This document shows, one piece after another, positions 1 through 64,000 of a stretch of 64,000 bases of DNA. Location: the NCBI GenBank assembly GCA_040225955.1, contig JBECUL010000004.1:8297-72296 (forward strand), given 5' to 3'. The stretch is from Candidatus Asgardarchaeum abyssi (GTDB lineage Archaea; Asgardarchaeota; Asgardarchaeia; Asgardarchaeales; Asgardarchaeaceae). Each line of letters opens with the position of its first letter. The first letter of the stretch is position 1. A program made the position numbers and the translations under genes. The notes under the pieces are model-generated. The model was given only the letters and a program-made list of their open reading frames with translations. It did no database searches and was not told the origin of the DNA.

Positions 1-545
1 GTTGGTAGCTCCTCTAATCTTAGTTCAAATGCGCCGGGAAAGGGTAAATATCTATCTAAGGCTTGGTGAATAATTAAAATACGTTTGGAGTAAGATTCTG
101 CTTCAGTTGAAATTATCTTTAGATCTTCCTTTAGAGCATTTACATAAAACTTTGGATGATAGACAACTCCTCCTATAAAAACATCATTATGCTTTACGTA
201 TTTTATTTTTCTACCAAGTAACACAAAGTTGTCAAAGATAGTAAAAACTGTTTGGGGGGGCATTGCACCCTTTCGATATACTAAGTCATGATTTCCAGGA
301 ATTGCGTAAAATTTTATATTCGCGTCTCTTAGTCTCATAATGGCTTCTTGTGCCACCTTTAATGCTCTTGGATAAGGCCTATTACTCTCAAAAAGATCGC
401 CAGAATGAATGACAAAATCAACATGCTCCTTTATTATTTTATCTATCGCTTCATTAAATGACTCATAAAAATCGTTCTCTCGAGACTCATTGTTAAACTG
501 CCTATATCCCAAATGAGTATCAGAGATATGAGCAAATTGAACCAT
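1..545 (-). CDS. mre11: DNA double-strand break repair nuclease Mre11 (5' part, runs off window start)
   Basis: Not in the ORF track. Manual translation from ATG at 545 gives MVQFAHISDTHLGYRQF...VIHSGDLF...AIPGNHD (Mre11 phosphoesterase motifs). Directly downstream of herA. Confidence 0.93.
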   Translation of the reverse strand, partial: MVQFAHISDTHLGYRQFNNESRENDFYESFNEAIDKIIKEHVDFVIHSGDLFESNRPYPRALKVAQEAIMRLRDANIKFYAIPGNHDLVYRKGAMPPQTVFTIFDNFVLLGRKIKYVKHNDVFIGGVVYHPKFYVNALKEDLKIISTEAESYSKRILIIHQALDRYLPFPGAFELRLEELP

Positions 546-546
546 C

Positions 547-2085
547 TTACCAGTCCCCACACCCTAAAATTTCATCTCTTTCTACTATTTCATCTTTGCG
601 CTTCTTTTCCTCCTCCTCTAATGCCTTTTTCCACTCTCCAACAATGTCTATATCTTGCCCTATGGATTTACCTTTAAACTCATCAATTTTTACCAGCGCG
701 GGTATTTTAGTCATCATGCCTAAAACTATAGCTTCTCCAGGATTTAGTGATGCCAAATAGTCCATTAAGTCTTTAGTGAGCACTTCACTAGCTTTTTGAA
801 CATGTTGCTGATCGGTGGGTTCTACAAGCTTTAAAATTATCATGTTATTTACCTGTGATAACGTATTAGCATCAATAGCTTTAGGTCTTTGACTTACTAG
901 ACATAGACCTATACCAAATTTCCTTCCTTCTCTTGCAATACGTGAAATCCAATACTTTGATAATGTTGTTCTATCTCCGGGAGCAAGAATATGAGCCTCC
1001 TCAATTACTACAAATATTGGATATGGAAATCCTTCACGGAATCTTTTGTACCTTTTTCTTTCACTTAATAATCTTCTTAATACATGACTAACTATCACAT
1101 CGGTGAAATCCTCATCGACCGAGCCAAGATCTATCACATTCGCCTCTCCTAAATGAATGACATTTAGATAGTCCGCTGCTTTTTCATCTATGATATGCTT
1201 GTATTTTTCTGTCAGATCATCTAACTTATTGAGAACCGCAGCCACAGCACTTCTGTCTTGGCTTGCAAGTTTTTTACTTTTCTTATCTTCACCACTCTCA
1301 AGCAACGCTTGAAGGTATAGCTTCATTTCTTCAATTAATGGTTTCTTTAACTTATTCTTCTGCATAAGTTCTTTTACATGAGAATACGCCTTTCTTAGGT
1401 ATCTTAACTGAATAAAAGCGTTTGATGGAATATTCATTAATATTTCTAATTCCGGCAGAGAAAGAAGCCTAGGATTAAGAGAAGGTCTTATTTTATTGAC
1501 TCGCCCATTTTCGAATCTTGCAGTGACATATTCAGAGTGCATGTCAAAAATGAGAACACAACCACCGATTTTCAGTAGCTGATCTACAATAATTGCAACA
1601 GTATTTGACTTTCCAGCGCCAGTTACGGCTAAAATTGCTAAATGACGCGATATCATTTTATTTGCATCAATGTAAACCTCAACATCAGGGTGAGATATTA
1701 ATCGACCTATCTTTATGCCAGTTTTTTCATTCCAGAAAATTTTTCCTAAAATATCTCTTGTAGCTTTATGTATAATGGTTCCTGGAGGAGGAGGGACCTT
1801 TGGGATTTCGAGATTTTCTACATCACCAAGTATCCTAACAACGCCTCTTATATAATAGTCTTCACCTTCTATTGCTTTTATTCTCTCTATAATTTCGGGA
1901 TCGTAAATATCACTTGAAATCGCAATATTTCCTCTCACTAAAAATGTAACTAATCCTAGAACTTTTCTGCCATCAAATTCTATTACAACATACTCCCCCA
2001 CTCTTGGCATCTTTTTAGAGATAAACGTAACATAGGAGGGTGTTGACTCACCAATACATCTTCCTACAATATCTTCCTCGCTCAT
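547..2085 (-). CDS. herA: DNA helicase/translocase HerA
   Basis: N-terminal HAS barrel, Walker A AVTGAGKS, Walker B IEEAH, REGRKFG and SQRP motifs; lies between nurA and mre11. Confidence 0.95.
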   Translation of the reverse strand: MSEEDIVGRCIGESTPSYVTFISKKMPRVGEYVVIEFDGRKVLGLVTFLVRGNIAISSDIYDPEIIERIKAIEGEDYYIRGVVRILGDVENLEIPKVPPPPGTIIHKATRDILGKIFWNEKTGIKIGRLISHPDVEVYIDANKMISRHLAILAVTGAGKSNTVAIIVDQLLKIGGCVLIFDMHSEYVTARFENGRVNKIRPSLNPRLLSLPELEILMNIPSNAFIQLRYLRKAYSHVKELMQKNKLKKPLIEEMKLYLQALLESGEDKKSKKLASQDRSAVAAVLNKLDDLTEKYKHIIDEKAADYLNVIHLGEANVIDLGSVDEDFTDVIVSHVLRRLLSERKRYKRFREGFPYPIFVVIEEAHILAPGDRTTLSKYWISRIAREGRKFGIGLCLVSQRPKAIDANTLSQVNNMIILKLVEPTDQQHVQKASEVLTKDLMDYLASLNPGEAIVLGMMTKIPALVKIDEFKGKSIGQDIDIVGEWKKALEEEEKKRKDEIVERDEILGCGDW

Positions 2086-3182
2086 AACATTTCTCTCCCA
2101 GTAGTTTCTAAAAATTCTATTCCAAGCGCTTTTGCAATCTCCAACATTTCTTTTCTCGTTATTTTGACATCACGATGAGCCCTTGTTAGGAGATAGGGAT
2201 AACCGTTTACAATGTATGGCTCTAAATCATTAAGTATTTCTTTTATGTAATCTTCATCACAATCTTCATTAACAATTTCAAACTTCAAAACAGTTGAATT
2301 TTTCGAAAATCGAACATAGAAAAATGAAATGCTAATATTTCGGAAAAGACTCTCAAGAATCGGAAATGCAATTTTATATTTTTTACTAACGATATCAACC
2401 ACCTTAATTGGTTTAAAAGAAAAGCCAGCTGCTCTATTATATCTTTCGAAGATTGCCATATCGGGGATTGCCCTGCCAAAGTAATGATTGCCTGAAGACC
2501 TTTTTGATACAGCAATTATTTTACTTTCGCTTTTAAGTAGTTTTGAAAGAGTTAATAAATTTTCTAAGTATTCTAGATATACCATTGCAGCTGTTATTTT
2601 TTCAATATCCTCATTGCCTATTATATCTATTACATCATCATAAAGTGTTTTTGCGTAAACGCATGAAAATTCTTCAGAGTTTAATGAGTTCTCGATTTTC
2701 GTGAAGAATATATCTCTGAGTTTGTTTTTTATTGTAACGTTCGGTCTATGAGCATAGGCAGCAGGTCTAATGATATCACCCATTATTGATCCATCTAAAA
2801 GAACATAATCAAAATTTTTCTTTTCAGAAAGAAGTTTCAAAACTACTTTCTTTTCCAATATTGACATATAGAAGCGTACCCTATCTCTTATGAACTTATA
2901 TGGGATCAGTACGTCAACATCATAATTCGTCACTATTTTTAGGTTATTACCATCAAAAGCTACAGCTTCCGCGGCTACAGCATATATTAGATATTTCTTA
3001 TACTCAATATAATTAAAGCTACCATCCTCTGCAACAATGGGCTTTCTTATCTCACCCTTGGGTGTATATTCTCTCCAAAAATCTTGAGGTGCCACTTCGG
3101 ATAACGTTCCTTCCATGTTTTTAAGTTTCTCTAAAAGGTAATTCTTTCTCTCTACAACATATTCTATAAGCTTCTCAAACAT
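2082..3182 (-). CDS. nurA: DNA double-strand break repair nuclease NurA
   Basis: AEDGS, LLDGS, VSKRS and GYPYLLTRAH motifs; 4-bp overlap with herA. Confidence 0.93.
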   Translation of the reverse strand: MFEKLIEYVVERKNYLLEKLKNMEGTLSEVAPQDFWREYTPKGEIRKPIVAEDGSFNYIEYKKYLIYAVAAEAVAFDGNNLKIVTNYDVDVLIPYKFIRDRVRFYMSILEKKVVLKLLSEKKNFDYVLLDGSIMGDIIRPAAYAHRPNVTIKNKLRDIFFTKIENSLNSEEFSCVYAKTLYDDVIDIIGNEDIEKITAAMVYLEYLENLLTLSKLLKSESKIIAVSKRSSGNHYFGRAIPDMAIFERYNRAAGFSFKPIKVVDIVSKKYKIAFPILESLFRNISISFFYVRFSKNSTVLKFEIVNEDCDEDYIKEILNDLEPYIVNGYPYLLTRAHRDVKITRKEMLEIAKALGIEFLETTGREML

Positions 3183-3313
3183 AGATGCCCCTCAATAACG
3201 CCTTATTTAAACATAAATTAATTATAATGTATCAACTTACTGTAATTTAATCACCAACTCAAAAATATTTAAATTGTTATTTCATATAGCATTAGTAGTT
3301 AAGTGGTGATAGT

Positions 3314-4774
3314 ATGAGCGCTAAAAATGAGGGGCCTCCATCGCTTCATGACATCGAGATCGGAGAGAAAATAGAAATTGGGAAATTCCGGATGGATCGA
3401 GAGTATGTCGAGTATATTGCTGAACAAGCGCTCAGTGAGAATAAATGGGTAATAATGGTTGTTGTTGGGACTAAACCAGATTTTTATAAGCAATACTCGT
3501 TACTTTACTGGGCACAAGAGCTAGATGTCCCCGTAATTCTTGCAACAACAGGACAACATTATGATGAACTTCTTGGATACGGCTTAAAGGAATTCCGAAT
3601 GTATCCCTCTATTGATTTATGTATAAGAGGAGATTTGCTACGTAAAGCAACAGAGATGTTTTACCGCATAGGTCAGCTAGGTAAATGGCTAAAAAAGAAA
3701 TATCCGAAACTTGTTGTCCTACCAATACCTCATGGTGATACTCTTAGTGCAGCTATTGTTTCAGCATCATGGTTTCTTTCAACAAGACAAGGAGTTGGGC
3801 AAAATGAAGCAGGGCTTCGTGGAATGGCACCTAAATCGTGGAGGAATAACGAAGTATACCATAAAATGAAAAATGTAACTATTGATTTTTCAAAATTCAT
3901 CGAAGATCAGTGGTATGGAGAATGGTTTGTTCTTCGAAACGAGCCTTATCCAGAACAATGGGATACATTTGTTAGTGGTGCAGGATCAGCTTATTTATTT
4001 GCACCCCACGAGATAAATAAGAAACACCTTTTAAATGAAGGATATCAAGAAGAAAGTATCCAAGTTGTAGGTAATTCTGTAGTCGATGCTATAAAGCTTG
4101 TTCCAAAACCAGAAAAATCAATTTTCGATATTTATCCCAAACTTGAGGAATATGATAATTGGATTCGTGTTGATATTCACAGACGAGGAAATTTGGTAGA
4201 GTCACGATTTAAATCAATTGTAGAAGGGATTATTTCCCTTGTTAAAAAGGGACAACCAGTTGTTTGGGTTGAGCTTGTTGCAACAAGAGAAGCTCTGGAA
4301 TTTTATGGTTTAAGAGATAAGATAATACGACTGTCAGAGGAATATGAAAACTTCTTATTTACACCATTATGGGCAAGTTACGGTAATGTAATAGAATTTT
4401 GGAAGAGTGGACATTGTATTGCCGAATTAACAGATAGCGGAAGCGTGCAAGAGGAGTTAAATGATATTTCAGAGGTCTTATGCTTAACTATCCGTTGTAA
4501 TACTGATAGACCAGAGAGTGTATTTGATGCTAATTCTAATTTATTGGTACCACCAGTTTCTGGTGAATTTATTTCAAAATTTGTTAATTTTGTTTTGAAT
4601 TCAGATGACATTATTAACCATATGAGAAATGCCAAAAAAATATATGGAGTAGACGTAGGAAAGAAAATAATTTCGTTCTTGCTGAAGGAGATGGAGCGTG
4701 GCGAGTATCCGTTTAAATGGGTACATCAACAACTTTGGGATATACCACCAGAGAAGAGTCCAGAGTATCTATGA
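3314..4774 (+). CDS. UDP-N-acetylglucosamine 2-epimerase family protein (WecB-like, extended)
   Basis: VVGTKPD, TGQHYD, HGDT, EAGLR, VVGNSVVDA and TDSGSVQEE motifs. Confidence 0.85.
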   Translation: MSAKNEGPPSLHDIEIGEKIEIGKFRMDREYVEYIAEQALSENKWVIMVVVGTKPDFYKQYSLLYWAQELDVPVILATTGQHYDELLGYGLKEFRMYPSIDLCIRGDLLRKATEMFYRIGQLGKWLKKKYPKLVVLPIPHGDTLSAAIVSASWFLSTRQGVGQNEAGLRGMAPKSWRNNEVYHKMKNVTIDFSKFIEDQWYGEWFVLRNEPYPEQWDTFVSGAGSAYLFAPHEINKKHLLNEGYQEESIQVVGNSVVDAIKLVPKPEKSIFDIYPKLEEYDNWIRVDIHRRGNLVESRFKSIVEGIISLVKKGQPVVWVELVATREALEFYGLRDKIIRLSEEYENFLFTPLWASYGNVIEFWKSGHCIAELTDSGSVQEELNDISEVLCLTIRCNTDRPESVFDANSNLLVPPVSGEFISKFVNFVLNSDDIINHMRNAKKIYGVDVGKKIISFLLKEMERGEYPFKWVHQQLWDIPPEKSPEYL

Positions 4775-4867
4775 CAATCATTGTGAATCATACAATTTTT
4801 GAAACTTTAATATTAGAAATTTGAGTTATTTCTTTTTCTTTTATGTGAAAAATTTTTTAAGTATAGT

Positions 4868-5908
4868 ATGTTGTTAGAAGAACGAAAAGCAACAGAGGTG
4901 GCTTATTTGTCTAATAAACCTACCATTGCAATTGTTGGTGGTTCTGGGTATATAGGTTCGTGGACCGCTTATAAAATGTTAGAATCTTACAATGTCCGTG
5001 TTATTGACATTAAAGACCCTCCTGAAAGAATAAAAGACCATGTAGAGTTTATGAAAACAGATGTTCGAGAATATGAGGCCTTAAAAAAGGCTTTAGATGG
5101 AGTTGATGTTGTAATTTATACCGCAATTATTCAGATACCTCAGATAAATGAACAAAAACAATTAGCATATGAGGTAAATATTTTAGGCCTACAGAATGCA
5201 TGCAGAATAGTTGATGAGTCAGATACCACTAAAGCACTTATATTATCTGGCTCATGGCATGTCTTTGGAGAACATGGAATAGAAGGTGTCATAAGGGAAG
5301 ATTTTGGCCTTCGCCCAGATAAAGTAGAACCGCGTGCAAGGCTTTATGCAATTAATAAAATAGGTCAGGAAACGATTGTTAGGATATATGATGAAATGTC
5401 GGAGAAAATATTCGGCATAATTAGAATGGGCACTGTACTTGGTGAAGGAATGCCCAAGAAAACAGCTGCTAACATATTCATAGAAAGGGGTATTAGAGGT
5501 GAGACGCTAACACCTTATAAGCATAGTATGTATAGACCAATGTTATATGTTGACGTTCTTGATATCGCAAAAGCCTTCAAAGCTTTTGTTGATAGAGTGT
5601 TCTCTGGGGATATAAAAAAGGACAATAAAGGAAGTCTTAGTCATATTGTAAATGTTGTCTGGCACGAACCAATAACAATATATGACCTAGCAGTCATAAT
5701 TAAGAGTTTGATTGAAAAACACACCAACGGTAAAATATCTCCAGAGATCGAGATTGTTGACACTGGACAACCAATGGTGTATAATGAGAACGACAAAAAG
5801 AAGCTTAGAGTGGATACCACAAAGGTTAAGGAGTTACTTGGAATTGAAAAATTAGCAAGCCCGGAGGAGGTATTAGAAAGATTAATACTAGCTAGGTTAA
5901 AAAAGTAG
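4868..5908 (+). CDS. NAD-dependent epimerase/dehydratase (extended SDR)
   Basis: GGSGYIG Rossmann motif and YAINK (YxxxK). Confidence 0.88.
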   Translation: MLLEERKATEVAYLSNKPTIAIVGGSGYIGSWTAYKMLESYNVRVIDIKDPPERIKDHVEFMKTDVREYEALKKALDGVDVVIYTAIIQIPQINEQKQLAYEVNILGLQNACRIVDESDTTKALILSGSWHVFGEHGIEGVIREDFGLRPDKVEPRARLYAINKIGQETIVRIYDEMSEKIFGIIRMGTVLGEGMPKKTAANIFIERGIRGETLTPYKHSMYRPMLYVDVLDIAKAFKAFVDRVFSGDIKKDNKGSLSHIVNVVWHEPITIYDLAVIIKSLIEKHTNGKISPEIEIVDTGQPMVYNENDKKKLRVDTTKVKELLGIEKLASPEEVLERLILARLKK

Positions 5909-5955
5909 TTACGTGATTTCTTTTTATTACTATCTTTATTATTATCGCTCTTTAG

Positions 5956-7146
5956 GTGTTCTTAATGGATAACTTCTCGGGTTTAAGAAAGAAAAACATG
6001 CTCATCATGAATCAAATGAGAATACATAGCACTTATAAGATTCCAGGAAAAGGGTATTCCGAAGCTTTAGCTTTATCAACGATTTTTAATAAAGTAGTTT
6101 TTGTATGTTTTACGGAAAAGGAGCACATGTTATCTAGGAAAATAAGAGAAAATTTTTTGCTTTTTGCTACACCTCTTAGGATATTTGGTAGTGTTTTTCA
6201 AACGGTTAAAAGCCTATTTCTCAACTATCTATTTCTTACGATTTTTTTAACTAAATTGGTCTTTAAATATAAAATTCATCTGATTCGTGTCGAAAATGTA
6301 ATCTTGGCAGGCTTACCAGTATACCTAACCAGCAAGATTACGAAAACTCCTTATGGTGTATGGCTTGGAGGGTTTGAGAGGAAAGCGCTAGAGGTAAAAT
6401 ATGGAAAGAGTATGTTGATAAAAATGTTGACCTATTTTTTAGTACTTCTTGAATTTATTGTGTTAAGGGGAGCAAAATTTGTTTTTTGTGTGTCTCCTGA
6501 ATTGAAGGATCTTGCTCAAGAAAGAGGAGCAAAAAATGTAATTTCAAGCCCCAATTTTGTAGATTTTTCAAAATTTAAGCCACTAACACCTCCTTTAACT
6601 GAGGAAAAAAACATAAAATTCCTCTATGTTGGAAGGCTTGAAGAAGAGAAGGGAATAAAAGTTCTTATGGAGGCTACTAAATTTCTATTAGAAAAGACTA
6701 CTGATTTTAAATTATTTATTGTTGGCCAAGGGACTCTTATGGGGTATATTAGGGATTTTGTAGCGAAAAATAAATTGGAAGGGTATGTTGAAATACTAGG
6801 TTCCTTTGGACATGATGATATGCCTAAAATTTATAATATGTCAGATGTCTTTATTTTGCCGTCTTATACAGAGGGTGCTCCGGCAGCTATGCTAGAGGCG
6901 ATGGCTTGTGGAAGAGCCATAATCGCTACTAAAGTGGGAATGGTACCTAAGATACTCTTTCATGGAAAAGATGGAATTCTTATAAATCCAGGAAGTCCTA
7001 AAGAGTTAGCAGATGCTATGTATTACTTCATAATAAACAAAGATAAAATATCTCAGTTTGGAGAGAATGCATATAAAAGAGCTCTAGAAATTTCGAAGAA
7101 TTATTTATCATTACATGCGTCAGTTTACTCGAGATTTTTAAAATAA
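5956..7146 (+). CDS. Glycosyltransferase family 4
   Basis: YVGRLEEEKG and PSYTEGAPAAMLEAMACG (ExxxxxxxE). Confidence 0.92.
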   Translation: MFLMDNFSGLRKKNMLIMNQMRIHSTYKIPGKGYSEALALSTIFNKVVFVCFTEKEHMLSRKIRENFLLFATPLRIFGSVFQTVKSLFLNYLFLTIFLTKLVFKYKIHLIRVENVILAGLPVYLTSKITKTPYGVWLGGFERKALEVKYGKSMLIKMLTYFLVLLEFIVLRGAKFVFCVSPELKDLAQERGAKNVISSPNFVDFSKFKPLTPPLTEEKNIKFLYVGRLEEEKGIKVLMEATKFLLEKTTDFKLFIVGQGTLMGYIRDFVAKNKLEGYVEILGSFGHDDMPKIYNMSDVFILPSYTEGAPAAMLEAMACGRAIIATKVGMVPKILFHGKDGILINPGSPKELADAMYYFIINKDKISQFGENAYKRALEISKNYLSLHASVYSRFLK

Positions 7147-7217
7147 TATTTAATTATCAGACATCATACTACAAATGTAATATATAGGAGTAACTAAGTG
7201 GCTATGAGGTAATTGTA

Positions 7218-8729
7218 TTGCCGCATTTACTAAAAATAAATAGACCACAGATGCTTTATCTTTACGCTTTCATGATTGGATTTCTTATTAGGGTTATTCC
7301 AGAAATTATTGCATATCCGTGGCCAGTAGGGTGGGATACAGTAGGGTACATTGCAAGTACTATCATTACACGAAAAGACTATATTGGAACCCTTTCATCA
7401 TATATTCTACAAAAGAGACTACCGGCGTTTTTCGTATTTTTACAAGTTCTTATAGCGTTAATACCGTGCGATGATTTCCTTTTATGGAAAATCGTTCCAT
7501 CAATTCTTTATGGGTTGCTGGGTATATCTGTGTTGTATTTTTTAAAATCATATTATAATCTCAATTCGACACAATCAATAATAGGGGTGATATTTGTACT
7601 TCTTGCAGTTCCATCTCTTAGAATCTCTTGGGATTTACATAAAAATCTCTTAGCTAACATATTTCTAGTTGCTGGAATGGCAGATTTTGAAAACAAAAAC
7701 TTTAGAAAGCGTATAAGATCCTTTATAATGCTCATATTAGCGGTTCTCTCACATCAATTAGTAGCAGCCCAAATATGTTTGATTATGATATTTTATTTCT
7801 TTGCGATTTTTGTTCTTTCTTTTAAAAAGTCAATAAATATGAGCATTATTCATTTGATAGACAAAGTAATTCTATTAGTAATAGCAGGAGCATTTACTTT
7901 ATTTTACTCAGGAATTTATCCGCCAGGAGGAGAGGTTACTGTTTCTGCAACAAACCTTCTTTTAAGTCTATCACTTCTTGATAAAATTATGAATGCCATT
8001 TCGGTAGTAAATCTATTTATTGCATTTTTCTTCCTATACATTCCATACTTCTATAAAAGACTTAATTTACTCATGAATATTTGGATTCTTTCATCTCTAG
8101 TTCCTGCATTTTCCCCACTGACACTAGTAGTAGAGATTTCATTTTGGAGCCGCTGGATGTTTCAAGGTGTGTATCCACTCACGCTAACAAGTTGGGCATA
8201 TCTCTCTCAATATATTGATACCTACAACAGTAATAATATTATTCAAGCCTTTATGTCTGCGGAAAAAAATGTAAAGAGAGTTTTTCTCATAACTATTATA
8301 CTAAGCACAGGTTATCTTGTCTTGACTCCAGATTTTCCTTTACCAATTTATGCAAGCCCATTAACTGTTAAATATGCGCCCTCTTCAATGGTTCAAAATA
8401 CAATGCCGATAGATGAGAATCCCAATATAGTAGATGTCTTCCAATGGGTTATGGAAAATGTTCCTCAAGGTTCGTTAATTCTAACTGCTCATCCATTCTA
8501 TAAATGGGCAATTATACTTCTTGACGGATATAACTACACCATCATAAATGTCAAATTTAATGTGTCATATGCAACAGAAATAGCTAAGAATAATACTAAC
8601 TCACCAACTTATTTAATCGCTACTAGAAGGGGGTGCCAGTTTCATTCTATTGTGATACCAGAAGCCGAATATGAGGAGATATATTCAAAAGGGGATGTTA
8701 GTGTTTATCTTTATAAGGAAAATAAGTAG
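7218..8729 (+). CDS. Multi-pass membrane protein, putative GT-C-fold glycosyltransferase
   Basis: About 11-13 hydrophobic segments, first-loop GWDTVGY, RISWDLHKN and a soluble C-terminal domain; directly upstream of a flippase. Confidence 0.55.
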   Translation: MPHLLKINRPQMLYLYAFMIGFLIRVIPEIIAYPWPVGWDTVGYIASTIITRKDYIGTLSSYILQKRLPAFFVFLQVLIALIPCDDFLLWKIVPSILYGLLGISVLYFLKSYYNLNSTQSIIGVIFVLLAVPSLRISWDLHKNLLANIFLVAGMADFENKNFRKRIRSFIMLILAVLSHQLVAAQICLIMIFYFFAIFVLSFKKSINMSIIHLIDKVILLVIAGAFTLFYSGIYPPGGEVTVSATNLLLSLSLLDKIMNAISVVNLFIAFFFLYIPYFYKRLNLLMNIWILSSLVPAFSPLTLVVEISFWSRWMFQGVYPLTLTSWAYLSQYIDTYNSNNIIQAFMSAEKNVKRVFLITIILSTGYLVLTPDFPLPIYASPLTVKYAPSSMVQNTMPIDENPNIVDVFQWVMENVPQGSLILTAHPFYKWAIILLDGYNYTIINVKFNVSYATEIAKNNTNSPTYLIATRRGCQFHSIVIPEAEYEEIYSKGDVSVYLYKENK

Positions 8730-8731
8730 AT

Positions 8732-10360
8732 GTGACAAAAATGTCTTTGGTGAATGAAGCTGAGAGCTATGTCAGAAGAACATATTTTTTCATGGGAGGA
8801 AAGATTATATCTACTGTAATTTCCATGATAGGAACCATAATAGTTATTCGACTTTTAGATCCCAAAGATTATGGACTTCTTAATGTTGCCTTTATTATAC
8901 CTTTTCTTCTTATACTTGCTGCTGAATTAGGGTTAAATAATGCAAGCATACATTACATTGCTAAATATAGAAAGGAAAGAAATTTCTCCGAAATAAAAAA
9001 CATAATTAAACTTAATATATTAACAAAAATAGTACTAAGTATGTTTTTTTCACTTCTTGTATTCTATTTCTCGGACGCTATAGCGTATTTTGTTTTCGAT
9101 GTAAAAGATCCCCGCCTTTCACTTTTAATAAAGATAGCATCCGTCGGTATAATAGCCAATACCATTTTTGATGCCGCACTATCAATTTTTATTGGATATG
9201 AAAGAATGGAGTACGTGAGTATGACTTTAATTCTACAATCCACTCTTCGTTCCGTGATATCACCAACTCTTATAATATTAGGATTTGGTGTAATTGGACC
9301 TATGATTGGCTATGTTTTTGCAGCACTAATGGCAACATTGTTTAATCTATTTATCATCTTCACAAGATTATATCCATATAAGATAAAATCTGCCGAGCCC
9401 TTTTTCTCTACATTTAAGGAGATGATTAAATACGGTTTACCACTTTCTATAGTTTCAATAATTACAGGGCTTAGAACCCAAATCTTTAACTTTATACTTA
9501 CGAGAAAAGCAACTCTTGATGAGGTGGGATTTTTCAATATTACAATTGCTCTATCAGCAATAATGTTACTTTTTGTAAGGCCCATATCGTTAACACTTTT
9601 TCCAGCCTTTTCTAGATATAGTTGGGAGAAGAAAGAGGAAAGGATTTTTCTAATTGAATATTTTCATCGTTCAATTAAGTATTCTAGCTTATTCCTAGTT
9701 CCAGTCTCCTTGATGATCACAATATTCTCTAAGGAGATAATATTTTTGGTGTATGGACCCAATTATATAAATGCTTACAAGTTTGTATCTATCTATTTTC
9801 TGACATATATTTTAATATCTGTAGGACTTTTAACAATCCCTAATTTTCTCAATGGTCAAGGAAAAACAATTATTGTCTTCTACGGCGAACTTATTCGTCT
9901 GCTTGCTGGAGCTTCTCTTGCGTATCTTTTGGTTATTAGTATAGGAGGAGTAGGTGTTGTTGTAGGTCTGCTAGTAGGCTCAATTGTAGGTCAGATATAC
10001 TTTATTATTTGGGTCTATAGAAAATATGGCAAAGAGCTTCTTGTGAACTTTTATGAATCAATGAAGATAATCCTTACTGCAGGTGTATCATGCTTTATCG
10101 CACTTTATACATATTCCTTAATTTTTGAAGTATTAATTTTTTTGCAACCAGTATTTTCAGTTTTCCTTGGATTATTATTTTCATCTCTAATATATCTTAT
10201 ATCTTTCTTGATATTAGGAGCTGCTATGTATATTGTTTCCCCTGAGGAATTAATATTCTTAAAGAGCCTCTTTTCAAAGATTAAGCCAGTAGGTGTTATT
10301 GCAATATTTATTATGGCAATCGAACAAAAGCTTGTAGAAAGAATGCACAAAAAATCATGA
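8732..10360 (+). CDS. Oligosaccharide flippase (Wzx/MOP family)
   Basis: IRLLDPKDYG, ELGLNNASIHYIAKY and LFPAFS motifs; about 14 TM segments. Confidence 0.88.
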   Translation: MTKMSLVNEAESYVRRTYFFMGGKIISTVISMIGTIIVIRLLDPKDYGLLNVAFIIPFLLILAAELGLNNASIHYIAKYRKERNFSEIKNIIKLNILTKIVLSMFFSLLVFYFSDAIAYFVFDVKDPRLSLLIKIASVGIIANTIFDAALSIFIGYERMEYVSMTLILQSTLRSVISPTLIILGFGVIGPMIGYVFAALMATLFNLFIIFTRLYPYKIKSAEPFFSTFKEMIKYGLPLSIVSIITGLRTQIFNFILTRKATLDEVGFFNITIALSAIMLLFVRPISLTLFPAFSRYSWEKKEERIFLIEYFHRSIKYSSLFLVPVSLMITIFSKEIIFLVYGPNYINAYKFVSIYFLTYILISVGLLTIPNFLNGQGKTIIVFYGELIRLLAGASLAYLLVISIGGVGVVVGLLVGSIVGQIYFIIWVYRKYGKELLVNFYESMKIILTAGVSCFIALYTYSLIFEVLIFLQPVFSVFLGLLFSSLIYLISFLILGAAMYIVSPEELIFLKSLFSKIKPVGVIAIFIMAIEQKLVERMHKKS

Positions 10361-10367
10361 CATAGCC

Positions 10368-12656
10368 TCACTTTGTTAGAGCCATGAAATCTATAGTGAT
10401 GCTATCAACGTCTGTAAATGTCGGATAGTACACATAAATCATTATTTGAACGCTTGTTACGTTTAATCTTCCAAAATAAAAGGTATCTATTATAAAGCGA
10501 TTTTCTGATTTCAAGAATAGAGAAAGTATTTTCTGATTTTCTGAAACTATAACCATCCGAGCTATCGAGTGTGTGAGCTTTGCTTTATATCCAATAACGA
10601 GAAATCTAAGTGGTATTGACATATTTAATGGAATCTCCAAAAGCGCAAATGCGTCATCTCTTGTACTGTTAATTAATATTTCAGTATATGTTAGGTTAGT
10701 GATCATTTCAATAATATCGTTTCTGACAACTTGAAAAACTAAAGGGGGATCCTGAAACAAACTAGATGTATTTTTGATTAGCTCTTTCATTAAATAATAA
10801 TGCTTGTATCTTCTTGTGAAAAAGTCTTCCAGTAAAGTTATGTTCTTTATCTTGTATATTCCGGGCGATAGTTCTTTTGATAATACTCTTTCAATAGGCC
10901 CTATCGGATAAGTTTCATTGGTAATAATTATATCACGGGTTTTCCAATCGTCAAATTTTTTTCCAAGAAAATCTTTTTTACCTTCAACAAGGTCTCTTAA
11001 AGATCCTAGATAAATATTTGACCCTATGATCATTATAGGCCAATAATAAGATGCTTTTAGCATATTATATAAAATAACGACCAATATGCTCTGATTTTCA
11101 AATCCGTACTTCTCTCTAATCCAAGTTAACTGCTCGATAACAGCATCTCTTGGTCTATACGATAATGCGGGATAATAAGCGCGAGATATGGTTTCTCCAA
11201 GTAAGAGTGAAAAAATAAGACTTACAAATAAAAGTGTGAATAGCCTTCTTCTTGAGGGAATTAGTATTTTATACTTTGAGAAGATTTTTATTGCACTCTT
11301 CTTATGTATATTTTCGTGCAAAAAGTCAAGACCGGCACCTGTGAAGAGAGGAGTAGGATAGAGTAGATAAATTCTATATACTTGCATATATCCTAAAATT
11401 ATGACGAATGACGTAATGTACAGCACCCATAATGTTGACAAGATTCCGAACTTTCTATTTCTTTTTAATAAAGCAATTGTGCCAAATACGCTTAGCAACC
11501 ATAGTAGGGGATTTTCGACTGATGGGTGATAAAGCCATCCAGGAGGTAGCGAAAAGAAGTGAAACTCTTTTCCCACGAGATTAAGCAACCAGTATATCGC
11601 GTCGATATCATAAACTAAGAATAACGTAGAAAGAATGCTCAAAATCAGGAGCAATTTTAAGATATACATTGTACTATAAGTAGCTGTTCGGTGCTTAATA
11701 TATGAGTTAATTAATGATAGGATTATTACTAAAAACAAGAAAAGAGCTACTAAAATTGCTGTCCAAAAGTGTGTCAAATAAAGTGTTATGATAATTATAG
11801 AGAGAAATATTGAATCTTTTATGACACTTCGTCTGCTTTCAATCATGAAAATTTTTGAGAAGAAAAGAAGAGCGATAAAAAGGAGGGCATCTGCTATCAA
11901 TTGCCCATATAAATCATAGGAGACTCTTATAAACAATAAACTTAGGGGTGCTGTAAGTCCAACATAGAAGGATAATCTAAAATCCTTTGTTGCAAGGTAT
12001 GATGATATGGCAGCCAGAGCTATATACAAGGAACCAAAAATTATCGGTGTTACTAACCCAATTATATCAAAATTATCTCTGAGGAAAAAGTAAATAACAT
12101 ACATTATTAACGATGGAAGTGGTTTACTCAATTTTAGAGCACTTAAGATGCCATATTTATCAATATATTCCCCATAATAAACATAAGACGGTGTATCAAA
12201 GCCAACAATTCCTACAACGTCAAAAAACCTTTGCCAAACAACAAGCAACTCTACAATAAATAAACACACAAATGCTACAAATAGCCTGTAAGCAGATATT
12301 TTCCTTACCTTTTCCTTATAATCTATAAAGAAAGCTTGCGAGAGCTTTGATATATGGTCTACTATTTCACTTGGAATGAATGATGGCTTTCTCTCCAAAA
12401 TTATTTCCAATTCATATATTACGAAAGCAGTTAATAAAATTATAAGGTATGCAAAAAAGAGGGGAATACTGAAGATATTATCAATACGATGCCTTTTCAT
12501 GAAATCAAATAAATAAAATGCTGATTCGAAAAATGGATTATCATAAAATACCCAGAGGGCCGATGATAATCCTATTACTATTGCAATTATCATTAAGACA
12601 TATATTGTGACTTCCAATTTTGTTGCAGTTATTCGCTGTTCAACCATTGGAATCAC
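10368..12656 (-). CDS. Large membrane protein, putative GT-C-fold glycosyltransferase
   Basis: GFDTPSY, RVSYDLYGQ, THFWT and YRIYLLYP motifs, many TM segments, soluble C-terminal region; paralog of 61156-63117. Confidence 0.55.
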   Translation of the reverse strand: MIPMVEQRITATKLEVTIYVLMIIAIVIGLSSALWVFYDNPFFESAFYLFDFMKRHRIDNIFSIPLFFAYLIILLTAFVIYELEIILERKPSFIPSEIVDHISKLSQAFFIDYKEKVRKISAYRLFVAFVCLFIVELLVVWQRFFDVVGIVGFDTPSYVYYGEYIDKYGILSALKLSKPLPSLIMYVIYFFLRDNFDIIGLVTPIIFGSLYIALAAISSYLATKDFRLSFYVGLTAPLSLLFIRVSYDLYGQLIADALLFIALLFFSKIFMIESRRSVIKDSIFLSIIIITLYLTHFWTAILVALFLFLVIILSLINSYIKHRTATYSTMYILKLLLILSILSTLFLVYDIDAIYWLLNLVGKEFHFFSLPPGWLYHPSVENPLLWLLSVFGTIALLKRNRKFGILSTLWVLYITSFVIILGYMQVYRIYLLYPTPLFTGAGLDFLHENIHKKSAIKIFSKYKILIPSRRRLFTLLFVSLIFSLLLGETISRAYYPALSYRPRDAVIEQLTWIREKYGFENQSILVVILYNMLKASYYWPIMIIGSNIYLGSLRDLVEGKKDFLGKKFDDWKTRDIIITNETYPIGPIERVLSKELSPGIYKIKNITLLEDFFTRRYKHYYLMKELIKNTSSLFQDPPLVFQVVRNDIIEMITNLTYTEILINSTRDDAFALLEIPLNMSIPLRFLVIGYKAKLTHSIARMVIVSENQKILSLFLKSENRFIIDTFYFGRLNVTSVQIMIYVYYPTFTDVDSITIDFMALTK

Positions 12657-12658
12657 TG

Positions 12659-13882
12659 CTAATATTTTGTTAGAATACTTTTGTACACTTCAATTAACTT
12701 TTCGGTTGAAAATTTCCAATTATACTTATTCTTTATCAGCTCTATGCATCTTTTTCCATACTTATAGGATTTATCTGGATCGTCGAGAAAATAGGATATA
12801 GCATCAGCAAAATCCTTTGGATCATCCTCAGTAAGCAGTCCTATGTTTTCTTTTCTTATGATCTCAGACCAAGAGCCTATATCATTAGCAACAACAGGGA
12901 TACCAACAGACATGTAATCAAATAATTTAACAGGAGTTCCCATTTTTCTAGGTAAATCCTTCGTTGACGGAACCACACCGACATAAAATGAAGCTAAAAA
13001 CTCAAAGAACTCATTTTCATTTGGTATCCAAAAGAAATGTGGCGAGACATTGATTTCTTTCGCTAATTTTTGAATCTTACCAAGATGTTCTCCTTTCTTT
13101 GTAATGTAAAATTCTGCTTGAGGGACTCTTTTAAGAACATAGGGCATACTTTTTACAAACAAATCTACGTGCTCCCGATAAGCAACAAGCCCAGCATAAA
13201 CAGCACTTGGATTCTCACTTCTTTCTTTTGGTTCCTCACGCCTTAAAGTACCACCAGGCTCAACTATATGAATTTTTGATTTGTCAACATCAAATGATTT
13301 TGTTAGGTAATCATACATAAAGTTACTAACACTTATAATACAGTCTGCGCCGCTCATTATTTCGCTTTCTATAGACATCAATACATTGTATCTTTTATCA
13401 TGCCTCTTAATGATACCCATTACAATAAGCTCTTCTGGCCAAATATTGTGAATGTCAGCAATTACGGGGATTTTTAGTTTTTCTTTTATTGACACTAATG
13501 CAGCAGCCGCTATTTCCTGCTCACCTTGAATTATATCCAACTCCATTTTACAGCTTGTAATGAAATCATAAATACTGGACCCCAATGAGTTGATTATTTT
13601 TCTTATCGTTCTCTCTCTTAGCATAATCAAACGTGATAAGTAGGGGATGTTCAAAATTTTTCTAGCAATACTATACATTTTCTCTGAAAAAGCAGATCCT
13701 CCAGTAAATGTCTTTATTTGATGAAAAAATACATTCTCTCCCCAATTCTCACTAAAAGAAAAGGGACTTATCACATGAACCTCATGGTTCATTTTTGAAA
13801 GATTTCTTGAAAACTCTCTAACTCGAACTATAGAGCCCATACTTTCTTTAGGTGGGTGTGTAACCACAATACCTATTTTCAT
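12659..13882 (-). CDS. Glycosyltransferase family 4
   Basis: Likely start MKIGIVV at 13882 after GAGGTAG; PVKLFDYMSVGIPVV motif. Confidence 0.88.
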   Translation of the reverse strand: MKIGIVVTHPPKESMGSIVRVREFSRNLSKMNHEVHVISPFSFSENWGENVFFHQIKTFTGGSAFSEKMYSIARKILNIPYLSRLIMLRERTIRKIINSLGSSIYDFITSCKMELDIIQGEQEIAAAALVSIKEKLKIPVIADIHNIWPEELIVMGIIKRHDKRYNVLMSIESEIMSGADCIISVSNFMYDYLTKSFDVDKSKIHIVEPGGTLRREEPKERSENPSAVYAGLVAYREHVDLFVKSMPYVLKRVPQAEFYITKKGEHLGKIQKLAKEINVSPHFFWIPNENEFFEFLASFYVGVVPSTKDLPRKMGTPVKLFDYMSVGIPVVANDIGSWSEIIRKENIGLLTEDDPKDFADAISYFLDDPDKSYKYGKRCIELIKNKYNWKFSTEKLIEVYKSILTKY

Positions 13883-13889
13883 GATAGTA

Positions 13890-15242
13890 CTACCTCTCAT
13901 AGAGAAGAGATTTTGTAAATATGTGTTTGCCACTAGGGGGTACGGGTATATCATCGACAATATCCCAAATTATCCTACATTCAGGGCCCATAACTTTCTT
14001 AATCCCTTTTTCAATCTCATTTTTCTCTTTTTCAATGGGCACACCTTTTGGAACAATAAGTATTCTTATTTTATCAAAATCTTCTTGCACAACCTGAAAC
14101 TTCTTAACCCAATCTTTGAAATAAAATAAATGGGTAAAATATTCACCATGAATGATGGTACCGTCCTTTCGAATAAAATTATCCGTAATCCGTCCAGTTA
14201 TCTTTTTTAGAACTGGTAGATAATGACCACATATACCCTTCTCCGAGGAGAGAATACCCGTATCACCTATTTCATATCGTATTAATGGCATGGAGTAATT
14301 ATGAAGTGTTGTTATCAAAATTTTTCCCACAGAGTTTATTTGTTTAATGGATGGGTCATTAAAATTAACAACTTCCACATACTGATTAAATGAAAAAATA
14401 TGCATTTCTTGATGTAAACACTCTCCTGCTATTGCCGATGATTCTCGTGAGCCATAAAAGTTAAAAACTTTAGTCCCAAATACACTTTCAATTTTCTCTC
14501 TCATGAAATCTGTTAACATTTCAGCTGTGCTTACAATTATCTTTGGACTATGTATACTTAGTCTCTTTTTTTCAACAAATCTAGCTAACTCATACAAAGC
14601 GGTAGCGTAAGCACGTATAATATCTGGCTTAAATTTATTTATTGTTGTAACAAATTGATGTAAATCTTTTTCTGTCATTTTAAATGCATTAAGCATTATA
14701 GAGTTTGTTAGCCAATTGATTATTTTTCCTTGAAAACTGCCAGTTAATTCTAGAATTTCCTTCTCCGATCCCCATATCAATGCCTTCTTGGAAGATATTT
14801 CATCGACACCAAGAATATCATAGTAGTAATAGTAGTTTGTTGCTTTTGCCCATCTTTTGTACTCTTTATCTTGAACAAATCTCACTGGTTCCCCAGTTGA
14901 TCCTCCAGAGGAATTATAGTACCAATCTCTCGAAGTATAGTCCTTAGAAAGCAAAAGATTAAAATTATTTCGAATATCGTCCTTTGTTAATGGAGGGATT
15001 TTTGTAAAATTTTCTAAGTTTACCGTTTTCCCATCAGTTACATCATACTCACGAAGAATTTTAGAGTAATATGGGACATTATGATATGCATGTAAAAGTA
15101 AACGAGTTAAATAATTATTTTGAAAGTTAATCAAGTCATCATAACTTTCTATCTTTTTAATTTCCAAGTATTCTCGCCAGAAGTATTCATTAAGCACTTT
15201 TATGACGGCCATATGCAAGGCTCTTTTAAATCTAGAAGGCAT
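13890..15242 (-). CDS. Phenylacetate-CoA ligase family adenylating enzyme (CapK-like)
   Basis: SSGGSTGEP, FYGSRE, PLIRYEIGD, ITGR and SGKH ANL-family motifs; sits in a GT operon. Confidence 0.87.
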   Translation of the reverse strand: MPSRFKRALHMAVIKVLNEYFWREYLEIKKIESYDDLINFQNNYLTRLLLHAYHNVPYYSKILREYDVTDGKTVNLENFTKIPPLTKDDIRNNFNLLLSKDYTSRDWYYNSSGGSTGEPVRFVQDKEYKRWAKATNYYYYYDILGVDEISSKKALIWGSEKEILELTGSFQGKIINWLTNSIMLNAFKMTEKDLHQFVTTINKFKPDIIRAYATALYELARFVEKKRLSIHSPKIIVSTAEMLTDFMREKIESVFGTKVFNFYGSRESSAIAGECLHQEMHIFSFNQYVEVVNFNDPSIKQINSVGKILITTLHNYSMPLIRYEIGDTGILSSEKGICGHYLPVLKKITGRITDNFIRKDGTIIHGEYFTHLFYFKDWVKKFQVVQEDFDKIRILIVPKGVPIEKEKNEIEKGIKKVMGPECRIIWDIVDDIPVPPSGKHIFTKSLLYER

Positions 15243-15331
15243 ATAAATACCCCTGTTTTGTACGTCAACTCTTATTCCTTTGACTTATATAATGCTATAA
15301 TTTAAATTTATCCTATAGCTTTTAAAACAAG

Positions 15332-16528
15332 TTACTTTAATTGTGGCACATTAATTCTTAGTTTGTTTTCAGCAGCATATTTTCTCAGATATTTAAGAAT
15401 AGTTTTAGACATCACATCTTTAGACAACTCTGAGTTGTATTCATTTACAACTTTCAGAAATGCCTTCTCTGCAAGATCCTTTCTCAGCTCAGCATCTTTG
15501 ATTAATTTTTCAATAGCATTGGCTATACTTATTTCATCCCCATCAGCTAATAAGACATATTCATACCATTCTTTCTTTTCCTTAAACGCAGGCCCAGCAA
15601 TAACAGGAACCTTGCATGCCATTGCTTCTAACATGCTTGATGGAAAACCTTCAGAAAGACTTGGAATCACAAAAATATCAGTATCTCTTAAAATCTCTGC
15701 GACTTTTATCGGTGGTTTATATCCAAGAAAAACAACATCATTAAGTTTAAGACTTCTAGCTAAGTTTTTCAGTTTATCTTCTTCTGGACCAAAGCCTACT
15801 ATAAATAATTTGATATTCTCATACTTACTTTTTAGCAAAGCAAAAGCCTTTATGAGAGATAATATATTTTTCTCGGGTGATAATCGAGAAACAGTCGTAA
15901 TTATAATTGATTCTTTCTCCATTTTTTTAGTATCTCTGGGATGGAAGATTTTTGTATCAACACCTTGAACTACGTATATGATTTTTCGTTTATCTATCGA
16001 TGGAAAGTAATTAGAGAGATCAGTATTCGTAACTATCAAGTTAGCAGTCTTAAAAGCTATATGTTCTAAAAGGTACAATATTTTTTCTAAAATGATACCC
16101 CAAGAATAGCGATACCTTACAGTTCTTCTTGAGAGACCAGCAACCCTAATAATACTAATTTTATTTCTAATCCTTGACAAAAGAGAGACTACTAACCCAG
16201 TATATGTATGTCCTCCTAAGCTCATAAGTATGAGATAATGCTTTTTGGAAACAAGTCTGTTTGCTTTCAAAAACGCAAGAAGAAGATAGCTTAAATACGT
16301 TGGTATTAATCTTAATCCAACATTACCCAAATTTGCAAATTTTATTAAAAAAACACCTTTTTTTCGTTCTTCTAACAAATATCTACCTGCAGGAGTGTCC
16401 GAAGCAATCATATCTACGTCAAAAATGGACTCGTCAATTAATTTTTTGAGTAAAGGATAGTATTTACTCTCATAATCTCTTTTCCTGAATCCGGGCTCCA
16501 TTATCACTAGTATTGGAATTTTATTCAT
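15332..16528 (-). CDS. Glycosyltransferase family 4
   Basis: VSRLSPEKN and PSLSEGFPSSMLEAMAC. Confidence 0.92.
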   Translation of the reverse strand: MNKIPILVIMEPGFRKRDYESKYYPLLKKLIDESIFDVDMIASDTPAGRYLLEERKKGVFLIKFANLGNVGLRLIPTYLSYLLLAFLKANRLVSKKHYLILMSLGGHTYTGLVVSLLSRIRNKISIIRVAGLSRRTVRYRYSWGIILEKILYLLEHIAFKTANLIVTNTDLSNYFPSIDKRKIIYVVQGVDTKIFHPRDTKKMEKESIIITTVSRLSPEKNILSLIKAFALLKSKYENIKLFIVGFGPEEDKLKNLARSLKLNDVVFLGYKPPIKVAEILRDTDIFVIPSLSEGFPSSMLEAMACKVPVIAGPAFKEKKEWYEYVLLADGDEISIANAIEKLIKDAELRKDLAEKAFLKVVNEYNSELSKDVMSKTILKYLRKYAAENKLRINVPQLK

Positions 16529-16637
16529 AATTGTTGCACCATTAATATAATTTACGAATGAAAAATGAAAAATTACAAAACATTAAATTTTTAATCGAAA
16601 TTGTGTAATAAATATTAAAAAATTATGTGGACAAACG

Positions 16638-17894
16638 ATGAAAGTTTTACATGTAACCCCATTTTTCGCGGAAGGATATGGTGGAACAGAGAGATACTCC
16701 TATTTTTTAACGAGAAAACTGGCATCTCTTGGAGTTAAAGTTACTGTTTTCACTTCAAGGTTAAGTAATAATTCTCCTGCTGACTATTACATGTTACCTA
16801 ACCTTCGTGTTAGACGATTCTTAACGATGGGAAATATATGGGGGATTAATCCTTTAGCGCTTATGTTTCCTAGCTTACTTGCTGATTTAGACGATTTTGA
16901 TGTTGTTCATGTTCATTCGTACTTGTATTTTACGTCAAATCAAACAATATTAGCTAAAATATATCGAAGCTATATAAATATGGAAAATCCACCTATAATC
17001 TTACAGATTCATGGAGGAATCGGTGTTCCCAAATACATGAAAATTAAGCCATATAAAATGTTCGGTAAGCGATTTTATGATCTAATTTTTGGAAAACTAA
17101 CTTTAATAGCATCTGATTTCATTGTGACAATGTCCGAGCTTGAATGGAACTTACTAAGGAAGTATTTTAGGCTAAAGTACGATAACCATATAATATTGCC
17201 AAACGCTGTTGATGATTCAATACTTAAGAGAGCAAAATTCGTAGAAGTTGATGAAACAGGACCTCCATTTACAGTAATTTATGTTGGTGATCTGGAACCT
17301 TGGAAAGGTGTTGAAAATCTACTTATTGCAACAAAAATCTTAACCAAATTAATAAGGAACTTGCGAGTTTTAATAGTAGGTGAAGGGACACAGAGAAAAA
17401 ACCTAGAGGATTTTGCTACACGAAATAAGCTACCTGTGTGGTTTGCAGGTTATCTACCACATAATAATGCACTTACTGAAATCACGTATTCTAACGTATT
17501 TGTATTACCTTCTCTTTGGGAAGGAATGCCAACAGTACTTTTAGAGGCAATGGCTCTTAAAACACCAGTAGTAACTACAAATGTAGGAGCTGTTTCAGAA
17601 TTAATTAAAAATGAGATTAATGGTTTGATAGTTCCTCCAAATGATCCTAAAGCGCTAGCTAACGCTATATATAGACTTTGGAAGGACCAGGATTTTGCTG
17701 AAAGATGTGCCAATCGCGCATATAATGATGTTAGGCGCTATTATACGTTCTCAAGAGTAGCAAGAAAGATAATTCGATTCTATAAACTAGCAATAGATTT
17801 GGCTCTTGAAAAACGTAAATATCGTCTCTTTAAGTATGTACCAAAGGATATGATTGAACATGTGATGGGTAGACCTTATCAAAGAATAATCTAA
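16638..17894 (+). CDS. Glycosyltransferase family 4
   Basis: GGTERY, DVVHVHS and PSLWEGMPTVLLEAMA. Confidence 0.92.
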   Translation: MKVLHVTPFFAEGYGGTERYSYFLTRKLASLGVKVTVFTSRLSNNSPADYYMLPNLRVRRFLTMGNIWGINPLALMFPSLLADLDDFDVVHVHSYLYFTSNQTILAKIYRSYINMENPPIILQIHGGIGVPKYMKIKPYKMFGKRFYDLIFGKLTLIASDFIVTMSELEWNLLRKYFRLKYDNHIILPNAVDDSILKRAKFVEVDETGPPFTVIYVGDLEPWKGVENLLIATKILTKLIRNLRVLIVGEGTQRKNLEDFATRNKLPVWFAGYLPHNNALTEITYSNVFVLPSLWEGMPTVLLEAMALKTPVVTTNVGAVSELIKNEINGLIVPPNDPKALANAIYRLWKDQDFAERCANRAYNDVRRYYTFSRVARKIIRFYKLAIDLALEKRKYRLFKYVPKDMIEHVMGRPYQRII

Positions 17895-17957
17895 GTAATA
17901 AAATTATAAATATATACTCGTTTTTAAAATTACAATACTATATTATTTTTATTCAAC

Positions 17958-18713
17958 ATGGTGATACCTATGGAAATCAGCTTAACGATATCTTTATGGG
18001 ATTTATTTATAATGGCAATTGCTTATATCTATGTCGTCTTAGTCATTTCTATAGGAGAGCTGCTTAGAAAAAAACTAAACTATGACATAACATTTACTAG
18101 AAAACTCATTCACCTATTTGCTGGATTTGCTGCTTATACGGTTCCGTATTACGAACATCCATGGGTCGCAATCATTGTCGCATTCACTTTCGTAGTTCTA
18201 TTATGGTTCTCATCGCCAAAATCACCCATAAAGAAACTTAGAGATTGGTATGAGGTCATGGCAGATAGAGAGTCTGAACTTGAAGCAGGGCACATATTAG
18301 GACCAGTATATTATTCTATAAGTATAACGGTACTAGTAGCAATTTTCACTATAATTCCAGGCCTTTTCACTAAGATATATGTCCCCATGATTGCTTTAAC
18401 AACGATGTACTGGGGCGATGGATTAGGTGCTCCGATAGGCAAAAAATATGGAAAACATAAATATCAGACGATAGGCGGTACAAGATCTATAGAAGGATCT
18501 ATTGCAGTTTTCATAGGCTCCTTTGTTGGAGCTGTTTTTGCATCATGGTTTTTTGGAATTCTTAATTTCGGTGTATTTTCATCATTTAACGAAATTCTCC
18601 TAATATCATTGGTTGCTGCTGTGACTACAACTCTTATTGAGGCTATCTCCCCAGCAGGATATGATAATTTCTCAATACCCTTTATAGGGACTTTAGTTCT
18701 ATGGTTCCTGTGA
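17958..18713 (+). CDS. Dolichol/phytol kinase family (SEC59/VTE5/DGK1) CTP-dependent polyprenol kinase
   Basis: TRKLIH, WGDGLGAPIGKKYGKH, RSIEGS and DNFSIP motifs; hydrophobic throughout. Confidence 0.87.
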   Translation: MVIPMEISLTISLWDLFIMAIAYIYVVLVISIGELLRKKLNYDITFTRKLIHLFAGFAAYTVPYYEHPWVAIIVAFTFVVLLWFSSPKSPIKKLRDWYEVMADRESELEAGHILGPVYYSISITVLVAIFTIIPGLFTKIYVPMIALTTMYWGDGLGAPIGKKYGKHKYQTIGGTRSIEGSIAVFIGSFVGAVFASWFFGILNFGVFSSFNEILLISLVAAVTTTLIEAISPAGYDNFSIPFIGTLVLWFL

Positions 18714-18834
18714 TAAACAATACCTCTTTATTTTATTATTTCACATCATATAGTATATTTTTAACAACATCTTATGAGAGCAAAGTTTTTAAGCATCAAT
18801 TTTGCATTTTTACTTAGAACAGAAGTGTTAAAGT

Positions 18835-18908
18835 AGCCCGGTAGTGTAGCAGGCCAAGCATGCACGGCTCTGGACCGTGCGACGTGGGTTCGAATCCCAC
18901 CCGGGCTA
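18835..18908 (+). tRNA. tRNA-Gln (CTG), intronless, CCA not encoded
   Basis: Acceptor stem AGCCCGG/CCGGGCT (A1-U72, typical of archaeal tRNA-Gln), anticodon arm CACGG-CTCTGGA-CCGTG, T arm GTGGG-TTCGAAT-CCCAC. Confidence 0.96.
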
Positions 18909-18926
18909 TCATTTAATTACTTTTTA

Positions 18927-20099
18927 TTAATACTTTGAGACTCTAACTTTAACGAATCTTCTAAAAATAGTTTTTATAAAAGTGCTTACTTGTTTTCGTT
19001 TGACTTGATTTAGCTTTTCTTTTAGTGTGATACGTATTGTCTTTTTGTTATAGGACACAGAGAAGTTTTTAACGTTAAAGGCAGCTTTCAAGCAATACTC
19101 CACATCTGTGATATCTACAGTTGGTAGTTTTGAAATACAGTCATTAGGACATCTAACACATCTATTTGTAAAGAAACATAAATTATAGCATGGCACATTT
19201 GCAACATAAGCATTAGCGCAACACGCAGAGTTGTATGCCAAAAGACCCAACTTTAATGCAGTTTGTACTATTTGTTTTTTGAGGTCTGCTTCTTCAATTA
19301 CTATTTGGTGATCTCCTAAAGTTCCCTTTATCCTATTTTTTATTTTGTGTATTTCTACTCCAGCTTTTTCCAATCTACTTAAAATCCGTTTATTTACTCT
19401 TAATGATCCAGCAACAATGCCCTCAGCACCATATTCTTTGCTAGAGGTTAGAATCAAATCTATTTCTTCATCCGTTATACCAGGTATTATTGGCCGAATA
19501 AAAACAAAGGGTTTAAACCCGAAATCTCTGAGATTCTCTATTGTTCTGAACCTAAGCTCGGGGCTAATAGCCTTAGGCTCAATTTGCTTTGCTTTATTTA
19601 TTGTAATTATAGTTATTAAAGGTGAAAGAGGGGTTTTCCCGACAACTTCCCTTAATCTACTAACAGATTCTTCATCAAGATACATTTTCGTAGAAAACTG
19701 TATAGGATTTCCCAAAAAGGTAGAAATAGTCTTTATAAATTCAAATGTTTTTTCCTTCACAGTTGGATAGAAAGGATCCACAATACTTCCAAGAGCTATA
19801 AATGTTCCATTTCTTCCAGGCACAAATGAGGGATTATACAAGAGGGCCAATGCAAGCTCCTTTCCACTCAATGGGTAAGGCTCTGTTTCCTTGAATTTAA
19901 ACCCCATTTCTTCTATATAGCAATATACACAATTAAATGGACAATGAAAACCCATATGTACTGTTATTCCACAAGCTATTGGTATCCTTTTTGTGTGAGC
20001 ATCTCTTTTTATTTTTCTTAGCCTACTTCTATCTTTTATTTCTCTCTCCAGCTCTTTAATAATTTCTTGTTTCGATTCTATAAGGTCTCTTTTTACCAT
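18927..20099 (-). CDS. Radical SAM protein (archaeal, SPL-like), with extra C-terminal Cys motifs
   Basis: CPFNCVYC motif, RPIIPG, SACCA and CxxC; start adjusted to MVKRD after a GGTG SD. Confidence 0.85.
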   Translation of the reverse strand: MVKRDLIESKQEIIKELEREIKDRSRLRKIKRDAHTKRIPIACGITVHMGFHCPFNCVYCYIEEMGFKFKETEPYPLSGKELALALLYNPSFVPGRNGTFIALGSIVDPFYPTVKEKTFEFIKTISTFLGNPIQFSTKMYLDEESVSRLREVVGKTPLSPLITIITINKAKQIEPKAISPELRFRTIENLRDFGFKPFVFIRPIIPGITDEEIDLILTSSKEYGAEGIVAGSLRVNKRILSRLEKAGVEIHKIKNRIKGTLGDHQIVIEEADLKKQIVQTALKLGLLAYNSACCANAYVANVPCYNLCFFTNRCVRCPNDCISKLPTVDITDVEYCLKAAFNVKNFSVSYNKKTIRITLKEKLNQVKRKQVSTFIKTIFRRFVKVRVSKY

Positions 20100-20240
20100 T
20101 AAGGGGCACCAAGTAAATTGCAACTTAATTACTATAAAAATAATGTTATGAGCACCCTTCTAAAAATTTAGGATTTTATGAAAAACATTTAATATGCTTA
20201 TTGGTTGTAAAATATGCATCAAAATAAAGGAGTGTTCAGT

Positions 20241-21050
20241 ATGACGGATGTTGTCTTATCAGCGATACAAATGAACCCAAAACTTTTAGATGTTGATTTT
20301 AATATTCAAGCCACCAGCGAATTTATTGAAAAAGCTGCAGAGATGGGCTCTGAAGTTATAGTTTTGCCAGAATTAGCGAATACTGGGTATGTAATTCCGT
20401 CAAGGAAAGAACTAGAAATGGTAGCAGAGGCTGCCCCAAGAGGAAAAACCCTCACAGAATGGGAGAAACTGGCAAAAAGATATGGTGTGTTTATAGTTGG
20501 TGGTTTCGCGGAAAGAGATGGAAATAAAATATATAACGCAAGTGTATTATTGGGGCCGAATGGATTTATAGGCACTTATAGGAAGATACATCTTTTTGGA
20601 AGGGAAAAACAAATTTTCGATCCAGGAGACAAAGATCTATGGGTTAATAAAACAGAGAAGAATGTAAACATAGGGCTCCTAATCTGCTTTGACTGGATAT
20701 TTCCAGAAGTTGCAAGAGTTTTATCACTTAAAGGTGCCACTATTCTTGCCCATTCTGCAAATTTAGTTTTGCCTTATGCTCAAAGAGCTATGCCAATCAG
20801 AGCTTTAGAGAATAGAGTCTTTACAATTACTGCAAACAGAATAGGCGAGGAAAATGGAGTAAAGTTTACTGGAATGAGTATAATTGCTAATCCTCAAGGA
20901 GAGATATTAGTAAAGGCAAGCAGAGACGAAGAAGAAATCATAACGGCAAAAGTTAATATTGAGGAGGCTCTGGATAAAAAGATCACCCCAGAGAATGACC
21001 TATTTAGTGATAGACGACCAGAATTTTATAAAAAAATCGTTGAGACATAG
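20241..21050 (+). CDS. Nitrilase/carbon-nitrogen hydrolase family
   Basis: E-K-C triad in LPEL, YRKIHLF and ICFDWIFPE; start at 20241 after GGAGTG. Confidence 0.92.
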   Translation: MTDVVLSAIQMNPKLLDVDFNIQATSEFIEKAAEMGSEVIVLPELANTGYVIPSRKELEMVAEAAPRGKTLTEWEKLAKRYGVFIVGGFAERDGNKIYNASVLLGPNGFIGTYRKIHLFGREKQIFDPGDKDLWVNKTEKNVNIGLLICFDWIFPEVARVLSLKGATILAHSANLVLPYAQRAMPIRALENRVFTITANRIGEENGVKFTGMSIIANPQGEILVKASRDEEEIITAKVNIEEALDKKITPENDLFSDRRPEFYKKIVET

Positions 21051-21051
21051 A

Positions 21052-21918
21052 TTAATCTTTCAAATCTATTAAATGCGAACCATCGCAAGTTTTTGAAGTA
21101 TGAAGAAATGAAAAACCTTCCCTGCACGTAGCAAATGATAATCCATAATTCTCAGCAATCTCTTTTACTCTAGTCATAAGCTTTAATCTAATCTCTCTTT
21201 TAATGTACGTAACTCTACCTACTCTTTCGGTATAAAGAAAACGTGCTTTTTTCATCTCAGTAGGAAAAGCAGCAAACATCCTTTTCCAGCTATCAATTCT
21301 TGGTTTAAACGTAGAAGAAACAACATGAATGGCCCCTACAGATTTAGCAGCTTTTATGACAGCCTCTATATTTTCAATACTATCATTTATATAAGGAACT
21401 ATAGGGTCTAGTCTAATCCCAACTGGTATTCCAGAGGAGGAGAGTTTTTTAATAGCCTCTAATCTTTCTATTGGAGATGGTGCATTTATTTCCATCTTCT
21501 TAGCTAATTCATTATCTATCGTGGTTATTGTAAACATTACAGCAACTTTCATATTTTTAAGAATATCAATGTCACGAGTTATTATGTTAGACTTAGTAAT
21601 TATCAATAGTTTAATAGGAAAGTCACTCATAATTTGTAATACCCTTCTTGTAATCTTCAACTTTTCATCAATTGTTGGATAGGGATCAGAGCTATTTGAC
21701 ATTGATATCACAAAGCGATAATCCAAACGTTTTAGTTCTCTACGTAGGTTTTTCAGCAAGCCTTTCTTTTCCCTAACTTTAAAAGCATTAGGAATATATG
21801 AAGTTATATAACAATATAAGCAATGATGATCGCAACCCGTATACGGATTAAATGAATATTTTTTAGGACAAGTGCATAAGGGGCTTTTCCAAGGGTCAAA
21901 CCAAGTGATTAGTGGAAT
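21052..21918 (-). CDS. Radical SAM protein (SPL-like), probable non-canonical ATT start
   Basis: The frame stays open upstream of the tracked TTG: IPLITWFDPWKSPLCTCPKKYSFNPYTGCDHHCLYCY contains the CxxxCxxC motif. GAGGGG SD lies 6 nt before ATT at 21918. Confidence 0.85.
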   Translation of the reverse strand: MPLITWFDPWKSPLCTCPKKYSFNPYTGCDHHCLYCYITSYIPNAFKVREKKGLLKNLRRELKRLDYRFVISMSNSSDPYPTIDEKLKITRRVLQIMSDFPIKLLIITKSNIITRDIDILKNMKVAVMFTITTIDNELAKKMEINAPSPIERLEAIKKLSSSGIPVGIRLDPIVPYINDSIENIEAVIKAAKSVGAIHVVSSTFKPRIDSWKRMFAAFPTEMKKARFLYTERVGRVTYIKREIRLKLMTRVKEIAENYGLSFATCREGFSFLHTSKTCDGSHLIDLKD

Positions 21919-22040
21919 TGCTAACCCCTCTATATATTATCTCTTCATTTTCATTCGTTAAAAAATTAACAAAATAAATAAAATTATTTAGTGCTACGCT
22001 ATGAGGAAATTAAAAAGCAAAAAGGAAGATAAAAAGAGGA

Positions 22041-23696
22041 TTACATACCAGGAGGCATGCCTCCACCAAATCCACCCATGCCAGCGGGCCCGCCATATCC
22101 ACCAGGCCCACCGGGTGGCCTTGGAGGCGCTTTCCTCTTAGAAGCTATAACATCATCTATCCTTAAGATCATTCTTGCAACTTCACTAGCTGTCTTAAGT
22201 GCTTGTACTTTAACTCTTGTTGGTTCGATTACTCCAGCATCAAGTAAATTTTCAACTTTACCCGTTTTAAGATTTATGCCAGCGTATATATTTCCCTCAT
22301 TATGAGCTTTTCTTAATTCTGAAATGATATCTATTACGCTCAACCCTGCATTTTCAGAAAGCGCTCTTGGAATTACTTCTATTGCATCGGCAAAAATCTT
22401 AACAGCGAGTTGTGCTTTACCAGAAACGGATTCGGAATAATCTCTAATTCTCTTAGCTATTTCAGCTTCTATAGCTCCTCCACCAACTACAAATGTGCCA
22501 TCTTCAACAACGTCCTTTACCACAAAAAGCGTGTCATGCAAAGCTCGTTCTGCTTCCTCTACAACCATTTTTGTCCCAGCTCTGAGAAGTATTGATATTG
22601 CTTTAGAATTTTTACATCCCTCAATGAAAACAAATTTAGAATCACCTATTTTGATCTCTCTTACCTTCTCAGCTTCGCCGAGAGCATCTTCGGGTATTTC
22701 TTCCAAGCTTGTCAATATTCTTGCACCAGCAGCTTTTGCTAATCGTTCAATATCCTTTTTATTCACACGAGCTACTGCCATAATTCCATTTTTAGCTAGA
22801 AATGACTTTGCTATGTCATTAATTCCTTTCTGAGATAGAACTACGTTGGCTCCAGATTTTACTATTTTTTCGACCATGTCAAGAACCATTTTCTCTTCTT
22901 GCTTTTTGAACAATTGTATCTCATCTGGAGAATCTATTCTGATATGAGCATCAAACTCTGTTTTTTCAACCTCTAATGGTGCATTAGTTAAGAGGATTTT
23001 TGGATTGTTAATTTCTTTAGGCATATCTGGATGGGCTAATTCTTTATCCAAAATTACCCCTTTTACTAATTTTGTTTCACTTATCTTAGCCCCTTCTTTC
23101 TTAACAACTTTTATGTTATCCAAGTTCACGGTAACCTTACCATTTTGTTTTTCCGCAACAGATTTAACGGCCTCAACAGCTATCTTAGCTAAGGCTTCTC
23201 TATCTGCGCTTACTACCTTACTTGCCATTGCAGTCATAGCAATATTTTTCAGATCCTCATCACTCCTAACAGATATCTCAATTTCTTTAATGACCTTAAT
23301 TGCCTTCTCTGATGCCAATCGGTAACCATTAACTATATGTGCTGGGTGTATACCTTTTTCTAAGAGTTCTTTACTTTTCTTTAAAAGTTCGCCTATTAAG
23401 ACAACAACTGTTGTCGTTCCATCACCAGTTTCACTATCTTGGGTCTTAGCTGCTTGAATTACTATCTTTGCAGCGGGGTGCTCCACCTCTATTTTCTTAG
23501 CTATTTCGGCACCATCGTTTGTTATTACCACATCACCTACTGAATCTACTAACATCTTATCCATTCCACGAGGACCAAGAGAAGTTCTTAAGAGTTCGGC
23601 TACAGCCATAATGGCCATTATATTGGACGTCATTGCTTCTCTTCCAGTAGTCCTTCTGGACTCTTTACTTAAAATTAAAACTGGAATTCCTTGCAT
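22041..23696 (-). CDS. Thermosome subunit (group II chaperonin)
   Basis: [28 protein letters not shown] and a Gly/Pro/Met-rich tail. Confidence 0.96.
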
Positions 23697-23922
23697 GTTA
23701 CATTCCTCAATCCTGACTTTACAAGATTCTTTAACAACTTTTTAAATATTGATTAACCCATATTTTTCCCTAATTTAAGTTTTGCGTTTTCTTATATTAC
23801 TGCATTAGAAAAGCTCATATCGCAATTGTGCATCAATATAAATATCCAATTTTTATATCAATAGAAATAGAAAAAATAATAATCATATTTTCATAAAACT
23901 AATGCAAAGTTGAGGTGGTACA

Positions 23923-24549
23923 TTGAGAATTTTAGTAGTTTCACCACACACGGATGATGCAGAACTTGGTGCTGGTGGATCTATAGTAAGATTTCTTGAA
24001 GAAGGGCATTCTATTATGTGGATTGTTTTTTCTATTGCTGAGGAAACATTACCAAAAGGCTATCCCCCAGACACACTAAAAAAAGAATTTCTTGCGGTAG
24101 TGAATGAACTAAATATCGATACCTATAAAATATTTAATTTTCGAGTTAGACATCTGCACGAGCATCGTCAAGAAATACTAGAGGAGCTAGTAAAAGTTAG
24201 AAATCAGTATAACCCAGATTTAGTAATAGGGCCGTCATTAAATGATTTCCACCAAGACCATCAAGTTGTCGCTAATGAAATCGTTCGTGCATTTAAAATG
24301 AATGCGTCCATAATAAATTATGAACTACCCTGGAATCACGTAACGTTCAATACACAATTATTTGTAAAATTGGAAAAAAGACATATTGATAAGAAAATTA
24401 ATCTGCTTAGCCATTATAAATCACAAATTATTCTTAAAAAAAGAAGGTATTTCAATAAGGAGTTTATTTATGGCTGGGCGAGGACGCACGGTGTACAATG
24501 TAATGCAGAATACGCGGAGGCTTTTGAGGTGATTAGATGGATCTTATAG
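23923..24549 (+). CDS. PIG-L/LmbE family N-acetylsugar deacetylase
   Basis: SPHTDDAELG, HQDH and AEAFE motifs. Confidence 0.9.
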   Translation: MRILVVSPHTDDAELGAGGSIVRFLEEGHSIMWIVFSIAEETLPKGYPPDTLKKEFLAVVNELNIDTYKIFNFRVRHLHEHRQEILEELVKVRNQYNPDLVIGPSLNDFHQDHQVVANEIVRAFKMNASIINYELPWNHVTFNTQLFVKLEKRHIDKKINLLSHYKSQIILKKRRYFNKEFIYGWARTHGVQCNAEYAEAFEVIRWIL

Positions 24550-25595
24550 TTATGATAACGGGTGCGGGAGCTCCAGGAATAAAGGGCACCCTTTATTCTC
24601 TCCATGAAAACTTTGATGGTAGAAAAATAAAAACAGTTGGCGTGGATATAAGAGAGCATGTTGTTGGCAAATATCTTTGTGATAAATTCTATAGAATACC
24701 ACCACCCTCATCACAAGACTTCATTCCAACTCTGTTATCTATATGTGAAAAAGAAAAAGTGGATGTTATTTTACCTCAAGTAACCGCTGAGCTATTTGAA
24801 TTATCTAAACATAAAAAGGATTTTGAAAACACAGGTACAGCAGTTGCTATATCAAGCTATAATGCAATCATCCACTCCAACAACAAGTACGAATTGATGA
24901 AAGTTTCTAAAAAATTAGGCTTACCAACTCCAGAGTTTTTCTTGGTTAATAATTTTAAAGATTTAGAAAAATATGCAATAAAGTTGGGATACCCTGAAAA
25001 TCCTGTGGTTGTAAAACCGCCTGTTTCAAATGGAATGCGAGGACTTAGAATAATAAATGAGAATATTAACTATAAAGAGCAGTTCTATAAAGAAAAACCA
25101 ACTGGAATTACTACAAGAATGGATGACTTATATAGGGTTATTGGTGATACTTTTCCAGAACTAATCGTAATGGAATACCTTCCAGGTGATGAATATTCTG
25201 TAGATGTATTAAAAACGAAAGATGACATTATTATAGTTCCAAGATTGCGAGTGGAGATACGATCGGGAATTACATTTTCAGGCATAATTGTAAAGCACGA
25301 AGAAATAATTAAACATGTAGAAATCCTTACTGAAGAATTAGGATTGGAGTATGCCTTTGGTTATCAGTTTAAAAACGATAAGGAGGGTGTACCAAAAATC
25401 ATAGAGTGCAACCCAAGAATACAAGGAACCATGGTTATGAGTACATTAGCTGGAGCAAATCTGATATATGGTGCGGTGAAATATGCTCTTGGCGAGGAAA
25501 TACCGAAACTTGAAATTAACTGGGGAACTAAATTTTTAAGATACTGGGGCGGAATAGGCATTTTTAAAGAAAGAGAAGAAGTCCAAATAATCTAA
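24537..25595 (+). CDS. ATP-grasp ligase (CarB-like single domain)
   Basis: VVKPPVSNGMRG, EYLPGDEYSVD and IECNPR. Confidence 0.87.
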   Translation: MDLIVMITGAGAPGIKGTLYSLHENFDGRKIKTVGVDIREHVVGKYLCDKFYRIPPPSSQDFIPTLLSICEKEKVDVILPQVTAELFELSKHKKDFENTGTAVAISSYNAIIHSNNKYELMKVSKKLGLPTPEFFLVNNFKDLEKYAIKLGYPENPVVVKPPVSNGMRGLRIINENINYKEQFYKEKPTGITTRMDDLYRVIGDTFPELIVMEYLPGDEYSVDVLKTKDDIIIVPRLRVEIRSGITFSGIIVKHEEIIKHVEILTEELGLEYAFGYQFKNDKEGVPKIIECNPRIQGTMVMSTLAGANLIYGAVKYALGEEIPKLEINWGTKFLRYWGGIGIFKEREEVQII

Positions 25596-25603
25596 TGAAC
25601 GAT

Positions 25604-26791
25604 TTAAATTCTGCTGTATATATTTTGAAGGACATCAATAAATTTGTCAAATACTAAATTTTCTGCGGCATAAGCTTTTCTCTCATCTCTCGTGTTTTCA
25701 ATATCATCCTTATTTCTGTAAAGATCTATTAGTATGTCTTTAAGTTCACTTATAGGGTCATCAATAATAATAGCATGAGGGGGTTTTAGAAATCTTATTA
25801 CTTCTTTTAGACTACTTGTAAGAAGAGATATAAGTCCTGCGTGAATGTAAATAAATACCTTATTAGGGTTAGAGAATATGTGAAATGGGTGCGGCGTCCA
25901 GGAACATAATCCTATATGCATTTCCTGCATTATTCTATATAGTTGCAAGTGATACACATATCCAAGGCCGATAATTGAGTCATAATATGCTGCTTTTCTT
26001 TTAGTGCCTAATAAAAATAATATCATTTTATCAGATAGAGGCTTAATAATGTCCTTAATGAATGTAAGATTCCGATATGGAACCACAGGTGGTAAAACAC
26101 CCGGACCAATATATCCAAGGAGTAACTTGTTGTTTCTGTATTTATCAATAATTTGTTTGACGTCAATTGGTATAGGATATAATTCAGAGGTTTTTACCTC
26201 ATACGAATGAGGAAAATTAGGAATAACAAATACATTTTTCAGATTATGCCTCTCAACATAATATCTCTTAATGTAGTTGTTAACGGTCACTATTGCTAAC
26301 ACATTATTAGCAAGCTCTTGTTCCCACTTATACCATATGTATGCTTTAACCCTCGCTCTAAAGCGATAAAGGTTCTTTTTTGTGCCCCTTTCAGCTATAT
26401 ATCTATATCGTACTGGGAAAAGCTCATGATCATCAAGCACGACTGGATATCCTAGATCATAAGCTATTTTAGCTGCAAAAATATTATGCGCGTAAACAAA
26501 ATCTGGCTTTACCTTATTGAGAATTTTTCCTATCTTCTTCTTAAACCAATCATAAAATGGTCGAACACCAAGTCTAGCATAGGATGGCCAACTTTCTAAA
26601 GATATGAACTTGTAGGATAAGGGTAAATTTAGATACTTAATTATATCATTCAAAACAGCGGGTCTTCCCCGACCAATAAGATATATGTTTCCTTCTCTGT
26701 TAGCTTCCATATGGAGTAACAAATTCTTTTCTACTCGCATATCTGGAAGCGAACTATCTGTCAGAACTGCAATGTTTAGTTCCTTACCCAT
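25604..26791 (-). CDS. Glycosyltransferase (GT4-like)
   Basis: DMRVEK, YAHN, LDDHE, IPNFP and PNKVFIY motifs. Confidence 0.75.
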   Translation of the reverse strand: MGKELNIAVLTDSSLPDMRVEKNLLLHMEANREGNIYLIGRGRPAVLNDIIKYLNLPLSYKFISLESWPSYARLGVRPFYDWFKKKIGKILNKVKPDFVYAHNIFAAKIAYDLGYPVVLDDHELFPVRYRYIAERGTKKNLYRFRARVKAYIWYKWEQELANNVLAIVTVNNYIKRYYVERHNLKNVFVIPNFPHSYEVKTSELYPIPIDVKQIIDKYRNNKLLLGYIGPGVLPPVVPYRNLTFIKDIIKPLSDKMILFLLGTKRKAAYYDSIIGLGYVYHLQLYRIMQEMHIGLCSWTPHPFHIFSNPNKVFIYIHAGLISLLTSSLKEVIRFLKPPHAIIIDDPISELKDILIDLYRNKDDIENTRDERKAYAAENLVFDKFIDVLQNIYSRI

Positions 26792-27761
26792 TTAGCTCAC
26801 CTAATGTCTCTTTAAAAATCTCTAGCTGTTTATTAAAAAGCTTTCTGAGTATTTCTGCTCTACTGCATGCTTTTTTCCTTAGATTTTCTAATTTTTCAGA
26901 ATCCATTTCTTGAAGAGTGTTACAAAGCCTATCTATGTCTGTTAAATAAATGGCCGAATCCATAAACATTTTTCTAAATGAGAATGTATCTGGTACTATC
27001 AAAGGCTTCTCTAAATATATTGCTTCAAGAGACGATCTAGTCACAGTATATTTTCTCTCTGCCCATGAAATAATCAAATCGGCTTTGTTTAAAAGTTCAA
27101 AATATTCTTCCTCACTTAGAAAGCCTGTGAAAATTACTTTCCCAATTTTTCTCCTTGCATGAGGACCAGTTATATAAAGCTCTAAATCTACATTACAATT
27201 TGAAACAACACTAATTAACCGTTTAATGTTCTCTATGCTTACGGTTCCTGAAGGCAAAACTAGAGTGAGCCTCTTACCTTTGGGTAGCTTTAATTTATCT
27301 ACTTTGCTAATAGAGCCTTTTTTTATTACAGTAGGAGGAGGATCTATTAAAACTAAGTGTTTTGCAGTTTTTCCACATGGAACGATTTCTGTAATCGTAT
27401 AATCATGCGATAGAACAACATCGGCATATTTTATAAAATTTCTAAAGAATCTATTCAAAAGAATTCCTTTAACATTCGTGTATACTAAGAAATTGGGATG
27501 AATGTCCAATACTAGTTTAAACCGCTTAATAAGCTTTAGGAATACAATTGTAAGAACCGCCGGGCCTTGAGTCGTTTGTAAAATTACTATTTTCGGATTG
27601 ATTCTAAAGAAAAGAGCAATTGTTTTTATGAGGGCTTTAATATATGGTGGTCTATCCTTAAAGACAAAGACTGGGATTTTTAATATCTTAGACAATATCT
27701 TAGTTCTTTCACTTATTTTACCCCAAGCTAAGTATATTATTTTCATCTTAAACCACATCAC
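26784..27761 (-). CDS. Glycosyltransferase (GT-B, GT4/GT33-like)
   Basis: LDIH, FTGFLSEEEYFELL and LEAIYLEKP; translationally coupled to neighbours. Confidence 0.72.
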   Translation of the reverse strand: MMWFKMKIIYLAWGKISERTKILSKILKIPVFVFKDRPPYIKALIKTIALFFRINPKIVILQTTQGPAVLTIVFLKLIKRFKLVLDIHPNFLVYTNVKGILLNRFFRNFIKYADVVLSHDYTITEIVPCGKTAKHLVLIDPPPTVIKKGSISKVDKLKLPKGKRLTLVLPSGTVSIENIKRLISVVSNCNVDLELYITGPHARRKIGKVIFTGFLSEEEYFELLNKADLIISWAERKYTVTRSSLEAIYLEKPLIVPDTFSFRKMFMDSAIYLTDIDRLCNTLQEMDSEKLENLRKKACSRAEILRKLFNKQLEIFKETLGELNG

Positions 27762-28770
27762 TCTTCCTTAACTTTTTGTTAGTTTTAATCATCTGCTCCG
27801 CCAGTTTCATACAAATTTTATCTGTAACAGTGCGTGGATATGTTGTAGGTACTATTGGATATCCATACCTTTTTGCAACTATTGAATACATATTCCTTTC
27901 ATATCGAAGAACTTCTTTTGCATATCTTATCGGCTCATCACGCTTCATGACTCTTTGGATGGATACATCTTCAGGTATATCAAATATTATTGCGTATCGT
28001 GGCTTTATCAGGAACCAAATGGGTTCTAAAAATTTAAGAGGATACCCCAAAGCCGAATATTTAATATACGTACTCCAAATGAATCTGTCTAAGATAACTA
28101 TTTTTCCTTTAGCGACCTTAGGATATACTTTAAAAAGATAAAGTAATATGTTATCAACTAAGCTTAATAACGCTCTTAGTAACTTTAGCATCTTGTTTCC
28201 TTTATAAAATGACCTCGAGTCAAAATATCTTATTTTGTCAAATTTTTCTCTTTTTGTTTGCCGCAACAGCTTTGATAACCTTTCAACAAAGAGATATTTA
28301 TGATAACGAATTATCTCGACATCAAATCCGTTCTCTTCAAAAATCTTCTTAAAGAAGTAAGAATATGTACTTTTCCCAGAACCATCAATTCCTAATAGAG
28401 CTAATACGAATCCCCATTTGGGAAATATTCTCCTTATTTCTTTTCTCATCCATTCATCATTTAATAATAGAGAGATACACAACAGCAAAAACGCAAAAAT
28501 TACTCTTTCAACTAATAGCATATTTGTTAGGTATACATCCCCTAATATAAAGCCTCCTAGAATTGCTAAAAACAATCTTAGTGCATTAGGCCCCTCATTA
28601 AGCGGATGGACTTTTAACTTCTTAGCTTTTAAAACTCCCAATCCCATATAAGCTATTGATAATAAGAGAGAGAACAAAATATAGTTAAGAATACTATACT
28701 CCAACTTAAGAAATACTACTGAAAAGGCTGCGAGAAAGAAAGAAATTGGAGCTATTATCTTCATAAACAT
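27748..28770 (-). CDS. Thymidylate-kinase-like P-loop protein with N-terminal transmembrane domain
   Basis: About 105-aa hydrophobic N-terminus, then GIDGSGKST and ILDRF. Confidence 0.75.
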   Translation of the reverse strand: MFMKIIAPISFFLAAFSVVFLKLEYSILNYILFSLLLSIAYMGLGVLKAKKLKVHPLNEGPNALRLFLAILGGFILGDVYLTNMLLVERVIFAFLLLCISLLLNDEWMRKEIRRIFPKWGFVLALLGIDGSGKSTYSYFFKKIFEENGFDVEIIRYHKYLFVERLSKLLRQTKREKFDKIRYFDSRSFYKGNKMLKLLRALLSLVDNILLYLFKVYPKVAKGKIVILDRFIWSTYIKYSALGYPLKFLEPIWFLIKPRYAIIFDIPEDVSIQRVMKRDEPIRYAKEVLRYERNMYSIVAKRYGYPIVPTTYPRTVTDKICMKLAEQMIKTNKKLRKSDVV

Positions 28771-29043
28771 TTTATAAGCACCAATAATTTTAATTTTTGA
28801 TTATGTTTTCAGACTTTTGAATTTAAACTTTAATAATTAATATTAGCTAGACACATAATCCATGGCTAAAAAATATTTTTCTTTAGATTAAGTATTAATT
28901 TTAGCCATACATGATGTTTTTATCTATTGTCTCTTATTAATTTACAGACAGTTAGGTATTGCTATAAGTAAACTTAAAAACATCCAAGTATCATATTTTT
29001 TCGAAAAAGCGCATAAATTGCCCTGCTACTAGTGGTGTAGTGA

Positions 29044-30834
29044 ATGGATAAAAAAAGGATTCTTGTGGTCTCTGCAAATTTTAAGAAGGCATACCCAGTT
29101 ATTAAATCAATATCGAAAATGGGTTATTTACCTATCATTGTTTTTTATCACTGGTTAAGCTCTCCTATTTTCTCTAAATATGTTTATAAAAGGTATTTAG
29201 TCGCAAACCCGTATACCAATGAAAAAGAATACGCATATCAGATTGCACTTATAGCTAAAAAAGAGAGCATTGATATGATAATTCCTATTGGTTTTATTGA
29301 TAATGTGATTCTTGCTAAATATAGACATCTTTTCGGTGATATTATTATACCAATTCCATCTTATGAGAGCATCATGACCGTTTCAAATAAATCTAAATTA
29401 TCTGAACTATTATCTAAAATAGGAATAAATTATCCAGAGACTTTAATTTTTAAAGACTTTATATCAAAAAAGAGTGATATTAAGTATCCCATTGTCGTTA
29501 AAGGAATATCCGACGCATCGGCACCTATTTATGCATTAAATGAATATCATTTACATACATTAGATATTTCTAGCACACGCAACTTAATTGTTCAACAGTT
29601 TATTCCTGGGCAGGGTCATGGATATTTCGCGTTAGCTAGAGATGGGAAAGTGTACGTGGAATTTTGCCATAGACGTATAATCGAGGATAAACCAAGTGGT
29701 GGACCCAGTATTGTTGCTTGTTCGTATGACGACCCGGAATTAATTAACATTGGTAGAAAGATTGTGAGTCATTTAAAATGGACTGGCGTTATTATGGCCG
29801 AGTTTAGAAGGGATTATGAAACTGGAAAATATTATCTTATCGAGTTAAATCCAAAGTTTTGGGGTAGTTTGGAACTTTCTTCTGCATGTGGTGTAGATTT
29901 CACTAGATATTTAATAGAACTTTTCCTGTTAAATAAAACCCCTAAGCCTAATAGAATTCCTTCAAGAAAATGTTTTTCGTGGATTCTTTCAGGATTATAC
30001 TACCTTAGGGAAAATTATAAGATATGGCTGATGATTGTTCGGTATGGCATAAAGAATGGCGCATTTTTTACAGATCTTCATTTTGATGATCCTACTGAAT
30101 TAGCATTTTCAGCAATTACTAGAACTATTAATTTATTGATTTTAAAAAGAGGACGAAGGAGATTTAAAAGAAATTTGATTGAGAACATCAAACGTTGTTT
30201 CATTAAGTATGTCACTTCAACGGAAATAGAAGGAATTTTGTTTGATCTTGATGGTACCCTTATAAATCTTGATGTTAATTGGTCCTTTGTCAAGCAAAAA
30301 TTAGTAGCTCAGGGTTTAGTAAGGCCCTGGGATTCTCTTATTATAGCATTTTATAAATGGAAAAACGAAAATATTGAAAAATTTAATGAGATGAATATGT
30401 TCGTTGAGAGGTTTGAATTTGAAGCGATAGAAAAAATAAAACGTGATGATGAGATGAGAGCCGCACTTGAGCGGATTAAACGTAGAAATGTCTCTTTAGG
30501 CATAGTCTCAAAACAGTCAAGAAAAATAATTAAAGCAATTTTAGAAAAGCTTAGGGTTATTGACTTGTTTGATGTTTATGTTGGTCGTGATGATAGCGCT
30601 TATAGAATGGAACAAATTTCTATTGCTATAGAAAAGTTGGGTATTTTCCCACCACACAGCTTCTTCGTGGGGGATACAATTATTGATATTACAACCGGAG
30701 CTCGTATGGGACTTTTTCCCATAGGTGTTTCAACAAAACCATATAGAGTTCAGCAGTTTTATGAAATAGGTGCTCCCTGTTTTAAATCATCAAAACAATT
30801 TTTGGGATCTATAATAAAAATCAAAAAGTTGTGA
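29044..30834 (+). CDS. ATP-grasp ligase fused to a HAD-family phosphatase
   Basis: QQFIPG and IELNPKFWGS (ATP-grasp); FDLDGTL, IVSK and FVGDTIID (HAD). Confidence 0.83.
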   Translation: MDKKRILVVSANFKKAYPVIKSISKMGYLPIIVFYHWLSSPIFSKYVYKRYLVANPYTNEKEYAYQIALIAKKESIDMIIPIGFIDNVILAKYRHLFGDIIIPIPSYESIMTVSNKSKLSELLSKIGINYPETLIFKDFISKKSDIKYPIVVKGISDASAPIYALNEYHLHTLDISSTRNLIVQQFIPGQGHGYFALARDGKVYVEFCHRRIIEDKPSGGPSIVACSYDDPELINIGRKIVSHLKWTGVIMAEFRRDYETGKYYLIELNPKFWGSLELSSACGVDFTRYLIELFLLNKTPKPNRIPSRKCFSWILSGLYYLRENYKIWLMIVRYGIKNGAFFTDLHFDDPTELAFSAITRTINLLILKRGRRRFKRNLIENIKRCFIKYVTSTEIEGILFDLDGTLINLDVNWSFVKQKLVAQGLVRPWDSLIIAFYKWKNENIEKFNEMNMFVERFEFEAIEKIKRDDEMRAALERIKRRNVSLGIVSKQSRKIIKAILEKLRVIDLFDVYVGRDDSAYRMEQISIAIEKLGIFPPHSFFVGDTIIDITTGARMGLFPIGVSTKPYRVQQFYEIGAPCFKSSKQFLGSIIKIKKL

Positions 30835-31592
30835 AAGTTATGAAAATCGTGTTAACGCATGATATAGACTCTATAAAGAAACCGTTTAGCCACATATGGC
30901 AGAGGAGAAATAGATTCTCGAGATGGGATATAGTTCTGAGTGCTTTACATATAAGGAATTTATATAATAATATAGAAGACATAATAGCTCTCGAAGATAA
31001 ATATGGATACAAATCAACTTTTTTTGTGCCTGTTTTTCTCTTTGATGTAACTGAAATAGTTGATACTCTTAAGGAAATTAAAAAAGAGGGATGGGAGGTT
31101 CAATTACATTTCGTATATGAATCAATACAACCGCAGGGGCTTTTTAAATTACAAAGGGACTTTTTTGAAAAGCATATAGGTGAGTTGTATGGTCTGAGAT
31201 CACACATGTTATTTATCAATGATTTTCTATTGGATTTATTTGAGAAAGAAGGATTATTGTATGATGCATCCTTTAGAGCTGAAACTGTGAACTCATATAA
31301 TCCTTTTAATATAAGAAATAATTTAGTAGAGATCCCTCTTGCACTGATGGATGCCGATATATTCGGTCGTTTTAAGTTTTCTGAGAATACTGCATGGAAG
31401 TATATTATGTGGAAGTTAAAGAGTGCTGAAAAAGAGAATGCTGATTGTTTTGTTGTTTTATTCCATCAAGAGGCCTATCGAATGAAAGGAGGACGCCTAT
31501 ATAAAAAGTTTGTTGAATATATTTCTTCGCAAGATTACGAGACACAATTATGTATCGATGCAGCTAAATCCATAAAAGAACGTAAAAAATAG
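30831..31592 (+). CDS. Polysaccharide deacetylase-like (NodB/CE4 fold) protein
   Basis: LTHDID, STFF, LH, RSH, YDAS, EIPLALMD and LFHQ motifs. Confidence 0.8.
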   Translation: MKVMKIVLTHDIDSIKKPFSHIWQRRNRFSRWDIVLSALHIRNLYNNIEDIIALEDKYGYKSTFFVPVFLFDVTEIVDTLKEIKKEGWEVQLHFVYESIQPQGLFKLQRDFFEKHIGELYGLRSHMLFINDFLLDLFEKEGLLYDASFRAETVNSYNPFNIRNNLVEIPLALMDADIFGRFKFSENTAWKYIMWKLKSAEKENADCFVVLFHQEAYRMKGGRLYKKFVEYISSQDYETQLCIDAAKSIKERKK

Positions 31593-31648
31593 AACATACT
31601 ATACTATTAGGTAGATAAATAAATACCCATCACACTAACTATTAGAAT

Positions 31649-32044
31649 TTACTTTAGTAATCCCCATAACTCTAGAGCTGAATTTTTTGTAGCGGTCTCC
31701 GCTAACGCTAAATTAACATCCATAGAAAAAACACCAACAACAGCTAAACCATCTCTGTGAATTATTACCAACCACCCACGGTTCCCCTTAATTATGGCCT
31801 CCTCAAAATTACCAATACCCAATTCGGGTGTATGCTTACTTAAAATAGAGCCGAATCCAAAAGCTACACGGAGAAAACGTTCTTTATCAATACCTTCGGG
31901 TATGTTTTCAGCAAGAATCGTTTTATCAACAAGATTAAGAATACAGGCGGCTACGCCACCATGTTTCTTGCTAAGACGCACTGCTATCTCTTTAAGTTTT
32001 TCTTTACTTATTTTAGAAACTTTCTGAAGAGTTTCAGTCGCCAT
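31649..32044 (-). CDS. Roadblock/LC7 (MglB-like) domain protein
   Basis: About 130 aa with the roadblock pattern ELGIGNFEEAIIKGNRGWLVI...DVNLAL. Confidence 0.7.
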   Translation of the reverse strand: MATETLQKVSKISKEKLKEIAVRLSKKHGGVAACILNLVDKTILAENIPEGIDKERFLRVAFGFGSILSKHTPELGIGNFEEAIIKGNRGWLVIIHRDGLAVVGVFSMDVNLALAETATKNSALELWGLLK

Positions 32045-32461
32045 AATAAGCACCACTATCATAATTTTTGTTTCTTTTAGTATTTTAAAATATCTTATTT
32101 CTTATTTGGCTTTGTGAAAGCACGTGTTGATTTATAAGTAATTTGCTTTCAATATATTATCGCGTACCCAGATTGCTCAATTCACTTTATCATCCGTAGT
32201 GATTCAGAAAGATATTGTCCTATTTTTAGTGCCTGTACAAGTACGAGCTGGATGGAGTATGATTTACGAGGCGTGTGTTGTTGAGTGTAAGATTTATTTC
32301 AATTGTTAGCAATAGGGGTCCTCACTTTAGGAAGACAAACCGCGAAATTCCTTATTTATATCTATAATCCCGCTGCTTTATGCAACGCTTTCACATAAAA
32401 TCATCCACTAAGAATCGAAACAGGGAACATCTCAATATATGGACAAAATTTTTCTTAATTA

Positions 32462-32602
32462 CTACGTACTGGGAAATTCAAAAGTAGGACGTAACAGCTT
32501 CACAGTCTTCTTCCTGTACCTTCTGTATACCTCACGACGAATCGTAACACGACCTGTATTCTCAGGCAAGTCGTAATAATAGCCGATCCTATCATACACC
32601 AT
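32462..32602 (-). other. Short 46-codon ORF or gene remnant downstream of pstB
   Basis: Manual translation MVYDRIGYYYDLPENTGRVTIRREVYRRYRKKTVKLLRPTFEFPST*; family not recognised. Confidence 0.25.
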
Positions 32603-32688
32603 GAGAGTCACAACTAAACCGCTGATGAAGAGGCACCTTCATTTTCACCAACATTCTCCAAGCGCGCTTACGGAAAATAAGAAGAGTG

Positions 32689-33444
32689 CTATCCGAATTT
32701 TCCATTAACGTAATTAAAGGTTAATTCTTTTTCTGGGGTTTTGAAGATTTTTTCGGTTGGTCCGTATTCTATTAACTCGCCGTAATAGAAAAATGCAGTA
32801 TAATCCGAAATTCTCCATGCTTGTTGCAGGTTATGAGTAACAATGACGATAGTATATTCCTTCTTTAATTCTTTTATAAGTTCTTCGATTCTAGTTACGG
32901 AAATTGGGTCAAGAGCAGACGCTGGTTCATCCATTAACAGAACCTCTGGGTTTACAGAAAGTGCTCGTGCAATTGCGAGTCGCTGTTGCTGTCCAAGTGA
33001 AAGAGCAAATGCAGAGTCATCCAATCTATCTTTTACCTCATCCCATAAGCCGGCTTTCCTTAAACTTTCTTCTACAATAACATTTAACTCATCTTTGTTA
33101 TTTACTCCATGAATTCTTGGACCATATGCGACATTTTCATATATCGACTTTGGCAGAGGTGTTGGCTTTTGAAAAACCATACCAACTTTTCTTCTCAACT
33201 CTATAACGTCCATTCCTGGATTATAGATGCTCTTTCCATCCAGTTTGACATCCCCTTCAACTCGGGCATTATCTATTAAATCAATAAGCCTATTCAATGT
33301 TTTTAGGAACGTAGTTTTCCCGCACCCAGAGGGCCCTATAATTGAAATTACCTTCCTTTCAGGAATTTGAATGTTTACATCTTTTAATACGTGAAGATTT
33401 CCGTACCAAACATTAAGATTAATTGTCTCTATTTTACTCTTCAT
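32689..33444 (-). CDS. pstB: Phosphate ABC transporter ATP-binding protein
   Basis: [30 protein letters not shown] and VTHN. Confidence 0.96.
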
Positions 33445-33446
33445 CA

Positions 33447-34295
33447 CTATCTCCCCCACTTACGTCTATAATGGGCGCGCAAAACTATTGCTACCAAGTT
33501 AAGTAGAAGCACTAGGCTAAGGAGAATGATGGCAGCTGCATAAGCTTTGTTTTGAGATGTACCAGGAGACGTAACTAAAATCACGAATAGATAATAAGTT
33601 AGAGAGATAATAGGGTCAAATGGTGTTCTTGGCAATCCTCTCATTGTTAATGCGCAAGCTGTAAATAGTATGGCTGCTGTCTCTCCAGCAATTCTTGCCA
33701 TCCCAAGAATAATGCTAGTTGCAATACCTGGAATAGCTGTCGGAAGAATATTGTCCCTTATTGCTTGCCATTTTGTTGCCCCTAAAGCCATGGCTGTTTC
33801 TCTGAATTCTCTAGGTACCATTCTTATTGCTTCTTCTGAACCTCTTACTATGATTGGAAGAGCCATTATGGTTAGTGTAAGCCATCCAGACATTAAGGAA
33901 ACTCCAAATCCAAGTGTTTTCACAAAGAAAGTGTAACCAAAGAGACCCATAACTATTGAGGGTACTCCTGCAAGGTTATTTATGGCTTGATCTATTAATC
34001 TCACAATTTTGCTGTTTTTGGATGCGTATTCAGAAAGATATATGGCAGCACCTAAACCGATTGGTGCTGCTAAGATTGCGGTGCCGCTGAATAATAGAAA
34101 GGTACCTATAATAGTTTCAAATAAGCCTCCTTTCAACATGCTAGTAAAGATGATTTTCCAAGAAATGACGCGAATCCCGCCAATCATCAATATGCCAATC
34201 ATATAAAACAAAATAATCAAAAGCATAAGAAATTGAATACCAAAAAACGATAATATAATATCGTCTTTAATTCTACATCTACCGCTCATATTCAT
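33447..34295 (-). CDS. pstA: Phosphate ABC transporter permease
   Basis: [21 protein letters not shown] and ARIAGETA. Confidence 0.94.
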
Positions 34296-35221
34296 ATTTC
34301 TATACCTCCACTTGTAGCACCTTTTGATTTTTTAAGAATAACATCGGCTACAGTGTTCACGATAAACGTTATAGTGAACAGTATTAAGCCCAAAAAGAAC
34401 AAAGTATGATAAAGTTCCCCGCCCATCGGGGCTTCGCCCATGTACATTGCAATTGCTGCAGTCATGGGAAAAACAGCATCAAAGAAAAATGGGAACTCAG
34501 GCATGCTTCCAGCTGCGCCACAAACCATTAAAACTGCAATAGTCTCTCCAATAGCTCTACCAAAGGCAAGAATAATTGCAGCAAAAATACCAGGTTTAGC
34601 TGTAGGTAAGATAACATTCTTAATCGTTTGCCATTTTGACGCACCCAGAGCAAAGGATACTTCTCTGTATTCTTTAGGAACAGACGAAATTATTTCGCTA
34701 GATAAACTCATAATTGTTGGAAGAATCATTATTGCAAGTATAATGGAAGCAGAAAAAGCATTTTTCCCAGAACTTAAACCGAAAATTTTAGCTACTATCG
34801 GAGTAAGTGCGACTAAGCCCACAAAACCGTAGATCACCGAGGGAATGGCGGCAAACATTTCAATTGCAGACTTAAATGTATCTTTTAAAGGTCCGGGTGC
34901 TTCTTCCGCTATATAAATTGCAGTACATAATCCCACTGGAACCGATATAACCAGTGCTCCCATCACAACAATGATAGACCCCATGATAAGTGGAAGAATA
35001 CTGTATTTTTCATAAGCTGGAGCCCAAACTTGACTAGACAGTATTTTTGCCCTTAAATTCTCGTTGAGAACAGCAGGAATACTTTCCATAAAAATAAATA
35101 ATGTAATTAACGTAATGAAAATAATTGTAGTACTTGCAGCTATAAAAAGTAATATTTTAACATTCCTCTCTGCCTTAACCATTTTTCTGTGGTTAAGTTC
35201 AAGTTCCTTCTTCACCCTCAT
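34292..35221 (-). CDS. pstC: Phosphate ABC transporter permease
   Basis: AAIPSVIYGF, ALGASKWQ and GRAIGETIAV. Confidence 0.94.
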   Translation of the reverse strand: MRVKKELELNHRKMVKAERNVKILLFIAASTTIIFITLITLFIFMESIPAVLNENLRAKILSSQVWAPAYEKYSILPLIMGSIIVVMGALVISVPVGLCTAIYIAEEAPGPLKDTFKSAIEMFAAIPSVIYGFVGLVALTPIVAKIFGLSSGKNAFSASIILAIMILPTIMSLSSEIISSVPKEYREVSFALGASKWQTIKNVILPTAKPGIFAAIILAFGRAIGETIAVLMVCGAAGSMPEFPFFFDAVFPMTAAIAMYMGEAPMGGELYHTLFFLGLILFTITFIVNTVADVILKKSKGATSGGIEI

Positions 35222-35271
35222 CGTATAACATCTCCTAGCTAAAAAATGTAGAATAAATAGAACATTGTTAC

Positions 35272-36201
35272 TTAAGTTGAGGGCGGATATTTTGGAAGAG
35301 CCAGAAATCCTTGATCTTCAACAATTTTTTGTCCTTCTGGGCTTCTAATAAAGTCTATGAATCTATCTACCAAGGATCCACTTTCCGGCCAGCCATTGGT
35401 CACCAAATATAAGTACCTAGAGATCGGATACTTACCTGCATATATGTTTTCAGGCGTAGGCTCATAGTAAGTTCCGTTTTCACTCACAGCCAAGTTAACG
35501 GTCACCACGTCTTCGGTTACAAATCCTAAACCTACATACCCTATTGAATACGGAGTATTTCTAACACTTTCCCTCATAGCCGGGTTACTTGGGACCTCTT
35601 GAGCATCTGGAGTAATTGTCAACCCAAACGGTTCCATAACAAACTCCTCAAATGTTCCTCGTGTACCAGAACCAGCTTCTCTGGTGAATACAATTATTTC
35701 TTTGTCTGGTAGACTAGGGTCAACCTCGCTCCATTTTGTATAAGTACCATTGAATATCTTAGCAACTTGTTCTAAGGTTAGATTTAGCGGAACTGTGGAA
35801 ACAGTTGGATTAATTATAATTACTACGGCGTCCATAGCAATTTCGTGTAAAATTAAACTTACATTCTTGTCTTTTGCATCTGCAATTTCTTTTGGTTTAG
35901 GTTTTCTTGAAGCCATTGCAATGTCACAAGCACCGTCTATTAGTGATGCATAGCCATGACCACTGCCGCCTCCTTCCACCCTTATATCCACGCCGGGATA
36001 TTTTTGCATGAAAGTTATTGCAGCAGCATTAGCAATAGGTAATACTGTAGTGGAACCTATAATACGTATGCTCTCAGTTCTCCATGCACTGTCTTCGGGT
36101 GCTTCTATAGTTGCTGGGTGTGTTGTAGTAATCCATGTTCCAATTCCCATTCCTATTAACAGGCCGATTACGAATATTCCCAAAAATTTTATGTTCATCA
36201 C
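35272..36201 (-). CDS. pstS: Phosphate ABC transporter substrate-binding protein
   Basis: N-terminal anchor, GSTTVLP, GGGSGHG, REAGSGTRGTF and YPISRYL. Confidence 0.95.
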   Translation of the reverse strand: MMNIKFLGIFVIGLLIGMGIGTWITTTHPATIEAPEDSAWRTESIRIIGSTTVLPIANAAAITFMQKYPGVDIRVEGGGSGHGYASLIDGACDIAMASRKPKPKEIADAKDKNVSLILHEIAMDAVVIIINPTVSTVPLNLTLEQVAKIFNGTYTKWSEVDPSLPDKEIIVFTREAGSGTRGTFEEFVMEPFGLTITPDAQEVPSNPAMRESVRNTPYSIGYVGLGFVTEDVVTVNLAVSENGTYYEPTPENIYAGKYPISRYLYLVTNGWPESGSLVDRFIDFIRSPEGQKIVEDQGFLALPKYPPST

Positions 36202-36275
36202 ATTTTCACCAATTGAAAAGAGGGAAAAGCTTAATATATATTTTATCGAAATAATAAATATATATGTAATTAGAT

Positions 36276-36291
36276 TATATAGATCTATATA
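36276..36291. promoter_or_regulatory. Perfect 16-bp palindrome in the pstS/phoU divergent promoter, candidate operator
   Basis: TATATAGATCTATATA immediately upstream of the phoU SD (GGAGGT). Confidence 0.45.
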
Positions 36292-36305
36292 GCGGAGGTT
36301 TAAAA

Positions 36306-37331
36306 ATGTGGAGTGAAACTAGACGTGTACAAGTTACAGGAGGCGCGTCATTAATTGTTTCATTACCTAAAAACTGGGCTAGAAATATTGGACTCTGTCG
36401 AGGAGATCTTGTAGTTTTAACCCCTCAACCCGACGGCTCTATTCTCATAACCCCGAAAAAACTAATTAAAGAAGAGGAAAAAGAAAAAGAAGCTATAATA
36501 AAGGTTGATCAAACCTTAGACGTGGAAGCTGTTGTTAGAGAGATAATAGCACATTATCTCGTTGGATATAACGTAATAAGAGTAATTTTCGGTAGAGGAA
36601 CAGAAGAACATCGTAAGTTTGTTAAATCTGTTATTAGACGGAAGATTATTGGTATGGAGATTATGGAGGAAAGTGCAGACAAAATCGTTTTTAGATCTTT
36701 TATTAGTTACGCGGATTTTCCACTTAGAGAGGCTTTAGTTAGAATGGGTGTAGTTACTTCACTTATGATAAAGGATGTTTTAAAGGCTTTAGAAGAGTTT
36801 AACCAATCTTTAGCACAGGAAATTACTCAACGAGACGACAATGTGGACAGACTTTACCTGTTCATCGTTAGACAATTGAAGTTTGCTGTCCGTAACATAA
36901 CATTAGTAAATAAAATGGGGTTAAGAAATCCAAGGGATTGTTTAGGTTATAGACTGGTTGTTAAAAGTGTAGAACGTGTTGCTGATCACGCTACAAGAAT
37001 AGCCCAGTTGATTTCTGGCTTTGAAAGGCCACTGGGTAGAGCTATTTTGGAAGATATCATTGAAATGGGTAAGAAATCTGTGGATATTTTCGAAAAGGCT
37101 CTTAAATCATTTTTCAAACTAGATGTAAAGCTTGCTCATGAATTAATCGGAGAAATAATGCTTATAAGCCGATACGAACAGGATATCACTGAAAAAATAC
37201 TTAGTAATGAAAAATTAAACATAAAAGAAATAACAAGTATAAAGCTAATTCTGGAGAGTTTGCATAGAATAGCTGACTATGGAGCAGATATAGCAGAAAT
37301 CGCGATAAATCTAGCAGTGGAAGAACCATAA
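36306..37331 (+). CDS. phoU: Archaeal phosphate uptake regulator (AbrB-type DNA-binding domain plus PhoU repeats)
   Basis: RRVQVTGGASLIVSLPKNW, DDNVDRLY, ERVADHA and RIADY. Confidence 0.93.
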   Translation: MWSETRRVQVTGGASLIVSLPKNWARNIGLCRGDLVVLTPQPDGSILITPKKLIKEEEKEKEAIIKVDQTLDVEAVVREIIAHYLVGYNVIRVIFGRGTEEHRKFVKSVIRRKIIGMEIMEESADKIVFRSFISYADFPLREALVRMGVVTSLMIKDVLKALEEFNQSLAQEITQRDDNVDRLYLFIVRQLKFAVRNITLVNKMGLRNPRDCLGYRLVVKSVERVADHATRIAQLISGFERPLGRAILEDIIEMGKKSVDIFEKALKSFFKLDVKLAHELIGEIMLISRYEQDITEKILSNEKLNIKEITSIKLILESLHRIADYGADIAEIAINLAVEEP

Positions 37332-37465
37332 TTACTGATAATTTCAGCAGTGGACTTAATATTTTCTTCTTGATCATTATATCTTGGGATTATAGGGATT
37401 CTTATAATTATTGGAACGGTTCCTTGAGATAATTTTTTGAGATTTTCCCATTTTATGTGACCACA
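37330..37465 (-). pseudogene. Fragment resembling the C-terminal part of a glycyl-radical enzyme activase
   Basis: ENLKKLSQGTVPIIIRIPIIPRYNDQEENIKSTAEII resembles the IRIPxIPGxND motif; no CxxxCxxC region is present. Confidence 0.55.
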
Positions 37466-37679
37466 TATTTCAATCGCTCTGTAATTTGCTACAGAAAACA
37501 CAAAAACAGCTCAAAAAACATAGAAACAAAACACGATCTTTTGGCTACAACCTTAAAACAAAAAACAAACACTTTTAACGAAAAATAGCTCTTTCTATCT
37601 AGCAGAAATTTTTTCACTCGCAACATTTCTGGATCTTGGCTCTAGTAGCATTCTATAAACATAATCGTTCTCTTTCTTT

Positions 37680-38021
37680 TCATTTTTCTCCTTCATTTTC
37701 CTCTTCTTCCTCTTCAATCTCTCTCGCAATTTCTTCAACTTTCTCCCTTAAAACTTCGTTGTAGAATATAATAACAGGAGCAATAAGAGTTAATATAAAA
37801 AACACGAAGAATAGAAAAAGAGAAACACCCATTCGCTTAAGCCATCTGTCAAAATTAAGAAAAAGCTGACTCGCAGTATAAAAGGGCTCTAGATGTATTC
37901 CAAAAGCATTAAGATATATACCAATTATAACCATTATGAAATAGATTATTCCGATAATTAAACAAATATTAATCGCATAACCAATCACCACAGCTTGTCT
38001 CTCAGAGATTTTAAATTTCAT
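37680..38021 (-). CDS. Small membrane protein with acidic tail
   Basis: Two TM segments, GGTG SD and a poly-Glu C-terminus. Confidence 0.7.
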   Translation of the reverse strand: MKFKISERQAVVIGYAINICLIIGIIYFIMVIIGIYLNAFGIHLEPFYTASQLFLNFDRWLKRMGVSLFLFFVFFILTLIAPVIIFYNEVLREKVEEIAREIEEEEEENEGEK

Positions 38022-38203
38022 CCAAAAACACCATATATAGTGGTTATCAGCAATTAATTATTATAATGCTTATATTTTGGCTTATAAAGATCTTTTTTAT
38101 AATTTGCTCTAAATGACATTAGAATATTTAATTAAGATTTAAGAACAGCAAAACTATTATAGACCAGCCTCAAAAAATAAGAAAACAAAAAATGAAAAGG
38201 TTA

Positions 38204-39289
38204 TTATTCTTTGTGACCCATAATGGCAGCCATAATAGCCTTTTGAGCATGTAAACGATTTTCTGCCTCTAAGAAGACTATTGATTGAGGACCATCTATT
38301 ACTTCGTCGGTAACCTCTTGACCTCTGTCCGCTGGTAAGCAATGCATGTAGACAGCACCTTTATTGGCTTTATCCATTCTTTCTTGAGTCATTATCCAGC
38401 TTCTATTCTTCTCAAAGAGTTCTTTTGCTTTTTCAAAGTCTGGCTCTGGTACAAAGGGTCTCATGAACTTCTTAACACCCCAGCTTTTTGCATAGATAAC
38501 ATCAGCGCCTTCGATTGCTTCGTCCATATCATAAACTATTTCAAATGACCCACCGTATTGATCTACATTCTTCTTCGTCCACTCAATGATTTTATCGTCT
38601 AATTCAAAACCCTTCGGGTGAGCCAATACAACATCCATACCGAACTTAGAGGCTATCAAAATGGAACTCTGTGGAACCGCAAGAGGCTTTTCAGGGCTGC
38701 CTGAGTATGCCCAGCTCATAACAAATTTCTTACCTTCTAATTTTCCATTGAACTTTTCCCATAATGCTTGAATATCAGCCATAGCTTGACATGGGTGAAA
38801 TACATCATCTTCCATGTTTATTACTGGTATCTTTTTACCATCTGATCGTCTAGCCCACTTAGCAAACTCTTCAAGAACCTTATGGCCACGGCCATATTCC
38901 CACTTTGCATGTTTTCCATAAATACGGATTGCAATGGCATCTCCGTACGATGCTAAAACTCTAGACACATCTGCAATTCTTTCAGTCGTATAGGCCACAT
39001 CATCTCCTGGCAAAACTGGTGTGTATACATCTTGTGGGCTTAAGAAGTGAGCATGTCCACCTAATTGGAAGATACCAGCTTCAAAGCTATTTCTAGTTCT
39101 TAGAGATCTGTTATAGAAGATCATGAAAAGTGTTTTTCCCTTTAGATATTCATGAGGCTCATTATTATATTTCTTTTTCTTGAGGTCTAAGGCTGCATCA
39201 ATTAGTGCCTTCAGTTCCTCTTGCGTCCAATCTTGAACTGTCATCCAGTCTTTTCCTTCAAACATACCAACATATTTTGGTAGGGACAT
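38204..39289 (-). CDS. Carbamoyltransferase, knotted N-acyl-ornithine/YgeW-like subgroup
   Basis: SLRTR, HPCQ and HCLP motifs plus the SWAYSGSPEKPLAVPQS loop. Confidence 0.85.
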   Translation of the reverse strand: MSLPKYVGMFEGKDWMTVQDWTQEELKALIDAALDLKKKKYNNEPHEYLKGKTLFMIFYNRSLRTRNSFEAGIFQLGGHAHFLSPQDVYTPVLPGDDVAYTTERIADVSRVLASYGDAIAIRIYGKHAKWEYGRGHKVLEEFAKWARRSDGKKIPVINMEDDVFHPCQAMADIQALWEKFNGKLEGKKFVMSWAYSGSPEKPLAVPQSSILIASKFGMDVVLAHPKGFELDDKIIEWTKKNVDQYGGSFEIVYDMDEAIEGADVIYAKSWGVKKFMRPFVPEPDFEKAKELFEKNRSWIMTQERMDKANKGAVYMHCLPADRGQEVTDEVIDGPQSIVFLEAENRLHAQKAIMAAIMGHKE

Positions 39290-39478
39290 AATATCACACC
39301 ACGTATCGTTAATCGAATTTAGAATAAAGTATGCACAATATAAACTTAACTAATGAAAAATTGCAATAATTACTTAATAGGACACCGATAAAGCGCGTTT
39401 TTAAAAATAATTTATTAGTAAGAAAAAATTAATGTTTCAATAGCACCAGTACAATACCTATTTGTTGAGGAATGTATA

Positions 39479-40366
39479 ATGAAGAATTATGAGAAATTCA
39501 TCGAACGCCCAATTGATATAAGGAAACTTAGCCAAAATGATTTGATTGAGATTCTTAATGAAGTAAAAGGTATAATAGAAAAGGAGAATTTACTATTGAA
39601 ATTTAATGCTGATAAAATATGCTTTATAGGTGACATCCACGGAGATTTGATGGCAGGAGCACGAATTGCGAGGTATATTTGGAAGAATGAGGAAATTGAT
39701 AAGTTTGTGTTTCTCGGAGACTATGTTGATAGAGGAAATTACCAATTAGAGACATTAAACTTGGCCCTATTGCTTAAAATACTCGACCCGGATAGAATAG
39801 TTCTTCTTAGAGGTAATCATGAAACTACATTGGCAAATAGATTCTACGGATTTAAGGTAGACTTAATGAACAGAGACTTAATAGACATGTACGAGACTTA
39901 TAACAAATTCTTTGCACTTCTTCCAGTTTCAGCTATAATAAATTCCAAAATCTTCGCTGTTCACGGAGGCTTACCAACGATCCTAGTAGCTAAGGAGATA
40001 GATACTATAAATGAGCTACCAAGAGACGATGTTGAGGGAACTAATCCTACATTGATGGAACTTTTATGGAACGATCCTAATGAACTAATAGATACATTTG
40101 CTCCCAGTATGAGAGGAGCGGGAATCTTCTACTTTGGGAAAGTAGCATTTGAAAAATTCATGAAGAAAAATGGGTTTGAGCTATTTGTTAGAGCCCATGA
40201 ATTCTTTAAAGAAGGATACAAATTCTTCTTTAATAATAAACTTTTAAGCCTCTTCTCAAGTGCTAATTATGTTGGTCGAAAAGTTGATGCAAAAATAGCT
40301 ATTATCGACTCGGATCTGAATGTAGACCTTTTGCCGGTTATGGAACTAAAAATAGAGAAAGAATGA
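39479..40366 (+). CDS. Serine/threonine protein phosphatase, PPP family (eukaryote-like)
   Basis: GDIHG, GDYVDRG, LRGNHE, VHGG, LLWNDP, RGAG, RAHE and FSSANY. Confidence 0.92.
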   Translation: MKNYEKFIERPIDIRKLSQNDLIEILNEVKGIIEKENLLLKFNADKICFIGDIHGDLMAGARIARYIWKNEEIDKFVFLGDYVDRGNYQLETLNLALLLKILDPDRIVLLRGNHETTLANRFYGFKVDLMNRDLIDMYETYNKFFALLPVSAIINSKIFAVHGGLPTILVAKEIDTINELPRDDVEGTNPTLMELLWNDPNELIDTFAPSMRGAGIFYFGKVAFEKFMKKNGFELFVRAHEFFKEGYKFFFNNKLLSLFSSANYVGRKVDAKIAIIDSDLNVDLLPVMELKIEKE

Positions 40367-40378
40367 AATATATGTAGA

Positions 40379-40612
40379 TTACTTTTCGAAGACCTTGTTA
40401 AATATTATACCAATTACTATGAGGCAAATCATTGCTGTAATATAATATATATTTTCCTCAGGAAGCATATTAGCGGCTTTCTCGAGATACTCAGCCACTT
40501 TTGAAACATAGGGATCTACATATTTTGACAGCCATTCTAATATCATTTTTGCATAAGGGCTAAACCACATGAAAAACCTATCTAAGTATTCTAAAACTTG
40601 GCTATATTGCAT
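40379..40612 (-). CDS. Small protein with C-terminal TM helix
   Basis: Abuts the upstream gene stop; C-terminal hydrophobic segment. Confidence 0.6.
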   Translation of the reverse strand: MQYSQVLEYLDRFFMWFSPYAKMILEWLSKYVDPYVSKVAEYLEKAANMLPEENIYYITAMICLIVIGIIFNKVFEK

Positions 40613-41044
40613 TTACGTTCCCTCCTTACCTATGCTCTCTAATATTTTCATAAACTTCCCAAAAAGTGCTACAAGCATAGCAAGCAGATATAAGTTGAAG
40701 AAACCACGAAAATCCATGAAAAATGTAATGCCACCCACTGTGAGCTCAAGAGATGTTGCAAGAATTTTGATAACGAAAAATAAACCAACAATGCTCATTA
40801 AAAAGTCTGCTAGATGGTATCTCCACGAACCTCTAGTTGACACTTCCCTTATAAAGATTATTCCGGCCATTATCAAACCAAAATTAAGGAACCATGATGT
40901 GAAAACTTGGGCATTCCCTATCTCAGCCCCTCCTAGAGTTTCAGGAGCTATGAAATTAAATATTAAGTAAGGCACTCCGAAATAAGAGACTAACATGAAA
41001 ATTGAAGCTTTAATTCCATTACCAATTGTAGGCTTGCTGCTCAT
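40613..41044 (-). CDS. Hypothetical membrane protein (about 4 TM)
   Basis: GGAGGTG SD and 4-bp overlap with the upstream gene. Confidence 0.7.
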   Translation of the reverse strand: MSSKPTIGNGIKASIFMLVSYFGVPYLIFNFIAPETLGGAEIGNAQVFTSWFLNFGLIMAGIIFIREVSTRGSWRYHLADFLMSIVGLFFVIKILATSLELTVGGITFFMDFRGFFNLYLLAMLVALFGKFMKILESIGKEGT

Positions 41045-41808
41045 GGCACCTCCACCTCTAAAATTGTGTAAGTATAATTAAAGAAGGATGTTGCATTAAA
41101 TGCAAAAATTAAGTTGTAAGTCTTACCTCTATCTACCTCTATCCATAAAGTGTCGGTAAATTTAGTACTATGCTGAACTAACAAGTTTGAGTGCGTTACC
41201 TCGTTAATAAAGACATCCCCTTCATAGACATTCATTGTTATTGTTAAAAAGTAATCATAATTATCTGGCGAATTAAAGGTGCATGTTGCTGTCAAATTTG
41301 CAGTAGTTGCCGATATGCTGGCCGTCTTAACATTTATTGTCAAATTGTCTAGTGGAGCATCCCATGGAATATCATTCGGAAACCTGAAACCTAAACGCAT
41401 TAGATGGTATGCATAGCTTCCAGATACTGAGACCAGTAGAATATAGGTTTCATCTTTCACTAAATTAAAAATCATTGGGAGTGAGAAGTTTATTGTGATG
41501 TGTTTAATCCCAACTGGGATATCACCTATTGTGTGATTGATGTCAAATAACTCATTATTTTGAGGATCTAATATAACGAATCGTGCCATAACATCATTAA
41601 ATTCGTAATACCCATTGTTTTCAATAGTAAAATTAGCAATTACATGCACTTGGCCACTTTCAAAGTACATGGACAGACCATTAAAGGTTACGTTTAACCT
41701 CATGGCGGAGATCACAGTAGAAACTATAAGAAGTATTAGGAAAAGGTTTATGAAAAAAGACGCTATTCCAGCTAGTTTACTAATTTTTAACACTCTAAAG
41801 ATATTCAT
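41041..41808 (-). CDS. Membrane-anchored beta-rich protein (LEA_2/Ig-like)
   Basis: N-terminal TM, beta-strand pattern (NFTIENNGYY) and several N-x-S/T sequons. Confidence 0.65.
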   Translation of the reverse strand: MNIFRVLKISKLAGIASFFINLFLILLIVSTVISAMRLNVTFNGLSMYFESGQVHVIANFTIENNGYYEFNDVMARFVILDPQNNELFDINHTIGDIPVGIKHITINFSLPMIFNLVKDETYILLVSVSGSYAYHLMRLGFRFPNDIPWDAPLDNLTINVKTASISATTANLTATCTFNSPDNYDYFLTITMNVYEGDVFINEVTHSNLLVQHSTKFTDTLWIEVDRGKTYNLIFAFNATSFFNYTYTILEVEVP

Positions 41809-42149
41809 TTTATCATCACCAAGTAGAAATTTCTAATTAAAAACATGTATATATAATAGAAAAAATCTATAAACTTAGTGTTTAAGCAGTGTTAACTTAT
41901 TGTTGGTGAAATGAAAAATAAAAAGATTATTGAGTTTATGCCTCTGCCTCATTAGAAACAAACCTTGTCAACTTAGTTTGACAATACGTTGCTTCTCTTA
42001 TCAAATCTTCCTAACCATTTTCTATTTTCAAATTAATTCCACAGACTTCAACTGATGTTTTACCTTTTAAGCTTAATGAGATCTTAAAAGTAGTAAACAA
42101 CCTAGTTATCTAACTATATCTTAGCTGTTTTTACTTTTCAACTCTTTTA

Positions 42150-42468
42150 AAGATTTTAACTATCTTTTAGAATACCATACGATCTTTCAACAACATATTT
42201 GTTTCTCTCGCTCTTATTCCAGCTCTTCTCTCAAATTCAAAACTTATAGCTTTATTGGTTGCATTTTAGGAGGTGTTGTTACAGTCGTAATAATAACCAT
42301 CATCATTTCGGAAAATTAAAGGTGAAAGTTTCCTCATTCATTTTCAGCATAACTATTAGTACTTTAATTGCAGCTATAACCTATATAACAGTTGGTTTAC
42401 TGGTTGGTAGGTATTACATATCTCATCTTCAACTAACAGTTAAGATTTATAAATCAGAGAGAATTTAA
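42150..42468 (+). pseudogene. Degraded membrane-protein gene remnant
   Basis: Hydrophobic reading frames broken by stops or frameshifts (VSLALIPALLSNSKLIALLVAF* ... ISTLIAAITYITVGLLVGRYY). Confidence 0.35.
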
Positions 42469-42612
42469 AGTAAGTGAGGATATGAAAAATAAAAACTGGA
42501 TTGCGAGATTCATAGCATTAGCTGTTGTTTGGTAGGCATGTAAATCGATTTGGTCAGTTATCATTATTTTCTTAACCATAACTATCGAATAAACTTAATC
42601 TAAGTGATTATC

Positions 42613-43593
42613 ATGGAGAAAACTTCATTTGAGCTCGTACCAACCGCACCATATGATTTTGATCTACAATGGAAATTTTATTCTTCTTCGAAAGAACCAC
42701 AACCAGAAATTTATAAGAATGGTATCTGGAGACGGGCTTTTAAAATCGACGATAGATTAATTCCAGTGGCAGTTACCTCTACTGGTACGATAGAAAAACC
42801 AAGATTGGAAATCAATGTATTCTCCAAACTCAATACAAAAGAAGAGAAATATATATTGAGTAAAATCACAGATATTTTTAGATTAAGAGATAATCTTAAA
42901 GCATTGTATGACTTTATGGAACAAGATAAGATACTTCGTAGGGTAAAGAACAAACTTTACGGTTTGAGACCGCCAGGAATAGGAGCGAATATATTTGAGG
43001 GAGCGATCAGAGTAATAATCCAGCAACAGATTTCTTTACAGGTTGCATATGTCATGACAGGGGCATTAGTCAAAAGATTTGGAGAGAGAGTAAAAATTAA
43101 CGGTGAGTTGTATTACGATTTTCCTTCACCACAAGTATTAGCAAACGCTGATGAAAATGAATTGAGGATGTGTAAATTATCTCGCCAGAAATCTAAATAC
43201 ATCAAAGAACTCGCATTGAAGGTTGTCAATGGATACGATTTGGAAAAAATTAAAAGATTGAATAATGAGGAAGCAATCGATGAGTTGATGAAGTTTAAGG
43301 GAATTGGAAGGTGGACGGCCGAGTTGATATTGATAACAACATTGGGGAGAATGGATCTCTGTGTTCCTGACGATCTCGGAGCCAGAAAAGCGGTTTCATA
43401 TTTCTATTTTGACAGAAAACTTCAATCTGGGGATGAGGTTAGAAGGTTCACGAAAAGATGGGGCAAATTCAAAGGATGGATAATTTATTATTTAATATGT
43501 GCTTATAATATGGAAAACAAGAAGAAGAGGTGTAAAATGGAAAAACAAGAACTATACGATAAGGAACCAGTTTGGGCGAGTGGTGCCAAGTGA
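42613..43593 (+). CDS. alkA: DNA-3-methyladenine glycosylase II (AlkA family)
   Basis: IIQQQIS, FPSP, KGIGRWTA HhH motif and PDDLG. Confidence 0.9.
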   Translation: MEKTSFELVPTAPYDFDLQWKFYSSSKEPQPEIYKNGIWRRAFKIDDRLIPVAVTSTGTIEKPRLEINVFSKLNTKEEKYILSKITDIFRLRDNLKALYDFMEQDKILRRVKNKLYGLRPPGIGANIFEGAIRVIIQQQISLQVAYVMTGALVKRFGERVKINGELYYDFPSPQVLANADENELRMCKLSRQKSKYIKELALKVVNGYDLEKIKRLNNEEAIDELMKFKGIGRWTAELILITTLGRMDLCVPDDLGARKAVSYFYFDRKLQSGDEVRRFTKRWGKFKGWIIYYLICAYNMENKKKRCKMEKQELYDKEPVWASGAK

Positions 43594-43598
43594 TAAGT

Positions 43599-44243
43599 AT
43601 GGGCACAAAACTTCAAAAAATAGTGGAAATTCTATCAAAGAAATACGAAATCAACGAGTGGTGGGGAGAATATACTCCATTTGAAATATTGGTCAGCATA
43701 ATCTTGTCTCAGCGAACTTACTGGAAAAATGTTAAAATCGCAACCGAAAGGTTTAGCAAGAAATTTGATTGTGTTGAAGATGTTGCAAATGCAAGCGTGA
43801 AAGAAATTGAGGAAGTTATTAAACCGGCGGGTTTATATCGGGTTAGAGCTCGAATAATTAAAAATATCGCCAAAGATTTGGTTGAAAAATATGATGGGAA
43901 GCTGGATAAAATATTGGTTCTTCCATATAATGAGGCTAAGAAAAAACTGATTTCAATAAAAGGTATTGGACCAAAAACCGCGGATGTCTTTTTAATGGCG
44001 ATTAGAGGAGAACAAGTTTTACCTGTCGATGTTCACATTTTCAGAATAATGAAAAGGCTAGGAATAGCCGATGAAAGAGATAATTATGATAGTTTGAAAG
44101 CAAAACTTGAAGCAGATATACCGCCAAATCAGAGGACAGAAATCCATTTAATATTAATAGAATTTGGGAGGCAGATTTGTAGAGCACAAAATCCAAAATG
44201 TGAAGAATGTCCGATTAAAAAATATTGTAAGGTGCAAGGTTAA
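43599..44243 (+). CDS. nth: Endonuclease III family glycosylase/AP lyase
   Basis: ILSQRT, KGIGPKTA, PVDVH and the 4Fe-4S motif CRAQNPKCEECPIKKYC. Confidence 0.9.
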   Translation: MGTKLQKIVEILSKKYEINEWWGEYTPFEILVSIILSQRTYWKNVKIATERFSKKFDCVEDVANASVKEIEEVIKPAGLYRVRARIIKNIAKDLVEKYDGKLDKILVLPYNEAKKKLISIKGIGPKTADVFLMAIRGEQVLPVDVHIFRIMKRLGIADERDNYDSLKAKLEADIPPNQRTEIHLILIEFGRQICRAQNPKCEECPIKKYCKVQG

Positions 44244-44264
44244 AAATGCTTTCGTCGTACCAAA

Positions 44265-44358
44265 CATATAAAAATTCGCGAGCCCTCGAAAACTCAAAAT
44301 TTCTCTGAAAGAAATTTTGCCCTTCGAGACGCCTTTTGAAACTGTTACGGTTTATATG
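44265..44358. repeat. Nested imperfect inverted repeat downstream of nth
   Basis: CATATAAA/TTTATATG, CTCGAA/TTCGAG and CAAAATTTCT/AGAAATTTTG arms nested around a 5-nt loop. Confidence 0.55.
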
Positions 44359-44508
44359 GATTTATATACTTGTTCGGCTCCTTCAATAAGTTAACAGAAC
44401 TTGTTTTAAAGTAATGACTACATATGTTAGCGATGAAACAACTTCAAGATACTGAAAATATATTTTGAAATATATGTGGTAATGAGTAAGTTAATCGGGT
44501 GTTCATGA

Positions 44509-45657
44509 ATGAAGAGTTACAAATTCTACATAACGACAACAACAGGAATTGAGGACATAACTAAGGAGGAAATAGAGAATCTCGGAGGAAGGGTTACTGA
44601 AATAGCTCGAGGGAGAATAAGTCTGGAGGCCGATCTTGATTTTATTTTCAGAGCGAATTACTTGATGCGAACTGGGCATAAAGTAATTCTTGTACTAATC
44701 GAGGAGGAAAATATTAAGACTTTGGATGATGCATATAACCTTGTAAGAAGCTTCGATTTCAGCGAATACATAGGTAAGGATCAAAGCTTTGCTGTCAAAT
44801 TTGATAGAGTTGGTGAACACGATTTTACAAGCGTTGACTTGAGTGCGAGAGTAGGTAGCGCAATAATCGCATCGTACAAAAGTTCTACTGGTCATAGACT
44901 TAAGGTTAACCTTAAAAATCCAGATGTGGAGTTTGAAGGAAAGCTGATCAATGATAAATTTATTCTTGGTATAAATACATCTGGCGAGTCTCTACATAAA
45001 AGAAGATATAGAGTTTCTCAGCACATCGCTCCACTAAAACCCACAATAGCCTACACGTTAGTAAAAATAAGTAATTGGACAGATAAAACAGATAAGGTAT
45101 TGGTAGACCCTATGTGTGGCTCAGGTACAATATTAATTGAAGCTGCACTGTTCTTAAAAAATATACCGCCAGGATATTTCAGGTCTGATTATTCATTAAA
45201 GAGACTTATATTCTATGACGAAGATAGGTTTTTCAAACTGAAGGAGAAATATGACGAGAAAATAAAATGGGACGCAACAGCACCATTGTATGGAATAGAA
45301 ATTGATAAGAAATTCTTTAACGGAGCTATTGAGAATGCAAAATCCGCTAAGGTTTCTGATACAATAACATTCATTTTAGGAGATGGAACAAAAATGGATG
45401 AGCTTTTACCCGTAGAACCTAACATAGTGGTAGTAAACCCACCCTATGGAAGAAGGCTAGGACGAAAATGCGGCGTTGAAGGATTATATGAGAAATTTGT
45501 GGATAAATTGTCAAAAAATAGTAGTATTGAAAAAATAGTTATAATGACTGCTAATAAAAAGATGGAGATATTAGCAAAGAAGTACTTTAAACTTGAAGAG
45601 AAAAGAGTTATACTCTATGGAACTCTTTCAACACTTATATACACATTTTCGAGATAA
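44509..45657 (+). CDS. trm14: THUMP-domain tRNA (guanine-N2)-methyltransferase, Trm14-like
   Basis: THUMP domain, GESLHKRRYR, DPMCGSGTILIE and NPPYG. Confidence 0.85.
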   Translation: MKSYKFYITTTTGIEDITKEEIENLGGRVTEIARGRISLEADLDFIFRANYLMRTGHKVILVLIEEENIKTLDDAYNLVRSFDFSEYIGKDQSFAVKFDRVGEHDFTSVDLSARVGSAIIASYKSSTGHRLKVNLKNPDVEFEGKLINDKFILGINTSGESLHKRRYRVSQHIAPLKPTIAYTLVKISNWTDKTDKVLVDPMCGSGTILIEAALFLKNIPPGYFRSDYSLKRLIFYDEDRFFKLKEKYDEKIKWDATAPLYGIEIDKKFFNGAIENAKSAKVSDTITFILGDGTKMDELLPVEPNIVVVNPPYGRRLGRKCGVEGLYEKFVDKLSKNSSIEKIVIMTANKKMEILAKKYFKLEEKRVILYGTLSTLIYTFSR

Positions 45658-45778
45658 CTTAAAAATCATAAGAATTAACAACCTCAATTCCTATTTCGGA
45701 TAATTCTTGAAGTTTATTCTATTAAGAATAAAAAGATAATTGCTATCTAGCTAAAATCAGCTCATTTCGGAATGCTTT

Positions 45779-47443
45779 TTAACAACTTTTCAAAAGAGAA
45801 TATATTACTTCAACTACACGATCTGTCGCCATACCATCTAATTTATAAACGTGATTATAAAGGAATTGTTTCCTTTTCTTGGCTAGCTCCTTCTGAATTT
45901 TTTCGTCAAATAGAGCCTTTTGCAGTGTTGGAAGTAAGTCATCGGATTTATAAACACCCAACGCAGCTCCTTCTTTGACCCAAGGAAGAATCTCTGGTAA
46001 ATTGAATAGGTTTACCACTACGACTGGTTTATCTAATATCATAGCCTCTAAGATGGTAGTTGAAGTTAAGGAAATATACAAGTCACAAACAAATAACGCT
46101 TCATACGTATCTGATTTTGGTGGTAGTACAGTAGCATTGCATTTGAGTTCTTTTAGTCTTTGCAAGTGCCACTCTGAATTTTCTCTCGGATGAGGTTTTA
46201 TCACTATCTGTATATTGGGTATTTTCTTTAATGCGAGTAATACATTGTCAAAGAATTGAATCCTAACGTCTTCTAAGGGAAAGGGTTGAGTTCCTATTAA
46301 AACAATTTTCTTTTTTACATCTAAATTGTATCTCTTACAGAATTCTGTTCTGTCATAAATTTCATTGGAAAATTTTAAAATGTCATATCTAGACGCTCCA
46401 GTTACAACGACAGATGATTTAGGATATGCACTAACTTCAGTAAGTAGCCACTTATAATAAGGACCATACACAGCAGTTTTTGTTGGAATTGGAACGTATT
46501 CAGAAGAGAGAGCTTCGCTTTCGGAAATCTCATCCTTTAAATACATATACCCTGGGTGATATTTACTAATTACTCCATGTTGTAGTGCAAGAGTTGGTAT
46601 TCCCATAAGGCGTGATGTAAAAACTAACGACCTTTCAAATCCACCATACTCATTAGTTAACATAACAAGATCTGGTCTCTTGTCTTCTAGAATTTTTAGA
46701 GAGAGTTCATAATAAAGTGCCATTATTGGAAGGAACATCTTGTAGTAATACTCAAAATAATCTCTAAAAGCTTTAAGAACATCAACATTACGATATACAA
46801 GCTTATTCTTTGCAACTTTATTCTTACTTAATAATCTCCAAGTTCTAATAAAATGCCTTCTTGCTTTAATAACTCTAATAAAGATATCCCACGAAAAATA
46901 CCATTCTAATGGTTTAAATTCGCCTAGGGAGTGTCTATTACGTATTTCAATAGCGGTTTTAAGATATCTAAAGAATCTTAGTCCAAAAGAAGTAGTTGAG
47001 TAGAGTTGCAAATCAGAATTTACTTTACGTAATTTCCTTATGATAGAGTCAAACATTAAGTTTCCTCTACGAGTCTTCTTAGTCCGTGGGTCGTATAAGT
47101 CTCGCCATATGCCGAATTGAGAAGTGTAAAGTATTTTTCTCCTTCGCTTCTTGCTTTTAGTCTTTGGAAAAAGTAATCTTGATATGAAAGCAACGAATGG
47201 AATATATAAAAAGAAGTATAGTAGACTTTTTATTCTTGCAGAAATTAAAATTTTAGTAGAAATCCTACGATATGGCTTATTAGTTTTAAAAAACTTAAGT
47301 AGATCATAATAAAGCCTGATGTAAAGGATCCACCATAAAGCAAAACCTCGGTACTTTGTGGTTTCGAGTAAAGTTTTATCATGGATGACTTTTCTATTTC
47401 TAATTTCATGTACCCAATGTAATAGTTTATCCATTAAAGACAC
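45779..47443 (-). CDS. GT-B-fold protein, candidate nonulosonic acid transferase
   Basis: LQHG, VTGASRYD, IKPHPRE, STTILEAMILDKPV and DGMATDRV; divergent from neuA. Confidence 0.6.
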   Translation of the reverse strand: MSLMDKLLHWVHEIRNRKVIHDKTLLETTKYRGFALWWILYIRLYYDLLKFFKTNKPYRRISTKILISARIKSLLYFFLYIPFVAFISRLLFPKTKSKKRRRKILYTSQFGIWRDLYDPRTKKTRRGNLMFDSIIRKLRKVNSDLQLYSTTSFGLRFFRYLKTAIEIRNRHSLGEFKPLEWYFSWDIFIRVIKARRHFIRTWRLLSKNKVAKNKLVYRNVDVLKAFRDYFEYYYKMFLPIMALYYELSLKILEDKRPDLVMLTNEYGGFERSLVFTSRLMGIPTLALQHGVISKYHPGYMYLKDEISESEALSSEYVPIPTKTAVYGPYYKWLLTEVSAYPKSSVVVTGASRYDILKFSNEIYDRTEFCKRYNLDVKKKIVLIGTQPFPLEDVRIQFFDNVLLALKKIPNIQIVIKPHPRENSEWHLQRLKELKCNATVLPPKSDTYEALFVCDLYISLTSTTILEAMILDKPVVVVNLFNLPEILPWVKEGAALGVYKSDDLLPTLQKALFDEKIQKELAKKRKQFLYNHVYKLDGMATDRVVEVIYSLLKSC

Positions 47444-47633
47444 CTATGTGTGACTAAGAGACATTATAATTTGATTTAAAAAGGCTTTTTATAAAATTTA
47501 CTAAATAGTTCTTTATCATAACAATGATGCATGATTCGACAAATAGGCAACACTTAATTTTAAAGAAAAATTCATTAGTATAGTGATTTTGTAGATTTTA
47601 TAAGGACTCATAAATTAAGGTGGTTCAACGCAG

Positions 47634-48332
47634 ATGGATATATTAGCTGTTATCCCTGCACGTGGTGGTTCTAAAGGAGTCCCAAGGAAAAACATTAGAT
47701 TGTTAGTGGGTAAACCTCTGATAGCTTATTCTATAGAAGCCGCTAGAGGATCAAAGTATGTATCAAGGTTGATTATCTCTACTGAGGATGAGGAAATTGA
47801 AAGAATTTCAAAAAATTTGGGTGCTGAAGTAATAAGTCGCCCTCAGGAACTGGCCAAAGATAATGTACCAACGGTGGATGTTGTTTTACACGTTCTGGAT
47901 GTTCTTCGAGAAAGAGAAAAATATATTCCAGATGTTGTAATAGCTCTGCATCCTACATCCCCTCTTAGAACGAGTATGGATATAGATGGTGCAGTTGAAA
48001 AATTTTTGAACTGTCAAGATTGTTTATCTTTAATCAGTGTTACAGAATTTGAGAAACCACCTTTTTGGGCACTAAAAATTGAAAATGGATATATATCGCC
48101 TGTATTTGGTGAAAAATATTTTAAAATGATGAGACAAGAACTACCAAAAACCTATAAGCCAAATGGAGCCATATTTATGGCAACTCCAAAAGTCTTATAT
48201 CGCTACAGAACATTTTATACCCCAAAAACCTTAGCATATATAATGCCTCCAGAAAGAAGCGTGGACATAGATACCGAATTTGATTTTATATTGGCTGAGT
48301 ATATACTTAGTAAGGGAAATAAACAGAAATGA
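47634..48332 (+). CDS. neuA: Acylneuraminate (nonulosonate) cytidylyltransferase
   Basis: IPARGGSKGVPRKN, PTSPLR and SVDIDT. Confidence 0.93.
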   Translation: MDILAVIPARGGSKGVPRKNIRLLVGKPLIAYSIEAARGSKYVSRLIISTEDEEIERISKNLGAEVISRPQELAKDNVPTVDVVLHVLDVLREREKYIPDVVIALHPTSPLRTSMDIDGAVEKFLNCQDCLSLISVTEFEKPPFWALKIENGYISPVFGEKYFKMMRQELPKTYKPNGAIFMATPKVLYRYRTFYTPKTLAYIMPPERSVDIDTEFDFILAEYILSKGNKQK

Positions 48333-48360
48333 TCTTAATTAAGTTTATGAGGTAAAAGAA

Positions 48361-49260
48361 ATGGAGAACATATCAGTCGTGAGTGTTGTTCATCCATCAT
48401 CTATAAAATTCCTCGATAGCTATTTAAATTCTATGATGAAACAAACTTTTAGCGATTTTAAACTAATTTTATTTGGCCATGGTGTTAATAAGGATGATAT
48501 ATCTTCAAAATTAGATAGATATGACACCTTAGATGTGATTTTCAAACAAGTTAGAAAAGACTTGACAATACCAAAAGTTAGAGAATTTATTACGGAATAT
48601 ATTAAAAAAACCGACAGTGACATCTGTATCTTTACAGATAGTGATGATTTTGTTGACGAAAACTTTGTTAAACTGTTATCAGAAGAACTTATAAAAGGAG
48701 GATATAAAGTAGTTTTCTCAGATGTCACCCTTTATTATGAAAAAACTAAAAGAGTAATTTACAATTATTTTTCAGGACTGATTCCAGATGAGGTTGATTT
48801 AAAATTTATACTTGAAAAAAATTGTTTAGGTTTTGGGAATACGGGAATATCTTTGGATATAATTGATGAGAATATCTCATTTCCAGATGATATAATTGCT
48901 GTAGATTGGTGGTTTTTTACAAGAATATTATATAAAGGACTTACAGCAAAATTTGTTCCTCGAACCTTTATTTATTATAGATTATATGAGGATAATATAG
49001 CGGGCTTTTCAAATTTAAATAAAGAAAGAATAATTCATGGAGCAAATGTGAAGAGAATACATTATAAAAATCTACTTGATTTGGGGCAACAATTTATAAT
49101 ATTGTATGAGGAATATAATTGCTTATACAAGAAACTTGAAAGTGATAAAAGCTTTGAGAAACGATATGTAAATTATATTTTAAACAAATACAAACAGTCA
49201 AGATATCTGTGGTGGGAACCAATAGAAAGAGTTAGGTGGCTAGAATGTCAAGAGAAGTAA
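48361..49260 (+). CDS. Glycosyltransferase family 2-like (GT-A)
   Basis: FTDSDD (DxD), AVDW and YYR. Confidence 0.75.
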   Translation: MENISVVSVVHPSSIKFLDSYLNSMMKQTFSDFKLILFGHGVNKDDISSKLDRYDTLDVIFKQVRKDLTIPKVREFITEYIKKTDSDICIFTDSDDFVDENFVKLLSEELIKGGYKVVFSDVTLYYEKTKRVIYNYFSGLIPDEVDLKFILEKNCLGFGNTGISLDIIDENISFPDDIIAVDWWFFTRILYKGLTAKFVPRTFIYYRLYEDNIAGFSNLNKERIIHGANVKRIHYKNLLDLGQQFIILYEEYNCLYKKLESDKSFEKRYVNYILNKYKQSRYLWWEPIERVRWLECQEK

Positions 49261-50306
49261 AAATTGGAAATTATGTTGTGAAAAATTTCAGCGAGCCTTT
49301 TATAGTTGCGGAAATTGGGGCTAATCATAATGGTGATATAAATCTTGCAAAGAAACTGATTAAACTGGCTAAAGATGCAGGAGCCCATGCTGTTAAATTT
49401 CAGGAATGGACTAAGGAAACTTTATTCTCCTCAATCATATACAAGAATAATAAGGAGCTGGAAAGGGAATTGGATGAATGGAGCTTAAGTTATGATGATT
49501 TAGAGCTCCTCAAAAAATATAGTGATGAGATTGGTATTCTATTTGGGTGCACAGCAACAACAAAAAAGGGTGTTGACTTCTTAGTTGATGAGTTGGATGT
49601 TGCATATTTAAAAGTAGCATCTCAGGATGTTAATAATTATCCTTTGTTAAAACATATGGCAAAAAGCCAAAAACCTATAATCCTTTCTACCGGTATGGCA
49701 ACATTGGGTGAGATAGATAGCGCTGTAAAAATATTTGAAGAAAACAATAACCATAATCTAATACTTCTCCACTGCGTATCCCTTTATCCGCCTGTAGAAG
49801 AAGAAGTCAATCTGTTAAATATCGATTTGTTGATGTCCCTTTATGAATACCCTATAGGGTATTCGGATCATACAATTGGCATATCTATTCCTCTAGCTAG
49901 TGTAGCAAGAGGCGTAGCATTGATAGAGAAACATTTTACGATCGATAAAAATATGGTTGGCTGGGATCATAAAGTCTCAGCAGATGTGGAAGATATGAAG
50001 ATATTGGTATATGAATCAAAAAGGATAGCGCGTGCATTAGGACACTATAGAAGAACATTATCAAAAAGAGAAATTGAGCAGAGAATGAAGATGAGGAGAA
50101 GCATTGTGGCAGTTACGGATATTCCTCAAGGTAAAATAATAGAAGAGAAAGACATAGGGCTAAAAAGACCAGGTACTGGCTTAAGTCCTAAGTTTTGGGA
50201 TATCGTAGTTGGGAGTAGAGCTAAAAGAGATATTAGAAAAGATGAATTAATTTCTATTAGTGATATAGATATCATTAAGCCTAAGGATTATAAATTGGAG
50301 GAATAA
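49245..50306 (+). CDS. neuB: N-acetylneuraminate/nonulosonate synthase with SAF domain
   Basis: AEIGANHNGD, KVAS, LSTGM, GYSDHT, IEKHFT and KRPGTG. Confidence 0.94.
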   Translation: MSREVKIGNYVVKNFSEPFIVAEIGANHNGDINLAKKLIKLAKDAGAHAVKFQEWTKETLFSSIIYKNNKELERELDEWSLSYDDLELLKKYSDEIGILFGCTATTKKGVDFLVDELDVAYLKVASQDVNNYPLLKHMAKSQKPIILSTGMATLGEIDSAVKIFEENNNHNLILLHCVSLYPPVEEEVNLLNIDLLMSLYEYPIGYSDHTIGISIPLASVARGVALIEKHFTIDKNMVGWDHKVSADVEDMKILVYESKRIARALGHYRRTLSKREIEQRMKMRRSIVAVTDIPQGKIIEEKDIGLKRPGTGLSPKFWDIVVGSRAKRDIRKDELISISDIDIIKPKDYKLEE

Positions 50307-50307
50307 T

Positions 50308-50757
50308 ATGAGCCGTTTTAAAAAATGGGAATATCCCAAAATAGAGCACGGAAAGCTGACAAAATGGAATTGGATGGTTCAATATCCTGATGGCCTTAAG
50401 CTTGGAAAGTATACGGACATAGGCGCATTCACATATATAAATGCAAAATACGGGGTAATTATAGAAGACTACGTTCAGATAGGTTCTCATTGCTCTATAT
50501 ATTCTGAATCAACAATAGACAATAAAAAAGGACAGATCATAATCAAAAGAAATGCACGAATTGGGAGTCATAGCGTGATAATGCCCGGAGTGACAATAGG
50601 AGAGAATGCGATTGTTGGTGCCTTTAGTTTCGTTAATAAAGACGTCCCTGATAATACAGTTGCATTTGGAATTCCTATTAAAATTGTTAGAAAGTTGACA
50701 GAGGAGGAAATTAAAAGATTATTGAAGGAGATTGAAGATGAAAATTCCTCTGTTTAA
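50308..50757 (+). CDS. Hexapeptide-repeat acyltransferase
   Basis: IGSHSVIMPGVTIGENAIVGAFSFV left-handed beta-helix repeats. Confidence 0.9.
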   Translation: MSRFKKWEYPKIEHGKLTKWNWMVQYPDGLKLGKYTDIGAFTYINAKYGVIIEDYVQIGSHCSIYSESTIDNKKGQIIIKRNARIGSHSVIMPGVTIGENAIVGAFSFVNKDVPDNTVAFGIPIKIVRKLTEEEIKRLLKEIEDENSSV

Positions 50758-51868
50758 AATTTATTGGGATGAAGAGGACATAAAGGCAGTCGAAGAGATA
50801 ATTCGTTCTAGTATGAACTGGTGCGTAGGACGCCAAATAGAAGAGTTTGAAAATATGCTAAGGGATTATTTAGGTGTAAAATATTGCTTAACATTCAACT
50901 CAGGAGGCTCTGCGCTTTATGCCTTAATGCTAGCATACAAATTCAAGCCAGGAGATGAAATAATAGTTCCCTCATTTACATTTATAGCCACCGCATATGC
51001 CCCTTTATATGTGGGAGCTAAACCTATTTTTGCCGATGTTGAGTTTGAAACCTTTGGTTTGGACCCGGAGGACGTTAAAGAAAGAATATCGCCAAAGACA
51101 AAAGCAATAATGCCTATTCACTATGGCGGTATGCCGTGTAAAATTGAAGAACTTAAAGAGGTTGCAGAAGATTATAATTTAATATTAATTGAAGATGCTG
51201 CAGAATCGTTTGGAGCTAAGTTTAAGGGGAGATATGTAGGAACCTTTGGCGACTCTGCAATATTTAGCTTTTGTCACAATAAAGTTTTTACAACAAGCGA
51301 GGGTGGGTGCGTAGTAACAGATAACAAAGAGATATATGAAAGACTTAAACTAATAAGATCTTATGGAAGGATCGTAAAAGGCGATTACTTCGTAAATCCC
51401 GAGTATTTAGATTATGTTGAAATCGGTTATAATTTTAGAATGTCCACAATATTAGCAGTATTGGGAATTTCTCAGTTGAAGAAAGTTAATAAAACAATAG
51501 CTATGAGAAAGAAAAATGCTGAATTTCTTAATAAAGAACTAGGAAAAATCGATGATATCGTAGTTCCTGAACCCCCTTCTGAAGATTATTATGTGGTTTA
51601 TCAGATGTATACTATTAGAGTATTAAGAGGAAAAGAAGTTAGAGATAAGTTAATGAGATTTCTTAAGGATAAAGAAATTACAACTAGAATATATTTTGAT
51701 CCTCTCCATAAATATTCGATATTTAAGAAGCTTGGCTATGAACATATCAAATTGCCTAATACGGAAAAACTTTCCTCTCAAGTCTTAACTTTACCTATGT
51801 ATCCTAGTATGACAAAGGAAGAGCTCGAGTACATAATTAGTAGCATCAAAGAATTTTTCGAGAAGTGA
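50738..51868 (+). CDS. DegT/DnrJ/EryC1/StrS sugar aminotransferase
   Basis: VPSFTFIAT, IEDAAES, FSFCHNKVFTTSEGG and GYNFRM. Confidence 0.93.
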   Translation: MKIPLFKIYWDEEDIKAVEEIIRSSMNWCVGRQIEEFENMLRDYLGVKYCLTFNSGGSALYALMLAYKFKPGDEIIVPSFTFIATAYAPLYVGAKPIFADVEFETFGLDPEDVKERISPKTKAIMPIHYGGMPCKIEELKEVAEDYNLILIEDAAESFGAKFKGRYVGTFGDSAIFSFCHNKVFTTSEGGCVVTDNKEIYERLKLIRSYGRIVKGDYFVNPEYLDYVEIGYNFRMSTILAVLGISQLKKVNKTIAMRKKNAEFLNKELGKIDDIVVPEPPSEDYYVVYQMYTIRVLRGKEVRDKLMRFLKDKEITTRIYFDPLHKYSIFKKLGYEHIKLPNTEKLSSQVLTLPMYPSMTKEELEYIISSIKEFFEK

Positions 51869-53271
51869 TGTTTATGAATCTGGATATACCAAAAGTAGGT
51901 CCAGATAAGAGCATTAGGGAAACTATGGAAGAGATAAATAGACACGGTTTAGGAATAGCGTTTATTGTTGATAAAGAAGATAGACTTCTAGGTTTAGTTA
52001 CAGATGGAGATATAAGAAGAGCACTCTTGAGAGGAGTAAGCTTAAATGAAAAAATATCCAAAATCATGAACAAGAGCCCAATAAAGATATACAACTTTTG
52101 GAAGAAAGAAGAAGTTAAACGCTATTTGGAATCTCCAGAAGTTAGAAAAAGAGTTCCGAAGTTTAAAGCATTAATTGTACCAGTACTAACAGAGGACAAT
52201 AGGATTATTGGAATTAGAGCTGTGTATAGAGATATCAATAAGGGTGAGTATATTATATCATACTCGACTAAAGAAGTCCGGAGCCCGCAAAAAGTGTTAG
52301 TAATTGGAGGAGCGGGATATATTGGTTCGGTTTTGGTGAGAATGCTCTTAGAGGAAGGATATCGCGTAAAAGTTATGGATAATTTATTGTATGGGGATCA
52401 TGGTATCAAAGAATTGTATGGTAGAGAGAATTTTGAATTTTTTAAGGGAGATCTAACAAACATAGATGATGCCTTAGAGGCTATGAATGACGTAGATGCG
52501 GTAATTCATTTAGCGGGTATAGTGGGAGATCCAGCAAGCAAGATAAAACCAAAAGATACATTGAAAATAAATTACTTTTCAACAAGAGTGCTTAGGGACA
52601 TAGCCAAATATCTTGGTGTTTCAAAATTTATATTTGCCTCAAGCTGCAGTGTTTATGGATTTAGAGAAGGTATATGTACAGAGGAGACCGAGCCAAACCC
52701 TCTTTCTTTATATGCGGAGACTAAACTAATGTCGGAGAAGGCATTATTAGAGTCAAAAGGGGATGGATTTTGCCCGGTCATATTAAGATTTGCAACCGCA
52801 TATGGACTCTCCCCAAGAATGAGATTCGATTTAGTTGTTAACTTACTAATAGCAAAAGCACTTGTAGATAAGGAGATAACAGTGTTCGGGGAGGGAAAAC
52901 AGTATAGACCATTTGTGCACATAAGAGATATTTCAAGGGCAATAATAAAAGTTTTAAAAGCCCCATCTGAAGTGGTATGTGGGGAAGTTTTCAATGTTGG
53001 ATCGGACGAACAAAATATAAGCATAAAGGAGCTAGCAGAAAAGATAAAGCAAAAAATTCCAGATGCAGAACTGAAGTTCATAAAGGAAAAAGAAGATAGC
53101 AGAAGTTATATTGTATCATTTAAGAAAATCAGAGAGAAATTAGGGTTTGTACCAAAATATACAATAGAAATGGCTATTAATGAGATAAGAGAAGCTTTTG
53201 AGAAGGGGCTCATTGAAGATTATAAGGATAAAAAATATAGCAATTACAAATCGCTGAATGAAGAGCCTTAA
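51865..53271 (+). CDS. CBS-pair domain fused to NAD-dependent epimerase/dehydratase
   Basis: GLVTDGDIRRALL (CBS) followed by GGAGYIG, ASSCSVYG and YAETK. Confidence 0.85.
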   Translation: MMFMNLDIPKVGPDKSIRETMEEINRHGLGIAFIVDKEDRLLGLVTDGDIRRALLRGVSLNEKISKIMNKSPIKIYNFWKKEEVKRYLESPEVRKRVPKFKALIVPVLTEDNRIIGIRAVYRDINKGEYIISYSTKEVRSPQKVLVIGGAGYIGSVLVRMLLEEGYRVKVMDNLLYGDHGIKELYGRENFEFFKGDLTNIDDALEAMNDVDAVIHLAGIVGDPASKIKPKDTLKINYFSTRVLRDIAKYLGVSKFIFASSCSVYGFREGICTEETEPNPLSLYAETKLMSEKALLESKGDGFCPVILRFATAYGLSPRMRFDLVVNLLIAKALVDKEITVFGEGKQYRPFVHIRDISRAIIKVLKAPSEVVCGEVFNVGSDEQNISIKELAEKIKQKIPDAELKFIKEKEDSRSYIVSFKKIREKLGFVPKYTIEMAINEIREAFEKGLIEDYKDKKYSNYKSLNEEP

Positions 53272-53461
53272 TAAGTTTTAATGCATCATCAGGATACCCT
53301 CTTGTTTGCCAAATTTTTCTTTTTATTCCCTGCAAAATAAACTACTCATCAATAAATATGTTTCATCATAATTTTTTTAAGAATCGCCTAAGATAATTTA
53401 GTTAACTCTGCTTGACAATTCTTTAGATGTCGCCTTAAGCATCACAGAAGGGATTCATCAC

Positions 53462-55060
53462 ATGGCTTTAGAAATCGGAAAAAGAATAGCAAAGTGGGCA
53501 ACAATTCTCACAGGCTTAGATTATATAATTCTCATTTCTACATTTGTTTTTTCATTGCTAATAATCGCGAATCTTCAACCTGAGAATTACGGCATCTTTA
53601 GTATAGCCTCGGCAACTTACCTTGTCATAACGTCGGTTTTGCAGAGCTTTTTTGTCTTACCATTCATACGAACAATTTCAAGGTATTTAGGTAAAAAGGA
53701 TTTCACTGCTATTTCTTATGTGTATGGTCTCTCAACAATAGTGGCTTTAATAAGTTCCATAATCATTGCAATAATACATTTTGAAGCTTCACCATTCATT
53801 GCAGTATACATACTAGGCTATCCAGAAGTCATAGAATATATGAAACTATTATCGATAAACATTGTCACATCACTAATAGCTGCATTGTTCAGAGGTTTTC
53901 TCTTAAGTCTAAAATCTTACAGAAAATTGGCATTAAGTAGATTGGCAGACGGTCTATTTTACATCGTAGGCATATACGCTATGGTTCTAGTTTATGATTG
54001 GACAGTTCTAGCGATTGTTATAGGAACTGATGTATATTTACTATTCTCATGCCTTGTAACAGTATTTTTGGCAATTGCAGAAACAAGAAAAAGAAAAATA
54101 GCATTTAAAGTGACGTTTCAAAAAACACTACTCAAAGAAACTTTTAGCTTGGGGAAATATTTTATTGTGGGAAACAGCTTGGCTTACATTTTCATAAGAT
54201 GGGATATCTTTGTAGTTTCAATAATAGTTCATGACAGCTTACTGATTGGATATTACTCCTTCGCTAAAAATCTGGTCTATAGAGTAAGATTCTTGTTCAC
54301 GAAAGTTAATGCTTTGCTCTACCCAGTTTTCTCAGAACAAGAAGCTAGCTCCGATATCCACACCATGAACAAACTCCTAAAAGCAGGAAACATAATATCC
54401 CTGGTTCTCAGTACACCAATAGCCATATTTGTAGCCATTTTTTCTAAAGAAGGAATAATCTTAGCATCGGTATTCATAGAGAAAATGTACGCATATGTGA
54501 ATGCCTCAAATATCCTAGCAATATTCGGCTTGATTTTAATACCATACGCATTGGATGTAGCAATAATACCCTATTTTAACGGAATCGGAGAAGTTGATAA
54601 GCTAGTTAAAGCAAACTCTATCCTGCTAGGCTCATCCTTAATACTACTCCCCGTGCTCTCATTATACTCAAATATAATCGGCGCAGCAATAGCATACGTT
54701 ACCTCACAATACTTAAGAACAATATATTGGGTTGCTTCAGCACATAAGAGGGTTGGAATCAATTTTAAGAGATATGTAAATACTCTAATATCATCAGTAC
54801 TTAGCATCATAATAGTAAAAGTCTCATTTGATACGCTTGAACAATTATTAGTAGGTTTGGATATAATAGTTCATTCGCACATTTCATTCTTGATAATACC
54901 ATTACTTCTCATTCACAGTTTGATAACATACATCTTTCTTGTAAGAACTAAAGTTATTACGAAAAGAGAAATAAGTATTCTGGAAAGAGGTTTTGGCAAA
55001 AACAAATTAGCTAGGAAATTAATAGATTTTGCTGAGAAAATTGGTAGATTTAAAAAATAA
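53462..55060 (+). CDS. Oligosaccharide flippase (Wzx/MOP family)
   Basis: LQPENYGIFS, GYYSFA and LYPVFS; about 14 TM segments. Confidence 0.85.
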   Translation: MALEIGKRIAKWATILTGLDYIILISTFVFSLLIIANLQPENYGIFSIASATYLVITSVLQSFFVLPFIRTISRYLGKKDFTAISYVYGLSTIVALISSIIIAIIHFEASPFIAVYILGYPEVIEYMKLLSINIVTSLIAALFRGFLLSLKSYRKLALSRLADGLFYIVGIYAMVLVYDWTVLAIVIGTDVYLLFSCLVTVFLAIAETRKRKIAFKVTFQKTLLKETFSLGKYFIVGNSLAYIFIRWDIFVVSIIVHDSLLIGYYSFAKNLVYRVRFLFTKVNALLYPVFSEQEASSDIHTMNKLLKAGNIISLVLSTPIAIFVAIFSKEGIILASVFIEKMYAYVNASNILAIFGLILIPYALDVAIIPYFNGIGEVDKLVKANSILLGSSLILLPVLSLYSNIIGAAIAYVTSQYLRTIYWVASAHKRVGINFKRYVNTLISSVLSIIIVKVSFDTLEQLLVGLDIIVHSHISFLIIPLLLIHSLITYIFLVRTKVITKREISILERGFGKNKLARKLIDFAEKIGRFKK

Positions 55061-55298
55061 TTAAATTCGACCAAACTGCAATAATAGTACCGATCATTAT
55101 CTGAAAAGATATTTCCGTTCAATATATTTTTAAAATAATTGTTAGAATACCTAAATCATTTATCTTATTTGTTCTACTGCAATATCATATAGGAGTGTTA
55201 TACACAACTAAAAACTAAAAATAGTTTATTATCATAGAGATATTCTCTCGATATGATACCTTTACTTATGACCAATTGAGTTCAACATACCCAAGGAA

Positions 55299-56081
55299 TT
55301 ATGAAAATGAAGACAAAAGAATAAACAACCCTGATAATAAAACAATCAGAGACAATAACGTTTTAAGAGGCTTTCGAGGTACTTTTGAATTTAATTTAAA
55401 TCCTATAAAAGTTCCAGGTAAAGTCCCAAGAATTAGTAGGGATGCAAGTATAAAATTGATAGTACCCAGTGTTGAGTGAACCAATGTGCTACTTGAAGTC
55501 AGTAAAAAGCTATAAGGCATAGTAGTTCCGACAATGTTATGAGGACTTAAATTTGTGAAAACCAAAAGGAAAAAAACCACTAATGTGCCGCTACCCACTG
55601 AAGTAAATTGAACAGTAAATCCAACTATAAATCCTATAATTAAAGTTTTAAGAAAAGTTATCTTTCTTTCAGCATGTTTTCTATAAAGATGATTCCCTAA
55701 TATCGTTATCAGTGATACAACAATTAAAACTACTCCAAGAGCGATTGATACGAAGAAATCTATACTAATACCATTGCTTTTCAAAAAATGAAGTGCAAGA
55801 CCACCAAGAACTATTGCAGGTAGACTCCCAAGATACAATAACATCGCTAGTCGCATATTAATCTCATGCCTAGAATAAAATAGAGCAGATCCAAAGAGTT
55901 TAGTAATAGTAGAATATAGCAAGTCCGTGCCGACAGCAACTACAGGGTCCACTCCTAAAAAAATAAGAATAGGGGTCATAATGGCTCCACCGCCCATCCC
56001 AGTTAAGCCTATGAGAATGCCTACTACTAATCCAAGTACGATGTAAAGCAGTGCAACAATGGAGTCCATAGTATCCTTCAC
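55299..56081 (-). CDS. TauE/SafE family (TSUP) transporter
   Basis: GLTGMGGGAIMTP, AVGTDL and TSVGSG. Confidence 0.9.
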   Translation of the reverse strand: MKDTMDSIVALLYIVLGLVVGILIGLTGMGGGAIMTPILIFLGVDPVVAVGTDLLYSTITKLFGSALFYSRHEINMRLAMLLYLGSLPAIVLGGLALHFLKSNGISIDFFVSIALGVVLIVVSLITILGNHLYRKHAERKITFLKTLIIGFIVGFTVQFTSVGSGTLVVFFLLVFTNLSPHNIVGTTMPYSFLLTSSSTLVHSTLGTINFILASLLILGTLPGTFIGFKLNSKVPRKPLKTLLSLIVLLSGLFILLSSFS

Positions 56082-56094
56082 ATCCTCAAAAGAC

Positions 56095-56313
56095 TTAATC
56101 TAAATACCCAAGAGACCGAAGCCTTTCTTTTACTTGTTCCTCTTCCTCTTTGCTGAATACTTCCTCCTCTTCTTCCTCTTCGGAGAGAACCTCCCGAAGT
56201 ACAAAAGTTACATATTCCTCAACACTCTTAAATTCTGTATCCTTTATCTGTTCTTCAATTTTTTTGTACAAACTTTTGGGAATCGGAACATTTACCTTTT
56301 CTTCATCACTCAT
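56095..56313 (-). CDS. CopG/RHH protein with acidic RLxxLGY tail
   Basis: VNVPIPKSLYKKI...FKSVEEYVTFVLRE then EEEEQVKERLRSLGYLD; GGAGGTG SD. Confidence 0.85.
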   Translation of the reverse strand: MSDEEKVNVPIPKSLYKKIEEQIKDTEFKSVEEYVTFVLREVLSEEEEEEEVFSKEEEEQVKERLRSLGYLD

Positions 56314-56346
56314 TGAAAACACCTCCATATTATTTTGGAATGGAAC

Positions 56347-56874
56347 TTATTTTTTACTCAAATAACCTAATTCCTCTGCCTTAGAAAGAACTGCGTCTAC
56401 CTCTTCATCAATAGACATAATATGAGATTGAACCACAACTTCCGGATTATCAGGCTCCTCATATACACCGTCGTAACCGGTTAATCCTTTTATTTCTCCT
56501 TTTATTGCTTTTGCATAAAGCCCTTTGGGGTCTCTCTGTATTCTTACCTCTAAAGGGCATTTTAGATATACTTCTATGAACTTGCCAAGCTCCTTACGGG
56601 CAAACTCTCTTACTGCTTTGTAAGGGGATATTAATGATACTATTGCTACAACACCATTTCTTGAGAGTAATTTAGCCATGTGAATCACTACTCGATTATG
56701 CATTTCTCTTGCCTCTTTACTGAATCCTAGATTTGGATACAATGTCTTTCTGATAACGTCTCCATCTAATACTTCTACGCGATACCCCATATCCTTCAAT
56801 CTTTTTTCCAAGGCATGTGCCAGTGTAGATTTACCAGCACCACTAGGTCCAGTCAGCCAGATAACGAAACTCAT
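56347..56874 (-). CDS. cysC: Adenylyl-sulfate (APS) kinase
   Basis: WLTGPSGAGKST, LDGD, ISPY, RDPKGLY and YEEP. Confidence 0.95.
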   Translation of the reverse strand: MSFVIWLTGPSGAGKSTLAHALEKRLKDMGYRVEVLDGDVIRKTLYPNLGFSKEAREMHNRVVIHMAKLLSRNGVVAIVSLISPYKAVREFARKELGKFIEVYLKCPLEVRIQRDPKGLYAKAIKGEIKGLTGYDGVYEEPDNPEVVVQSHIMSIDEEVDAVLSKAEELGYLSKK

Positions 56875-58262
56875 ATTATGCTTTTCCCCCTTAATCCTTC
56901 TCTTTGTATTCCAAATAGCTTCAAAATGGTGGGGGCAAAATCATAGATTGATAGTCTAACTTGTTTGGAGTTACTCATACCAGGAAAATATAGAGTAAAT
57001 ATTCCATCAACTGCATGAACCGCATCATCGGGTCCAGTATCATTTTCTAACAAGTATGGTGTGGGATATCCTAATGTTCCAGCAGAACGCCAATAAAGAT
57101 TGTCAAAATAAACCATCATATCTGGCTTATCGCCACGTGTTTCTGGGTAGATTCTCTCAGGATAAAAGACTTTTGTGTCCCATCTTTCCCCATTAGGACC
57201 TCTGATTGACTTTATTCTTTCTGCAACTTCATCTCTAACCCTCTCATATTCAGATAGACTAATTACACCATTGGGTTCTCGTCCCTTCACATTAAGAAAT
57301 ACACGTGCATAATAACCGCCCCATCCCCATGCTATTGTGGAACTCCAGTCAACATCAAGTTCATCAAACTTCACCTGCTTTCCAGATTTTAAAATTTCCA
57401 GATTTCGGATTTTTAGTAATCCCTCTTCAATTAGCCACTGATTTATAACAAATGCACCCTTCATCCTCTTTATACCATGATCCGATACCATAACCACAGC
57501 AGTATCCTCATCGAGTAACTTTAGCGTTTTTCCAATTTCTTCGTCTAGAAGCTTATAGTAATCGGGAATAACATTCTTATACTTGCTATTCGGCTCATAT
57601 AGATGATGCCCCTTGTCAAAATACTTCCAAAAAGCGTGATGAATCCTATCAAGACCTATTTCTACGAATTCAAAGTAATTCCAATCTTTCTCTTGAATAA
57701 GATATCTTATTACCTCAAAACGCCGTTTTGTCATCTCCCAAATTTGCTCTTTTACCTCATCACGCGCCTCTCTTCTAAATGGAACATCAAATATGTACTC
57801 TCCAACTACATTTTCAACTTCCTTCTTAAGCTCAGCGGGATAAGTATATTGGGTCTGTGCGTTAGGAGTTATAAAACATGAAATCATCCAACCATTAATT
57901 TTCTTAGGAGGGTAGCTAGGTGGTACGCCTATAAGGATAGATTTGTAGCCAGCCTCTCCTAAATAATCCCAGATTGCCTTTTCTTTAATCATTTTACTAT
58001 GTGCGATCCATATCTCGTTGTAAGTTCCACTTTTCCTATGCCGAAATCCGTATAGACCTAGCTCACCAGGAGTTTTGCTGGTTGCCATTACCATCCAAGC
58101 GGGTATTGTGATAGCGGGAATGCAACTTTCCATTGGGCCATACATTGACCTTTCTATCAACTTCTTTATATTAGGTAAATCTTCTGAAAATTTCCCAAAC
58201 AATAAATCTGGAGGGGCTGAATCAAGCCCTATAACAAACACTTTGTTGACTTTTGTTTCCAT
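56871..58262 (-). CDS. Alkaline phosphatase superfamily enzyme (NPP/type I phosphodiesterase-like)
   Basis: IGLDSA, PAITIPAW (probable Thr nucleophile), DRIHH, SDHG and DAVH; no obvious signal peptide. Confidence 0.88.
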   Translation of the reverse strand: METKVNKVFVIGLDSAPPDLLFGKFSEDLPNIKKLIERSMYGPMESCIPAITIPAWMVMATSKTPGELGLYGFRHRKSGTYNEIWIAHSKMIKEKAIWDYLGEAGYKSILIGVPPSYPPKKINGWMISCFITPNAQTQYTYPAELKKEVENVVGEYIFDVPFRREARDEVKEQIWEMTKRRFEVIRYLIQEKDWNYFEFVEIGLDRIHHAFWKYFDKGHHLYEPNSKYKNVIPDYYKLLDEEIGKTLKLLDEDTAVVMVSDHGIKRMKGAFVINQWLIEEGLLKIRNLEILKSGKQVKFDELDVDWSSTIAWGWGGYYARVFLNVKGREPNGVISLSEYERVRDEVAERIKSIRGPNGERWDTKVFYPERIYPETRGDKPDMMVYFDNLYWRSAGTLGYPTPYLLENDTGPDDAVHAVDGIFTLYFPGMSNSKQVRLSIYDFAPTILKLFGIQREGLRGKSII

Positions 58263-58288
58263 TATAATCACCATTCCATAGAACAAAA

Positions 58289-59449
58289 TTATTCCACAAA
58301 TGGATTCTTAAAACTAAGAATCACTTTTGCAACCTCTGGGCGCATCATCTCTTTTGGGGGTATCTTTCCCTCTAAGAGCATTTTTCTTATTTTTGTACCA
58401 CTGGGGCGAATTATATCATCACCAGAATGAGGGCATATATTCGAATTTACATACCCCATGCACTTCTTACAGTAATAGAACTCTTTGAAGAATATAGGCG
58501 CGATGCCTAAATCTGGAAATTCATTGAAGATTTCTTGAGCTTCATAAGGACCATAGTAGTTACCAACACCCGCATGGTCACGCCCAACTATGAAATGTGT
58601 GCAACCAAAGTTTTTACGAACGATAGCGTGAAATATAGCTTCTCTTGGTCCTGCATATCTCATCTCTGTTCTTAAAATTGCAAGCACTGCTTTATCTTTT
58701 AGATAGTAGTGAGCAATTAGCTCTTCATAAGCCTTAAGAATTACTTCATCCTTAAAATCGCCAGGCTTTTTCTTACCAATTACAGGATTTATGAAAAGGC
58801 CGTCAATGAATGTAAGAGCTGTTTTCTGAATATATTCATGACCCATATGGGGCGCATTTCTTGTTTGGAATCCAACAACAGTCCTCCACCCCTTAGCTCT
58901 GAAAAGAACCCGCGTTTCAACAGGTCTTAGGGTATAACGCTCAAACGGATTTTCTATGCCTTCTATGAAATCTATTCTCCCTCCAACCAAGCGATCCTTC
59001 ATTTGATATGTCTTCAAAACACCAGGATGATTCTTATCAGTTGTCTTGAATACTTTCTGAGCATGCACTTTTTTGTCATAGGTATAAATATCTTCTATAT
59101 TTAGCAGCGCTATCGCTTTTCCGTTATAAGTAAGAACTACTGTATCTCCTGGCTTGATTTGCTTATTAGAAAGCTCTTCTGAGGATACGTCAAGAACTAT
59201 CGGAATCGTCCACGGCGTGTCATCCTCTAAACGCATACTTTTAAGTACAGCAAGATAATCATTTTGCGTCATAAATCCTTCAAGTGGGCTAAATACGCCG
59301 TAGGCAATATTCTCAATATCAACAGCTAAATCTTTTGATACTTCTATCCTAGGAAACTCTTTAACCTGCTCCAATACACTTTCCTTAGAGCGCCTTTCTA
59401 AAACCCTATTCACTAACCTACCACCATGAGGTCTAGGTAGACCCACCAT
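58289..59449 (-). CDS. sat: Sulfate adenylyltransferase (ATP sulfurylase)
   Basis: PHGGRL, FQTRNAPHMGH, RYAGPREA, GRDHAG and SGTKIR. Confidence 0.96.
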   Translation of the reverse strand: MVGLPRPHGGRLVNRVLERRSKESVLEQVKEFPRIEVSKDLAVDIENIAYGVFSPLEGFMTQNDYLAVLKSMRLEDDTPWTIPIVLDVSSEELSNKQIKPGDTVVLTYNGKAIALLNIEDIYTYDKKVHAQKVFKTTDKNHPGVLKTYQMKDRLVGGRIDFIEGIENPFERYTLRPVETRVLFRAKGWRTVVGFQTRNAPHMGHEYIQKTALTFIDGLFINPVIGKKKPGDFKDEVILKAYEELIAHYYLKDKAVLAILRTEMRYAGPREAIFHAIVRKNFGCTHFIVGRDHAGVGNYYGPYEAQEIFNEFPDLGIAPIFFKEFYYCKKCMGYVNSNICPHSGDDIIRPSGTKIRKMLLEGKIPPKEMMRPEVAKVILSFKNPFVE

Positions 59450-59466
59450 AATTGCTCACCCCTTTA

Positions 59467-59703
59467 TCATAAATATCCTAACGCCTTCAAACGCCTCTTT
59501 ATACGCTCTTCATCCTCTTTTGAAAATGCTTTATCTTTGAGCTCTTCTTCAATGCTCGCAAGAATTTCACGTAAAATGAAAGTAACATAATCAGAAACCG
59601 ATGTGAAACCCGTCCCCTCTATCATCCTTTTTATCTTCTCATATAAAGGTACGGGAATTGATATCGTGGTAAATTTTCTTACCTTTTCAGCTTTCTTTGA
59701 CAT
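59467..59703 (-). CDS. CopG/RHH protein with acidic RLxxLGY tail (paralog of 56095-56313)
   Basis: TISIPVPLYEKI...FTSVSDYVTFILRE then EDEERIKRRLKALGYL; GGTGAT SD. Confidence 0.85.
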   Translation of the reverse strand: MSKKAEKVRKFTTISIPVPLYEKIKRMIEGTGFTSVSDYVTFILREILASIEEELKDKAFSKEDEERIKRRLKALGYL

Positions 59704-59745
59704 AAGGATCACCATCATAAACTAATAACTTTTTACCATCACCAT

Positions 59746-59883
59746 CTACCTTTTGTAACCATATTTTATAAACGCCCAAAATCTCTCAAGGCTGTTAGCT
59801 ATTCCATAGCTCATCGCTTTCAGATGTCTAACTATGTTTATGGCGAATATTTCTGCTCCTCTGCTTGTGACTAAGAATTTCAT
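59746..59883 (-). pseudogene. 45-codon ORF, probable remnant of an SDR epimerase N-terminus
   Basis: GGTGGTG SD, then MKFLVTSRGAEIFAINIVRHLKAM..., resembling a decayed MKxLVTGGAG Rossmann start. Confidence 0.4.
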
Positions 59884-59898
59884 TTTCACACCACCTGT

Positions 59899-60675
59899 TC
59901 ATATATTCAATACTATTAGATTTCTAACTGATAAAAACATTATTAGTATTCCTATTATTGGCATTAAATACTTTTTTGGGGCTCTTCTGCAAACAACGGC
60001 TCCCAATGGTGCTATTATAACTCCTCCTATCATAAGCCCTAAAACGATAAAGAAGTTCTGAAAGCCAATTAGTACAAAAAAGGTTAGTGTCTCACATAAA
60101 GTAACAAAGAATTCTGCTAAGTTTACGGAACCAATAGCTTCAACAGGGTCATTTCCTTCTGCAATCAGAGTTGATGTTACTATCGGCCCCCATCCTCCGC
60201 CTCCAATTGCATCCATAAAACCGCCTATTCCAGCAAGGAAGGGCTTGTTTACTTTCTTCACGATGAGGTTTATATTGAAAGCTCTAAACAGGATTACAAT
60301 TCCCATTGTGCACAGGTATATATTCACTGCGGGCTTCATGAGCCATATTGGCATATCAACAAGCAAGTAAGCTCCTACAATTGCACCAATGCACCCTGGA
60401 ACAACTAGTTGTTTGAATAGCTTCCTATCTACATTTCCAACTTTAAGGTGACTCGTTCCTGAAGCTAAAGTCGTAAACACTTCTGCCGTGTGAATACTAG
60501 CACTTGCTACTGCCGGGGTAATCCCTATTGCTAAAAGAAAAGTGTTTGATATAACTCCGTATGCCATGCCTAATGCTCCATCGATAAGCTGAGCAAATGC
60601 ACCAACAAGTAGTGTTAGAAAAAAGATTTCCCATATATAATCAAAGCCACCAACCATATAAGACATGACACTCAC
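59899..60675 (-). CDS. TauE/SafE family (TSUP) transporter
   Basis: DGALGMAYG, ASASIHTAEVFT, GGGGWGP and GSVNLAEFFV. Confidence 0.9.
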   Translation of the reverse strand: MSVMSYMVGGFDYIWEIFFLTLLVGAFAQLIDGALGMAYGVISNTFLLAIGITPAVASASIHTAEVFTTLASGTSHLKVGNVDRKLFKQLVVPGCIGAIVGAYLLVDMPIWLMKPAVNIYLCTMGIVILFRAFNINLIVKKVNKPFLAGIGGFMDAIGGGGWGPIVTSTLIAEGNDPVEAIGSVNLAEFFVTLCETLTFFVLIGFQNFFIVLGLMIGGVIIAPLGAVVCRRAPKKYLMPIIGILIMFLSVRNLIVLNI

Positions 60676-60907
60676 CTACTTGAGAGTATGTGCCGTGTAA
60701 AAAATAAATAATAAATAAAAGTAAAAAGTAAAATGAATAATACGCAGGTATTTTTACAATAAACTCAGTTATGCCGAACTTAAACGATAACCACAAATCA
60801 CCAGATAAAAAATAAACTATCAGAGGTGACACTAAAAAGCTCTGATACAGCCTATAGCTTATTGTTTTCGCTAAGCTCCTTGCCTGCGTTTCATTTGACC
60901 TAACCAT
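60641..60907 (-). CDS. DUF2061-like small membrane protein, C-terminus possibly degraded
   Basis: ETQARSLAKTISYR...KIPAYY; the expected ERxW ending is absent. Confidence 0.55.
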   Translation of the reverse strand: MVRSNETQARSLAKTISYRLYQSFLVSPLIVYFLSGDLWLSFKFGITEFIVKIPAYYSFYFLLLFIIYFLHGTYSQVGECHVLYGWWL

Positions 60908-61155
60908 CAGACATCACTTTTCTGCTTCCCTTTAAACAATTAAATGTGTTACTTTTAACTGTAATGTTATTTAATTATATTTAATTAATTATTATTTTTG
61001 TTATTAAAATAATTTCAATAGATGCTTATAAATGTTTTCCAGACGACATGATTACTATTTACATCGATGTTTTTGCTCTGAATATAAACTACCACTGAAA
61101 AAGTTTAGTAATTCAAAAGTAAATTACTGTAACACGATTTAATAACTCAATATAG

Positions 61156-63117
61156 CTAAATAGCGATAATAGTATCTATTACCATCTTAAACGATACTTC
61201 AGTATTTGATTTGCCTATCACTGAAAATTCCAAATACGAGATATCACTATAGCCTTCTTTCATCGGTAAAACGAGCCATACCGAGTTATTATAAAGGTTG
61301 ATATTTGAGAACAACGGCTGTTTGACAGAACCTATAACGTGCCAGTCATTATCATAAGCCCTAATCCTCAAGGTAACATTTGCAAGAGTTAAAGAAACAT
61401 GGAAAAATAAATAAGTCGCCGTGAAGTTGATAATGTTCTTCGTAAATTTCATATAAATTGATCTTTGAGAGCCAGACATGACATAAGAGTATTCTAAAAG
61501 AATAGATCTATTTCGTAGCATTAGACTGCAGTATTCCCCCATGCTTAACGGAGCAATAATATCCATGTAATTAACTGATAGTTTATAACCATACGTTTCT
61601 AAAAGCTCAATAGCTCTTACTAAACTCACATTCCTTATAACATAAATACCTAAATCACTTATCTTCTCAGAAAGCTCATACTCTATCGGCGTCATTGTAT
61701 ATAGACGATCTGCCAATACTATGGTTTTATTAATATAATTAGTAATATGAGAAAATTTATCAGGAAGACCATAAAGCAGTGAAAATAAATGACCAAAGTA
61801 TGCTGAACCTCCAAGATAGCCTCTAACCCACCCATCAACATGCGGTGATGACCTATTCTTTAAAGGTTTAGCTCTAGGATTAAAGGTAAGAATAATCACA
61901 CTTCCGTTTTCAAATCCATATCGCGAGTATAACCATTTTATCTGGCTCATAGTAATTTCGTCTGGGTAATACACATATTCTGGAATATAGGCCTGGTATA
62001 AAATCGAAGAGAAAAGCGCTAACCACAATAGAAAGGGTATCATTTTATGAAAAGGTAAAGCGTCTTTGAAGCTATAAACTCTCAATAAATAAACCTTAAC
62101 AATAATCGTAATACCGTAAAAACCATATCCTATGAGGATACTAACAGGATAAAGTATGTATAATCTATATGGATAATCAAATCTCACGAAGAGTAGAATA
62201 AAGGATAGAGTCAAACACCATGATAATATCAAACGTACAAAAAGCGACCTCCTAAAACAAGGATTAGATATTATTATAATAACTCCTATAATTGCTAGTA
62301 GGTATCCTATAACGGATTCTCTACTTAAAAGCCAAAAATCGTCAAGCCCCCAAAAACCAAAGTTAAAAATATCCAAAAGTGAAATACCAAGTAATAAATC
62401 AGATAGTATAACTATAATGATATTTGGAATTACAATAAATAAATATAAACGTAGCATCCTTTTAAACATTGTTAAGTTACTATTTTTTGAAAGAAAAACA
62501 TCTAAGGTATTCCATATAATGAGAATGGATAAAGATATTAGAAGAATCGCCCATGTCCAAATATGCGTTGTTATTATTATTACTGATAAAAGGATAAATT
62601 TTAGAACATTGTATATAGAAAAATTATATTTCTCTATCGAAATATGTCGAATATATTCTCTTAAAAATAAAAAAATAAACGACATTACAAGGAAGTTACC
62701 TAGCAAATCATAAGATAACCTAATAAAAAAGAATGATAAAGAAAGAGAAAGACAACTCCAACGAATAATATCTTTATTTCTTACTTCCTTTATGAAAAGA
62801 TAAAATGCTATTAAATAAAAAAAAGAGAAAAGAAACTGAATAATAATAAATATCTGCTCTATTAGTAGAAAGAACATTATTTTTTGTAATAAGAAAATAA
62901 GAAAAAATATTATCGGACGATAAAAGATAGCCTCCAATTGTAAATTAGGGAAATTAAGTAATTCTCGGTTTAATATATACATATAATAATAAGATATATC
63001 AAAACCTTGCGGATGAGCGTAGAATATGAACTTATACGATATAATTATATAAGTTATTGTCAAAAACAGTAGAAGATTTTTACTCGGAAATTTTTTGATA
63101 TTCTTCATAAATTTCAC
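61156..63117 (-). CDS. Large membrane protein, putative GT-C-fold glycosyltransferase
   Basis: GFDISYY, RLSYDLLGN, THIWT, YRLYILYP and YGFEN motifs shared with 10368-12656. Confidence 0.55.
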   Translation of the reverse strand: MKFMKNIKKFPSKNLLLFLTITYIIISYKFIFYAHPQGFDISYYYMYILNRELLNFPNLQLEAIFYRPIIFFLIFLLQKIMFFLLIEQIFIIIQFLFSFFYLIAFYLFIKEVRNKDIIRWSCLSLSLSFFFIRLSYDLLGNFLVMSFIFLFLREYIRHISIEKYNFSIYNVLKFILLSVIIITTHIWTWAILLISLSILIIWNTLDVFLSKNSNLTMFKRMLRLYLFIVIPNIIIVILSDLLLGISLLDIFNFGFWGLDDFWLLSRESVIGYLLAIIGVIIIISNPCFRRSLFVRLILSWCLTLSFILLFVRFDYPYRLYILYPVSILIGYGFYGITIIVKVYLLRVYSFKDALPFHKMIPFLLWLALFSSILYQAYIPEYVYYPDEITMSQIKWLYSRYGFENGSVIILTFNPRAKPLKNRSSPHVDGWVRGYLGGSAYFGHLFSLLYGLPDKFSHITNYINKTIVLADRLYTMTPIEYELSEKISDLGIYVIRNVSLVRAIELLETYGYKLSVNYMDIIAPLSMGEYCSLMLRNRSILLEYSYVMSGSQRSIYMKFTKNIINFTATYLFFHVSLTLANVTLRIRAYDNDWHVIGSVKQPLFSNINLYNNSVWLVLPMKEGYSDISYLEFSVIGKSNTEVSFKMVIDTIIAI

Positions 63118-63249
63118 CTAATACTTCATTTTATATAGCTTATTTTGAAGTAATTTATTGAAACAACTCAATTATTTTATTTAATTTATTTTTTATTCTA
63201 TGAAAAACTTCGCCGCTCAACAATTTATCGTGTTCGCCCCTTTTATTTT

Positions 63250-64000
63250 TTATCCCGTCACCTCCAATATTTCCCATCTTCCTGCCTCAGCCACCTTTTC
63301 AAGTTGTCTCAATTTGCTCTCATAAAGCCGATAACTATCGCTATTCATCTCAAAGTTAGTTCCGCTTATCATCATACCCCATAGCACTATAAGCACCTTA
63401 TGCGCAAGCGCAGTCATGACTTTGTACTTGCCGCTTCTACGCCTGATCCGTATGTATAACGCATATAAACTCTTAGGCTCCCTATGAAGCACTATTATAT
63501 TCGCTACCTCATGAAGAACGTACCTTAAATAGGGTGAACTGCTCTTCGTAATACCATATCCCTTTTGAATACCTGCTGGTTCCCGAGTAGCAGGTACTAA
63601 CCCGCCCATTTCGAAATCTTCTTCTTATCCTTGAATCGAGTAAAGTCGCCTAACCTCGGCAGCTATCACTGTTGCAGTCATTAAACTTATACCAGGCAGC
63701 GTCATCATTTGACGAATCATCGCCTTATGTTTTCATGCTTCTCCATGTACGCAGCTATCATCAATTCCAGCCTCTTAATTCGCTCATCCAACTCTTCAAT
63801 TAACCCCATAAGAATACTTATTGCCTTCTTATTTAGTAGTTCTAAAAATGCGTTTTCAATAATCTCTCTAACCGTGTCATCAATACTGTTTACATCGCCT
63901 GTTGAAACTATTACTTCCAGAACCTCCCGTCCACGTTTCCCGAATATATCTGAGTACGCCTTACCTAGTGCAGTTCGGCTCTAGTAAGCAATGCATGAAC
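63250..64000 (-). mobile_element. IS110-family transposase pseudogene (multiple frameshifts, runs off window end)
   Basis: Fragments in different frames: SDIFGKRGRE, MTLPGISLMTATVIAAEV, GDFTRFKDKKKISKWAG and LVP...ITKSSSPYLRYVLHEVA...ALAHK. Confidence 0.88.

Follow-up and report, generated by a model that had tools for sequence, protein, structure and literature searches.

A cluster of genes for sulfate activation has been described in Archaea, including Pyrococcus yayanosii (PYCH_17520-17560) and Thermococcus onnurineus (TON_1704-1707) (PMC8268124, PMC4463584). The cluster consists of copG-sat-(DHH)-NPP-cysC with a TauE gene nearby, its small gene is annotated only as a 'putative copG' regulator, and a Ferroglobus placidus cluster is listed among those published (PMC8268124). 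The operon position of the AlkP-superfamily enzyme is occupied there by PYCH_17550 and TON_1705, and both papers refer to TON_1705 as an inorganic pyrophosphatase that has been characterised (PMC8268124, PMC4463584, with Lee et al. 2009 as their source). The cluster occurs widely among Archaea, frequently in the midst of surface-glycan genes.

The window, which is the whole 64-kb stretch of DNA that we analysed, contains this cluster. It has a copG-type small gene, an ATP sulfurylase, a type I phosphodiesterase/NPP, an APS kinase and an adjacent TauE gene in the published order, but it lacks a DHH pAp phosphatase and has a pair of RHH paralogs and a second TauE gene. The DHH gene was found neither in the window nor in the 93%-complete assembly. 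The eight genes run DUF2061-TauE-RHH2-Sat-AlkP-CysC-RHH1-TauE, all on the minus strand (Table 1), and the AlkP stop codon overlaps the cysC start. RHH2 corresponds to the published 'putative copG' gene and shares 74% identity with an RHH homolog attributed by name to F. placidus. The window AlkP is 45-59% identical to AlkP genes in Sat-DHH-AlkP-CysC loci; from this identity, together with synteny and family, we infer that it is orthologous to PYCH_17550 and TON_1705, and it is the probable pyrophosphatase of the cluster.

Table 1. Features of the PAPS cluster, in window positions
Feature	Position	Strand	Details
Putative operator	60962..60991	.	Palindromic hexamers, 10-bp period
DUF2061 small membrane protein	60641..60907	-	Pfam PF09834, E 4e-7; first gene past the putative operator
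TauE/SafE-family permease, first copy	59899..60675	-	Pfam PF01925, E 6.5e-35
RHH2, putative ribbon-helix-helix regulator of DNA-binding type	59467..59718	-	83 aa; strand K-F-T-T-I-S-I-P
RHH2 tail module (FSKEDEERIKRRLKALGYL)	59470..59526	-	C-terminal segment of RHH2
ATP sulfurylase (Sat)	58289..59449	-	Pfam PF01747 and PF14306
NPP-type AlkP-superfamily enzyme, tail-less	56871..58286	-	Pfam PF01663, E 1.5e-46
APS kinase (CysC)	56347..56874	-	Pfam PF01583, E 3e-59
RHH1, acidic paralog	56095..56328	-	77 aa; tail at 56098-56157
TauE/SafE-family permease, second copy	55299..56081	-	Pfam PF01925, E 1.4e-43; 13 bp past RHH1

Two ribbon-helix-helix-type paralogs and a putative operator

RHH1 and RHH2 are paralogs (52% identity, E 8e-24) that end in FSKEEEEQVKERLRSLGYLD and FSKEDEERIKRRLKALGYL, respectively. 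A preliminary description of this DNA had given the C-terminal sequences of RHH1, RHH2, CysC and AlkP exactly and had recognized the two RHH proteins as paralogs. Their common ending, F-S-K-E-[DE]-E-E-x-[VI]-K-x-R-L-[RK]-x-L-G-Y-L, is inherited rather than a chance resemblance, because the proteins themselves are paralogous. RHH2 more probably starts at the ATG at 59703, which yields a protein of 78 aa, matching the nearest relatives. We found 342 RHH2 homologs across Archaea at about 70% identity, and the tail residues L77, L80, G81 and Y82 are invariant.

The Pfam RHH_1 model matched RHH2 with an E value of 0.0036 and 17.6 bits, below the 20.5-bit cut-off. Of 25 family members, 12 matched at E<=0.01 and none reached the cut-off, which counts against a regulator. 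The best match among PDB profiles was the RHH domain of NikR, at an E value of 0.065. These sequence similarities are sub-threshold yet consistent with an RHH fold. An AF2 monomer model of RHH2 contained helices at residues 23-33 and 41-62 (pLDDT about 90) and a further one at 67-80; these are alpha1, alpha2 and a tail helix with a pLDDT of about 75-81. The strand at residues 17-22 was unformed, as expected because the partner chain was absent from the model.

In about 75 of 80 loci, drawn from many archaeal phyla, a PAPS operon is headed by an RHH2-type gene, which immediately precedes Sat, CysD-CysN or AlkP-CysC. Upstream of the RHH2-type gene we observed phased TAAT[TG]A hexamers, in two to five copies, in 54 of 75 loci of a first set. 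Their density upstream of RHH genes was 5.1 sites per kb; elsewhere in these loci there were 5 sites in 875 kb, four of which were also upstream of RHH genes, leaving a true background of 1 site in 875 kb. In a second set of 62 other loci from the phylum of the window (354 kb), all 15 sites adjoined RHH2-type genes or their AlkP neighbour. The conserved palindromic array that accompanies RHH2-type genes is thus a putative operator.

In the window itself, the only exact match to TAATKA-N4-TAATKA is at the head of the cluster, and it is not significant alone (0.58 matches expected; two reached in 20 of 100 shuffles). Read on the minus strand, it comprises TAATTA at 60987-60982 and 60977-60972 and a degenerate ACATTA at 60967-60962, with a further, overlapping TAATTA at 60991-60986 and a TATA-like TTTATAA nearby at 61026-61032. 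No hexamer array was present in the 180 bp upstream of RHH2 itself, the putative site being 1.2 kb further up. Eleven other hexamer-pair sites in the genome fell mostly within ORFs and were taken as chance occurrences.

On the reading that we favour, with a probability of roughly 0.55, RHH2 would be devoted to controlling transcription of the archaeal PAPS-synthesis cluster, probably as a repressor, and would act on TAATTA arrays, with the tail as its contact element and RHH1 as a modulator. The conserved [KR]-[YF]-T-T-x-S-I-P ribbon of RHH2 dimers would enter palindromic TAATTA hexamers, which recur at intervals of 10 bp (one turn of the helix) at the promoter or start of transcription; in the window, the array lies upstream of DUF2061-TauE, which head the cluster. 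The idea in the preliminary description that the RHH fold could couple enzyme state to transcription of the operon is supported on the side of transcription, by the conserved array found with RHH2-type genes.

RHH1, with a net charge of about -12, has neither a basic arm at its N terminus nor the YTT.SIP strand, and it has kept the tail. RHH1-type proteins as a group have net charges of -8 to -12, an altered strand and an acidic N-terminal arm. Being acidic and devoid of the conserved strand, they probably do not bind DNA on their own. Among the loci compared, RHH1-type copies were confined to AlkP-type loci. Having lost the DNA-reading strand and basic arm and retained the tail, RHH1 probably modulates either RHH2 or the same partner. 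RHH proteins also occur in natural fusions, namely a CysC-RHH1 protein (P0201) and a triple-RHH protein (P0128).

A regulator that is about 70% identical across phyla, together with an equally conserved putative operator, amounts to a directly testable regulon for archaeal sulfate activation, and its carriers include genetically tractable Thermococcales.

A C-terminal tail on unrelated proteins

In the whole 2.6-Mb genome, [KR]L[KRQE].[LM]GY[LIMFV] occurs at the C terminus of the RHH1 and RHH2 ORFs only. In other genomes, the motif is terminal in 102 of 120 homologs in the NPP-like PF01663 family and is also terminal on sulfatases (P0183, P0275 and L011:11098-12528) and the PglZ-like protein P0205, in agreement with the earlier statement that many sulfatase/NPP-like proteins end in ExxxxRLxxLGY. 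Sat and CysC proteins carry it rarely. We found the tail on at least six protein families, behind an acidic linker of about 8 to 45 residues; these sequences support the proposal of the preliminary description that it is a real, portable and detachable module on a flexible acidic linker. A profile of the tail matched 599 proteins at E<=1e-3, with scores up to 60 bits, in a search of 1.84 billion proteins. The conserved segment spans about 20 residues, counting its aromatic-[ST]-x-E-[DE]-E lead-in, and its near-invariant R-L-x-x-L-G-Y-hydrophobic motif appears on unrelated folds in archaea and bacteria. Among the 150 matches listed, the tail lay at or near the C terminus except in a few repeat proteins.

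A profile search of solved structures returned no tail-bearing relative, and a search for longer homologs containing the tail region yielded whole-RHH fusions and no tail-only fusions. In the literature searched, including the excerpts of PMC8268124 and PMC4463584, we found no description of the tail, the operator or the acidic second paralog; the tail is apparently a sharply conserved short motif new to the literature. We suggest that the C-terminal 20 or so residues fold into a short amphipathic helix, attached by an acidic tether, that may serve as a portable protein-contact module. The tail is common to a regulator and to hundreds of cytoplasmic AlkP-superfamily enzymes, and its partner would show how these enzymes are controlled or assembled.

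CysC of the window, which ends in EELGYLSKK, had been taken to carry the same module. This did not hold up: among 61 related loci the CysC termini are variable (..RGLIE, ..KDII, ..LGYI), with LG[YF]h in only 16, and the ELGYLSKK ending is, judged from these sequences, a native variable family terminus. CysC was rejected both as a third tail carrier and as a hub because its termini vary.

Such endings bring up the view that the tail is just a widespread way of capping a helix (helix, Gly, aromatic) and has no specific function common to its carriers. PG_binding_1 repeats (P0215) contain L-x-x-L-G-Y in their helix 1, some CysC ends contain it too, and weak PG_binding_2 matches overlap the tail. 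However, the length of the conserved segment with its lead-in, the scores of up to 60 bits and the position at or near the C terminus in nearly all matches listed make this explanation improbable, as does the CysC of locus L050, in which a separate tail is appended after the native LEELGLL.

The recurrence of one near-invariant motif, nearly always at or near the C terminus of unrelated folds in both domains, would also suit a regulatory handle that is recognised by a single shared factor, be it a hub protein, a protease or chaperone, or a metabolite of the pathway, and that is placed on enzymes or on the regulator of their genes. On an enzyme, such a handle would mean post-translational control, and on a regulator, transcriptional control. 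This possibility, which we hold only tentatively, accounts for RHH tails in operons without AlkP and for the tendency of either the enzyme or the neighbouring regulator to bear the tail. Against it, no candidate partner was common to all operon types compared, and one tail is internal in the P0128 fusion, so a free C terminus is not strictly required.

Tail-less AlkP enzymes beside RHH genes

The AlkP enzyme of the window ends in GLRGKSII. The preliminary description was right that it lacks the tail: so do all 21 operon-linked orthologs checked, whereas the wider NPP-like family is usually tailed. AlkP orthologs in the phylum sample have ORF lengths similar to the tail-less form. The earlier proposal was that the RHH proteins, RHH1 especially, supply the missing C-terminal helix of AlkP in trans, so that docking completes or regulates the enzyme and may couple its state to transcription. 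Operon-linked tail-less orthologs are indeed almost always beside a tail-bearing RHH gene, and RHH1-type copies were seen in AlkP-type loci only. RHH-tail genes likewise accompany two more AlkP subfamilies that lack the LGY tail, and ten LGY-tailed paralogs have no such gene next to them; the pairing of three subfamilies in all keeps an enzyme-docking role alive. In an AF2 monomer model of a tail-bearing NPP-like enzyme, the tail helix had a pLDDT of 76-84, which would fit better with docking on the enzyme body than with a purely tail-to-tail role. Foldseek with the enzyme model retrieved only distant NPP/ENPP matches (TM about 0.53).

Several observations nevertheless make supply in trans doubtful. 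About 47 of 79 RHH-headed operons lack an AlkP ortholog, and the RHH tails in them are just as well conserved. For at least 20 tail-less paralogs, no neighbouring gene encodes a tail. Locus L018 brings together an AlkP ortholog without the tail, a paralog and a Sat that both bear it, and a tail-bearing RHH gene. The tail is also present on Sat and CysC, and any local regulator would be expected beside the genes under its control. The Thermococcus enzyme at the same cluster position is cited as a characterised pyrophosphatase (PMC4463584, PMC8268124). No docking site was identified. A helix-1 Trp was conserved in tail-bearing enzymes and lost in tail-less ones in one alignment (A3); it did not follow tail presence in a second set and was rejected as a docking residue.

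We regard as similarly unlikely that the tail is a docking peptide acting in trans on AlkP-superfamily catalytic domains, one that is usually part of the enzyme but in PAPS operons moved onto RHH proteins, so that RHH2 or RHH1, by binding the tail-less pyrophosphatase, would report its state to the promoter. If true, this would be an enzyme-coupled transcription switch, like CysK-CymR or toxin-antitoxin conditional cooperativity.

We favour the tail as the contact or input element of the regulator RHH2 over a missing part of AlkP. It may join neighbouring dimers on phased sites, in the style of the Mnt C-terminal helix, or it may join other tail-bearing proteins. If the tail only mediates self-association of the regulator, the result would be a useful, ordinary annotation refinement.

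Comparison with known regulators and tails

DltX-type peptides are small and membrane-associated, and their conserved C-terminal Tyr is covalently loaded. By analogy, the tail Tyr had been proposed as a transient sulfo-carrier; as a sulfo- or phospho-carrier, it would be loaded from PAPS by the AlkP-fold enzyme. The Tyr is indeed invariant in all RHH tails, near the C terminus, and in LGY-type enzyme tails, as this proposal would have it, and the tail is associated with PAPS genes and AlkP-superfamily enzymes. However, invariance suits any structural role, and known Tyr-sulfation sites are acidic, unlike the L-G-Y-L flanks with basic residues upstream. Charged residues abound in the RHH proteins, and apart from the short RHH helices the AF2 model contains only the tail helix. 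The cluster enzyme is reported as a pyrophosphatase (PMC4463584, PMC8268124). A Tyr shuttle is very hard to credit here.

Sulfur metabolism offers precedents for C-terminal peptide docking and for the partnering of an enzyme with a transcription factor. The C-terminal tail of CysE inserts into CysK, for which its C-terminal Ile is required, and CymR-CysK is a regulator-enzyme complex. The proteins and the motif are different, and there is no CysK here.

In type II RHH antitoxins (ParD, CcdA and RelB), a flexible C-terminal tail binds the partner and tunes operator binding, and RHH2 resembles them in joining a putative RHH DNA-binding domain to a C-terminal tail. By contrast, no toxin gene adjoins the RHH genes, whose window neighbours are the metabolic genes Sat, AlkP and CysC and TauE, and about 70% identity across phyla differs from the fast evolution of antitoxins.

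MetJ, an RHH repressor of methionine genes, uses SAM as its corepressor and binds 8-bp met boxes arranged in tandem. RHH2 is comparable as a putative RHH regulator of sulfur-related metabolism with short tandem-repeat arrays; its array repeats a 6-bp palindrome every 10 bp, and MetJ lacks a C-terminal tail module.

The Mnt repressor of phage P22 combines an RHH domain with a tetramerising C-terminal helix and binds cooperatively to repeated half-sites. The RHH2 tail helix is shorter, at about 14 residues, which argues against an Mnt-like bundle; it sits on an acidic tether, is also found on enzymes and has no visible sequence relationship to Mnt. RHH2 and Mnt are nevertheless alike in having an RHH domain, putative in RHH2, followed by a separate C-terminal helix, there predicted, and in operators, putative for RHH2, built of repeated half-sites.

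Putative operator arrays 5′ of RHH2-type genes

Upstream of genes encoding RHH2-type proteins (homologs of RHH2, one of two small ribbon-helix-helix-type proteins in the window's sulfate-activation cluster), we observed palindromic TAAT[TG]A hexamers at exact 10-bp spacing, for example TAATTAaataTAATTA. These arrays contained 2–5 hexamer copies, mostly in the interval from a TATA-like box to the start codon. Of 75 RHH2-type upstream regions, 54 had one or more hexamer pairs (5.1 per kb). The rest of the same loci held 5 such sites in 875 kb, 4 of which were upstream of RHH genes whose flanks were too short to count. A second set of 62 loci (354 kb), from the phylum to which the window belongs, held 15 sites, each of them directly 5′ of an RHH2-type gene (13) or the adjoining AlkP gene (2). 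This pattern gives the strongest support for a role of RHH2-type proteins as DNA-binding regulators of these operons, for which we infer both binding and the direction of regulation.

The window contains only one exact site, which precedes the DUF2061 gene, the first of the entire cluster, and is not directly 5′ of RHH2. A single exact site in 64 kb is not significant taken alone; this one is credible because of its position and the cross-genome pattern. The remaining hexamer-pair sites in the genome are mostly within ORFs. On another contig of this assembly (G000, contig C5, ~42965–43356, beyond the window), one of the few intergenic hexamer-pair sites lies ~100 bp 5′ of a 96-residue ORF resembling a further small RHH-type protein.

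The cluster itself is compact, with eight genes all on the minus strand. A TATA-like TTTATAAAA is found ~50 bp ahead of the RHH2 start, where a hexamer array is absent. Unlike the published cluster, the operon (55299–60907) has no DHH pAp phosphatase, and tblastn searches of the assembly (93% complete) for homologs of this phosphatase, the operon-type sulfotransferase and a second AlkP paralog found none.

Features of the sulfate-activation cluster and its surroundings in the window
Feature	Position	Strand	Basis or remark
Possible IS110-like ORF	63250–63609	-	119 codons; resembles C-terminal part of IS110-type transposase, by eye
Hexamer site	60972–60987		Degenerate third hexamer reaches 60962, overlapping hexamer reaches 60991; TTTATAA ~35 bp upstream
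DUF2061	60907–60641	-	Pfam
TauE permease, first	60675–59899	-	Pfam
47-codon ORF	59746–59889	-	Occupies most of 180-bp TauE–RHH2 gap
RHH2	59718–59467	-	ORF
Sat, ATP sulfurylase	59449–58289	-	Pfam
NPP-type AlkP enzyme	58286–56871	-	PF01663
CysC, APS kinase	56874–56347	-	4-nt overlap with AlkP stop
RHH1	56328–56095	-	ORF
TauE permease, second	56081–55299	-	Pfam

The RHH2 family and its acidic paralog

RHH1 and RHH2 are paralogs (52% identity, E 8e-24), and they alone among the ORFs of the whole 2.6-Mb assembly carry the strict tail motif ([KR]L[KRQE].[LM]GY[LIMFV]) at the C terminus. RHH2 homologs (n = 342; 70–80 residues, ~70% identity) come from sources that include Ferroglobus, Archaeoglobus, Thermococcus, Methanocaldococcus, Altiarchaeales, Korarchaeota, Thermoplasmatota and Asgard lineages. 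The strand [KR][YF]TT.SIP, a G-F-T-S-V-S-D-Y turn and tail residues L77, L80, G81 and Y82 show almost no variation or none at all. No Pfam model captures this family, with RHH_1 scoring slightly under its cut-off, and the closest solved relative is, weakly, the NikR RHH domain (E 0.065). An AF2 monomer model of RHH2 has two confident helices and a third, residues 67–80, that corresponds to the tail.

RHH1-type proteins have a net charge of -8 to -12, an acidic N-terminal arm and a strand reading E-K-V-x-V-x-I-[PKS] in place of [KR][YF]TT.SIP. Among the first 80 loci, RHH1-type genes were confined to AlkP-type operons (4 loci, and the window in addition, versus 0 in ~50 others), which is weak evidence for such a restriction because these loci are phylogenetically clustered. 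One database protein fuses CysC to a tail-bearing RHH1-type domain (P0201), and another joins three RHH units, two of them with tails, in a single chain (P0128). The CysC fusion, and a chain that combines RHH2-like with RHH1-like units, hint that RHH1 may associate physically with CysC and with RHH2.

The tail and the tail-less AlkP enzyme

A 30-column tail profile (alignment A2) run against 1.84 billion representative proteins gave 599 matches at E<=1e-3; among the 150 listed, nearly all matched at or near the C terminus, and small RHH proteins were included. The listed matches also included two sulfatases (P0183 and P0275), P0269, which is an NPP-like enzyme, the PglZ-like P0205, the fusion proteins P0201 and P0128, and P0130, a lipoprotein-like protein of 91 residues that consists of three tail-like repeats. 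Helix 1 of PG_binding_1 repeats (P0215) is a look-alike. Of 120 homologs in the family of P0269, 102, haloarchaeal and Chloroflexota proteins among them, end in [YF][ST].E[DE]E..[VI]..RL..LGY[LIMV][DEG], and most of the others have a basic amphipathic helix in its place. Within the loci, further proteins have the tail appended: a Sat and an NPP-like enzyme of 662 residues at locus L018, a sulfatase at L011 and, beyond its native end, a CysC at L050. The tail is thus a genuine portable module, and one characteristic of AlkP-superfamily enzymes, in agreement with the preliminary description, which had also quoted the protein termini exactly. Its listing of the window's CysC as a tail carrier did not hold: ELGYL is one form of a variable family terminus, with LG[YF]h endings in 16 of 61 CysC proteins compared and RGLIE, KDII and others elsewhere.

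Over its full length, the window AlkP enzyme can be aligned with tail-bearing relatives (24–32% identity); it stops where their linker starts, and all 21 operon-linked orthologs examined lack the tail. The preliminary description proposed that the RHH proteins supply this missing tail in trans, perhaps completing the active site, or that its Tyr acts as a sulfo-carrier, and this model predicts a clean anticorrelation between fused and stand-alone tails. Of 301 genomes of the phylum, 95 had RHH genes and 93 had AlkP relatives; nearly all AlkP orthologs adjoin an RHH gene, and ~16 genomes with RHH have no ortholog. Among AlkP paralogs fetched from these genomes, 10 carry an LGY tail, none with an RHH neighbour, ~8 have the basic alternative helix, and at least 20 have neither a tail nor a tail-bearing neighbour. 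Two more AlkP subfamilies show tight pairing with RHH genes that encode the tail: in one, an RHH1-type gene is next in order (L084, L085, L137 and L138), and in the other, a divergent RHH gene lies ahead of the AlkP gene (L087 and L088). The association is partial and falls short of a clean anticorrelation, and a local regulator would show it too. In ~47 RHH-headed operons without an AlkP ortholog, the RHH tails are equally conserved. Genomic context does not support trans delivery to AlkP, active-site completion or a Tyr sulfo-carrier; the portable tail and its linkage to transcription through the RHH fold are the parts of the proposal that stand.

In an AF2 model of the tail-bearing enzyme P0278 (pLDDT 91), the tail helix (486–498; pLDDT 76–84) is placed in a manner that suggests packing against the enzyme body. 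The nearest solved folds are NPP/ENPP enzymes (TM ~0.53). A candidate tail-contact residue in AlkP-type enzymes did not hold on further comparison.

Operon contexts and overall reading

Across 80 loci from one-genome-per-species contigs, an RHH2-type gene stood first in a sulfate-activation operon in ~75. The operons were of the types Sat-DHH-(sulfotransferase)-CysC-(sulfotransferase)-Na/sulfate symporter (~40 loci), CysD-CysN-DHH-CysC-sulfotransferase (7), Sat-(DHH)-AlkP-CysC (15), AlkP-CysC (9) and small AlkP with a PAPS-reductase-domain protein and CysN (8). An AlkP ortholog and a canonical sulfotransferase never occurred together in RHH-headed operons (L002, L010 and L032–L035 versus L004, L014 and similar), and in Sat-DHH-X-CysC operons AlkP occupies the sulfotransferase position. 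Lineage rather than function may explain this exclusion, because the enzyme has been cited as a pyrophosphatase: PMC4463584 lists T. onnurineus TON_1705 as such, citing Lee et al. 2009.

PAPS-reductase-domain (CysD-like) proteins adjoining RHH at seven loci (L006, L011, L043, L061, L071, L027 and L008) end in ..RAQDKE..M.KLRALGY[MFW], a sequence similar to the canonical CysD terminus (..KKEGYF, L012 and L038) as well as to the tail. At L023 (4726–6801), a PAPS-reductase/CysD-like gene 3′ of RHH is split by an intein with a LAGLIDADG domain.

The sulfate-activation cluster itself, with its 'putative copG' gene, has already been published for Pyrococcus yayanosii and Thermococcus onnurineus (PMC8268124, PMC4463584); in the passages searched in the literature found on it, neither the tail nor the operator nor the acidic paralog is mentioned. 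In the best-supported reading, the RHH2-type protein encoded in such clusters would be the operon regulator, its tail would serve as a tethered contact helix, and RHH1 would be an acidic modulator paralog.
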